The position numbers were made by a program, and so were the translations under genes. Shown in pieces: positions 1 through 64,000 of a DNA stretch of 64,000 bases (the stretch's first letter is position 1; each line of letters begins with the position of its first letter). The notes beneath the pieces were generated by a model, which made no database searches, had not been told where the DNA came from, and saw only the letters and a program-made list of their open reading frames with translations. Origin of the DNA: Mobula hypostoma (taxonomy: Eukaryota); assembly GCF_963921235.1 (NCBI RefSeq), contig NC_086108.1:66652001-66716000 (forward strand). The letters are read 5' to 3'.

Positions 1-158
1 GCAGCCCTTCTGTTCCATTTTCTCTTCTTCTGATCCATCCAGATCCTCTCACACATATTTTCCTTCACTAGTTCCCTCTCCTCAGCAGCCCTGTAATGCA
101 GTTTATTTTCCCTCTCCCACATAGTTCCATCTGCCTGTCACTCAATCCATTGAGTCTC

Positions 159-2697
159 CATAGAACCACAGAAACATAGAACATTACAGCACAAAAACAG
201 GCCATTTGGCCCTTCTTGGTTGTGCCAAACCATTTTTCTGCCTAGTCCCACTGACCTGCACCATATCCCTCCATACACCTCTCATCCATGTACCTGTCCA
301 AGTTTTTCTTAAATGTTAAAAGTGAGCCCGCATTTACCACTTCATCTGGCAGCTCATTCCAACTCCCACCACTCTCTGTGTGAAGAAGCTCCCCGCTAAT
401 GTTCCCTTTAAACTTTTCCCCCTTCACCCTTAACCCATGTCCTCTGTTTTTTTTCCTTCCCTAGCCTCAGTGGAAAAAGCCTACTTGCATTCACTCTATC
501 TATACCCATCGTAATTTTATATACTATCAAATCTCCCCTCATTCTTCTACGCTCCAGGGAATAAAGTCCTAACCTATTCAACCTTTCTCTGTAACTCAGT
601 TTCTCAAGTCCCCGCAACATCCTTGTAAACCTTCTCTGCACTCTTTCAACCTTATTAATATCCTTCCTGTAATTTGGTGACCAAAACTGTACACAATATT
701 CCAAATTCAGCCTCACCAATGCCTTATACAACCTCACCATAAAATTCCAACTCTTATACTCAATACTTTGATTTTTAAAGGCCAATGTATCAAACGCTCT
801 CTTTATGACCCTATCTACCTGTGATGCCACTTTTAGGGAATTTTGTATCTGTATTTCCAGATCCCTCTGTTCTACTCACTCCTCAGTGCCCTACCATATA
901 CCTTGTACATTCTACCTTGGCTTGTCCTTCCAAAGTGCAATACCTCACACTTGTCTGTATTAAACTCCATCTGCCATTTTTCAGCCCATTTTTCCAGCTG
1001 GTCCAAATCCCTCTGCAAGCTTTGAAAACCTTCCTCTCTGTCCACTACACCTCCAATCTTTGTATCATCAGCAAATTTGCTGATCCAATTTACCACATTA
1101 TCATCCAGATCATTGATATAGATGACAAATAACAACGGACCCAGCACTGATCCCTGTGGCACACCACTAGTCACAGGCCTCCACTCAGAGAAGCAATCCT
1201 CCTCTACCACTCTCTGGCTTCTTCCATTGAGCCAATGTCTAATCCAATTTACTACCTCTTCATGTATACCTAGCGACTGAATCTTCCTAACTAACCTCGC
1301 GTGCGGGACCTTGTCAAAGGCCTTACTGAAGTCCATGTAGACAACATCCACTGCCTTCCCTTCATCCATTTTCCTGGTAACCTCCTGGAAAAACTCTAAT
1401 AGATTAGTTAAACATGACCTACCATGCACAAAGCCATGTTGACTCTCCCTAATAAGTCCCTGTCTATCCAAGTACTTGTAGATCCTATTTCTTAGTACTC
1501 CTTCCAATAATTTACCTACCACCAATGTCAAACTTACCAGCCTGTAATTTCCCGGATTACTTTTAGAGCCTTTTTAAAATTACGGAAAAACATCTGCTAT
1601 CCTCCAATCCTCCGGCACCTCACCTGTAGATACCGACATTTTAAATATATCTGCCAGGGCCCCTGTAATTTCAATACTAGTCTCCTTCGAGGTCCGAGGG
1701 AACACCCTGTCAGGTCCTGGGGATTTATCTACTCTGATTTGCATCAAGATAGCAAGCACTTGCTCCTTCTCAATCTGTATAGGTTCCATGACCTCACTAC
1801 TTGTTTTATTTTGCCTTATTTCCATTGACTCCTTGCTAGTTTCCTTAGTCAATACAGGTGTAAAAAACCCATTTAAGATCTCCCCCATTTTTCTTGGTTC
1901 CATACATAGCCAACCACTCTGATCTTCAAGAGGACCAATTTTATCCCTTACTATCCTTTTACTCTTAATATACCTATAGAAACTCTTTGGATTATCCTTC
2001 ATCTTGACTGCCAAAGCAATCTCATGTCTTCTTTTAGCCCTCCTGATTTCTTTCTTAATTTTTTTTGCACTTTTTATACTCCTCAACCACCTTATTTGCT
2101 CCCTGTTTCCTATGCATGTCATACATCTCTCTCTTCTTCTTTATTGGAGTTCCAATATCCCTTGAGAGCCAAGGTTCCTTATTCTTATTCACTTTTCCTT
2201 CAATCCTGACAGGAACATACAAACTCTGCACTCTCAAAATTTCTCCTTTGAAGGCCTCCCACTTACCAATCACATCCTTGCCAGAGAACAACCTGTCCCA
2301 ATCCACGCTTTTTATATCCTTTCTCATTTCTTCAAATTTGGCCTTTTTCCAGTTTAGAACCTCAACCCGAGGACCAGATCTGTCTTTATCCATGATCAAG
2401 TTGAAACTAATGGTGTTATGATCACTGGAACCAAAGTGTTCCCCTACACACACTTCCGTCATCTGTCCTAACTCGTTTCCTAATAGGAGATCTAATATTG
2501 CATCCTCTCTATATATTGATTTAGAAAACTTTCCTGAACACATTTTACAAACTCTAACCCATCTAGACCTTTAACAGTATGGAAATCCCAATCAATATGT
2601 GGAAATTAAAGTCCCCTACTATCACAACTTTATGTTTCCTGCAGTTGTCTGCTATCTCTCTGCAGATTTGCTCCTCCAATTCTCGCTGACTATTGGG
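159..2697 (-). mobile_element. CR1-clade LINE, 5'-truncated, frameshifted ORF2 (end of APE domain, RT, 3' UTR)
   Basis: Consecutive minus-strand ORFs (2055..2543, 1580..2122, 872..1531, 408..830, 242..427) carry the CR1 motifs LDLLL, SSDHN, KSPGPD, QHGF, YMDFSKAFDKVPH, GVPQGSVLGP, KFADD and LEYCVQFWSP. A (CATAGAA)n-type tail lies at ~159-185. Confidence 0.95.
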
Positions 2698-3097
2698 TCT
2701 CCTATCCACTCCCCCTGCTATTCTATCTGCTTACTATCCCTTCTTTATCTGGTTCCACCCCTCATCTTTCTTCCTTATCAGATTCCTTAATCTACACCCT
2801 TTTAATGCCTCCACAACATCTTCCAATCTCTTTCACTTCCTCCATCCTTTTTTCCCTCACATGACTCCATCTGCCCATCCTGACCTGAATCCACCCATTG
2901 CCTGCCAGCTCCGGCTCACACGCACCCCCTCACCTCTTTATTATGGCTATCTCCATTTCACATCCTTGGTCCTGCTGCAGGGTCTCAACCCAAAACATTG
3001 ACCGTCCCTTTGCATCCACAAATGATGTCTGATCTGCTGAGTTCCTCCAGCAACTTGTTTTTTGTTGCAAATCCCAGCATCTTCAATCTCTTGTGTA
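2698..3097 (+). mobile_element. Penelope-like element 3' tail fragment, degenerate
   Basis: Pyrimidine-rich tract followed by 'cctgctgcagggtctcaacccaaaacattgac...ctgctgagttcctccagca', homologous to the tail of the GIY-YIG-encoding copy at 59383-60463. Confidence 0.7.
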
Positions 3098-4546
3098 TCC
3101 AGGTAACAGCTCTTTCCTACTCTCTGCCACTGACAAATTAAATCAGTCTCCATTTCTGTGCTGAATATGAGCACAAGCTTAGTACCTTTTGATTTGTCTG
3201 ATTAATATCTCCTTATATTGTCAGATAATAAGCCCAGGATTGACCCATGCTCAATCCCAGGTGTACTGACTGATGCCAGTTAAGATATCAATTGAGATAT
3301 GACAATCAGTATAGACCAAGGTGGGAGATTTTTAGTTACTATTTCTGTCCACTTGTTCAGTGAAAAGCAGATGTTTGACGAGCAAAAGATCAGATTTGGT
3401 TTGCAGAGTCTAGCATTCCTTTGACTAAACTTGAAGAACCAACAGCCTGGATAATGTCTGGGAGGGTGAATGCTGCCTGAACTGGACGATCAAACATTGC
3501 CTTCAGGAGGAATTAGATTGGAAAATTATTTATAATAGTTTTGCAATATTATATCTCATTTAACAATTTTTTAAATTGCTGTTAACGTTCTGGTAGCTGA
3601 AATGAAATTGCTAACTTAGTGTACCTCAAAATAATTTGTACCTAATGGTATTAATGGTCATAAATAATCATGTTATTTAATCAAACTATAATGTGAGATA
3701 ATTGTTCCACAGAACCTATATATATTAGAAAGCAAAAGCACAATTTTTAAAAGCACAGAGAAATGCCACCCCTAAACTGGTGGTCCTGATGCACTGTGGA
3801 GCCTTTGTAGTTCACCTCTCGGCCCCATTCCACTAGAGACACAAACCTGAGGAATTTGAATTTCTTATTATAAAATTTCAGCTAATCACACCTCAACCAA
3901 GTCCCAAAGCAAATGTTTCTTCCTTTCACACAATGAGCCAAGGAGAAAGACAAAGGAATAAACAGACATACAAAGAGTGATAAGTAAAAAGTTCCCCTCT
4001 TCCAGTGTTTGAATCCTTGCTTTTTTTTACTCTTGAGTTTGTGCAATGCCAGTGAAGATTTTTTAGAATACATTTACAAGCAATAGATTTGATCCAAACT
4101 GGTAGCTGAACTTGTTCGGCATAAATCTTAGGTTATTAACTCAGAGTCAAAACCAAGAGAGATTCCCACTTCCAGGGAGTCTGACTTAATTTTGTTCTTA
4201 TGTCAGCTCAGGTCATGACTCCAGTGAAAGGATATGCTTACACTGTAACTAATGTGAAACAAATCCACTTCCTGATTCTACAGCTGTATTGTAAATTATA
4301 TTTACTTTCAGATAAGCAATTATTTAAAACAATATAACAATTATTTTACTTCCACTTAATTATTCAGTCCTCCCTGTTTGATTTCATTGTGACTTTGAAC
4401 AGTTATGCCTTTTGCTGTTTTTCTTCACCAGCAACAGACTTCAATGGCCTTTAGCTTATGTTTGCAGATTTTTTGACAGTTTTCTCTACCATCCGTACCT
4501 GGCTCCCAAGTAAAATTTCACAGCGGTTGCAAACCATTATATTAGG

Positions 4547-4665
4547 TTCTGAAGAAGGGTCTCAGCCCAAAACATTTGCTTCCATAGATGCAGCCTGACC
4601 TGCTGAGTTCCTCCAGAATTTAGTGTGTGCTGCTCAAGATAGCCAGTATCTGCAGTATCTCTTGT
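4547..4665 (+). mobile_element. Penelope-like tail fragment
   Basis: 'ctgaagaagggtctcagcccaaaacatt...gatgcagcctgacctgctgagttcctccag' matches the tail shared by the other copies in this window. Confidence 0.7.
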
Positions 4666-5152
4666 AACATCATCCAGGTGTTGTTTTCCGTCTGCAGGCT
4701 ATTTAACCAGTGAAAATTTTAAACCCATCATGTAGAATGACCTCTATACATCCACAACCCCAACACAGAATTCAGAAGCAGGAAATTGGCTGAGTGTCTC
4801 TGTGTCTGATGCAGGGAGCTGGAATTGGCAGCAGTACATGAGGATTGGACTCTGGGCAATCTTGATCTAAATGATTTTGTTACTCACTTTAAATCTCAAT
4901 AGGTTACCAAAAACAAATTTGTTCACTATTCTCAGGAGGAATTTGATATTCTTGTGTGATTACCAAAACAGATTTTACTCAAGAATGGCACATTATGTAA
5001 CAAGAACCCCTGTTTATATTTGTCAGCACTATCAACTCAGAACTATCTGTGCTCTACTGGTCAAAGGCTTGTTCCTTAAGTTACTCCACTGTTGGCATTG
5101 ATATCTTAATCTACAAAACCAATATGACAGGGATCAGTTAGCATAATGGTCA

Positions 5153-5335
5153 GGTTGAGTTGTTCTCCGATCTTGGCAATCCATTTGCAATCATTTCATC
5201 ACCACCGGTGAACAGTGGACTGATGATGTCTCCACGTATGGTGACGGAATGTTTGCAAATGGATTGTCAAGATCGGACAACAACTCAACCCAACCTCCAA
5301 CCACCCGAGCTACACATTTTCCAAGTTATTTCCAG
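5153..5335. mobile_element. Inverted-repeat remnant, probably the terminus of a second Penelope-like family
   Basis: Imperfect ~52-bp inverted arms (5153-5204 and 5239-5290) and a degenerate hammerhead-like core 'ctgatgatgtc...gacggaatgtt'. Confidence 0.5.
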
Positions 5336-5574
5336 TTAACATAATGCTATTACAGCGCCATTAATCGCTAATTGGGGTTGAATTCCTGCTGTTGCCTGTA
5401 AGGAGTGTGTACCATTCTCTCTGTAACCACATGGCATTCCTCTTGTATTCCAAAGACATTTAAGGTCAGTGAATTGTAGGCATAGCAACCATTGTGGGCT
5501 GCCCAGCACAATTTGACTTGACACATTTCACTGTATGTTTCTATGTACATGTGACAAATAAAGCTAGTCTTAAT

Positions 5575-6160
5575 CCTAATTCCTTTAAGGTTGCTCTAGC
5601 TGGGGGTGGTAATAAAGACAAGCTCTCACTACCAATTAAATGCTCCCAGTGGTGTGTGCCTCAAATAGCCTCCGGCAACCCAGTCTGGCTCCTGGCCTTC
5701 ATGTGTGGCTTAGCTACTAAGTCCTGTGCAACTGTTTCTACTGACAGGAGAGGGGCAAAGGTGGATTACTGGTGCCTTAAAAGCAATCACTTTGGGCAGA
5801 TGGTGCTCGTCAGACATACTTGGCTGCTTATTCAGGAGAAGGAAAACACTATCTCAAACCTCCACTGCCTTGCAGCTATACCCACTCAGGAGTAAACCCC
5901 GAGTGATGGAGTCCCTAAAGCAGTCCTACATTGAGTTCAATGTTGACTAGCAACTCCTGCAATGCTGCTGGTAGCAAACTGTACCTGTCTCTGCTGTTCC
6001 TTTGGGTTCATCAGATGCATGGAGGGGGGAAGCTTGCTACATGGACAATGGCTTGCTCTCCATATCATACTGTCCAGACTTGCATACCTAGAGAGCTAGG
6101 ATGCAATATCCATGGTCAACTCTGACCAATAGAAGCCCTCATCTCACCTCACCTCAATCT
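5575..6160 (+). mobile_element. Probable non-autonomous element derived from an RTE-clade 5' UTR
   Basis: 'caggagaaggaaaacactatctcaaacctccactgccttgc' resembles a motif I recall from RTE-clade 5' UTRs. The segment ends in a short (CTCAC)n-like tail. Not verified by search. Confidence 0.35.
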
Positions 6161-6197
6161 TAAGTCCCTAAACATTGCAATTCTAAAACTTCCTAGA

Positions 6198-6330
6198 CCT
6201 TGTGAAGGGTCTCAGTCCAAAATATCGACTGTACTTTTTTCCATAGATGCTGCCTGGCCTGCTGAGTTCCTTCAGCATTTTGTGTATGTTGCTTGGATTT
6301 CCAGCATCTGCAGAATTTCTTTTGTTGGTG
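6198..6330 (+). mobile_element. Penelope-like tail fragment
   Basis: 'gaagggtctcagtccaaaatatcgactgt...gatgctgcctggcctgctgagttcc'. Confidence 0.7.
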
Positions 6331-7144
6331 ATTAGAATTCTAAAACTTGCCGTTTCCTTTACTAATTTCTCTAAAACCTAGCTCTTTGGTCGTCTATCTT
6401 TGTATGTGGCTTAGCCTCATTCTTTAATTGGATATTGCTCCCAAGAGGTGCCTTGGTTATTTTGCTTTACATAGATTAGATTATTGGTAGCCAGTTGCTT
6501 TACAATAAGAGTCATTTTCAAATAAGTGGTCTATTAATTGTTTATTGTAACAGGTGTAACTTGGTGTGAGGCAACGCAGCATGTAAATGTGTCTTATGAC
6601 CCTTGCATAAGTGTCTCTCCTCAAAATATTTCATAGCCCAGAAATTCCTTCAAAGACCTCCTGCAAAATAAAATTCTAATTGTGGTAAACTGGCTGCCTG
6701 AAGAGAGCAATCTACGGGCTATTTCCTGTGCTAATCAGGACAGCTGGCTCTGGACTTTTCAGCAAGTTTTGTTTGCTGCACGCATCTGTATGAGTATTTG
6801 TATGAGCACCCATACTGTCAATGGCATCAATGGGAGTGCAGTGAGCAGAATGCGTCTTCAGCACAATTTTCAAGTATATTGGTCTGAAAAAAATGACAGA
6901 TTTTGTTACTCAGAGAAACTAATTTTTACACTGCTTCCTCTGCTTTTCTTGAAACTAGGTTTTCCAGAAGTGCTTTTGCACAAAATGCTTTGCCTGTGAA
7001 GGACTTTGCTTCCTCACTTCAGGATTACTCCATGTCACACTTCGCACAATGTTGTGAAAGTCACCCAAAGTCTACACTAAAGGCTTAAAGGCTTCATTTA
7101 TTTCTCCTTCAGTCCACAGTGGCAGAGGTTGGCATAGTGGGTAC

Positions 7145-7339
7145 TGTGGTGATATCACATGTCACGTGTAAGAACGTGATTGGATAGAATTCCGAGCATG
7201 CACAGAAATGACAGCATGTTCGAGAAGCTTGTATGGTTAAGACGTGGTTGCTGTTTGCTGTTAAATAAAAGTTCTAGTTATGTCCTTCCAGAATATGGTT
7301 TGTTCTTAGTAACCCACAGTACATATCAAGAACACAACG
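7145..7339 (+). repeat. Gypsy 5' LTR (195 bp)
   Basis: Starts TGTGG and contains AATAAA. Differs from the 3' LTR by about 11 substitutions and one 8-bp indel (hand count). Confidence 0.95.
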
Positions 7340-7352
7340 TGGTGTCAGAAGT
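7340..7352 (+). promoter_or_regulatory. Primer-binding site complementary to the 3' end of tRNA-Leu
   Basis: TGGTGTCAGAAGT immediately follows the 5' LTR. It is complementary to the vertebrate tRNA-Leu 3' end ...ACTTCTGACACCA. Confidence 0.85.
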
Positions 7353-9077
7353 CGGTCTGGAAGAATAATTCATTTTGCTAACATGGGAGAAGCAAAGATA
7401 ATCGAAAACAAAAGAGTGTAAACTTTTTTGTTATTTGCTAACAGCTTCAAGAATGGAAGTTTTGCAACCCCTATCGACGCTTCAGCTGACTGGAAATGTA
7501 GCTGAAAACTGGAAAAGATTTAAACAGCGATTTGAAATTTATTTATTGGCAATCAGAGCAGAAAATAAATAGGAATAAAACGAAAGCAGCGATCCTACTC
7601 CACATGACTGGGGACGGACGATGCAGTTGAGGTATATAACCATTTTACTTTTGAGAATGGAGATAATTTGAATCTAAAAGTGATAATCGACAAGTTTGAA
7701 GCGTTTTGTATACTGAAGCGCAACGTGATGTATGAACGGTACAAATTCTTTATATGCAAGCAGAAAGCTGGTCAAATGATTGATCAGTTTGTTACAGAAT
7801 TGAGAAACCACAGAAAAACATGTGAGTTTGCAGAGCTGACGGACTTTGTCATTAAAGACAGAATTGTTTGCGGTATTCTGGATAATGCTCTGAGAGAAAG
7901 ACTCTTAAGAGAACCAGACGTAAATTTGGAAAAAGCTTTGATTCTCTGCAAAGCTTTGGAAACTGTAAAGTCGCAGGCTAAAGAGCTTTTTATTGAGAAC
8001 TGCAGCGTACATGCTGTGAATAACCACGAAGATGTTAGAAAAAAACAATGAAGCGACAACGAAACTGACGGAGAGCAAGATGTCATCTGAAAGAAAAGAA
8101 CTTTGTTATTACTGTGGGTGGCAGCACCGACCTAAAATGTGTCCAGCATATCAGAAAGTGTGCAACAATTGTGGTAAGGTTAACCATTTTTCACGCTGTT
8201 GCAGAAGCAGAAAGGAAATAAAACAAGTAAATGCAGTGCTTGAAAATGAACATGAGAAGTTTTACATAAATGTGCTTTGTGAAAATAAACAAAGTAAGAA
8301 TGACTGGACTATGCCATTGCAAGTGAACCAAAACATTATTCTGTTTAAATTGGATACTGGAGCACAAGTAAATGTTCTTGCAGAATCGGAGTTTAATGCA
8401 CTAAAGCCAAGACCAAAGTTACATCAGACAAATAGAAAAGTGACTGGGTATTCAGGTGCAGACATTCTAGTTAAAGGAACATGTGTGGCAAAAGTATCAC
8501 ACAAAAATATTGAGCACACCCTTTCATTTGTCGTAGTGCCAAAAAATGTATAGTCAATACTTGGTTTATCTGCCTGTGAGAGACTGAATTTGGTGAAAAG
8601 AATCTTAGTCCTGGACAGTGACACAGAATCAGAATACAGTGACTTGATGAAAGAGTATGAGGACTTGTTCAAAGGGCTTGGTTGTCTTCCAGGAGAGCAC
8701 ACGATTATAATTGACAACACAGTGCCACTGCCACCCGTAGTACACCCATGTAGAAAAGTACCTCTTGCATTACGTGATCAACTGAAAATAGAGCTTGACA
8801 GAATGGAACGGTTAGGGGTCATACAAAAAATTGATGAACCGACTGAATGGGTCAATTTGCTTGTTATTGTTGATAAGAAAAATGGAAAACTGAGGATTTG
8901 CTAAGATCCAAGAGACTTGAATTGAGCCATTAAAAGAGAGCATTTCAAATTGCCTACTCTTGAAGAAATTATGTCACAGTTTGCTAATGCAAAGTGCTTT
9001 ATTAAATTAGATGCATCCTCTGGACCCTGGCAACTTAAACTAGATGAACCGAGTTCAAAGTTGTGTACCTTTAATAC

Positions 9078-9408
9078 TCCTTAATACCCAGAGACTAGAC
9101 TGACATCTACATCATTTATTATTATATTGTAATTTGTCCTCTACTGTGCCTATTGTCTTATTTATTATTTATTGTACTGCCCTGCACTGTTTTGTGTGCT
9201 TTGTGTAGTCCTGTGTAGGTCTGTAGTCTAGTGTAGTTTCTGTGTTGTCTTATGTAGTCTAGTGTAGCCTTGTGTTGTCTCACTTAGTCTAGTGTAGTTT
9301 TGTGTTGTTTCACGCAGTACCATGGTCCTGGAGGAACGCTGTTTTGTTTTTACTGTGTACTGTACCAGCAGTTTATGGTTCAAATGACAATAAAAAGTGA
9401 CCTGACTT
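9078..9408 (+). mobile_element. 3' tail of a Rex1-like LINE inserted in the Gypsy RT region
   Basis: 'ctccttaatacccagagactagactgaca...catggtcctg...ctgtgtactgtaccagcag' is homologous to the LINE 3' end at ~38810-39068. Ends in a (GACTT)n-like tail. Confidence 0.8.
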
Positions 9409-10106
9409 GCATCAGCTCCTGAAGTGTGCCATAAAACTATTCACATGCTATATGAGCACATTGAGGGCGTGGATACTTCCATGGATGATATTATTGTTTG
9501 GGGATCATTTAAACAAGAGCACAACATCACACTTAGACAAGTGTTAGAGGTAACATGCAAGGCAAACCTGAAGTTGAATAAAGACAAATGTCAGCTAGGA
9601 ATGACTGAACTTACCTTTGTGGGTGATATCATCAGCAAAGATGGTGTGCGTCTTGATCCATTGAAGGTTTCTGCTATTGAGAACATGCCAAGACCGCAAT
9701 GTTCAAAGGTTTATGGGAATGGTCAACTACATGGGAAGATTCATACCCAATCTTTCAGAACAGCTTGCTCCATTGAGGCAGCTAACAGAAAAGAAAACCA
9801 AAATGGAGCTGGAATCATGAACAGGAGAAGGCATGGCAAAATCTCAAGAAACTGCTCACCAAAGAACCTGTGTTGAAATTCTAAGATGCTGAGAGACCCA
9901 TCAAAATCTCATGTGATGCATCTCAAGCAGGCTTAGGGGCAGTATTATTCCAAAAACATGATCAGGAATGGCTACCACTGGCATATGCATCTCATGCATT
10001 GTCCGATCCAGAAACGAGATATGCCCAAATTGAAAAAGAACTGCTTAGTGTTATGTTTGCTTGTGAGAGATTTCATCAGTTTGTGTCAGGGCAATCTATT
10101 GATGTT

Positions 10107-10675
10107 AGAAACATAGAAACATAGAAAATAGGTGCAGGAGTAGGCCATTCGGCCCTTCGAGCCTGCACCGCCATTTATTATGATCATGGCTGATCATCCA
10201 ACTCAGAACCCCGCCCCAGCCTTCCCTCCATACCCCCTGACCCCTGTAGCCACAAGGGCCATATCTAACTTCCTTTTAAACATAGCTAATGAACTGGCCT
10301 CAACAGTTTGCTGTGGCAGAGAATTCCACAGATTCACCACTCTCTGTGTGAAGAAGTTTTTCCTAATCTCGGTCCTAAAAGGCTTCCCCTCTATCCTCAA
10401 ACTGTGACCCCTCGTTCTGGACCTCCCCAACATCGGGAACAATCTTCCCGCATCTAGCCTGTCCAATCCCTTTAGGATCTTATACGTTTCAATCAGATCC
10501 CCTCTCAATCTTCTAAATTCCAACGAGTACAAGCCCAGTTCATCCAGTCTTTCTTCATATGAAAGACCTGCCATCCCAGGAATCAATCTGGTGAACCTTC
10601 TTTGTACTCCCTCTATGGCAAAGATGTCTTTCCTCAGATTAGGGGACCAAAACTGCACACAACAACTCTAGGTGT
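10107..10675 (-). mobile_element. Young CR1 3' fragment inserted in the Gypsy RNase H region
   Basis: ORF 10203..10658 is a CR1 ORF2 C-terminus. (AGAAACAT)n tail. Nearly identical to 48955-49510. It splits the Gypsy peptide SIDV|ETGHKPL. Confidence 0.95.
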
Positions 10676-12223
10676 TGAAACTGGTCATAAGCCTTTGATT
10701 GCATTGTTTAACAAACCTTTAAGCGACTGTCCTTTACGAATTCAGCAAATGATGATCAAATTACAAAGATATGCATTGAATGTGTCATACACACCTGGAA
10801 AATTCATGTACACGGCTGATACACTTTCCAGAGCTGTGGATCCAACAACAAAAGACAGTCACAGGAACACTATTGATGTTCAGGTATTTATTGATATGGT
10901 CATAGAAACTGTACCGGTTGCTCCCAAAAGGTTGGAACTGCTGCGTCTTGAGACAGAGAAGGACAAAATTCTCAGTCAGGTAATACAAGTGGTGATGGAT
11001 GGATGGATGGCCAGACAGTTAGCATGACTGCACCTCAGAAGTACAAGAATATTGGAACCACAGATCAGAACTTTCTGTTGTGGATGGGATATTGTACAAA
11101 GGTAGCAGAATTGTAATTCCTAAAAGCCTCCAAAATGAAATGCTTGGGAAAATTCATGAAGGCCACCTAGGTATTGAAAAGTGTATGAGAAGGGTGCAGG
11201 AAGTGATGTTTTGGCCCAGGATGAATCAAGAAATTGCAGAACTGGTGTCTTCTTGTCGAATATGCTTTAAATACCAACCTAGCAACCCTAAGGAGCCACT
11301 GCATCCACATTCTAGTCCTCAGAGATCTTATCAGAAGGTAGGCGTTGATCTATTTGTAACTGACAACAAAGATTATCTATTAATAACAGATTACTACTCT
11401 TTGTATCCTGAAGTGTGTGGTTTGCATAGAACAACAGAAAAGAATGTAATTACATGCATGGAATCTGTTTTTTCCAGACATGGTGTACCTATTGAAGTTT
11501 TCACAGACAATGGTCCACAATTCAATGGTGAACGCATGAGACATTTTGCTTAGGAATGGGGCTTTGTTCAGACAACATCTAGTCCAATTTTTCCTCAGTC
11601 CAATGGATTAGTTGAGAAGTTGGTAGGAATTATCAAAAAACTGATGCACAAAGCAAAATATAGTGGAGGTGATTTTTATGAAGCTTTGTTAGCCTATTGT
11701 AGTACTCCACTTGAATGTGGATTTTCACCTGCTCAGCTCTTGATGGGACGCCATTTGAGATCCAATCTTCCAATAAATGAGAGCCTTCTGAGAACAGAGG
11801 GAGATGAACAAGTGAAAAGATGGAAAGATGAACACAAAGCAAAGCAGAAAGCATCCTTTGACAGATGTTCTCATCCATTATCTGAACTGCACCAAGGAGA
11901 GGAAGTGAGGATACAAGACAAAATGAATACATGGGCACAGAAAGCTACAGTACTTGAAGAAGTACAACCCAGATCATACATGGTCCAAACAGAAGAAGGG
12001 GGAGTGCTAAGAAGAAATTGCAAAGACCTCAAGAAAGAGCCAACTTCGGGGTTTCATTTAACTGATGCAGGCCAGACAAAACATGAAAATAACAACAAAA
12101 CACAAAAACTGTATGAACCACTTAGAAGGTCTACTCGTGTTCGTAAACCCCCAGAGAGACTGATAGAGACGTGTTAAATTATGCATTTGTTTTGATTAAT
12201 GTTGCTAATTGTTTTTCTTTTTT

Positions 12224-12236
12224 AAGGAAAGGAAGA
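12224..12236 (+). promoter_or_regulatory. Polypurine tract
   Basis: AAGGAAAGGAAGA directly precedes the TG of the 3' LTR. Confidence 0.85.
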
Positions 12237-12439
12237 TGTGGTGATATCACATGTCATGTGTACATGTGTAAGAACGTGATTGGACAGAATTCGGAGCATG
12301 CGCAGAAATGACAGAATGTTTGAGAAGCTTGTATGGTTAAGACATGGTTGCTGTTTGCTGTTAAATAAAAGTTCTAGTTATGTTCTTCCAGAATATGGTT
12401 TGTTCTTAGTAACCCACGGTACGTATCAAGAACACAACA
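12237..12439 (+). repeat. Gypsy 3' LTR (203 bp)
   Basis: TG...CA termini, homologous to 7145-7339, followed by the TSD GGTAC. Confidence 0.95.
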
Positions 12440-12599
12440 GGTACACTTTTCAAAGTGCAGGTATTCAGAAACTACTTTCAACCCCTGATTATCTTCATGC
12501 CCTTAACCCACCCTTAGACATTGTTCTTCACCAACGTCCACGCCAACCATTTATATAAATCTGACATTCATTCCTTTTATGTTCTCTCCATTTGCTCAA

Positions 12600-12995
12600 T
12601 AACACAAATTCTACCATTCACTTTACACTAGACGCAATTTACGATGGCCATATCAACTCGCACTTACTTGGAATGTAGGAGTAAACCAGAGTACTTAGAG
12701 TCATGGAACACTGTAGCACAGAAGCTGGCACTTTGGACCATCTAGTCCATGCTAAATAATTAATCCGCCTAGTCCCATCAACTTGCACCTAGACCACAGC
12801 CCTCCATACCTCTCCCATCCGTGTACCTTATCCAAATTTCTTTTAAATGTTGACATCGAACCCAGATCCACCACTTCCACTGGAGGAAACACGCAGTGAC
12901 TTGAACAATATGCAAGCTTCACATAAAGAGGCCATGGGGTTAGGATTGAACCTGGGTTTCTGACAGGTAAGGCACTGCACTAAAGGCTACAGTAC
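12600..12995 (-). mobile_element. Degenerate V-SINE-like element interrupted by a CR1 3' tail (~12697-12882)
   Basis: 'ttggaatgtaggagtaaaccagagtac' and 'ggattgaacctggg' (reverse-strand V-domain and B-box) flank a segment similar to the CR1 3' end at 160-350. Confidence 0.55.
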
Positions 12996-13319
12996 TGTTC
13001 CTTCTCTCTTCTCCCAGAAGACACTATGTGCTCATCTTAATTAAGTCTCACAAAGTCCAGTCACTAACTTCAGTATGTGAGTCTTGAGGTCTGCGAACCA
13101 ACTAGCTACTTCTGCCATCACAAGCAATTCCTACTCTAGTCTCATCTTATGTCCCATCAACATCATTTTGCAGCAGAAACGATAAACATTAATAAAAGTT
13201 CCTAGATTCTCAAAATGTCTCAACAGATTAGAAAACACGTCTATTTGAGAATGGAGCGAGACAGAGAAAAGAGATGTATGGGCCAGTTAGTTCAAAATTC
13301 AGCTACTGGAAAATATTGG

Positions 13320-15850
13320 AATCCTTTATTAAGGAATTATTTCTCAGTACGTAGAAAAAAATCATGGTGGGGCAAAGTCTGAGAAGTAAATTTGTTGGAC
13401 AAATGGGTTTGTGTTAATCTATAAATAGCAGGGTAGATAAGGTGGAGCCAATAAAAACAATATGATTGAACTCCCAAAACAACCTATCAGGTAAAACATG
13501 ATAGGTTGCTGAACAAATAAAAGGGTCACAAGTATGTAAGTGACATCTTATGACAGATAAGCAGAGAGCAAGGATAAACAAGGTATAACCCTGGAGTGCC
13601 TTGGGCATTAATGTATTTTACAGTTTATAGTACTAACTCAGACCATAACTAAAGTGTCCAGAGTTGCTGATGATGCAAAAACAAGTGGGAGAGTACACGA
13701 TGAGAAGGACACAAATCTTCCCAGAGGGAGATAATGAGTTCCAGTAATGTGAGGGAAAAAAGACTGCAGATGGAAAATATTTTGGGTCTTTCCCACTTTG
13801 GTAGGAAAATTAATAGTATTTAAAAGTCTATTTTATAATGTGGTTGGAGAGATTGTGTCTCTTTAAATAAGGACCATGAAAAATTAACATACAACTCTAC
13901 CAAGTAATTAGGAAGGCAAATTAAATATTGGGCTTTATTACAGGAGAGATATAGTTGTAAGGTAGGGAAAGCTTCCTATGACATCAGGACTTTTGTATGG
14001 TCACAGTAATACAGCAAGGAAACAGGCTCCCTGTACCAATTATTGCATCCTTCCTGCAAGTCCTAATTGCCCAGATTCAGCCCATAACCATCCAAGCCCC
14101 TCACCTCCATGTTCTGATCCAAATGGTCCTTAAATTTACAATTGTATCCACCTTGACCCACTCCAGGTACTTGCTATCCTCTGTGTAAAGAACTTACATC
14201 TCAGATCTCTCTTAAAACTCTCCCCTCTTATCTCATACCTGTGTATTCTAGTTTTGGACTCCCCCAACTGGGGGGGGGGGGGCAAAACTACAACTGTCCA
14301 CCTTTCATGATTTTATAAACTTTGATGAGGTCACTTCTCATTCTCCAGCACTGCAGGGAATAAAGGTACAGAATGGGCAACCTTCTTCCTAAAACTCAAG
14401 CCCTTTAGGCAACATCCATGTAAATCTCTTCAGCACCCTTTCCGTCTTTACAATGCCTTCCCTATAACAGGGTGACCAAAGTTGTACCCAGCGCTTCAAG
14501 TGCAGTCTCACCAATTTCTTGTGCAACTGTAACATAATTCCCCCACTTTTAAACTTCATGCTCTGAGAGGTGAAGGCCAGCATGCTAAATACCTTCTTCT
14601 CCACCCTGTCTATTTGCAAGGCCAGCAGGAAAAACACCACCTTTAACATTCTGTGTGACTTAGGTGGCTACTTTCATGAGGAATACCGTGTGCAGTTAGC
14701 AGCTCATCAAGAATAATGTGCACATTTTTGACTCACATTTTCAGAATGCTATTTTACCTTGCATGTGGTCACCACACTGATTCCTAGAACAAGGGGTTTG
14801 TCATCTTTGGAAAGGTTGATCAGGGCCAAGAAGAATGAAAAGTGATCTCAAATGTAATGTACAAGATTCTGAGATGTTAGATGCCGTGCAGATATGTCTT
14901 CTTATAGGGGGTTCTAAAACTAGGGGCCAGTGTCTGATGAGAAGTGATTGGCCACTTAATGAGGAAAAAATTCTTCTCTAAGCATTATGAATTTTGGAAT
15001 TTTCTGCTCTAGAGAGCTAAAGATATTGAGTCATTAAGTATATTCTCAGCTGGAGATGAGGCGGCGCATAGGATGAAATTAGTTGCTTCAAAGTAACTAG
15101 TTGAGTGGTATTACAACAACAGCATAATAAATGATTTGAGGTTTAGTATGTCACCAAATACTCTTCAAAATTTCTAATGATATAAGGTGGAGAGCATTCT
15201 GACAGGTTGCATCACCTGGTATGAATGCTCCAATGCACAGGGTTGTTGTGTTAGCCAGCTCCATCAAAGCACAACCCTCCTCATCTTTGAGGAGACCTTC
15301 AAGAGACAGTGCCTTACTTAAAAGGGTGGTGTCCTTTGCTAAAGGCCCTCACCAAAACTGTCCCATGATTAGACTAGAGTTAAATCGGGGGTTGCTGGGT
15401 GGTGCAGCTCGAAGGGCTGGAATCTGCGCTGTATTTCTAAATGCATAAATAAAAATCCAAGACATGCCCTCTTCTTTTGATTACCATTAAGGAAGGAGGT
15501 ACAGGAGCCTGAAGACCCACACTCAATGATTCAGAAACAACTTCTTTCCTTCCACCGTCAGATTTCTAAATTGTCCCTGGACATTGCCTGGTTATTCCTT
15601 TTATTTGCACTATTTATTTTGTAATTGGTAGTAATTTTACGTCTTTGCTCTGAACTGCTGCTGCAAAATAAAATATCTGATGTCATATAATAAACCTGTT
15701 TCTGATTCAAAACTGAGTTAAGTAACTTTCTTTAAAAAACAGGAACTGAAAGTTATCAAGCACATTGTTCAGATCAGCCCTGATTTAAATGAATAGTGGC
15801 CTGCCATGAGGAGTTATTTGGCTTCCTATTTCTCAAGTTCTTATTCGATT
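13320..15850. mobile_element. Patchwork of old LINE fragments: CR1 (+), CR1 (-, ~13990-14620) and Rex1-like (+, ~15120-15710)
   Basis: ORF 14389..14649 (LVRLHLKRWVQLWSPCY) is CR1. 'gttgctgatgatgcaaaa' is a decayed FADD motif. 15130-15710 resembles the Rex1-like 3' region at 39840-40250. Confidence 0.6.
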
Positions 15851-16659
15851 TTATTCAATAAAAATATCATTCAAAGTATCATTAGCATATCTGAAACAGG
15901 GAGTTAATTGTTCGTTGAAAAATCAAAGATTAAAATATTCTTGCTGCCACAGGCTTTTAAGTCTACAGAAACCAGCAGAATAATGTTGACACTGAAATCT
16001 TTGAATCTTGTAGTATTCATTCATACGTACCACCCACACCATACAGAAAGCACTTCCTTACTAATTATACATTTTTAAAGGGAACTGTTGAACTTCAAAG
16101 TAAGTTATATACATGCAGCACAATTTCAAAAGACAGGTTTAAGTTGTGGTTTGGAATCTTTTTTGCTTAGGTCTAGCACTACAAATGCAATGCTTCAAAC
16201 TTGACATTTAATACCTCAATATAAATCATTCTTCAGACTGAGCTTCCTGAGAGTGTGGACAAGAATACAGCTGAACAGAACTTAATATACAGTAAAATTT
16301 TCAGTGTAAACAATGCTGATATTTTTGTCTGATTACAGAGCCATTAAAGTATATATGTGACCATATATAATAGAAATACTCTCACAATCATTCTAAAGTA
16401 TCTGAAAATACCACAGACTCTTCCACAACAATTCTCTGCAGTGTCACACAAAATGACAAATAGTGGAATTAGTGCGCACTTCAAATACTTTACAACACTG
16501 TCCCCGGTTTTATGGTGATCAGTATGCTACCGCTTGCTTGTGAAAAGACCTATCGAATGATTAAATTTGGTCATAAAAGATCTCTGTAATAAACATAGTT
16601 CTTGAAAAGGAAACTAAAGAGGCTCAGAATCTTGTTTTCCATTTATCATACTTGACTCA

Positions 16660-18112
16660 TCATCTTCCTCTGGCAGCTCATTCCACCTTTGCACTATTTT
16701 TGCTTGAAGAAGTGGACCCTCGGCTCCATTAAGTCCTCCCTCTCTCATCTTCAATCAATGCTCTCTAGTTTTTGGTTCCCTTCCGCAAGGGAAAAAGGCT
16801 CATGTGTATTCACTTTATCTATGCTCCTCATAATTTTATACATTTCTATGTCACCCCTCAAATCTCCTATGCTCCAAGGAATACAGTCCTAACACTATAA
16901 CATAGCCCTTTGAGTAGTGGCAAATGTCTGATTAATCTCCTTTGCAGTTTCTAGCTTTCCTATGTCTTTCCTATGACATGGAAACTAAAACTATACACAT
17001 TATTCCAGGTGCGGCCTCACCTACGTCTTCTATAATTACAGCATATTGTTTCAAATGTTATAATCAGTACCCTGACTGATGAAGGCTACTATGCCAAATG
17101 CCTTTTTTAAACCACTTTGTATGCAAGTGACACCACCTCCTGGGAAATACGCACTCTTCAATCTCCCTGTTGCACAACATTCCCCATGGCCTTACTCTTC
17201 ACTGTGAAAGTCCCAGTCTGGTCTGACTTCCCAAACTGCAACATCTCACGCTCATCAGCATTGTCTGCTAGTTTTCATTCCTTGGCCCACTTACCTAGCT
17301 GGCCACGATCTGCCTGTACATTTGATAATCTTCTTCCCTGTCTATGGTACCACTTAATTTAGTGACTTAATTTATGCATTCTCATCCAAGTTATTTATTA
17401 TATACGAGGGGTGATTGATAGGTTCATGGCCTAAAGTAGAAGGAGTCAATTTTAGAAAACCTAGCACATTTATTTTTCAACATAGTCTCCTCCTACATTT
17501 AGTCACTTAGTCCAGCGGTTGTGAAGCATACGGATCCCTTCTTTGCAGAAGTGGTCCCTAGCGGGGGTAATTGATAAGTTCGTGGCCTGAGGTAGAAGGA
17601 GATGAGTTATACAGCTCTCGTTACATGCACGTGCAGTTCAACTCTTTGAGTAATTATGCAGAAAGTTTGAAGTTAGTAACTCATCTCTTTCTACCTTAGG
17701 CCACGAATGTATCAATCACCCCTGCTGTGGACCACTTCTGGAAGTTCAAGAAGCTAACTTCTACAAAGTAGGGATCCGTATGCTCCACGATCGCTGGACT
17801 AAGTGTGTAAATGTAGGAAAAATAAATGTGCTAGGTTTTCTAAAATTGACTCCTTCTACCTTAGGCCACGAACTTATCAACTACCCCTCGTACAGTAAAT
17901 GATGAACAACAATGGTCCCAGCACCGTCCTTTGTGGTACACCACTAGTCACAGCCTCCAGTCTGAAAAACAACCTTCTATCATTATCTTTTGCTTCCTAC
18001 CATCAAGCTCACTGTGTATCCACTTCACCAGCTGTTCCCAGGCAATCTAATCTTCCAGACTAGCCTTCTATGTGGGATCTTGTCAAATGCCCTGCTGAAG
18101 TCCATATAGACA
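16660..18112 (-). mobile_element. Old CR1 fragment split by a mariner-type MITE
   Basis: Colinear similarity to 340-1345 (for example 'ccactagtcacagcctccagtctgaaaaacaacc' and 'ctgaagtccatatagaca'), interrupted at 17403-17892. Confidence 0.75.
17405..17890. mobile_element. Tc1/mariner-type MITE, almost entirely palindromic
   Basis: TA|CGAGGGGTGATTGATA...TATCAACTACCCCTCG|TA with TA TSDs at 17403-4 and 17891-2. Inverted arms of ~205 bp; no coding capacity. Confidence 0.88.
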
Positions 18113-19783
18113 AAGCAAACATGATTATCATTTTCAGTCAGCGTGGCCCCTGGTTTAGCATTAACTTAAATCATGAGAAAAGTTTCATTGAAAGTATGCT
18201 CACTAGGATATGATATTTTATAAGTTCTCCTCTCATCCACAAACCCTCAGGACACTTCAATGCACTAAAAATGGAATTACCAGCACAGATGCTTTGACAT
18301 GTGAGCCTGAGGCTACTGATGGCCTCAGTGTTTCAGGGCCTCTCACAGCAGAGGATGTGATTGGCTTGGTCCATATGTGGGTGGTATGTTACCTTCTGCA
18401 GACCTGTACTCTTTAATAGTGCTATAATCCTGACTTAAATCCCTTGAGACAGCATGTGAGCAGCATGACAGTGTACTTCTTAATCGCCCAGGTTGGGTTT
18501 GAACACTTCTTGAAGGGAGCAAGCCATTATAATGATTTCTTAAAACAAGGATGTTTCAATTTCATAATATCTTTGATGACCAAAAATGGGAATAATCTAA
18601 TTTCTAGGCATTAGTATCCGCATTTGTACTTGGTTCGCCTAACTGACAATGGCAAACAAGTGATCTGCTTTGAATAGCCAGTGACAAATGCAGTTTCAGA
18701 ACGTCTTCAGACTGCAGTAATTTAATATCCAGTTTTAAAATGCAAGTTGAAGAAAAGGCTTTTGTCTTGCAGTTTTGAAGGTTTCAATATTTAAAAGCCC
18801 TAATCTTCGGCTTATCTGCGGATGCAGAGCTACAACATTTCCTTTAGAATGTTTATGATGTCTCTGTGAGATATGCAACAGCGAAGTATTACCATGTAGA
18901 AGAGTTTAATTCAGTGAGGTACATCAGAGTGCCACTATGAATACTGTAATGCAGTTCCAGAAAATTTCTAAAATCCAGCATTGTTAGTTTTGGAAGAAAA
19001 ACATACAATAACAAAAAAGGTGTATATTTATCAGATCAAATTAATGTTGCACTGCAGTTGGGAAGATTCGTCTGCAAAATGTATTAGAAGCAGATCATTT
19101 TTTAAGAATTGATCCAAGGGCTTTGAGAGAAGAAAGAATATCAACAGTGAATTCATACAGTTCACTTTAGTTCATTATTAGTTAATTAATGCAAAAAGGA
19201 AGACATCCAAGGCAACACAGAGACCAGACAGGAACTACATAATTGATACATTTGTCAGAGGAGAGAATTATGAAAATACCTCAAAAGCCTCCTTGACGGG
19301 AGTAATGAAAAGAGGCATGCATAAAGTTAACTGGAACAGAGAAGTTTAATCTATAACACAGTTTCAAGTAAAACTATGACTGAGGCTCAAGGATATGAAA
19401 GAGAATTGAAAGTTCATGAAATATGTCAGAAAGCATTACTTCATATAAGAACCTGACTGATACGTGGATTATCCCCTAGTGGAAGAAAAATCTCAAGAAT
19501 TAGATGCTTCTTTGGGTAGTCATAGGTTTCTTTGGACTGGATACAGTTCTTAGCTAAACTTTAATTTTACGTTTTATGTTTACAAAAGTAACTTTCAACC
19601 TTAGTCCCAGAAGTTATTTTGTTTTGAATGTACAGTGGATACAATTGTACCAGATTAAAACTCTTTAGCACGCTAATCTGTTGTCCCAGCTTTACAAACT
19701 ATTGAGTTGTGTGCTTTGATGGGACATTTAAATTTTCTTGCTGAAACCAAGAATTATCATTTCCACAGGCAGTGACCATCCAT

Positions 19784-21272
19784 TCGGAATCAGAATGAGG
19801 TTTATTACCACCGGCATGTGTCATGAAATTTGTTAATAAATAAATAAATAAATAATAGTATTTGTATATTGAATAGATTAAAATCATGTAAAAATAGAAA
19901 TAATACATATTTAACAAGTGAGGTAGTGTACACAGGTTCAATGTCCATTTAGGAATCAGACGGCAGAGGGGAGGAAGCTGTTCCTGAATCACTGGGTGTG
20001 TGCCTTCAGGCTTCTGATGGTAACAGTGAGAAAAGGGCATGCCCTGGGTGCTGGAGGTCCTTAGTAATGAACGCTGCCTTTCTGAAACACCGCTCCCTGA
20101 AGATGTCCTGGGTACTTCATTGACTGATACCCAAGATGGAGCTGACTAGATTTACAACCCTCTGTAGCTTCTTTCAGTCCTGTGCAGTAGCCCCCGCCCC
20201 CCCCCCATACCAGATAGTGATGCAGCCTGTCAGAATGCTCTACACGGTAAAACTATAGAAGTTTTTGAGTGTATGTGTTAATATGCCAAGTATAGCCGCT
20301 GTCTTGCCTTCTTTATAACTACATCGACATGTTCGGACCAGGTTAGATCCTCAGAGACCTTGGCATCCAGGAATTTGAAACTGTTCACTCTCTCCACTTC
20401 TGATCCCTCTATGAGAATCCCTCTACATTCCTTCATCTTACCCTTCCCGAAATCCACAATCAGCTCTTCCATCTTACTGATGTTGAATGCCAGGTTGTTG
20501 CTGCGACACCACTCCGCTACTTGGCATATCTTGCCCCTGTACGCCCCCTCGTCTCCATCTGAGATTCTACCAACAATGGTTGTATCAGCAGAAAATTTAT
20601 AGATGGTATTTGAGCTATGCCTAGCCACACAGTCATGGGTTTAGAGGGAGTAGAACAATGGGCTAAGCACACACTCCTGAAGCGCACCAGTATTGATCAT
20701 CAGTGAGGAGAGGATGTTATCACCAATCTGCACAAATTGTGGTCTTCTGGTTAGGAAGTCAAGGATCCAATTGCAGAGCTAGGTACAAAGGCCCAGGTTC
20801 TGTATCTTATCAATCAGGATTGTTGGATTGATGGTGTAAAATGCTGAGCTATAGTTGATGAACAGCATCCTGACATAGGTGTTTGTATTGCCCAGGTGGT
20901 CTAAGGCTGTGTGAAGAGCCATTGAGATTGTGACTGCTATCCACCTTTTGTGGAAATAGGCAAATTGCAGTGGGTCCAGATCCTTGCTGAGGCAGGAGTT
21001 CAGTCTAGTCATGACTAACCTCTCAAAACTTTTCATCACTGTAGATGTGAGTGCAGCTGTATGATGGTCATTAAGGCAGCTCACATTATTCTTCTTAGGC
21101 ACTGGTATAATTGTTGCCTTTTTGAAGCAAGTGGGAACTTCTGCCTGTAGCAGTGAGAGGCTAAAAATGTTGTTGGATATTCCTGCCAGTTGGTTGGCAC
21201 AGTTTTTCAGAGCCTTACTCGGTACCCTGTTGGGTCCTTCCGCCTTGCGAGGGTTCACCCTCTTTAAAGACA
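19784..21272 (-). mobile_element. Rex1/Babar-like LINE, 5'-truncated RT and 3' UTR
   Basis: ORF 20779..21273 (RVNPRKAEGP, DPLQFAY, VRMLFINYSSAF) and ORF 20278..20628 (KFSADTTIVG, ELIVDF, KARQRLY). Confidence 0.9.
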
Positions 21273-21399
21273 CAAATATTTATGAAATAGTATGGCGTTT
21301 TGCAAAACATGGTAACATGAAAAGTCGTCCTTTTTTTAGATCCTCCAAAAAATATTTAAAAAGCACCCTAACAGAATTACAAAACAAAAAACACAAATT

Positions 21400-21880
21400 A
21401 ATTATGTGCACTTCGGGTGCACCATTTGCAGGAAGGATTTGGAGGCTTTGGAAAGGGTAGAGAAGAGGTTGTACGAACTTGGGTTGTTCTCTGAAGAATC
21501 GGAGGCTCAGGGGAGACCTGAAAGAGTGATGATATCATGAGAAGCATAAAGAGTCGACAGTCAAAATATTTTTTCCAGATTAGAATTGTCAGATACTCAC
21601 GGACTTGCATTTAAAGCTAGAGTGGAAAAGTTCAAAGAATATGAGCAGGGCAAGTTTTTTTTTCCACATACAGTGATAGATGCTTGGAATAAGTTGCCAG
21701 GTGGAAAGAGATATGATAGCGTTGTCTATGAGGCTTTTATATAGGGACATGAATATACAGGGAATTAGTTACGGATCATGTGCAGGGCAGGCAGTGAAGA
21801 ATAAGTTAAGTTAGGAATCCTGATTGGCACAGATATTGTGGGCCAAAGGGTTTGTTCTTGAGTTGTACATTTATATGTTC
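21400..21880 (+). mobile_element. Old CR1 3' fragment
   Basis: 'ggaggctcaggggagacctg', 'gatgcttggaataagttgcca', and the CR1 3' hairpin remnant 'gggccaaaggg'. Confidence 0.65.
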
Positions 21881-22404
21881 ACATTATACTAAATATCTTA
21901 ATGGGTTAGAAACAGTGATGGTCAAAAGTTGTTCATGAAGGCAAATTAAAGGAGAATCAAAAGTATATAATAGTCATGAGATTCTGATGATGCTGGATAT
22001 GCTGAAAAGTATGCAACATCAGACTTTGTGATAGAAACAGATGGACCACTGTTTACATGGACAATGAGCATTGACTTATCTGCCTATGCAAAATAATATG
22101 CTGATCTCTGAGATGTTCAATACTTCCAACAGCTCCCCAAGTGACTCTTACTCTATACAATTACCAAACAAACCAGTAAAGCTTTGGACCAATTCATCTA
22201 AATTTGCTAATGGTTAACAATGATAAATTTGAATTACTTCCATTTAACTTCTGTGGCCCCTGAAGAATCACTGAGTATGGCATCTCAATCCTTCTGATAC
22301 ACTTCAGAGGTGACCAGAGTTTCTACTGCAGAAGACCACAAAATGTCAAAGGGCAAGCACAATTGTAAATACATTTGACCTTCACTAATCTGACTACCTG
22401 TAAT

Positions 22405-22833
22405 TAGGTTCCTTCGATAATCCGGCACTGATTTCAAATTTTCCGTGCAACTGTAATTTCAAGTTTCCCGGGCCACTGTACCAATCTGCTGCGCATTGTT
22501 TGGTTGCGCTAGATCTGTTCATGTATTGGTGCGCTCTTGTAAGCACAGGCAGGCGATTCCTGCTTGCTTTCCTGCATTTATTATTATTATTTGCGTGAGG
22601 CACGACTGCCCACGCCCGCTTGTCTCACCCACCAGTGGCGAGGGAGCTGGCGCGTGCTGAGTTGGTCCGTCTTCTCGCCTGCCTGCTGGCAGTCACGCAT
22701 TGCCCTCCAGCGTCGCCCAGCCAGCGCTCCGTTCTCTTCTGCCTACAACCTCAGATCAGTCATGGCGACCTGCTGAATTTAAGCATATTACTAAGCAGAG
22801 GAAAAGAAATTAACAAAGATTCCCTCAGTAACT

Positions 22834-22870
<37 letters not shown>

Positions 22871-23391
22871 GCCGCCTGCAATGTGGCGTATAGAAGACCT
22901 CCTTTCTGCAACTTCTGCTTCTGCTCACCCAGATGTGCTGCCACCAACATCAACAGTTCTCGATCAACTTCAGCTGTTGTGCCGGTTTCAGCCCCAGTTC
23001 CTGATGCTTCACTCATTTTCCAAGATGAAGATGTTGATGATCCTGACAACCCCACACTTGCAGACAGGTAACTTTGCCTGAAGGTATACTAAATGTCTCA
23101 CTTTAGAAGCGGAAGTACTCAACTGTTCTGTATAAGTTAATTCCTGTACATTTACCTGTGCCCTTTATTTTATCTGTGCCTTTACAGTGTATTACTTTAT
23201 TAAAACTTCACTTGCTGCTCATTTAATATTTCTGTTTCATTATTATCTAACCTGTACTGACTTACATGATATTTTAGAGGTATGATGAGGCAGTGAGCTA
23301 TTGCTTAATGTGATCCTTCTGTAATTCAGCATTTTCACTAATCTGCCACTCCTCAGGTCCCAATAGTGCCGGATTATAGAAGGTCAACCTG
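22405..23391 (+). mobile_element. Tigger/pogo-like non-autonomous DNA transposon carrying an rDNA fragment
   Basis: Left end 'taggttccttcgataatccggcact' (22405-22429) is an imperfect inverse of the right end 'agtgccggattatagaaggtcaacctg' (23365-23391), which is followed by TA. An acidic peptide resembling a transposase tail (QDEDVDDPD) is encoded at ~23020-23050. Confidence 0.75.
22744..22899 (+). rRNA. 28S rRNA 5'-end pseudogene fragment, preceded by probable ITS2 3' end (~22600-22743)
   Basis: 'acctcagatcagtcatggcgacctgctgaatttaagcatattactaagcagaggaaaagaaattaac...gattccctcagtaactgcgagtgaagagggaagagcccagcgccgaatcccc...aatgtggcgta' matches the conserved eukaryotic LSU 5' end, with substitutions partly at CpG sites. 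The upstream ~140 bp is GC/CpG-rich, as expected for ITS2. Confidence 0.95.
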
Positions 23392-26300
23392 TAGTCACAA
23401 AAGCATCTGTGCTCGTCCGCTCATTGATTCAGTGAGGCCTTTCACCTAGCGAATGAATCCCAGTCCTAACTACTAGAAAATACAATTTATAATCAAGGAC
23501 CAAGTGAGAAGTAGTAGTTGAAATTAAAGCTATCAATGTCGATGAACAAGAACCTAGTGTTCAGCCAGACAGTTGATGAATGATATGCATAAACGTCAGG
23601 CCAATAAGCACACTTCTCAATCCAATTCTTTGTGGGTGAAATGACATCATTCATGCATGACTGACACGTCAATAGCTGTCATGTACATATGAGGGAGCTA
23701 CACCCAGAAGTTTCAAACAGGTATGAAGCTACTCAGGAGCGATTGCTCCTGTCATTCACTCAAGAAAAGCTGTATAAAGTTGTATTTATTAGTGTTATAC
23801 CATCAATTTCTTGGCATTTACTTCTAAGTACAAATAAATTATGTCCAAATGTTTTCAAAATTAATATTTCATTACCTAAATTAGTAGAAATAAGTAACTA
23901 TTGGATGAAAAGGCATGTGAGATTTTAAATTGCTGCTCACTGAAAGTAACATAAATGTCAGAGTGCAAGTGACTGCAGTATAAGAAGATATGAATATAAA
24001 AGTAACATGTTCAAACAAGGCTAGGCATTAGAAATAAGATATTAATTGATATTAATTGATGAAATGCATGCGGGTCCAAATAGATCAATTCCTCACTAAT
24101 TAACTCTTTGAGAAAGTATCTGGGGAATATTCCTTTACCTGGAGCTATGGAGTTGTCATAACTAAAATGCAGCTAGTTAACATTTGGTTATTTTAATCAA
24201 GGTTACATTGAATTTGTTTGCTTCATTGACATTGGATTAGGGAGAGAGGTTAAACAATGTGCTAAATAGAGGTTAAACAGAGTTCTCCTTAGAGAATAGA
24301 CGTATGAACACATTGAGGGTGTACTGCATAGGATTATGACTTTGATGCTTTCATAATTGAACTGCTTTTGCTAATGCAGATCAGAAACAGGTATGATGAT
24401 AATCAGTTTGACAATACTAATGGAACTGTATGGAAACCTTTATTAATCCTTTCCTAAGAGACTAGATATGGGAAGACATGATATACAAAAGTATTTAATT
24501 ATCATTTCTATAATGCTCAATGACTGATGAGTCATCATGCAAAACTTACTGATGGGCAACTCAGATGGGCCATACAGGCAGTAGCTGAAAACTGATCCAA
24601 TTCAATAGCTCTTGGTTCTGTCAAACAAAATCTTACCTCAATACTTTGAGAGGCTGAGACACATAGATTGATAGTAACTCACACCCACTAATCCATTGAG
24701 AGATTAAGTATATGACCTCTGATTTGCAGCATGGTTTTTCGAGTTCTTCCTGGTTAGACTTCCCTCACCACATCAATTTCAAAAGTGATGAAGAATGGGG
24801 AGACATCTGGATGGAAAGCACTCTCTGAAACAAAGAACTCATTCAAATCCCCAAGGCAGGCGTCCCTAAATTTCATCAGCCTGAAAGCACAATGGACAGC
24901 TCTGAACAGGATCTGAACAAGGCATGGGCATCATAGCCACTCAGAGCATATGTGACAAATTAAAGCTTTCCCTGCTGTGATCAAAGAATGGACCTCAGTA
25001 TCACGTCCTTCTGCCAGCACAATATCACTGGAAATAGTGAAATAAACTCTCTTTCTCAAATAGCCATATAATGGCCTACAAACTTAGAACTCAAGTTAGA
25101 TATGCTCTCTCTGTCACATTGCTGACCAGAATTATCATCAGAGATTATTTTATACATTTTCAGATGTTGTAATGTCCTAGAAGCAAAGTTAAAAAAAAAG
25201 CATCTTCCAATGCAATGTCTTCAGTATAAGGAGATGGTATTAATTGCACTGTGCCGTACAGTAATACACTCTTCAGGATAAAGTGAAAGTCAAGAAGCAG
25301 CTATTATCCACAATACTTAATGAAAAGACTAGTAACTCATTGCAGGTACACTTATCTACTTTTGGTTGATAAACGTGTCTGAAAATCAAAAGTATTTTAT
25401 ATTGTCTCTCTTGTCAAATCTTCGTGTTACTGCCTATTATTCCTCTGCTCTCAAATCAAGGGAAAAAAATGGCTATTTGCTCTCCATTCAAAGAACTCAA
25501 GTTTCCCTCCCTGTCCTTATAGATATTTAGAAAGAGGCTGTTTGGATTCCAATGCAAACTGAGATTTTACCCTGCAGTCATAGAGACAAGAGTATGTCTC
25601 CCTTTGATAGAAGTCGGAGCATAATTCAGTTGCTAGGAGGGCACAACCTTCAAATTCAGCCCGACAAAGACAACACATGAACACAAAGAACCATTTCAAG
25701 AGCTCTACAACTTAAACCAAACAAATCTCAAGAATGAAGGGATGACTATGACAGGTCTTAGCTCCATGGCATTGCCATAGTGATGAGTACACATGGTAAC
25801 AACTAAACATCCCCAAGATGGTTAAATCCAAAGGTTTTATATCTTACATAGCATATATTCATTATATCATGATGAAAAGTACTTAGGGCTGATTTATGCT
25901 ACTTTACTGGCTGAGTTGGTTAATGTAGTTTGTAACTGGTCAAAAAAATCTCATATCTGCTCTCTGCCAAGTTAGCTGTCAGTCGGGTGTGATAAGAGAA
26001 TTGCAGGAGGGCTAAAAGGACTTGTGCTCTCATTGATTACTATACAGTAATGCTCATTGTAAGTGTCTATTGGATGGGCATAGGATCACGCTTAGCAGCT
26101 GAATTGGCTATCAACACTTAAATGTGAAAAAATGGTTATTATGTCATTCAAAAAGTGAGCAGAAAAGTGATTTTAAAAAGTTCATATTGAGTTACAACGT
26201 GCTGATAATGCAGTCTTGGATTACGAGCAACAACATGTTATTTGACTCTTCATCCAGATATCATTACCTGGAATTTATTGAGAAATTAGTTTACTTACAC

Positions 26301-27524
26301 TTTTTGTAGCACTTTTGGTTGTTACTAGGGGAGAGTATATAAGGAAATTTGAACCACTGCAGGTATCAGAGCTCAAAATTATGGGGTCCAAAGCCAAATT
26401 ATATTCCCCGCTTCAACTATTTAAGTGCCCTTTCAACAGATCTGAAACAAAATTATATACTCACATGATCTCTACTTAGGACTGGCAGGAAAATGTGCCT
26501 CATAAATAGCAGAAATTTCACACTCTCATCACCTCCATTTCAAAGAAACTCAAGGAGCTGATGAAAGGACATGAGGCTGCATACCTGTCAACATTGCTTC
26601 ATTGGGCAACCTGTGTTCATCACTCCAAAAGTAGTCAGTAGATAATGAGTCTTCAGAGTTGTACGCTAAGTGGGATTGTGAGAGAAATGGTGCCCGACGT
26701 ACATGTTAGATGGGTGACAAGAGGAGGACTCCTCACTCTAAAACATCTTGTACTTTACAACCAAGCCACAGAACTTGTGTTAAAACTTTGTGCTTTGATG
26801 GCAAAGACTAGGTAGCATGCTGCTTTTGGTAGTGACGGTGGACCTGGACGATAAACTTACTGTTCAAATGGCTGCCCTGCAGGAGTGTGCTCAACTTCAT
26901 AGCCTGCTTGCCTTAGGACATCAATCACAGTGTTGTTCCCAAGGAAATGACCTGCAACAGAGGATAAGACTTAGTTTACAACATCCCACTAGAATCACCA
27001 ATACACTTCCTGGTGATCAATTTCTGTTTGCTAATAAAATTAAGAAGTTTTAACAGTTCTCAGAAATCAAAGATACAATTGGAGTAAATGATTGCCATTA
27101 TATTGGCAGCATATCAAAATGCTACTGTAGAAATAGTTTATCTGTTTTTCCTAAATCATGAACGTTGAAAGCAACAAGGGAATACACTTCCACATTCAAA
27201 GTTAAACATGCCAATGCGCACTACTACACCACAGTTTTAGTCTGGATCAGGTACTCAAGTCTCTGGAGTGTGAGGTGTATTAGCAGCCTTCTGCTTCGCA
27301 GGCAAGAGTGTGGCCACTGAGCCACAGCTATCGTCTAGACCTACTGAAGACAGCAGTAGCAGACTTGAGAGTGAGCACATCATTGCCACAAAGAAATTCA
27401 CCTGTGTAACTTTAAAGAGGGAGATGGAACTGGAAATGACAGGCAATTCCTTCTTTAACAGGATCACAGAATGATCATGATAATGTAGCATTTCACATCC
27501 TCACAAGGGAAGACTGAAACCTGG

Positions 27525-27765
27525 ACATTTCATTCCCTCTCCCAACCAATTACCTTCCCCCTCACCTGGCTTCACCTATCAGCTTCTAGCTTGTACTCCT
27601 TCCCATCTGCCCTCCTTCTTTTCTGGCTTCTTCCCCATCCTTTCCAGTCCTGAAGAAGGGTCGCAGCTTGAAACATTGACTGTTTACTCTTTTTCATAGA
27701 TGCTGCCTGACCTGCTGAGTTCCTCCAGGATTTTGTGTGTATTACTCTGGATTTCCAGCATCATT
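27525..27765 (+). mobile_element. Penelope-like tail with hammerhead motif (27645-27682)
   Basis: CAGTC-CTGAAGA-agggtcgcagctt-GAAAC-ATT-GACTG followed by the shared tail. Confidence 0.75.
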
Positions 27766-28979
27766 TGTGCTTATTTCTCCCTTTTAACATTTGGCCCACC
27801 ATGAACACTTGCTACACCTTGAACTCTCAAAGGAGAACTTGCAAATGGAAAGAGACAGTTCTGTGGCATCTCCATCCAGCCTAAATCCCAAAGTGCTTCT
27901 TGAAGTTTGTTTTGAAACTTTATGTCAGAAGGGGAGGAGAAAAAGGAAGTGCAGGCTCCTCAGGAGCTGCAGTTCTATGAACCCAAACAGTACCAGGCCT
28001 CCAGTCATTGCTCCCTGCACCTGACAGCACCAGAAGATAAGAGAATGGTAGCAAACTGATGAACTGAGTAATACCTCAGACCTGTGATATATCTGCAGCA
28101 AGAATATGCAGCAATGTTCTGTAAGTTAATTGCCATCTTCAGATGATATTTGAAGTAAGATAGTTTTTGAAACCTCTTGAATGTCGTGCCTTTTCTTGAA
28201 ACCTCTGATTTAATTGTAGTTGATCAGAGGATGGATTGGGAATGGGGCAGTGAATGAGGACTTCTGAAACCTTTCAACGTTGGTGGTCCTTTGAAAAATA
28301 TCTATAAATGCTGGTATCTGTCCTCAGAAAGGCAAGTAAAGCAGTCTTTTTTAACTTTTTAGTTCTCTGTAAAACTTGAATACCTCCATTTAGGATCTTT
28401 CCGCTTCCATTCTGAAAGGGATTCTGTATAACTTTTCTTGGGGATCTGTGAAACAAACTCTGATCTGCCCCGCCATGAAATTTTACCACTAATGATACCT
28501 TGGCAACATAGCAAGTTGATGATCAGCTTCTGAAATTTGAAGAAACTCAGGAGAAGCCCACAAGAGCCATTCCTGCATTTGGTGGGCTGAAACAGAAAGG
28601 AAATTCAGCACTGGGATTTCACGGTCTACCAGCAAGCATTCTTAGTTTGGCAAGCTCATTTTATATGACTTGAAAATCTCATTCCTCTTAATGAAAAGAT
28701 AACGTACATGAACTCAGTAACTTGTGCTTCTATAAAGGACTAATTCATTTGGGGCAATATTTAAGTCATTAATTGGATCTTGTGTGAGTATCGGCCCTAT
28801 ATTGATTTCCTAAATCTGATTGTTTTGCAATGCCTCTCTCTAGAAATTGAGTACTTGTCCATGGTGGATGAAAAAAGAATAGTTTGTGCTTGAAGCCAAC
28901 CATAATTAAATAGACTGACAATACTCAGTGCCCAGGCTCACACATGAAATACGTGTCTTTGTGTCAGATGCCAAAAGGA

Positions 28980-29330
28980 CTACCTCCAGTATCTTGGCAT
29001 ATTAGCAACAGGAGGAAGACTTGGTGGAGTGTTCTGTAAAGTGCCAATGCTCATCTTGTCGGGTGCATATTTCATAGAAGAAAATACAATATTCAGGGTA
29101 TACTGGGTCTGGGTAGTCAGGAAAGAGAGGAGGGTGGTTAAGGACACAATCAAGAATTGCGGACTAGAGGAGTGGGGGAAGAGGATGTTGATGGAAGCAG
29201 GATTGGCTTCTCTTTTGGGGGACAAGTAGGGGGACTGGGATCTTGAATTGGAGATGCTTTAGGAGTTCAATGTTCTTGCTGTGTTTTGAGAATCATGAGT
29301 AATAGCGTTAGTGCTGTGGGATGAGACAAG
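28980..29330 (-). mobile_element. Very degenerate Penelope-like coding remnant
   Basis: Purine-rich segment with scattered similarity to 60100-60460 ('gggtctgggtagtcagg', 'gggggactgggatcttgaattggagatg'). Confidence 0.35.
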
Positions 29331-32300
29331 ACCTGAAGGAGTTATAGTAAGTAATCAACTTACTTGAATGAGGTCCAGGCACAGAACAACATTAATAAAC
29401 GCTGACTTGTTCATAAATTTCCCATGACGGGTGTTCCTCAATACATCGTGCAGTATTTTCACTGGCAATTCATCGGAATAACATTATTTATTCACTTCTG
29501 ATGTGGAAATCTCACCAGATGTCAAGACTAATTTACTGAGCTATGGGACAAACTTCAAACTTCATAGTTTAATCTTTGAAGTCAGATGTTATACTTCTAC
29601 GTCCACTCTCACCTCTTTCCCTTTTGGTTTTCCTGTTTATCCTGGTGAAACTCAACATTAGCTTAAAAAATGTCAACTCATTTCTCTTACGCATACTTTG
29701 TAAATCTCTGTGCAATGGGCTGACTTGAACACTTTGAAACCTTAACTCAAACCTACACTTGCCATCTGGAAGTAGAAGCTACAAGTGCAGGATACAAGTT
29801 TTCTGGTACTTTGCTGGGTTAAGACTTGATTTGGCCATCACCAGTTGGCATACTACTAATGGAGCGATGTTAACAAGTAAGGTTTCCGTTTTCCACTGGA
29901 TGCCTGGGCTATTGGAGCCTGTCATGGCTGGTTGTTCATGCATACTTTCTATTTACCTTGCTGCCTCCCCCCCCCCAAAACTATTCACATATTCTCCTTG
30001 TTGCAGCATATAATGCCTATTATTTCTGATTTTATCTCTAAATGTGTTAGCCATCAGCCATTCCAGTCCCAATCCAAGAAATTCATTAATTTCCATTTCC
30101 TTTCCTGTTTCTTTGCCCACCCCATTTCTCTTATCATGCTCCTTTGTAAATAATGGCCATCTGTTGTATCTCTTGGATTGCAGGAAATATTTAAGAATTC
30201 TAAAGTGGATTGGAGTTTTCCACATATGCTGCTGAGTATTTTGTTTATCTGCTTTGGAAATGGAATTCCAGGCTAACATTAAGGCCAACAGAAAGAAGTA
30301 GCTCAGATTTGAGAATATCCAAATTGGTTAAATTGCTTCTTTGGATGAGATATTATTTGCTAAACTACTTCTCTAACTCGGTGTACAATTCTGGGAATTG
30401 ATTAGTTTTGTCATGGATATATAATCCCCATGAAAGTATCCTATCAGAATGCCATTTTAAAAATACAGTCTTGAGTGTCACTATTTGATTTTAAATGACA
30501 TTTTCACTTTTCTAGAGAACACGTTCCTTCTGAATAAGGGAACCTGTTCCAAAATTCATGCATGTTTATTTTATAAGTGATTGCATTACTGTTACTTCAA
30601 TACCCTGATTAGTGACAAGCCTTTCCTGTTGCAGAACTTTTTGATACCATGACGATCATTGGTAATAGCGAAATAAATAGTGTGTGGATAGCTGTGTATG
30701 GTTACATGAAGAGGTGAAACGAGTAGCCGTTCTTAACTTTTCACTTTCCAGTTCGGCAGTCTACTGCAGATCCTTAAGTGCTGTTCTGATTGAACACAGC
30801 TAATGAAGCACAGGCTATTATGGTACATCATGAGTTTACTCATTCTCCATGAAGGAATCTCTAGTTAAATCAAAATGCCTTTTCCCTATGCAATTCTTTA
30901 CTGGTTTACCCTTTTAAAACGAGGCTGATGGTAGTGGACTGATTATCGCAAGATACAAAGAAAAGATGAAAACATTTATTTACGTAAGGGAAGGTTCCAT
31001 TTCTCATTCCTCTCCATAGTAATGATGAAAGACAAAAATTCTAGCCGATATGTTAATAAAGTAATTAAATGAAAACAAAAGGGGAGAATGGAAGTTTTCT
31101 GTACTCTTTACCATTGAACTCTTATTAGCTCTTTCAGTTAGGTTAGGGTGCTGCTTTGACTAAATTTGTTAAACTGTCATCTCAGATAATAGCCAGATCC
31201 AAGATCTCTGGGTTTGAAGTATATGTTAAAATGATCAATAGAGTGAGAGGGAAAAAAAAATTGTTTCAGTTCACTGACCCAAACTAACTTGGAGAAAGAT
31301 GTCCACATCTGGTCAGGCTTGATCTTAATGTGTGTTTAGAGAAACTTTGATTTCCCCCCCAACTCCCCAAGCTCAGTCTTTGTTCCCAATTTAGATTAAT
31401 CCAGGAACAAATCCAAAACCTATTATATTAATTTATTGTGACGGCTGGTGAAAGCTGTGGCTTAGGAAAGGTCAATGCGACTCCCTGCCTGGGTTTGTCT
31501 ATACATTTCTGATAAATGAGCACAGAACAACAGGCTGGATAGCACATCGGCCTGTGTTACGACTAGCTCTGCCACGTAGGGATGAATCACTCCGCTGGCT
31601 CCAGCTTTCATTGTTCTCCAGCCTGGCAGAACATAGCAGGACAAAAGACACTGAAAAATACTCACATCAAAGCTCATCGCGCACTCCTCTTTGAAGCTGA
31701 ACTGAAACTAAGCTGGGCGATTTGTTCAGATACAACTGAAAACTGAACTACTTTCAGGACACACTATATGCACAATTAGTTCTAAAAAGACAAACATAAA
31801 CACAGTCAGAAGGTCCCTGGTTTATCATGATATTCATACAAAGGATCAAACATAATGTATTTACTGCTAAAACTAGCTGGACATCTCAGATCATGTCTGT
31901 GTCTTTACTGGCCCTCCTGTCAGTGCTTATGCATAGCAAGAATATGCATAGCAAGAATATGCATGCATCATGCTTTTCTAAAGTTCTGACAAAATTGTAC
32001 AACAGTATTGTACAAGGAGTTGAAGTGTATATAAAAATACAACAAATACCTGATGATAGATGGCAGGAAAGAACTTGCGGAAATGAAAAGACTTTATTAA
32101 GCATGCATGCATTGGAAAATACAAAGGAACTACCTTTGAAGTTTAAACCAACTCAATCCTGTAGCAGTCAGTTCGATGCTACTCTCAAAACTCATCTGCA
32201 GTAAAATGGTGATAATTAGTAAGAATGCTGCTTTATAACTATCAGGATGTAATACTAACCTCTCTTAGGATATTTTCGGATAGCATTCGATGACTGCACC

Positions 32301-32514
32301 AAACTTACAGGCATAATGATTTCTAAATTAAAATGCTCATTTACTGCCTAAAAGTGAAGTAAACAAATATCCTATACTTTTGATGACAAAAACAGCTTTT
32401 GGACTATTGGCTATAAATAATAATTCTAGTCCAGAGATGGAGAAACTTACTCTTCTGTGAGTTGCTGTAGGACTCACATTTCCGCTCTCTTGGCTTCTAA
32501 TGGAGAATATTGAG

Positions 32515-33007
32515 AATTATTGAGAATATAGACCTACAGTGGCATGGAATGAGATTAAAGGAGAATACCTCATGTAAGAAAAATCAAATTGGAACTCACA
32601 GAGATGCGTTATTTATTTCCAAGTATATTTTAAGCAGGTGTATTTGAATGTACTCTACAATAAAGGTGCTCAGAAAGTGGTTTTATGTTTCACTGTCACC
32701 ATGGGGCAATCAATGATGTTCCAATCCTCCCACTTCCTTTCTCCCAATTACATTTTTACCTAGCACTGATGTAATTGGGAGAAAGGAAGTGGGAGGATTG
32801 GAACATCATTGATTGCCCCATGGTGACAGTGAAACATAAAACCACTTTCTGAGCACCTTTATTGTAGAGTACATTCAAATACACCTGCTTAAAATATACT
32901 TGGAAATAAATAACGCATCTCTGTGAGTTCCAATTTGATTTTTCTTACATGAGGTATTCTCCTTTAATCTCATTCCATGCCACTGTAGGTCTATATTCTC
33001 AATAATT
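32515..33007. repeat. Perfect inverted repeat: 239-bp arms, 15-nt spacer
   Basis: 32515-32753 is the exact reverse complement of 32769-33007 (checked line by line). Spacer TTTTACCTAGCACTG. Confidence 0.97.
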
Positions 33008-34624
33008 TACTTCCATGACTTTAAAGAAATTCCTGCACTCCAGCTAGTGCAGTGAAGTGTGTTTTCTTAACTGAAACTCTGCTATTATAGTAATTATGTA
33101 ATCGGTATTTTATTGTCACTCTTACTACTAAAGAATGATATTGCAGCGGGATTAAAATAAAAAGTAATTGCTCATTTAACATGTTCAATATGCTTTCATC
33201 CCTACTCCATACAAGAGAACAATGCATAACTCAGCATGATTCCAGGCCACACTGAACATGTCAGGTTCAATCCTTGGTCAATTGGCTTTACTGGAAGCCA
33301 AGGAAATCAGCCAAGGTTCCCATTCCCAGCCAAGTTCCTGTTGAAATGGATGCATAATTAGATGTCTTGTCCGAACTGCATTGCCCTTGGTGACTGCCTA
33401 CACTCACTTTTCAGCATCATGCATGAAGAATTTCGTCATTTGGTGAAAATACAGTGGGGCCCGTGGAGGTGCACATCATCAGAAAAGGTGTGTGTGCCGG
33501 TGTGCCTGTGCGTGTTATGGGGGACTGGAAGTAAAATGCATGGCAGTTTAAAATCATAACCAAATTCTAATCTGACATAGTGAGTGAGGGCAGATATATA
33601 GCACTGAAGTACCTATCATTGATAACTATACTCAAAGGCCAAGTATCTCAACACATCTTTTATTACCCTTGGGTACCAAGTAGAGAAATCGATAAAGTTG
33701 AGAGTAACTTTTGGAACCACTGGAATAGAGAAACAAAACAGATACTTTTTATTTACATTATCACTTTGTGTTTAACCTGCAGGCTAGTGTGTACAACAGA
33801 CCCCATAGTATGAGATTTTCACTGCAACAAGGTGAGGACTCTCCAATCCTCAACAAGACCTGCAACATCACAGCTGCAGGTATTCTTATGTGATGTACAT
33901 ATCATATGTGTGACCAGCCAGCTTATTCTAAGCCACTGTTTCGATTTTTCAAAAACAAATAATAATAATAATAATAATACTTTATTGATCCCGAGTGGGA
34001 AATAAATAAACAGCCTGATATTTTGCCGTAAACCGTATTTTAAGATTTTAAGAGAATGCTACAATTAGCAGCTTTGGAATGGACAAGAATCAGAGATACT
34101 GAATATTTTAAGAATGCTTTGAAGTAAACATGTTTCTGGAGTCCTTTTGAAATACCTTGACTGGCCTTTGTTAGATCGAGTGCGGAACTTCATTCACCTA
34201 TACTGAGCACCATGCTGAACTAGCTTGCTTTTAAGTTGCTTACTGGCAGGCTGCCAGCTTCCGAAAAGATCTTAACTTGCAATTCTCAGAGTAATGTTTG
34301 GGATAAGAAAAGGACAGGTGCAGTTCTACTGATCGTGATACCATAACAAGAAGTACAATTCATTCCACAGTATATGACACTGAGGAACAAACAAAATTAA
34401 AACAAAAGAAAGTCCATTCTTTTATTTCACAAATGACTCAATTGCATTCACAAGGAGGCCTGCAGTGTTCTGCCAGAGAACAATCTGGAAATTGAGGTGA
34501 GAGACCAGGAATACCTCTAATGACTTGTTTACATGCCTTTGTCTGGGATATGCAGTAGAAACTCTCACAATCTCCAGGAAGATCCTGGATATTCACAGTA
34601 ACATGTAATACAGGAAATGCCCCC

Positions 34625-35062
34625 TTTTGGAGTAACTGGGCTTGCATACTCTGGAATTTAGAAGGCTGAGAGGGGATCTTATTGAAACATATAAGATTAT
34701 TAAGGGATTGGGCATGCTGGAGGCTGGAAGCATGTTCCCGCTGATGGGTGAGTCCAGAACCAGAGGCCACAGTTTAAGAATAAGGGGTAGGCCACTTAGA
34801 ACAGAATTGAGGAAAAACTTTTTCACTCAGAGAGTGGTGGATATATGGAATGCTCTGCCCCAGAAGGCTGTGGAGGCCAAGTCTCTGGATGCTTTCAAGA
34901 AAGAGATGGATAGAGCTCTTAAAGATAGCGGAATCAAAGGTAATGGGGATAAGGCAGGAACTGGTTACTGATTGTGGATGATCAGCCATGATCACTGTGA
35001 ATGGCAGTGCTGGCTCGAAGGGCTGAATGGCCTACTCCACACCTATTGTCTATTGTCTATTT
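34625..35062 (+). mobile_element. CR1 3' fragment
   Basis: ORF 34642..34971 (LEFRRLRGDLIETYKI...FFTQRVVDIWNALP), 3' hairpin and (CTATTGT)n tail. Confidence 0.93.
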
Positions 35063-35519
35063 ATTTCAGTATTTGCCTCAAAGAACCATATGTCAGGAAA
35101 ATTCCAGTGCCTTCAAAAGAGGAGCAAGCAAAATCCATGAGATTTCTGTTTAAAGAGCATATAGCAAAGTCGAGGCAAGAGAAGTGATGCCCAAGGCAAT
35201 GAGGTAAATAACAGAATTTCGGTGACTGAATAATTCCACGCAATTGAAGAATAATAAACATAGAGCTGTAATGCATTTTGTAAGTTTTTGAAAGGAGATA
35301 AATTCTCCATTGAGTGTGTTGGTGGTCTTTCTTCCTGAAACGATTGGCTTCCTTTACCACTCTGCTTCTCGCCAATGCTGTTCATGTAAATTTTTGTTTG
35401 ATAAATGTAAGTGTGGCCCTTCAAGCCTGCTCTGCATTCACGATCAGTACAGAGATCATTTCTATTTTGTCACCATATTTCTGCACTATCTCCATATTTC
35501 TTTAGTTGCCTGATGTCCA

Positions 35520-37030
35520 GAAATATATAGATCTTTGTCTGAGTGAACTCAATGACTGAGTCAATGCTACAATAGTGTACACAATGCCTTAGATTCATCA
35601 ACTGCTAAGTAGAAACACATACCCTCATCTCAGTCCTCAGAGGCTTACCCTTGATGCTGAGATTATGATTCTTTGTTCTCACCCTCTCAGCCAAGAGGGT
35701 GCTTCCAACCTGTCAGGTCTTGTAAGAACTTAATATATTTGAATAAGATCTGCTCATTCTTAGACTCATATAGCACAGAAATAAGCATTTGGTCCATAGC
35801 CTTCCAGGTCTTGGTGATTCCAGTGCTTGCCTTGGTACTCATAATAGCTGTGAGACTACCCCCTCAGACTGTGTGTTCCAGTTTCCAGCCACACTCTGGG
35901 TTTAAAAGGTCTTCCTCTAATCTCTCACCCTTACTCTAAACCTATCTTCTCTAGTTCTAATACCTTTCCTATGGTGAAAAGTTTCCCACTATCTACGTTC
36001 CTGGTGACTTCGTATAAGTTTTTCAGGTCCTTCCACATCCTCTTGCACTCCACGGAACAAACGCTTAGCCTGTCCAGTTTCTCCTCATAACTGATAACAT
36101 CCTGGATCAATCTTCTCCGCATCCCCTCCAATGCAATCACAGCCTTTCTACAGCATGGCAACCAAAAGCAGTACACAATACCCCTGCTATAAACTAACTA
36201 GTGTTTTATAAATCTGCATCATAACCTTCCTGCTCTTGTAATCCATGAAGGCAAGAATCTCATATGCCGTAATTACCACCTCATCCACCTTTGCTGCCAC
36301 TGACAAAGATTTCTGGAAACTTACAAAGGTCCCTCTACTCCTGCATATTTTCTAGGCCCCTACCATTCATTGTGCAATCATTAATCCTTCCAGAGTGCAT
36401 CGTCATCCTTAACAAGATTAAATAAAATCCATGTGCCTTTGCTCTGCCCATCTTATCATCTGAACACTAGCAAACCTGTGACCAGTCAACTGGATCTTTA
36501 ACACCTTCCCTCCATGGCCAGTTTACTACACTTATTTTTAGGTAAGCAAACCAAAGTTGCATACAGTACTTAAGGAGGCATCTCACCAAGGTACCAGAAA
36601 TCCTTGTATGCAAGTCCTCTTGCATAAAGACCAACATTATATTTATCTTCCTAATTGCTTGCTAATTCAGAAAGTTGGCTTTCTGTGACGTGTAAATCTT
36701 GACACTTGAGTCCCTTTGAACAACGTTTCCAGTCTTTCACTACCCTGTTCAGTTTTATGCACCAATGGGGATGACCTTATTTTTTCACATTATATTGTAT
36801 TTGCCATGACTCAGTTGGTCATAGCTTCCTCATCATCTTTCTCACCTCCTCCATATTCACAACCCTATCAACCACATTGTTGATAGAGGTCATGAACAGC
36901 CAACGGCTAAGCACTGATCCCTGTGCTACACTACTAGTCTCAGTATGCCAATCAGGTAACAATCTGTTTATTCCCACTTATTGCTATCTGTCCGATAACC
37001 AATTCTCAATCCACATCTGCATATTACCGC
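35520..37030 (-). mobile_element. Old CR1 fragments
   Basis: ORF 35931..36176 (YCFWLPC...SYEEKLDRL). 'gcactgatccctgtgctacactactagtc' is the reverse strand of a decayed GVPQGS motif. Confidence 0.65.
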
Positions 37031-37040
37031 ATCTCCACAA

Positions 37041-37642
37041 GCACCATGGACCTGTGTGAGATCTTACCTCATGTTTCATGTTTTCATGTTTGCTGTTGTG
37101 TGCTGGGGCACCATGGACCTGTGTGAGATCTTACCTCATGTTTCATGTTTTCATGTTTGCTGTTGTGTGCTGGGGCAGCAGGCTGAGGGTGGCAGACACC
37201 AACAGAATCAACAAACTCATTTGTAAGGCCAGTGATGTTGTGGGGATGGAACTGGACTCTCTCACGGTGGTGTCTGAAAAGAGGATGCTGTCCAAGTTGC
37301 ATGCCATCTTGGTCAATGTCTCCCATCCACTACATAATGTACTGGGTGGGCACAGGAGTACATTCAGCTAGAGACTCATTCCACCGAGATGCAACACAGA
37401 GCATCATAGGATGTCATTCCTACCTGTGGCCATCAAACTTTACAACTCCTCCCTTGGAGGGTCAGACACCCTGAGCCAATAGGCTAGACCTGGACTTATT
37501 TCATAATTTACTGGCATAATTTACATATCACTATTTAACTATTTATGGTTCTATTACTAGTTATTATTTATGCAGCAACTGTAACGAAAACCAATTTCCC
37601 CAGGGATCAATAAAGTATGACAATGACTATGACTATGACTAT
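37041..37642 (+). mobile_element. Rex1-like LINE 3' fragment with a 67-bp tandem duplication at its 5' junction
   Basis: ORF 37078..37371 (FAVVCWGS...RINKLI...HPLH) and (GACTAT)n tail at ~37615-37642. 37041-37107 is repeated at 37108-37174. Confidence 0.8.
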
Positions 37643-37789
37643 CAAAAGTTTCCTGAAAATCAAATGCACCACAACCACTAATTTCCCCTTACAAATTCTA
37701 TTAGAAATTCCAGCATCATTTTCTTTTCCTTAAATTCACATTGACACTGCTTAGTCTTTACTCTTCTATTAATCCTTCAAAAGATTGGC

Positions 37790-39530
37790 TTTATTTGTCA
37801 TAAGTACATCAAAACAAGAAGCCTATAGTGAAATGTGTCATTTTGCATCAACCTGGGAGCACTTGCAAGTGTCACCACACATCTGGGCCAACGACGCATG
37901 CCACAGCTAAGTAATCCTAACCTGCATCTCTTTGGAATGTGGGAGGATGCCTGAACACCCGGAGGTAACCAATGCAGTCACGGAGAGAACGTACAGACCC
38001 TTTACAGACAGCCTATATGCTGATTCATCACCCACCACCTTTACTTCAGCCAACAACAGTGGTGTCATCGGCAAATTTAAATACGGCATTGGAGATGTAC
38101 TTAGCCTCACAGTCATAACAGAACTAAGTACACAGCCTTGTGGTCCTGCAGTGTTGATGGTGATTTGTGATTGTGATTGTGGAGGAGATGTTGTTAATCC
38201 GAACTGGTGGGGTCTGCAGTTGAGGAAATCGAGGATCCAGTTGCACAAGGGGGTATTGAGATCTAAGTCTTGTAGCTTATTGATTAGTTTTGAGGGGATG
38301 GTGGTGTTCAATGCAGAGCTGTAATCAATGTAGTCTCTTCCGTAGAGATCATTAAGAGCACCAAGTTTCTTTGAGTTCACCTGGCGGAGAATCTCACCTG
38401 TCCCTCAACACCAGCTTCACAGCAAAGAAAGTCCAGCAGCGTCTCTACTTTCTGCAAAGGCTGAGAAAAGTCCATCTCCCACCCCCCATCCTCACCACAT
38501 TCTACAGAGGTTGTATTGAGAGCATCCTGAGCAGCTGCATCACTGCCTGGTTCGGAAATTGCACCATCTCGGATCGCAAGACCCTGCAGCAGATAGTGAG
38601 GTCAGCTGAGAAGATCATCGGGGTCTCTCTTCCTGCCATTACAGACATGTACACCACACTCTGCATCCGTAAAGCCAACAGCATTATGAAGGACCCCACG
38701 CACCCCTCATACAATCTCTTCCCCTTCCTGCCATCTGGCTAAAGGCACCGAAGTATTCAGGCTTTCACGACCAGACTATGTGACAGTTTCTTCCCCCAAG
38801 CCATCAGACTCCTTAATACCCAGAGCCTGGACTGACACCAGCCTACTGCCCTCTACTGTGCCTACTGTCTTGTTTATTATTTATTGTAATGCCTGCACTG
38901 TTTTGTGCACTTTATGCAGTCCGGGGTAGGTCTGTAGTCTAGTGTAGTTTTGTGTTATTTTACGTAGTTCAGTGTAGTTTTTGTATTTGTCATGTAGCAC
39001 CATGGTCCTGAAAAACATTGTCTTGTTTTTACTGTGTACTGTACCAGCAGTTGACTTGACTTGACTTGAAGAGCAATGCATGCATCTTCACCTCCAGATA
39101 TTCCAGGGTTGAATGAAGAGTCAATGAATTGGCATCTACTGTTGAACTGTTGTGACCGAAGGCAAATTAGAGTGGACCCAAGTTATTCCTCAGGCAGGGA
39201 TTGATATGTTTCCTGACCAACCTCTCAAAGCACTTCATCACAGTGGAAAATAGTCATTGAAGCAGGTTATCATGTTCTTAGACACCCGTATGATTTAAAT
39301 TTAAGCTTGCTTGAAGCAGGTGGGAATCTCAGACTGCTGAAGTGAGAGGTTAAAGATATCAGCAATCCTCCAACCAGCTGATTAGCAAAAGCCTTCAGTA
39401 CTTGGCCAGGTTCACCCTCCAGCAGGATGCTCTCACATCAGCCTCAGAGACTGACATTACAGGGTCATCAGCATTGCTGAAGTTCGTCAAGGTGCCTCCA
39501 AGCTTTGTCAGTGAAAGCACAATGGTCGTG
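37790..39530. mobile_element. Rex1-like LINE (-) with a younger Rex1-like 3' fragment (+, ~38345-39068) and a V-SINE piece inserted
   Basis: Minus ORF 37907..38380 (IDYSSALNT, LCNWILDFL, GPQGCVLS). Plus ORF 38371..38742 (QQRLYFL, ESILSSCITAWFG) ends in (GACTT)n. The minus element resumes at ~39070. Confidence 0.85.
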
Positions 39531-40250
39531 TAACGATTTGCATGATGCTATCACAGCTCAGGGCACTGTCAGTAAGGAGCTTGTATATTATCCCCAGATG
39601 CTCTGGGTACCTCCTGTAATCCAAAGACACACCAGTTGATTGGTCATTGTGACTTGCCCTGTGATTAGGCTAGGATTACATAGGTGGACTGCCGAGCAAG
39701 AGGCCGTAAGAGGCTGCTTCACGCTGTACCACTAAATAAATAAATAAAACAAGACCTAAGGGTAAGATGATGGAACACATACTGTCCTCATCAAGGGATC
39801 AAAAGTGGAAAAACTGAGCAACTTCAGGTTCCTGTGAGTCAACATGTCTGAGGATCTATTGTGGGCCCAACATATCAATGTAGTTACAAAGAATGCATTT
39901 CAGCAGCTATATTGCATTAGGAGTTTGAGGAGATTTGGTATGTCACCAAAGACACTTGGAAATTTCCACAGATGTAGCAGGGAGAGCATTATTTATGGCT
40001 GCATCACCGGGGGTGGGGGCACCGCACAGGACTGAAATAAGCTGCAGAAAGCTGTGAACCAAATCAGCTCCATCATGGGCACCACCCTCCCCAGCATCCA
40101 GGATGCCTCAAAAAGGCTGCATCCATCATTCAGGACCCCCATCACTCAGAACATGCCCTCTTCTCATTGCTACCATCAGCGAAGAGGCACAGCAGCCTAA
40201 AGGCACACACTCAATGATTCAGGGATAACTTTTTCCTCTCTGCCATCAAA
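39530..40250 (+). mobile_element. V-SINE-like fragment followed by a Rex1-like LINE 3' fragment
   Basis: 'ccaaagacacaccagttgattggtcattgtg' is V-domain-like. ORF 39844..40035 (QQLYCIRSLRRFGMS). Confidence 0.7.
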
Positions 40251-40252
40251 CC

Positions 40253-41109
40253 CTAATGCAAACAACAAAGGTTTGTTTCTAAATGTTCCTGCATTACTTT
40301 CACAATATCAGCAAAGCTCATTTTGGCTGGTTTGGTTGAAACAATTAAACTTCTAAGCAAATTGGGTGCTTTTGCACCCAATGCACTCAGCAAAACTGTC
40401 ACGAGCTTTTCACTGGCTATTTCATTTGCTTTAAAATACTGCTCAATTTGCTTAGTATACAATATCCAGTTATCTCTTGTGCAATCAAACATGTCTATCT
40501 TTCTGATGTAGCCAGCCATTTCTGCTTTTTAAAAAACAAAATTACGATTATTATCACCCAGTATTCACTGATCATGAACCGGTGAATTCATCTGTTTTCC
40601 GCCCTTTTTTAGAAAAACTCTACTGTTTCTCTCTTCCCCTTCTGAAGAGACATATGCTGTAGTACTTTTGTTTAAACACAAACATCTTGCAAATAGGTAG
40701 TCATCTCGAGGTTTGTTTAAAAATTTCTCACCACCACTGTTATATTTTGTAACTCCAAAACATAAAATTAGTTTAAAGAAAAGCAAGGGAGCCCGAGAGA
40801 TACATGTAAACTTCATTTTTACTTTAAGCGAGGCATGCGCTTATGATGTGGTGGCATAATGACGTACACCATTCAAGCACTTTTACATATAACCCATAAT
40901 GAAATATTAAAATGAACAAAGAATGCTTAATCATACATTATACATTATATTCCTGTCCTGTTTTCTGTGATATCACTCTGGAGGAACATTGTATCATTTC
41001 TTAATGCATGTATGCATTTCTAAATGACAATAAATGAGGACTGAGTGTTCTCATAATCTAATCTAATCAAATATTACTCAAGTATCACTGACATATTAAA
41101 TGTGAAACA
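40253..41109 (-). mobile_element. Second Gypsy-family fragment: LTR (40738-41109), leader and gag N-terminus
   Basis: ORF 40253..40519 (MAGYIRKIDMFD...WILYTKQIEQYFKANEI) is a Gypsy Gag N-terminus. The TG...CA-bounded LTR is adjoined on the minus strand by a PBS-like TGGTGGTGAG. The LTR is interrupted by a short LINE tail (~40950-41068) homologous to 51975-52085. Confidence 0.8.
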
Positions 41110-41129
41110 GAAATCATGCACCGGTCCTC

Positions 41130-41720
41130 ACTGAGGTGTCAGTGGTGGATAGGGTAGGCAGCTTCAAGTTCCTAGATGTCAACATCTTGTAGATTCTATT
41201 CTGAGCCAAAAATATTGAAGCAATAACAAAAAAATGACACACAAGTGGCGTTATTTCATTAGTGGTTTGAGGAGTCAATCACGAAAGACTCTTCCAAATT
41301 TCTAAATATGTGCAGTGGAGAGCATTATTGACTGATTGCATCACATCCTGGTATAGAGTCTCCAAGGCACAGGATGGCAAGAGGCTGCCAAAGGTTATAG
41401 GCAGCCAACTCCCACCACTGGCACTTCAAAAACGCAGCATCCCTTACCAAGGACCTTCGTCATGCAGGACAAGCCCTCTACTTATTGCTACCGTAAGGGA
41501 GGAGGTACAGGACCCGTAAGGTTTAGGAGCGGCTTCTTTCCCTCAGTTATCAAATTTCAGAATGGTCCTTGAACCCATCAGCATGATTTCAATAATAATT
41601 TTTGCACTTTTTATTTATTTTGTAATTTGTTGTAATTTTTATGTCTTTACACTGAACCGTTGCTGCAAACAAATTACATATATATAAGAGAGTGATAATA
41701 AAATCTGATTCAGATTCTAA
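41130..41720 (+). mobile_element. Old Rex1-like LINE 3' fragment
   Basis: 'gtggagagcattattgactgattgcatcacatcctggtat' (ESILTxCITxWY) and a 3' UTR like 15540-15710. Confidence 0.7.
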
Positions 41721-42542
41721 CTTGACTGGCTAAACGTCCCAGGAGAGGTTATGCTGCAGCAGCAGCAAAAATTAATTTATACCTTGCTCTCCAGACTGTA
41801 ATATAAACATTACTGTTCTCTGCTGATGTTCTGAGACATGAGTTGTGGGCTTGTCTGCTCCACTGTATACCATATAATGTATACCAGCCTGGTATGGACT
41901 GCACACATCTGGATAGTTTTGAAGTCCTCTAGATAAGCATCAATAATCCAGAGAATCCCATCTGTCAAAAATGAACAAATCTTTACTCTACTCATACCAA
42001 AGGGGGTTTCTCCCTGCAATTCAACATTCCATCAGCTGGGGTAGAGGTCAACATCTCACCACACATACTTGACTCCCTCGTACTGTGGTTATTAGGACCA
42101 CTACAGTCCATTCATTCCCAGCCCAACTTTCATTCACAGATGAAGCCTGCATTCTCAGAAATTTCACACCCATTACAAACAACCACCCTCTCCCCACTGC
42201 CCCTCCAACCCATCCTCTTCTCCCACACACCCATGAGTGCATTGTGGAACATATCAGTAAATCTGTTACATTCTAAAATAAACAAATATTGGAGAAGTTC
42301 TTTTTAACAGTGTCCTGTCACTTTGAATTAAGTTTTCTACTTAAGACTTCAGGTTTTTGCAACAACATTTCCATAACTACAGTGCTGCTATCTTCCTGTG
42401 GGCTGCTACTGATCTCATGGTTAGTGGGGAAACCCACACAAGTAATTAAAAACTCTGACTCAGGTTATTGGGCTGAGGTTTAAATAATTTTGGAAATCTA
42501 CTTCATGGGCCAGCATACTGTTCAAATGCAGAGCAATAACAA

Positions 42543-43250
42543 TTAAAAGTAGATCACAGTTGATATTTCTCTCCCGTAGCACAGGGTGTCTGCAAGCATT
42601 ATGGCTTTCCAACTCACATCTCCACATGGTTCACATAGATTACCAATGGGACTCCCATTAGAATCATCTAAATCACGAAGGAAGACTCCCCTAGGATAAT
42701 CTAAAACACCAACACCTTCACCAGGTTTATCTAAGTGAGCAGAGACAGCTTCATCGGGATCACCTAAATCACCATCTGAGTCTTTGTTAGCATCATCTAA
42801 CATGGTAGCAATGGACACAGTGGGATTATCTAAATCGGAAATAGAGTTTCCACTGGAATCCTAAATCACTAAAAATGTTTCCACTAGGTTTATCCAAATC
42901 TCTACTGACAACTTCACTGAGATTATCTAAATCAATAAAGATGGCTTCACTTGGATCATATAAATTGTTCAATTATTTATCCTTTGGGATCCATCTAAAT
43001 CACTCGCAGGGCTTCCACAAGGATCATCTAATTTCCCAGCTATGGGCCCAGTAGGATCATCTGTTTCCTCAATGACAACTATTCTGGGATCATCTGTATA
43101 ACCCATAGAGTTTTCTCTGGGATCATCTAAATCACAAGTGACTTCTAAATCATCTAAAGTGGCTGGATCATGCCAAATTCCTTTTGATTTTTGCACTGCT
43201 GAATCCGGCAACAACCCTTCCCCTGGCCTTTTGTGTGTTCATACATGAGC
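42543..43250 (-). pseudogene. Disrupted reading frame encoding ~17 copies of an acidic 11-aa repeat (DLDDPxxxxxx); 33-bp degenerate tandem repeat
   Basis: The plus-strand motif GGATCATCTAAATC recurs about every 33 bp. ORFs 42969..43214 and 42543..42818, and the frame-shifted segment between them, all read L/T-D-D/N/K-P every 11 residues. Confidence 0.55.
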
Positions 43251-43777
43251 ATTTCTAAGTTTCAATAGTTGATTTAAAATAGCTGACCACTCCACCCCCC
43301 CCCCCCGCTTCTAATCCTGTTCTGTCCTGTCTCCCTGTCTGTGAGCATAATTCTGTCATCCCTTGCTGGCACTTCAGCCTTTGTGGTACTATTGAAGGTT
43401 AAAAGTGTAACACGTGGCTCTGGCATGTGGCTAGTATGCCTCTGCCAACAAAAATATTGTCTCTCTTCTATGCTAGGGTACATTCTGCTTCTTAAAAAAA
43501 AAACTGGAAAGCCACTTGAAAGTATACACTCAAAAGAAATGGGAAAGAAAACAACAGTTCATTCTTTCCAACCATCTGATTCAGACCCACATCTGTGCTT
43601 CAGATTTCCAATGAGACATTTGCACCAGAACAAGCAAACCAAGTCAGCAGTCCTCTTCTGCACCAGTGTTTCTGTGATTCAATTAGAATAGATCGCTTTT
43701 TTTGCTGATCTACTTAAACATAAACCAATTTTTCTTGCTGGGCAGAAGATCCCTTCTCTAAAAACGTTTACCTATAA

Positions 43778-44010
43778 GCAGCACAGTAGCATAGCTGATT
43801 TTGCTATGGCCTTACGGCTCCTATAACTTGGGTGTGATGTTGTGAGCTGATCTCCTGTGCTGTCTGGTGTGGAATCTACAAACTACTTCTGTATTTCCTC
43901 CAGGCGCTCAGGTTTGCTGCTGCATTCCAGAGACAGGAAGGTTGGTAGATTCATTGGCCACTGTCAAATCTCCCTAGTGTATAAGTGAGAGGTCAAAACT
44001 GGAGGAAGTT
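43778..44010 (+). mobile_element. Degenerate tRNA-derived V-SINE
   Basis: 'gcagcacagtagcatag' head and 'cattccagagacaggaaggttggtagattcattggccactgtcaaatctccc' V-domain-like core. Confidence 0.55.
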
Positions 44011-45223
44011 GATTGGAACATGGGGAGAATAGGGTAGAGACGAATTTAGTGGGGAAATGGCATAGACTTGCTGAACAATTTCTGTTAAGGAATCTGGAAA
44101 ATTTTCTCCTGAAAGCATTGTGTAACCTAAGTTATGAGGCAGTAGCTATCAAGTCTTCTCAACGATCAAGGCTCACCTTCATTCACTGTATACATTAAGA
44201 TGCATTATGAAATTTCTGTGACGTGTTGGTGCGACATGCAATGAGAAACAGCGGCATTTAACAATCATAAGGAATAAAGAGTAATATAAGAAACAAGGTT
44301 AGAGATTAAAGTATGGACATGGAATAAAATGTGCATAAATGCATAAATTCCACCATGCACACTATTTACAAGGAAAACAGCATTATAAATAGTGATTTTA
44401 AGTGATTTTGGTCTTTCATCTGGTTTCCTTTGGTGCTTCAATCCAGTGGTTGGTGTTCCTGTTTCAGAAAACATAGCAAGATCTTGAGAACAAGGGTAAA
44501 ACAATCAAAGTGCACTTAAGCCAGACCTGACTTATGATGTCCACAGATGCTGGTCTGTCACAGAGGTCAATAGATAATGGACAGGAGAGTAAATATGACT
44601 TCTTGCCTATAGTCCAAGGAGCTGAACTGAATGGCAGCAGGATATCCGCTTCTTGGTTGAAGATCGAGTAGCACAAGTGAGGAGCTAAAATTGCTTAAGA
44701 ACATCAGAAATAAGAGCAGGAGTACAACAACAGCTGCAATCCTATTGGTGGCATTTCCATCAGAGTCACAGTATTTCCCAGCAGCTTCACCTTGATATCC
44801 TGACATTTATCAATCTTCGTTTTGACTAAACAGAACAAATGAGCTGCCATGGTTCGCAGTTGCGGTCTGAGAGTCAAATGCTCCTCTTTCCATTCCCACA
44901 TGGAGACAATGCTCAGCAGATGTTACTGAACAGTGACCAGGAGTAGAAATCCTGATTGACTTCTCCCTTACAGCTAACAGCAACAGAAGCATAACTAACT
45001 GACAGATTTAGCAAACTTGGCATAGATTGGGAAACAAATAATATTCTTCCTTTACTACATTTCTGAAAACAGTAATGCATCAAATACCATGAGATCATTT
45101 ATTGCAAAGGCTAGGAGACAGGCATTAGTCAACAGAGGAATAACAGGAATATTTTCAGGGAAAAAAATATTTATCACAAGTTGCAGAATGCTCGTACTCA
45201 CAAAAAAGAATGTTAGGTTTTCT

Positions 45224-45355
45224 ACAGTCCTGATGAAGGGTGTTGGCCCGAAAAGTCAACTGTTTATTCCTCTTCATATATACTGCATGACTTGCTGAGT
45301 TCTTCCAGCACTTTGTGTGTGTTCCTCAAGATTTCCAGCATCTGCTGAATTGCTT
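45224..45355 (+). mobile_element. Penelope-like tail with hammerhead motif (45224-45263)
   Basis: ACAGTC-CTGATGA-agggtgttggccc-GAAAA-GTC-AACTGT followed by the shared tail. Confidence 0.78.
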
Positions 45356-47102
45356 CTGTGTAAGGTTATCTATAGTTTATCAATTGAGGCATTATTGTCA
45401 TACTTCAGGTTCTTAACCAATCTGCAGTAAGATTTTTGGCAAAGAAATTGGGCATAAATGTGTTTCAAAGCATTAAGTTGTTACAGATTTGTGTCTGTGC
45501 TCATCTCACAAATTTATTTTGTTCATCTTCAAAGGTAATAGAAAATCACAAGAAAAATTATTGAATATCCACTCCCGGGTAATGTGCAGCATATTCATTC
45601 CAATTTTGCTAGTGTTTAACACTACTTGTCTCCTCAGGTTTGAGATAAACCATCTTTAACACTTGTTCTGTGATACTATGGTGGCTGTTGAAGCCATTAC
45701 AGAAAATGCAGAGAGCCACAGATTAAGCATGAGATGCCCGACAAACAACTCAGTTGGTATTTGGGAGGTGGTGCACTCCTTTCATTGCTTAATGCTCAGC
45801 TTCTGTTTAAGTGATTTGTTTTCTGTATATTCTCGAATGCTCCTTCTCCATCTTGGGAAGTCCTGAGTTAGGGATTGAGTGAGGATGTTACATTTTTCCA
45901 CATGTGCTTTGGAAAATATCCTTCAACCTTTTCCTCTGTCCATGGACAACTTCTTAGTGACGGAGCTCAGGACAGAGTGTCCATTTCGGCTGTTTTGTGT
46001 TGGGCCTGATGTGGTTAGCCATTTTGGTGGTCTTTCTCCAATGCTTTGAGATGCTTGCATGCTGGTCCCAGAGACATTCAGGAAGATAGGAAACAATACT
46101 GCCAAGCAGATGATGAGCTTTTCTGCTAGGTCTGATGACCTTAGAACTCTCTTTTCCTTAGGTGGCTAAAATCATTTTTGATGCAGTGAGAAATGGTGAA
46201 TTTCACCACTGATACACACAAAATGCTACTGGAATTCAGCAGGTTGGGCAGCATCTATGGAGGCTTCCCCAGTATTTTGTATGTTTGCTCGGGACTTCCA
46301 GCATCTGCAGAATCTCTTGGGTTTTTGATTCACTGCTGATACGTGTCTTTGCTAAGAAGAGACACATTTTCAAGTCTCTCATTATGGAGCACTTTATTGT
46401 TAGGGCCAGTGTTGTTCAGGACAGGCTGGACAGTGGAGGATTTTTACTTGAAGATTTTGCGAATGTGGAAGAATCAGAATGGGAAAGTGAAAGATATGAT
46501 TTCCAAAGCAACTGACCCTCTTATAGAAAGAAAGAGGATTCACACAGCATTCTAGATTTAAGATTCAAGCTGAGATATAGCCCTAACAAAGCTCACACAT
46601 CTGAATAGATGAGGCCAATGTCTTGCTCATTTCTTCAATTACATCACCTCAGATTTTCTTTCCTCTAGTTAGTCTTTTTATCTCATGATCATTACTTTAA
46701 GATTGTGTTTCTTCTTTCTTTGTCTGAATAACATAATGGGTAATCACCTGCTGTTAAAACTAAAAGTAGTGATGGAAATAGTGCCAGGTACATAAAGCCA
46801 CCTGAAAGTTCTGCCCAGAATAATTTTCAACATGAGTAGGATTAGAAGCTTAAAGAATGAAATCCTGTTTAACCACATTTAATATCAACTGTGGTTTCTT
46901 ATCTGACAGTCAGATCCTCCTTGTTCTTGGCTCCTGGCTGTGCTCAAGGAATTCATAGATATGCTTTGTCTGTTCCTTTTCAAATTCTAGCATTTAAACT
47001 GGACTCACTTCAATGCAAATCAGCAAATCAGAACAAATAAAATAAAACAACTCAGTCCTCAGTCACAAATAAAATAAAACAACTCTCTGAGATACCTGGC
47101 AA

Positions 47103-47240
47103 CTCACACAAGATGCTGGAGGAACTCAGCAGGCCAGTCAGTATCTATGGAGCAGAGTAAACAGTCAATATTTCAGGCTGAGGCCCTTCATGAGGACTGT
47201 GTGCTCCCTGGATTTCCAGCATCTGCAGATTTTGTGTCGT
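47103..47240. mobile_element. Rearranged Penelope-like tail (minus part 47103-47197, plus part after it); similar remnant at 46215-46325
   Basis: The reverse complement reads 'agtcctcatgaagggcctcagcctgaaatattgactgt'. It is followed by plus-strand 'ggatttccagcatctgcaga'. Confidence 0.65.
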
Positions 47241-47461
47241 CTCTGAGAGACCTCCTGTTAATTCTGATGACTCAGTCTCTGATTAAAGACAATTTTAATA
47301 AGAGTAAGGAAAATTGGTCAATACCCATTTCCTATGATTAGGGAGATCATAAATGAACTTGATTTCACAGAATTGAACATGTCTGCTTGTTGAGCCATGC
47401 AAGTTCATCTTACAGTTGCCTCAAGGGTGTAGGTAAGACCTTGGAATAAATTGGTCCATTG

Positions 47462-48750
47462 ATTTATTATTGTCACGTTTACTGAGACACAGTGAAAAAC
47501 TTGTCTTGCGTACCATTCCTACAGATCAATTCAGACAACAGTGTGCTGAGGCAGCTCAATATAAAACACAACAAAGTACAAAATAAGAGTTACAGCAATG
47601 GCAAAGTGCAGTGCAGGCAGACAATAAGGTGCAAGGTCATAACTCATAACAAAGCTGATTGTGAGGTCCAAGAGTCCATCTTATTGTACTAGAGAACCAA
47701 TCAATAATCTTATAACAGTGGGGTAGATGCTTTCCTTGAGCTAACTTCTGCCTCATGGGAGGGGTAGAAGAGGGAATGTCTGGGGTGGTTTGGACCTTTG
47801 ATTATGCTTATTGCTTTAGTGAGGTAGCCAGCAGTATAGACAAAGTAAAAGACATGTTGCTTTTGAATAGGATGCCTTTTATGGTGCATCAATAAAAATT
47901 GATAAGGGTTGATGGGAACACGCCAAATTGTAAGCTTTCTTGGCTGTGGCATCTCTATGGTTGGACTAGGACAGGCTACTGATAATATTTACTCCTAGAA
48001 ATTTGATTTCTCAATCTTCCCAGCCTCCACACCACTGATCTGGACTGGAGCATGTGCACTGTCTCCCTTCCTGAAGTCACCGACGAACTTCATTATTTTG
48101 CTAACCTTGAACGAGAGGTTGTTGCCATAACATCATGTCACTAGGCTCTTTATCTCCTTCCCGTACTCTGACTCATAGTTCTTTGAGATAGAGCACATTA
48201 CGGTGGTGTCATCAGCAAACTTGCAGATAGTGTTAGAGAAGAAATTGGCCACACAGTCTTGAATATATAGAGAGTAGAACAGGAACTGAGGATGCAGCCC
48301 AGTGGGACACCAGAACTGAGGTTAATCGTGGAAGATGTGTTGCTGTCTATCTTTACAAATTGTGGACACATGATCAGAAAGTCAAGGATCCAGTTGCAAA
48401 GCGAAGTGCTGACAACCAGATCTGGGAGTTTGGAGATGAGATTGCTTGGAATTATAGTACTGATGGCGGAGCTGTTGTCAATAAGCGATAGTCTAATGTA
48501 GGTGCCTTTGCTATCCAGATGTTCCAAAGATGAATGTAGGGCCAGGGAGATAGCATCTGTCATAGACCTGTTTTGACAGTAAACAGATTGGATTTGGTCA
48601 AGGTTGTCTGGGAGGGTGGGGTTAACATGGGCTATGACAAGCCTCTCAAAGCACGTCATGATGGTGGATCTCAGAGCTACCAGGCAGTAGTCTTTAAGGC
48701 ATGTTACCTTGTTTATCTTATGTAATAGGATGATAGTGGTCTTCTTAACC
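47462..48750 (-). mobile_element. Rex1/Babar-like LINE RT and 3' UTR; appears to continue at ~53840-54010
   Basis: ORF 48198..48842 (DYCLVAL, CFERLV, LCNWILDFL, GVPLGCILS). The reverse strand of 53840-53930 encodes the upstream RVNPWKAS...LAGAFAD segment. Confidence 0.85.
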
Positions 48751-48764
48751 AACAAGACACAAAT

Positions 48765-51700
48765 AAGATGGCAGTGACAGCGGCCACCCCACTTCCAATC
48801 AATGGTGAAATTTCTTGTCCTGTTCAACTTTTCTATGACCAAACACTGCTGATCATAAAAAACACTAAAGTCTGCAAGTCCATCTTGCTAGCAAGCAGAA
48901 TAACGAAGCTGCTGCGCAGATAGGGACTAACGCAGGAGCAGGCCCTTGTTCCACAGAAACATAGAAAATAGGTGCAGGAGTAGGCCATTCGGCCCTTCGA
49001 GCCTGCACCGCCATTTATTATGATCATGGCTGATCATCCAACTCAGAACCCCGCCCCAGCCTTCCCTCCATACCCCCGATCCCCGTAGCCACAAGGGCCA
49101 TATCTAACTCCCTCTTAAATATAGCCAATGAACTGGCCTCAACAGTTTCCTGTGGCAGAGAATTCCACAGATTCACCACTCTCTGTGTGAAGAAGTTTTT
49201 CCTAATCTCGGTCCTAAAAGGCTTCCCCTTTATCCTCAAACTGTGACCCCTCGTTCTGGACTTCCCCAACATCGGGAACAATCTTCCTGCATCTAGCCTG
49301 TCCAATCCCTTTAGGATCTTATATGTTTCAATCAGATCCCCCCTCAATCTTCTAAATTCCAACGAGTACAAGCCCAATTCATCCAGTCTTTCTTCATATG
49401 AAAGTCCCGCCATCCCAGGAATCAATCTGGTGAACCTTCTTTGTACTCCCTCTATGGCAAAGATGTCTTTCCTCAGATTAGGGGACCAAAACTGCACACA
49501 ATACTCCAGGTGTGGTCTCACCAAGGCCTTGTACAACTGCAGTAGTACGTCCCTGCTCCTGTACTCAAATCCTCTCTCTATAAATGCCAGCATACCATTC
49601 GCCTTTTTCACCGCCTGCTGTACCTGCATGCCCACTTTCAATGACTGGTGTATAATGACACCCAGGTCTCGTTGCACCTCCCCTTTTCCTAATCGGCCAC
49701 CATTCAGATAATAATCTGTTTTCCTATTTTTGCCACCAAAGTGGATAACTTCACATTTATCCACATTAAATTGCATCTGCCATGAGTTTGCCCACTCACC
49801 CAACCTATCCAAGTCACCCTGCATCCTCTCAGCATCCTCCTTACTGCTAACACTGCCACCCAGCTTCGTGTCATCTGCAAACTTGGAGATGCTGCATTTA
49901 ATTCCCTCATCCAAGTCATTAATATATATTGTAAACAACTGGGGTCCCAGCACTGAGCCTTGCGGTACCCCACTAGTCACCGCCTGCCATTCTGAAAAGG
50001 TCCCATTTATTCCCACTCTTTGCTTCCTGTCTGCTAACCAATTCTCCACCCACACCAATACCTTACCCCCAATACCGTGTGCTTTAAGTTTGCACACTAA
50101 TCTCCTGTGTGGGACCTTGTCAAAAGCCTTTTGAAAATCCAAATATACCACATCCACTGGTTCTCCCCTATCCACTCTACTAGTTACATCCTCAAAAAAT
50201 TCTATGAGATTCGTCAGACATGATTTTCCTTTCACAAATCCATGCTGACTTTGTCCGATCATTTTACCGCTTTCCAAATGTGCTGTTATCACATCCTTGA
50301 TAACTGACTCCAGCAGTTTACCCACCACCGACCTTAGGCTAACCGGTCTATAATTCCCCGGTTTCTCTCTCCCTCCTTTTTTAAAAAGTGGGGTTACATT
50401 AGCCACCCTCCAATCCTCAGGAACTAGTCCAGAATCTAACGAGTTTTGAAAAATTATCACTAATTCATCCACTATTTCTTGGGCTACTTCTTTAAGCACT
50501 CTAGGATGCAGACCATCTGGCCCTGGGGATTTATCTGCCTTCAATCCCTTCAATTTACTAACACCACTTCCCTACTAACATGTATTTCACTCAGTTCCTC
50601 CATCCCACTGGACCCTCTGTCCCTTACTATTTCTGGAAGATTATTTATGTCCTCCTTAGTGAAGACAGAACCAAAGTAATTATTCAATTGGTCTGCCATG
50701 TCCTTGCTCCCCATAATCAATTCACCTGTTTCTGTCTGCAGGCGACCTACATTTGTCTTTACCAGTCTTTTCCTTTTTACATATCTATAAAAGCTTTTAC
50801 AGTCCATTTTTATGTTCCCTGCCAGTTTTCTCTCATAATCTTTTTTCCCCTTCCTAATTAAGCCCTTTGTCCTCCTCTGCTGAACTCTGAATTTCTCCCA
50901 GTCCTCAGGTGAGCCACTTTCTCTGGCTAATTTGTATGCTTCTTCTTTGGAATTGATACTATCCCTAATTTCTCTTGTCAGCCACGGGTGCACTACCTTC
51001 CTTGATTTATTCTTTTGCCAAACTGGGATGAACAATTGTTGTAGTTCATCCATGCAACCTTTAAATGCTTGCCATTGCATATCCACCGTCAATCCTTTAA
51101 GTGTCATTTGCCAGTCTATCTTAGCTAATTCACGTCTCATACCTTCAAAGTTACCCCTCTTTAAGTTCAGAACCTTTGTTTCTGAATTAACTATGTCACT
51201 CTCCATCTTAATGAAGAATTCCACCATATTATGGTCACTCTTACCCAAGGGGCCTCTCACGACAAGATCGGTAATTAACCCTTCCTCATTGCTCAAAACC
51301 CAGTCCAGAATAGCCTGCTCTCTAGTTGGTTCCTCGACATGTTGGTTCAAAAAACCATCCCACATACATTCCAAGAAATCCTCTTCCTCAGCACCTTTTC
51401 CAATTTGGTTCACCCAGTCTACATGTAGATTGAAGTCACCCATAATAACTGCTGTTCCTTTATTGCACACATTTCTAATTTCCTGTTTAATACCATCTCC
51501 GACCTCACCACTACTGTTAGGTGGCCTGTACACAACTCCCACCAGCGTCTTCTGCCCCTTGGTGTTACGCAGCTCTACCCATATCGATTCCACATCTTCC
51601 CGGCTTATGTCCTTCCTTTCTATTGCGTTAATCTCTTCTTTAACCAGCAACGCCACCCCACCTCCCCTTCCTTCATGTCTACCCCTCCTGAATATTGAAC

Positions 51701-52270
51701 TGCACCATGGTCTGCTGTAGCTACACCAGGAAGTGGCCTTTGGAAGCGTAGCACAAGAACGCAGAAGCACGGTAAGCGTGCCGGTATTTGAGCAAGGCTT
51801 AAAGTAGATCTCTGCAGGCATGCACTCCCAATGATTCTACTTAATGAGGCTATCGGGACTTTGAGACTTTTGTTTTACCGTGCCCATGGTCTGCTCTTTA
51901 TCAAATTATGGTATTGCTTTGCACTGTTGTAACTATATGTTATAATTATGTGGTTTTGTAAGTTTTAGTCTTGGTTTATCCTGTGTTTTCTCGTGATATC
52001 ATTCTGGAGGAACGTTGTATCATTTTTTAGTGCATGCATTTCCAAATGACAATAAATGAGGATTGAGTGTCCTCATAATCTAATATAACCTAGCATTTGA
52101 TCACTATAAAATAAGCTGGATTTCCTGTGTCTGCGCTTGAATCAGCGGGAGATGAGGGACTACTGCACACTCGTCCTGACAGAAACATGGCTGCAGGACA
52201 CCACTCCAGACCTGGCCATCCAGATTGAAAGCCTGATTGCCTTTTGGGGAGATGGAAATGCTGTGACCGT
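48765..52270 (+). mobile_element. 5' part of a Rex1-like LINE (5' UTR and APE N-terminus), split by a CR1 and a short LINE tail
   Basis: After the CR1 the sequence encodes QKHGKRAGI*ARLK...ALP (~51760-51830). After a ~255-bp insert it encodes NKLDFLCLRLNQREMRDYCTLVLTETWLQD (ORF 52137..52358), an APE endonuclease start. Confidence 0.7.
48955..51698 (-). mobile_element. Young CR1 LINE, 5'-truncated within APE, ORF2 almost intact
   Basis: ORFs 50550..51821 (GGGVAL, VVYRPP, MGDFN, LDWVL, SDHN) and 49024..50553 (complete RT) are joined by one frameshift at ~50555. (AGAAACAT) tail at 48955. Confidence 0.97.
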
Positions 52271-52409
52271 GCTAAAACTGGGGAAGTGCTGCAAGGGCGC
52301 TATGGTGCCATCTGCAATCTCAAAGCCACTCACTATGATAGTATTGGTAGTGTTCTAATTTAATCTGTATTTTATCTAAATACATAATTTGTTACTCAGT
52401 TAAATGGTA

Positions 52410-53716
52410 CAGGTGTCCCCCGCTTTTCGAAAGTTCACTTTACGACACCTCGCTGTTACGAAAGACCTACATTAGTTACCTGTTTTTCTTAACAGAAGGT
52501 GTTTTCACTGTTACGAAAAAAAGCAGCGCGTGAAAAAAGGCAGCGTGCGAAACAAGGCAGCCAAGCTCCTCCCCTGGAGCTGCGTTCTAGCCGGCATTGC
52601 TTAAACACGTGCCTGTGAGCATCTGTGCTTTATGTCGATTTATTTTGAGCATCTGTTAGCAAGATGACTTCTAAGGTATTGGAAAAGCCAAAAAAGAGCT
52701 CATAAGGATGTTACACTTAGCATAAAACTAGACATAATTAAGCAATCGTGGTCAACGAAGTAAGGACAAAGTGAGTTTGGCTTGTGGAAGTTGATGAAGA
52801 TGATGTTGAAGAGATTTTGGCATCCCATGACCAAGAACTGATAGATGAAGAGCTGATACAATTGGAAGAGGAGAACAATCGAAACCGAATGCAGTAGCGA
52901 ACGAACCAAAAGTGAAGTCGTCTAGGAACTGAACGTGAAGCAACTGCGTGAGATTTTCACTGCAATTGACAACAGTGATTGCAGAAAAGTACGACTTTAA
53001 TTTTGAAAGGGTACTTAGGTTTAGGGCATATTTGCAGGATGGTTTGAGTGCTTACAAAGAACTGTATGATAGCAAAATGCGCAAGGCTAAGCAGTCAAGC
53101 AAGCCTTCCACATCAGCCACAGCAGACGACGAACATCGACCTTCGACATCGAGGCAGGCAGACATAAAAGATGACCTGCCTGCCCTGATGGAAACAGACG
53201 ACGATGAGATGACACCCCAGTGTCCCACCACCCCAACCTCCGACGAATCAGCCTAACACATCATCATCAGTGTGCTCGCTGTCTTCCTGATTCTGGTAAG
53301 TGATACTACACTGTACATACATTATTTCTACTTTATATAGGCTGTGTATTTTTATTTGTTATTTGGTATGATTTGGCAGCTTCATAGCTTAAAGGTTACT
53401 GGAGAGAGTGTTTCTGCCGAGAGCGCTTGCGTGAGAATTTCGCTACGGTGGACAGTGTAGCAATGATTGCAGAAAAGAATTTCTACTTTATATAGGCTGT
53501 GTATTTATCATATCATTCCTGCTTTTACTATATGTTACTGTTATTTTAGGTTTTATGTGTTATTTGGCATGATTTGGTAGGTTATTTTTTGGGTCTGCGA
53601 ACGCTCACAAATTTTTCCCAGATAAATAAATGGTAATTGCTTCTTCACTTTACGACATTCCGGCTTACAAACCGTTTCATAGGAACTCTCTACCTTCGGA
53701 TGGCAGGGGAAACCTG
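52410..53716 (+). mobile_element. Tigger/pogo (CENP-B-like) DNA transposon, internally deleted
   Basis: TA|CAGGTGTCCCCCG...GGGGAAACCTG|TA with imperfect TIRs and TA TSD. Transposase remnants LSIKLDIIK and EVDEDDVEEILASHDQELIDEELIQLEEE. It sits inside another Tigger-like remnant that ends 'cagttaaccagaatcctctg|ta' at ~53837. Confidence 0.88.
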
Positions 53717-55461
53717 TAGTTTGTCTATTTTTATACCTTTTTAACTATTTCCAAGAAACTTTAGCTAATTTGAGCAGCTGCTTAATTGGGCCAAAATATA
53801 CTGGCCCCGGTGTGTCCCAGTTAACCAGAATCCTCTGTATCTGCAAATGCCCCTGCCAGCAGGATTTAAGGACATGGCTAGGGACACCATTCAAGTCTGA
53901 TGCTTTCCATGGGTTTACTCTTGAGACGTTGATGTAATGTCCTCAATAGTGATTGTGGATTCAGGTGCATTGATTGTCAGAGTGGGTGGTGACATTCCAA
54001 TCCCTTTCTGTTCAAAATATGCATAGAATAACTACACATCCTGGAATCACTTGAATGCACTTTTGTCAAAAAAGTATTTGCAATGTTGCAAAATAAAGCT
54101 AGAATGTTTCCCAATATTAGCGGAAAACCCATCAGGTGATATTATTTGCTGTCAGCAGTGAATGTACTGCATGATGCTTGTGAGAGCTTTAAGCTACTTA
54201 GATGACAACTTCTAAAATTTGATCTAACTTTTACAATTAAAAAGTATCTGCCATTCTGGAGCATTGAGTCACATCCACAGGAAAGATGCAGGGGCTAGAT
54301 GAATAAACTGAAAAAGAATAAGATGTGCCTTTAAATATATCGGTAAGTAAATCCAAAAGGGTGAGGTGATCACCTTTCAATATCCCCTTTATTGAAACGT
54401 GATACCTGATTGCCTGGTTTGAGGATTGTGACAGGAGATGAGGTGCCATTCGGCCAGAGAGGCTAGTGTTGTGATTGTGGGAATTGAGTCATTGATTTTA
54501 AAGCCCTTGGTATGTTGTGGGAGAATGGAATGGGGGAGTGGGAGATGGAACTGGCATTTCAGCTTTGTACTCTCATGGAAGGGGAAGAGGCACTGAAATC
54601 TATTGCACTGATTGGTGTAGGAGACATTGTGATGTTGGAGGAGGAGCTCGTATTAATTATGGTGATCAGCTAATGAGGAGGGAGGAACCAGCTTCAGTGC
54701 GGCATTGGCAAGGGGAGTTGATATACAAGTGGACTAGGGGAGTTGATATACAAGTGGACTAGGGGAGTTAAAGATAAGTAAAATTCTTAATTGGTAGAGG
54801 TCAAATGGTTATTATCCTTGCACTGGGCTGGGAAGACCATGTTATTCTGGAAGAATCTGACAATATTTGTTTCAGGATTGGTCCAGAGTTCTCCCAGAAT
54901 GCTTCAAATGAAATACTGCATAGAGAATAACATCATCTCATGTGCAACTCAGAGTGAGCTTATATTAGACTTGCAAGGGTGATGTGAATTATAGTCATAT
55001 GTTCTCATCCATGAAATCAATTTTCTATCATATGATCTGAAAAAAACATGTGTTTATTATTGGAATTTCTAATTAATATTATTTGCTCAATAAAAATCCT
55101 ATAATTGCTCTGTTTAATTTTATATCTGCCAATTATACACTATGCTTAGAAAATGCCAGGCTGTTTTCTCTTGGTCCACAGTCTATTCCCCCACAAACAC
55201 GATGTTTTTACACTCATTCTTATCTACACTGAATCAAATCTGTTACTTGTTAACGTAAATGTATCAGTTTATCGCCTCATTATTCAGCAGCAGGGTTCAG
55301 TACTCTTATTGCTTACCAGACTAAACACATGCACATAATCAGAACAGCACAAAAAATTAAAATCTGTCTGCCCTGAGGTCACTGGCAAAGAAAGACATAG
55401 ACATTCAGCTGCCTGGCTAAAATTTCCCTGAGGTTATTTTGCAGTGGGAACAGAGTAAACT

Positions 55462-55985
55462 CTATCCACGGCCTCCTCTACTGTAAAGATGAGGCCACAC
55501 TCAGGTTGGAGGAACAACACCTTATATTCTGTCTGGGTAGCCTCCAACCTGATGGCATGAACATCGACTTCTCTAACTTCCGCTGATGCCCCACCTCCCC
55601 TTCGTACCCCATCTGTTACTTATTTTTATACACACATTCTTTCTCTCACTCTCCTTTTTCTCCCTCTGTCCCTCTGAATATGCCCCTTGCCCATCCTCTG
55701 GGTTCCCCCCCCACCTTGTCTTTCTTCCCGGACCTCCTGTCCCATGATTCTCTCGTATCCCCTTTGCCTATCACCTGTCCAGCTCTTGGCTCCATCCCTC
55801 CCCCTCCTGTCTTCTCCTATCATTTTGGATCTCCCCCTCCCCCTCCAACTTTCAAATCCCTTACTCACTCTTCCCTCAGTTAGTCCTGACGAAGGGTCTC
55901 GGCCTGAAACGTCGCCTGCACCTCTTCCTACAGATGCTGCCTGGCCTGCTGCGTTCACCAGCAACTTTGATGTGTGTTGCTTGAT
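55462..55985 (+). mobile_element. Penelope-like element 3' part (GIY-YIG C-terminus and tail) with hammerhead motif at 55882-55918
   Basis: Encodes IHGLLYCKDEATLRLEEQHLIFCLGSLQPDGMNIDFSNFR*, homologous to ORF 59761..60087. Hammerhead-like AGTC-CTGACGA-agggtctcggcct-GAAAC-GTC. Confidence 0.9.
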
Positions 55986-56441
55986 CTTCTAAAAATACCA
56001 TCTTACCTTTCCAGAAAATACAGGATAGAGAGATCCACAGAGCCGAAGTCTAGATCAGAATGACTGCATTTTGTCATATCTCTGTACAAAAACTGAAATT
56101 ATTTATTGAAACATACTTCTCCAATTTGAAGATCTCAGCATGGCTGTGTGCAAGCAGAGATCACAGTGCTTTCTCTACCGCTCTTCCATACACCGCTCCA
56201 ATGAGCGGCAGAGCGGCTGAGCGGCATTTTGTGCATGTTTTAAGTTGGTCACGGCTATGGCTCAATTGGTAGCCTTTTTTTGCTTTGAGCTGAAAATAGA
56301 AATAACAAATCCAGCAGAAAATCACAAGACCTCAAACAGAATGACATTAAAAGAGGACTGCACTCTGTCAAGTTGAAGATCACCTCTGTTTTCCGGCAGA
56401 AGATGGATCATTGGCTGATTGGGTAAGACTGTAGTTGGATT

Positions 56442-58632
56442 AAGAACACAAGAAATAGCAGCAGGAGTAGGCCATCCGGCCCATCGAACCTGCTCTGCTA
56501 TTCAATAAGATCATGGCTGATCTGGCCATGGACTCACCTCCACCTACCTGCCTTTTTCTCATAAACTTTAATTTCCCTACTATGCAAAAATCTATCCAAC
56601 CTTGTCTTAAGTATACTTTCTGAGGTAGCCTCCACTGCTTCTCTGGGTGGAGAATTCCACAGATTCACCACTCTCTGTAAATAAGTTCTCCTTATCTCCA
56701 TCCTTAATCTATTCCCACGAATCTTAGGGCTATGTCCCCTAGTTCTATTCACACCTACCAGTGGAAACAACTTTCTTGCCTCTATCTTATCTATCCCTTT
56801 CATAATTTTATACTTTTCTATAACATCTCCTCTCATTCTTTTGAATTCCAGTGAGTACTGTCCCAGGTGATTCAATCTCTCCTCATTGCTTAAACCCCTC
56901 ATCTCTGGAATCAATCTGGTGAACCTCCTCTGCACTGCCTCCAAAGCCAGTACATCCTTCCTCAAGCTCTTCATACAGTACTTCAGGTGTAGCCTCACCA
57001 GTACCCTGTACAGTTGCAGCATAACCTCCCTGCTCTTAAATTCAGTCCCTGTAGCAATGAAGGCCAACATTCCATTTGCCTTCCTGACTCATGCACAAGC
57101 ACTCCCAAGTACCTCTGCACAGCAGCATGCTGTATTTTTTTACCAATTAAATAATAACCTGATCTTCCTTCTTTCGTTCCAAAGTGGATTACCTCATATT
57201 TACCAATATTGTATTCTATCTGCCAGACCCTTGCCCATTCACTTAACCTAGCTATATCTCCTGCATAATTTGCTTTTCCACTCAACTTAGTGTCATCAGC
57301 AAACTTAGATACACTACACTCGGTCCCTTTTTCCAGATCGTTAATGTATATTGTGAACAGTTGCAGGCCCAGCACCGACCCCTGCGGAACACCACTCACC
57401 ACTGATTGCCAACCAAGGTTGCCAACTCACTGCTTTTGATTAGTTAACCAATCTTCTATCCATGTTAATATATCACCCCCAACTGTATGCATACTTATCT
57501 TATGGACAAGTCTTTTATGCAGCACCTTATTGAATGCCTTCTGGAAATCCATGTAAATAATTTCCATCTGTTCCCCTCTAACCACTGTGCTCATTATATC
57601 CTCAAAGAACTCTATTAACTTTGTCAAACAGGACCTGCCTTCGCTGAATCCATGCTACATCTGCCTGTTCTTTCCAGATGCCTTGCTATTTCTTCTTTAA
57701 TGACAGCTTCAAGCATTTTCCTAACTACTGATGTTAAACTAAACCGGCTTATAGCTACCTGCCTTTTGCCTACATCCTTTTTTGAATAGTGGCATGACAT
57801 TCGCTGTCTTCCAATCCACCGAGACCTGCCCAGAGTCAAGAGGATTTTTGGTAAATTATAACCAAAGCTTCCACTACAACTTCTGCCATTTCTTTCAGTA
57901 CCCTGAGATGCATTCCATCAGGACTAGGGTACTTATCTATCTTCAGGCCCATGAGTTTGCTCAGTACTATGTCTTTAATGATAGCTATTGTATCGAGGTC
58001 CTCACCTCCCATCACGACTATAACATCTTTCTTTGGCATGTTTAGATGTGTTCTCCAGCATGAAGACCGACACAAAATAGTCGTTCAAAGCTTTGGCCAT
58101 TTCCTCATTACCTAATATCAATTCCCCCTTCTCATCCTCCAAGGGCCTTACGTTCACTTTAGCCACCCTTATATAATTTACATAATTATAAGAACTTTTA
58201 ATATCCATTTTTATATTTTGTGCTAGTTTATTTTCATAATCTATCTTCCCTTTCTTTATTGTTCGCTTAGTCGTTCCTTGTTACTTTTTAAAGTTTTCCA
58301 ATCTTCCAGTTCCCTACTACTTTTGGCAACTTTGTACACATGAGCATTCAGTTTGATGCCTTCTTTTACTTCCTTTGTTATCCAAGGCTGGCTCTCCCCA
58401 TCCTTACTGTCCTCCTTTTAACTGGAGTATACTTTTGTTGACCACCGTGAAAAATCTTTTTGAAAGTTTTCCACTGTTTCTGAACCATCCCACCATATCA
58501 CCTGTATTCCCAGTCTACACTAGCCAAATCCTCTCTCATCCCATTGTAGTCTCCATTGTTCAGGCATAATACATCGGTTTTAGATTGAACTATTGCACCT
58601 TCCATTTGTATGAGAAACTCAATCATACTGTC
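56442..58632 (-). mobile_element. CR1 LINE, 5'-truncated, multiple frameshifts
   Basis: ORFs 56534..57070, 56995..57402 (GVPQGSVLG, KFADD), 57427..57627 (YMDFQKAF), 57836..58075 and 58002..58208. Confidence 0.93.
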
Positions 58633-58849
58633 ATTTGTTATTTGCTATGTTGAAACTTCACTGAGCTCTGATATAGACTGAAATTAATGTAGCTTAACTG
58701 GATATGTATTCAAGAACCAAAATGACATTTTTATTGAGGCTGATCCTAAGAAATAGGGTTTGAAGAATTAATTTATCATAGCATCATCACAGCTGCTCAT
58801 GTCATATAGTTAAAGAGTGATACAGTATGAAACAAGCCTTTGTCTCACT

Positions 58850-59138
58850 TATTTATTGAGATACAGTGCAGAGTAGGCCCTTCCAGACCTTTGAGCTGCA
58901 CCGCCCTGCAATCCCCGATTTAACATTATCCTAATTATTGGACAATTTACAATGACCAATTAACCTACTAACCGGTATGTCTTTGGGCTGTGGGAGGAAA
59001 CCGAAGTGCCCAGAGAAAACCTGCGCATTCCACGGGAAGGACATACAGATCCCTTCCAGATGATGCCGGAATTGAACCCTGAACTTCAACGCCCTGAGCT
59101 GTAATAGCGTCGCGCTAACCTCTATGCTACTCCGGTGC
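58850..59138 (-). mobile_element. tRNA-derived V-SINE (HE1-like), well preserved
   Basis: Reverse strand shows an A-box-like 'tagcatagaggtt', B-box 'ggttcaattcc', V-domain 'ggtttcctcccacagcccaaagac...taggttaattggtcattgtaaattgtcc' and a LINE-like 3' hairpin. Weaker copies at ~5340-5500 and ~62640-62830. Confidence 0.8.
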
Positions 59139-59234
59139 TCGTTGAGTCTGCATTGACAAAAAACAATCACCTTTTGCACTATTTCCATATTTTTATTTTC
59201 TCCATTTGGTTTCCCTTGTAGACTCAAAAGTAAC

Positions 59235-61062
59235 AAGCCTGGGTGTTATCCTTGATTTCAATTTGAATTTTAAATTCCACAAAAAAAGAAAGCAACCAAG
59301 GCAGCACTTCTACATTTAAAATTTGCAAAGGTACACCTGTTTCTGTCACATAATGATGCTGAAAAACTAAATCACACCTTTACACAAAATACTCTGCAGA
59401 TGCTGGGGTCAAAGCAACACTCACAGTACGCTGGAGGAACTCAGCAGGTCGGGCAGCATTCGTGGAAATGATCAGTCAGCGTTTCGGGCCGGAACCCTTC
59501 ATCAGGACTGTAGAGGGAAGGGGCAGAGGCCCTATAAAGAAGGTGGCGGGAGGGTGGGAAGGAGAAGGCTGGTAGGTTCCAGGTGAAAATCCAGTAAGGG
59601 GAAAGATAAGGGGTGGGGGAGGGGATAGGCAGGAAAGGTGAAGAAGGAAATGGGGAAAGCCCAATGGGTAGTAGAAGGAGGCAGAACCAAAAGGGAGGTG
59701 GTAGGCAGCTGGGGGAGGGGGCAGAGTGACATAGGGATAGGGCAAGGGAGGGGGAGGGAATTACCGGAAGTTGGAGAATTCTATGTTCATACCAAGGGAC
59801 TGGAGACTACCCAGACAGTATGTGAGGTGTTGCTCCTCCAACCTGAGTTTAGCCTCATCATGGCAGTAGAGGAGGCCATGTATGGACATATCTGAATGGG
59901 AATGGGAAGCAGAGTTGAAGTGGGTGGCTACCGGGAGATCCTGTCTGTTGTGGCAGACGGAGTGGAGATACTCGATGAAGCGGTCCTCCAATCTGCGTTG
60001 GGTTTCACCGATGTAGAGGAGGCCACACCGGGAGCACTGGATGCAATAGATGACCCCAACAGACTCACAAGTGAAGTGTTGCCTCACCTGGAAGGACTGT
60101 TTGGGGCCTTGAATGGTGGCAAGAGAGGAGTTGTAGGGACAGGTGTAGCACTTACTCTTACAGGGATAAGTGCCGGGAAAGAGACCTTTGGGGAGGGACG
60201 TGTGGACCAGGGAGTCGCGGAGGGAACGATCCCTGCGGAAGGTGGAGAGGGGTGGAAAGGGAAAGATGTGCTTAGTGGTGGGGTCCTGTTGAAGGTGGCA
60301 GAAGTTGTGGAGGATAATTTGCTGGATCCGGAGGCTGGTGGGGTGGTAGGTGAGGACAAGGGGAACTCTGTCCCTGTTGTGGTGATGGGAGGATGGATTG
60401 AGGGCCGAAGTGTGGGAAATATAGGAGATGCGGGTAAGGGCATCATTGATAATGGCAGAAGGGAAATCACACCTTTATATTGCACTAACTAAATCAGTAC
60501 AATGCACTTTTTACTGGCCTTCCAAAGCAATCAATAGATTTTAACGCATTTAGAGCTCTGCTGCTAGACTTTTAACTAAGACCGTGATAAGGCAGCATAT
60601 CACTCCCATCTTAGCTACTCTGCATTGGCTTCCTCCGGCTTTTAAAACTGATTTCAAAGTTCTCTTACTTATTTATAAAGCTCTTAATCATCTGGGAGTA
60701 CATCACAGAATTACTTTGGTTCCATAATCCTGCTCGAGCTCTCTGGTCTTCTTCCGGCGATCTCATTAATTTAAACGATTTCCACAAAAGACAACTGGCA
60801 GGCCAGCTTTTTTGAACTATGCCCCTAAACTGTGGAATTCAATACTTAAAACTATAAGGGATGCAGACTGTGTTGACACTTTTAAATGCCAGCTCAAAAC
60901 CTATTTATTTAACCTTTCTTTTAACTAACATCTTTTTGTCTTTTATTTTCATAGGTATTTTTTATTTTTTATTTTGTGTTTTGTATTTCATGTTTGCACT
61001 TTATCCCATTGTAAAGCACTTTGAACTACATTATCTATATGAAGAGTGCTCTGTAAATAAGT
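59235..61062 (+). mobile_element. L2-clade LINE 3' fragment split by a Penelope insertion
   Basis: Decayed peptides LGVILD, DAEKLxHTF | NALFTGLP, AARLLT, HITPILATLHWLP and APKLWNS, typical of the L2 ORF2 C-terminus. Confidence 0.75.
59383..60463 (-). mobile_element. Penelope-like element, 5'-truncated (GIY-YIG endonuclease and tail), 14-bp TSD
   Basis: ORF 59761..60087 FTCESVGVIYCIQCSRCGLLYIGETQRRL (GIY-YIG with CCHH-type residues). TSD AAATCACACCTTTA at 59369-59382 and 60464-60477. Hammerhead motif at 59473-59510. Confidence 0.93.
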
Positions 61063-61067
61063 GAATC

Positions 61068-62610
61068 CTTGCCCCAGTATATAAGAAGGGTGACCACATT
61101 TGACCCTGGTAACTACAGACCAGTAAGTTTAATGTGTATCGCAGGCAAGGTAATGGAAACAATAATAAAGAATGAGATGGAAAAGCACCTGATAAGAATG
61201 AGCATGTTAGCAGAAAGCCAGCGTAGATTCAGAAAGAGGAAATCATGTTTTACCAATATGCTGGAGTTCTATGAAGAGGGAACTAAAATTTATGATAACA
61301 ATAAAGTGGCTGATATCATTACTTGGACTTTCAGAAGGCTTTTATCAAGGTACCACATGAGAGGTTAATAATCAGATTACTGGAGGTGGGCATTCAGGGT
61401 AAGGTGTGCAAATGGGTGGAGAACAACAGATTACGCTGAGAGAATCATTTTCTCACCTAGAAGATGTTAAAAGTGGGGTTCTGCAGAAATCAGTTTCGGG
61501 GCCACTGCTGTTTTTAATTTACATTAAGAACATAGCAAATAAACTAATAAAGTTTGCTGATGACACAAAATTGGGGGATGGGCTGATAACATTCAGGCAG
61601 CTGAATCAATATAGTTAGGTCTAAACAAAATCCAGATGTGGGCAAATAAATGGCGGATGAAAATTAATATAAGTAAATGTAAATTACTACAGATAGGAAG
61701 TAGAAACATTAAATATAAATATATAATGGGGGTCTTGAGTTAGAAAATGCACTGTATGAGAAGCATTTAGGCATCCTGGTGCCCTCATCATTATCAACAT
61801 CCAGACAATGCACAGAAGGGATTAGGAAGGCTAATAGAATATTGGGCTATATAATGCACTCAGTGGAGCTCAAGTCAAAGCTGCATAAACCACATGTGAG
61901 GTCACACCTTGAATACTGCACAATTTTGGTCTCTATATTGTGTGAGGGATGTGAAGGCACTGAAGAGAGTCCAGAGAAGAGCGACTAGACTCATTCCAGA
62001 TCTGCAGGGTATGAGCTATGAAGAAAGATTGAAAGAATTAAATCTTTTTATCCTATGTAGAAGTAGAATAAGAGGAGACATGTTAGAAGTTTTCAAGACT
62101 ATTAAGGGTATAAGTAAAATGCATGCCAGCTGCTACTTCAAAATTAATCCATCAACAAGGACACGGGGCCACAGGTGGAGACCGGTTAAGGGGACATTTC
62201 AGATGAACATCAGGAACCCTTTCATGACACAGAGTTGTTGACACATGGAACAAACTAACTAGTTGTGTAGTTGAGAGTAGTATCTTAGAGACTTTCAAAT
62301 CTAAACTTGAAAGAATATAGAACATAGAAATCTACAACATATTACAGGCCCTTCTGCCCACAATGTTGTGCCAACCATGTAACCTACTCTAGAAACTGTC
62401 TAGAATTTCCCAGCCACATAGCCCTCTGTTTTTCTAAGCTCCATGCCCCTATCTAAGAGTCTCTTAAAAGACCCTATTGTATCCACCTCTACCACTATCA
62501 CTGGCAGTGCATTCCATGCACCCACCACTCTTGTGAAGATATTTCAACACTCTATGTGAATAGAAATTTAGCAAGCTTTGTTGGGCCGAATGGCCGGTTC
62601 TTGTCAAAAA
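61068..62610 (+). mobile_element. CR1 LINE fragment, with a second CR1 tail (-) inserted at ~62312-62537
   Basis: ORFs 61069..61368 (PGNYRPVSL), 61406..61618 (KFADD) and 61909..62241; 3' hairpin 'gggccgaatggcc'. Confidence 0.88.
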
Positions 62611-63054
62611 CTTTCTAATGTTCTAATATGATTACATTCCCGTTAGCTCCCCCAGATTCTATCACTCCCTTACACATAAGGGACAATTTACAGTGGCCAG
62701 TGAATCCATCAACTTTCATATCTTTGGAATGCTAAAGCATCAAGAGGAAACCCATACAGTCATAGGAGAAAACGCAAACTCCACAGAGAGGACCAAAGAT
62801 CAAGACTGAACCCAAGTCAACAATGCAGTTTCACTATATCTCAAAATAGTAAAAAGATTTGAAAAGGAGGAGGAAAGTACTTTAATTCCCAAAAGCTATT
62901 GAGCGATTCCTGATAAAGAAAACATGCAACTCTGTATGAGAAACAAGTAGTTTTGGACATAATTATGAATTACACAGGTAGCAATATTACTGTAAAGGAT
63001 GTATTCACTTGTTGAACTAATCCATAGAATGTTAAAATTGGTTATCATCCCTAT

Positions 63055-63390
63055 GATCTTAGGCTGACCCTTCAGTACAGCACTACACTGAAAGACTGCA
63101 AAATTAAAGCCCAATAGTAAACCCAGCTCCTCCTTCAGGTTCAAATGAATGCACCAATTCTTATGACTCCGTCCAAGAAAAATAGAGGTTGCACCTGGTT
63201 TCCTAGCCAGCATTCTATGCCAACAGATAATATCTCAAGACAAATCATTCAACTGTTGTAAATTGATTGATTTGTTTGACCACAAACAACAATGCTTATA
63301 TCTGAAAAGTTAGTTTGATATGAATGGCTTCATTGAAGTGTAGGATGTAGTAGGCCATAATGTGGATGCAAGTTAGTTCATTTCCAAATT
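63055..63390 (+). mobile_element. Possible ancient DeuSINE-type (SacSINE1/AmnSINE1-like) relic
   Basis: Colinear weak similarity to the Deu-domain consensus as I recall it ('taggctgacccttcagtacagcact', 'cctggtttcctagccagcattctat'). Not verified. Confidence 0.35.
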
Positions 63391-64000
63391 TGAGTGAAAT
63401 GACTGAAGAAATCCTATGTTTGGGATTAAATGAAAAAGCAGACTGTTTTGTTATTCTGCATTTTTCTCATCAATCAAGCACCATTCATATCTGAAAAGAA
63501 TGATTTTGAATCTTAAAGGGATGTTACCACCAACATGTACAAATATTTAGAATCCTATTGAAAGATTTTATGGAATCAGACACCAGACCTCTTACTTATG
63601 CATGCTATGACAAGAACAATGTTTTGCCTTTCAAGTGTCTATTCATGTTGGCCTGTACATCAAAAAAATGCTTGAAAATAAAAGTTTAAAGGAGGCTTTT
63701 TGCTGTCAGTGGAAGAAAAATGCTAGATTTAATCTAATATTTGAATAGAAATTTAACTTGTATAAGCCTTTAATGATCTGACCAACTCTTAGTGAAATGC
63801 CTCAAAGTCTGTTGCATATAATCTTGGGTCATTTCAATTAGCAACAACATATTATCTTTGACAATTTTGTTGCACTGAAGAAGGTATCAAACTTAACAGA
63901 ATTTGAAAATAGAATTAATGGTCTTTAATTGAAACATTTGTATATAAGCACAAGAAATTCTGCTGGTGCTGGAAATCCTGAGCAACACACTCAAAATACT

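Follow-up and report, generated by a model that had tools for sequence, protein, structure and literature searches.

A probable Tigger-type transposon family carrying the 5' end of the 28S rRNA gene

The window analysed here, a stretch of 64,000 nucleotides, contains an element of 1,020 bp (22372-23391) that is flanked by TA at both sides and holds the 5' end of a 28S rRNA gene in its interior (Table 1). The element is quite probably an old copy, now decayed, of a multi-copy Tigger-type transposon that is non-autonomous and carries this 28S fragment together with what is likely the adjoining end of ITS2, a cargo likely captured in a single DNA-repair event and likely mobilised in trans.

Table 1. 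Features of the element and its target site, with positions in the window
Feature	Position	Strand	Basis
TA target-site duplication, left	22370..22371	.	sequence; family contigs carry TA ahead of the TIR
Left TIR, damaged (one base lost, substitutions near its start)	22372..22396	+	gapped alignment to right TIR
Left sub-terminal repeats, TAATCCG-type motif	22397..22433	+	motif copies at 22386 and 22418
Left internal arm, high-copy	22434..22599	+	summed contig depth, run X1
GC-rich, formerly CpG-rich block, likely ITS2 3' end	22600..22745	+	68% GC, CpG decay, adjoins 28S start
28S rRNA gene 5' end, decayed, ~11-nt gap in D1 relative to L001	22746..22906	+	Rfam RF02543; L001 alignment
Ser/Thr/Pro-rich acidic frame, stop at 23071	22907..23071	+	translation; make-up like tail at 52939-53256
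Right internal arm, sub-terminal repeats from ~23302	23072..23364	+	direct repeat 22381-22392 / 23334-23345; motif copies at 23322 and 23339
Right TIR, intact	23365..23391	-	inverted-repeat comparison, alignment to left TIR
TA target-site duplication, right	23392..23393	.	sequence

Results

Ribosomal fragment

The identity of the fragment is revealed by the Rfam model of the eukaryotic large-subunit rRNA (LSU_rRNA_eukarya, RF02543), positions 24-103 of which match 22769-22848 with 94.7 bits (E 3.8e-21). This is the sole match at gathering level in the 64 kb; weak matches to NPPA-AS1_3, ceN106 and RAGATH-8 fall far under their thresholds and were taken as chance. The offset of the model places the start of the mature 28S at 22746, and the fragment covers model positions 1 to ~170 of 3,401. 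For comparison, an independent animal rDNA locus on a metagenome contig (L001), itself confirmed by Rfam, was used as the reference. The search for an rDNA reference from cartilaginous fish gave no match in viral contigs and, in metagenome contigs, none with a narrow pattern and one, L001, with a wider pattern. Against this locus, 22744-22915 exhibits 143 matches and 22 mismatches, 8 of which are of the kind left by CpG decay. The alignment has one gap, ~11 nt long and located in the D1 helix, and the likeness fades at ~22906. The initial annotation, made from the letters of the window, had placed a 28S 5' end at 22744-22899, and both the Rfam match and the alignment bear it out. Neither a poly-A tail nor a target-site duplication is found at either end of the 28S piece. 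L001 itself (positions 1-360) starts as animal ITS2-28S and enters unrelated AT-rich sequence at ~312; it is likely a host-DNA chimera of its metagenome assembly.

Boundaries and classification

The terminal inverted repeats (TIRs) of the element are ~25-27 bp long, which is within the limit of 40 bp or less for Tigger-type elements. A single gap suffices to align the damaged left TIR to the right one, and the inverted pair 22375-22390 / 23372-23387 gives it further support. The left end had earlier been set at 22405, which is wrong by 33 bp. The inverted pair from which it was derived is real (22411-22429 / 23365-23383, 19 nt, 95%), but the supposed left TIR (22405-22429) is an inner sub-terminal repeat, and the outer TIR and its TA sit further to the left.

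Public contigs of four runs (X1, X5, X9 and X22, taken from 24 listed runs, all of them contig sets) were mapped to 22000-22743 with a likeness cut-off of 80%; X9 stands for the runs X9-X20, whose shares of the stretch were small. Contigs of the family diverge from the window at 22370-22378 into unrelated flanks that end in TA followed by the start of the TIR. Loose ends at 22377 occur in 43, 36, 16 and 6 contigs of X1, X5, X9 and X22, respectively, with a flank agreement of 0.52-0.64 (0.54 for the 43 contigs of X1). At 22405-22406 the family reads C,C in nearly all of the depth and the copy in the window reads T,A; thus, the inner TA of this copy is a mutation and marks no target site.

The TA duplication, the short TIR and a shared inner TIR motif support assignment of the element, on these sequence features, as Tigger-type and non-autonomous. 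In Table S1 of PMC7386202, three rows of the Tigger sheet have this inner 10-nt motif in their TIR column, and none of the other sheets contains it. All three rows are insect Tig1-like Tigger elements with a TA duplication and the domains CENP-B_N/HTH_Tnp_Tc5 and DDE_1 (PMC7386202). The element thus resembles the Tigger family, as tabulated there, in its TA duplication, in a short TIR that starts with CAG and in the inner motif, but the outer bases of the TIR differ from those rows and the element has no transposase domain by which it could be placed in a tree. The sole cartilaginous-fish row of the same Tigger table, from the whale shark, has a TIR unlike that of the element (PMC7386202). No second copy of the element was found within the 64-kb window.

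The acidic tail-like segment that had been noticed downstream of the 28S fragment is indeed present, its frame ending at 23071. Judging from the tail of a second Tigger-like element found in the window, this one is likely the C-terminal remnant of a lost transposase. Pfam searches with five frames of the element returned no transposase domain, and searches with the 53-aa tail peptide returned no transposase match and two unrelated low-complexity matches. The replacement of most of the transposase region by the ribosomal sequence, as stated earlier, is therefore an inference. The other Tigger-like element, at 52410-53716, is unrelated; it is ~1.3 kb long, has TA flanks and inverted ends of 27 nt (78%), and contains no rDNA. 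Its frame is truncated and includes an acidic tail (52939-53256).

Dispersed relatives and a shared insertion

The flank of the window copy is represented by one contig per DNA run, with depths of 16.6, 11.7 and 8.2. In X1, where the flank has the depth of 16.6, the left arm has a summed depth of 5,700-16,000. At 22600 the summed depth in this run falls from ~9,000 to ~220 and then climbs to ~1,000 by 22743, and thus most left arms either are without the cargo or lie under the 80% cut-off. Relative to the flank, the depths in X1 and X5 amount to ~300-750 for the arm, 9-14 for 22600-22624 and 40-64 for 22700-22743, which is a rough scale, summed contig depth being no copy number. The family base at 22700 is found in 41, 34 and 29 contigs of X1, X5 and X9, and such family counts are lower bounds because copies that have undergone CpG decay independently fall under the 80% cut-off.

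At least 10 pieces, counted among the 32 listed, with 2,257 more outside the listing, extend across 22600 by no fewer than 31 letters in either direction (two in X1, five in X5 and three in X9). One of these is the window locus itself, with no differences. The other nine among those listed, which come from three organisms, differ from the window copy by 11.6-18.9%. The flank of organism B, on a contig covering 22000-22404, differs from that of organism A at only 8 of 405 bases (2%), without a gap. Because the former differences are far above the latter, the nine pieces are paralogues; distinct contigs at one point are also distinct sequences, which leads to the same conclusion. Thus, the junction of the arm and the GC-rich block is amplified, and this left junction is older than the split of the three organisms or is at least present in all three.

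As far as this junction, the chimeric structure is shared by nine diverged contigs of three organisms, the contigs having been mapped to 22743. The initial annotation had left the choice between a one-off capture and a mobile chimeric family; the diverged contigs that cross the left junction in three organisms favour the family, and do so for the sequence up to 22743. Among the pieces listed, six continue beyond 22743 and stop after another 5-70 letters, an indirect sign that they enter widely shared sequence there, where unitigs are expected to end. X22, a run guessed to be RNA, contains family contigs and a piece with 28 letters to the left of the junction that was excluded from the count; its contigs are evidence neither for a strand or level of transcription nor for transcription of the window locus itself.

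Dispersed copies with unrelated flanks are found in the contigs of X1, X5, X9 and X22, and, in the contigs mapped to the left end, the flanks of these other copies look AT-rich. A sister derivative of ~150 bp, a cargo-free MITE in which 22433 is joined to ~23302, occurs in all four runs (37, 33, 8 and 7 contigs, the first number being that of X1). Organism B possesses the same insertion as the window with the same damaged left TIR, and the flank contig of organism C reaches only ~22100. The sharing of the insertion by a relative indicates that it is old and no artefact of assembly.

GC-rich block

The block ahead of the 28S fragment (22600-22743) has 68% GC and 13 CpG, and its left flank has 38% GC and 0 CpG. 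Decay of CpG in the window copy explains 12 of the 21 family variants among those listed for 22600-22743, in a table with 70 more rows. Its composition and its position suggest that the block up to 22745 is likely the 3' end of ITS2. The last three bases ahead of the mature 28S start are those that end the spacer of L001, a weak agreement, and the score of a local alignment between the block and this spacer, which is a distant one, was reached by 240 of 2,000 shuffles. The earlier description of this stretch as CpG-rich and ITS2-like is upheld in its GC and CpG richness, and the likeness to the one spacer compared is not significant. A protein search with the frame that spans the junction gave three candidates, none of them significant.

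From 22670 to 22680 the summed depth in X9 increases about eightfold, from ~190 to ~1,500, and the number of contigs grows only slightly; X1 and X5 exhibit no such jump. This increase would be expected from a high-copy live rDNA spacer and is a hint of one. The same run has a few contigs of very high depth whose match is confined to the final 70 bases of the block (22675-22743); these are possibly the live ITS2 of the organism or a young sub-family. In some family contigs the letters at 22601-22671 are GC-rich but different, or 45-116 bases of the block (22601-22717) are missing; thus, the junction is not uniform. Candidate readings are that these variant forms may represent sub-families, internal deletions or a second rDNA donor.

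Discussion

Origin and spread of the cargo

The structure of the element suggests an origin in the repair of an internal break or excision gap of an ancestral transposon, during which template switching to the abundant rDNA would have put ~300 bp of the ITS2-28S junction in place of most of the transposase gene. With both ends and the sub-terminal binding motifs kept, the chimera could then have been cut and pasted to many TA sites, presumably by a transposase supplied in trans. Unrelated TA flanks and a common left junction are observed among the paralogues, which would continue into the 28S. Outside the nucleolar array the cargo would have been methylated and subsequently subject to neutral decay, and decay of CpG is what is observed. 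Both the insertion of the window copy and the damage to its left TIR predate the split of organisms A and B; with this damage the copy is now likely immobile.

A single uptake of the ribosomal piece is thus likely, followed by its spread as passive cargo. A function of the cargo is unlikely given the gap in D1, the lack of a folding signal (its folding is no better than that of shuffles, z 0.18, 50 of 100) and the fact that a cargo-free derivative has also spread. The suggestion of the initial annotation that the family spreads an rDNA processing junction and could yield small RNAs finds no support in the present analysis, in which the cargo is seen to decay.

The donor may alternatively have been RNA, that is, a fragment of pre-rRNA (32S-type) that was reverse-transcribed by LINE machinery into a break of the element and amplified afterwards. 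Pre-rRNA contains the ITS2-28S junction and would not differ in sequence from a DNA donor here. LINEs of the CR1/L2 type with reverse transcriptase abound in the window, and the cargo is sense-oriented relative to the tail frame. This route is nevertheless unlikely: the ends of the cargo have neither a poly-A tail nor a target duplication, the interior looks replaced rather than interrupted, as gap repair would leave it, and Pack-TIRs are described as arising by gap filling or template switching (PMC8277862). It is quite unlikely that the GC-rich block is instead the ordinary interior of a Tigger subfamily, with no ITS2, and that the 28S piece was taken up as a one-off by this copy or a few. 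Such an event would agree with the insignificant likeness of the block to the L001 spacer, with the extent of the read evidence, which covers up to 22743 and stops short of the 28S start, and with an insect Tigger in which the left TIR is likewise followed by GC-rich sequence (row 253 of Table S1, PMC7386202). Yet the fragment begins exactly at the mature 28S 5' end, with three matching bases beyond it, and has no target-site duplication or A-tail of its own; moreover, the high-depth contigs of X9 join at ~22675 and the paralogous contigs end shortly beyond 22743.

Gap repair with rDNA followed by amplification is also preferred to readings in which the cargo has a role. One of these makes the family the vertebrate equivalent of Pokey: the Tigger lineage would have passed through the rDNA array or traded sequence with it repeatedly, and its hundreds of dispersed ITS2-28S copies would feed small RNAs that match the pre-rRNA processing site or would have shielded the element from silencing because the host cannot target rRNA sequence. 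Exchange with the array would explain the variant GC-rich junction forms, but we consider this scenario very unlikely. It is highly improbable that the cargo has been retained as useful, whether as an rRNA-like shield of the transcript, for targeting to the rDNA or nucleolus, or as a source of small RNAs against the ITS2-28S processing site. The spread of the chimera to many loci in three organisms would suit such a benefit, and in Pokey the repeats of rDNA origin are kept matched to the array (PMC3849761). The CpG decay, the D1 gap and the absent folding signal speak against it, and the abundance of the ~150-bp sister (37 contigs in X1) indicates that the cargo is unneeded for spread. Finally, rDNA is a frequent source of assembly mis-joins, and L001 itself passes from 28S into unrelated AT-rich sequence. 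The probability that the window holds an assembly chimera of rDNA reads and a repeat is close to nil, as a contig of X1 spans 22537-22742 with no differences, organism B carries the same insertion and the 28S piece is decayed, unlike live rDNA.

Relation to known elements

The initial annotation knew of no carriage of rDNA as cargo by an element of this kind, but there are precedents: Pokey of Daphnia carries IGS repeats and a 48-bp ITS2 repeat (PMC3849761), and animal Pack-TIRs include Tigger carriers (PMC8277862). The presence of rDNA cargo in a DNA transposon is thus an uncommon but already known kind of event.

A close parallel in mode of action is the multicopy Pack-TIR. As in the Pack-TIRs of Tan et al. 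(2021, PMC8277862), host sequence lies between both ends of a TIR transposon; here the non-transposon host sequence between the TIRs is the 28S fragment. Tigger carriers are known among them (Pack-Tigger1), and the multicopy cases are reported to have spread by later transposition (PMC8277862). Multicopy Pack-TIRs as described there have few copies, whereas the family of the element numbers tens to possibly hundreds and is common to several species. The terms rRNA, rDNA and ribosomal do not occur in the main text of that paper.

Pokey and mPok (Elliott et al. 2013, PMC3849761) are similar in being DNA transposons with rDNA-derived pieces, namely the 48-bp ITS2 repeat and IGS repeats of 200 bp. 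As described there, Pokey belongs to piggyBac and has TTAA duplications; its target is a site in 28S, it has retained a transposase, and there is exchange between its repeats and the array. The present element, in contrast, has pogo/Tigger-type TA and coding 28S sequence in place of its interior, and its cargo is decaying. It has TA and CAG-type ends and no piggyBac ends or TTAA duplication, and the copy in the window is in a single-copy, non-rDNA flank rather than at a specific 28S site. SINE28 (Longo et al. 2015, PMC4994717) is likewise a dispersed repeat with 28S sequence in a vertebrate genome. It is described as a retroposon that goes back to the 3' end of 28S and bears target-site duplications of the LINE type as well as an A-rich tail (PMC4994717), whereas the element has the 28S 5' end inside TIRs and a TA duplication; none of those three traits of SINE28 is found in it. 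The element probably works like a multicopy Pack-TIR, exhibits the testable features of Tigger, and is neither Pokey nor SINE28.

In the table of a 2024 review, Pokey/mPok is the only entry of a DNA transposon with rDNA cargo (PMC10946416), and the literature covered here, mostly open-access and apart from Repbase and Dfam, contains in the parts consulted no description of a pogo/Tigger element with ITS2-28S cargo. The few DNA transposons known to carry rDNA are therefore joined by one of the pogo type from a vertebrate, which is probably also an example of Pack-TIR amplification to a high copy number. Frozen in the element, the cargo would preserve a dated record of an ancestral spacer since overwritten by concerted evolution. 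In practice, such copies can inflate counts of rDNA and give dispersed 28S signals in FISH or annotation. They can also include a near-match to the 28S primer site on which ITS2 barcoding in sharks and rays relies.

Other repeats in the window

The remainder of the window is repeat-rich and vertebrate-like, with remnants of LINEs and Gypsy elements. A decayed Gypsy-type LTR retrotransposon with protease and integrase domains and an LTR-like pair that is 91% alike occupies 7145-12438; it is interrupted at 10112-10675 by the 3' end of a LINE that is 96% like the one at 48952-49513. The latter sequence lies within a young CR1/L2-type LINE on the minus strand (48952-51836), in which the endonuclease and reverse-transcriptase frames (428 and 515 aa) are long and open, with a change of frame between them. 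A further frame of 237 aa on the minus strand (59761-60474) has no Pfam match and presumably resembles the endonuclease end of a Penelope-like element.
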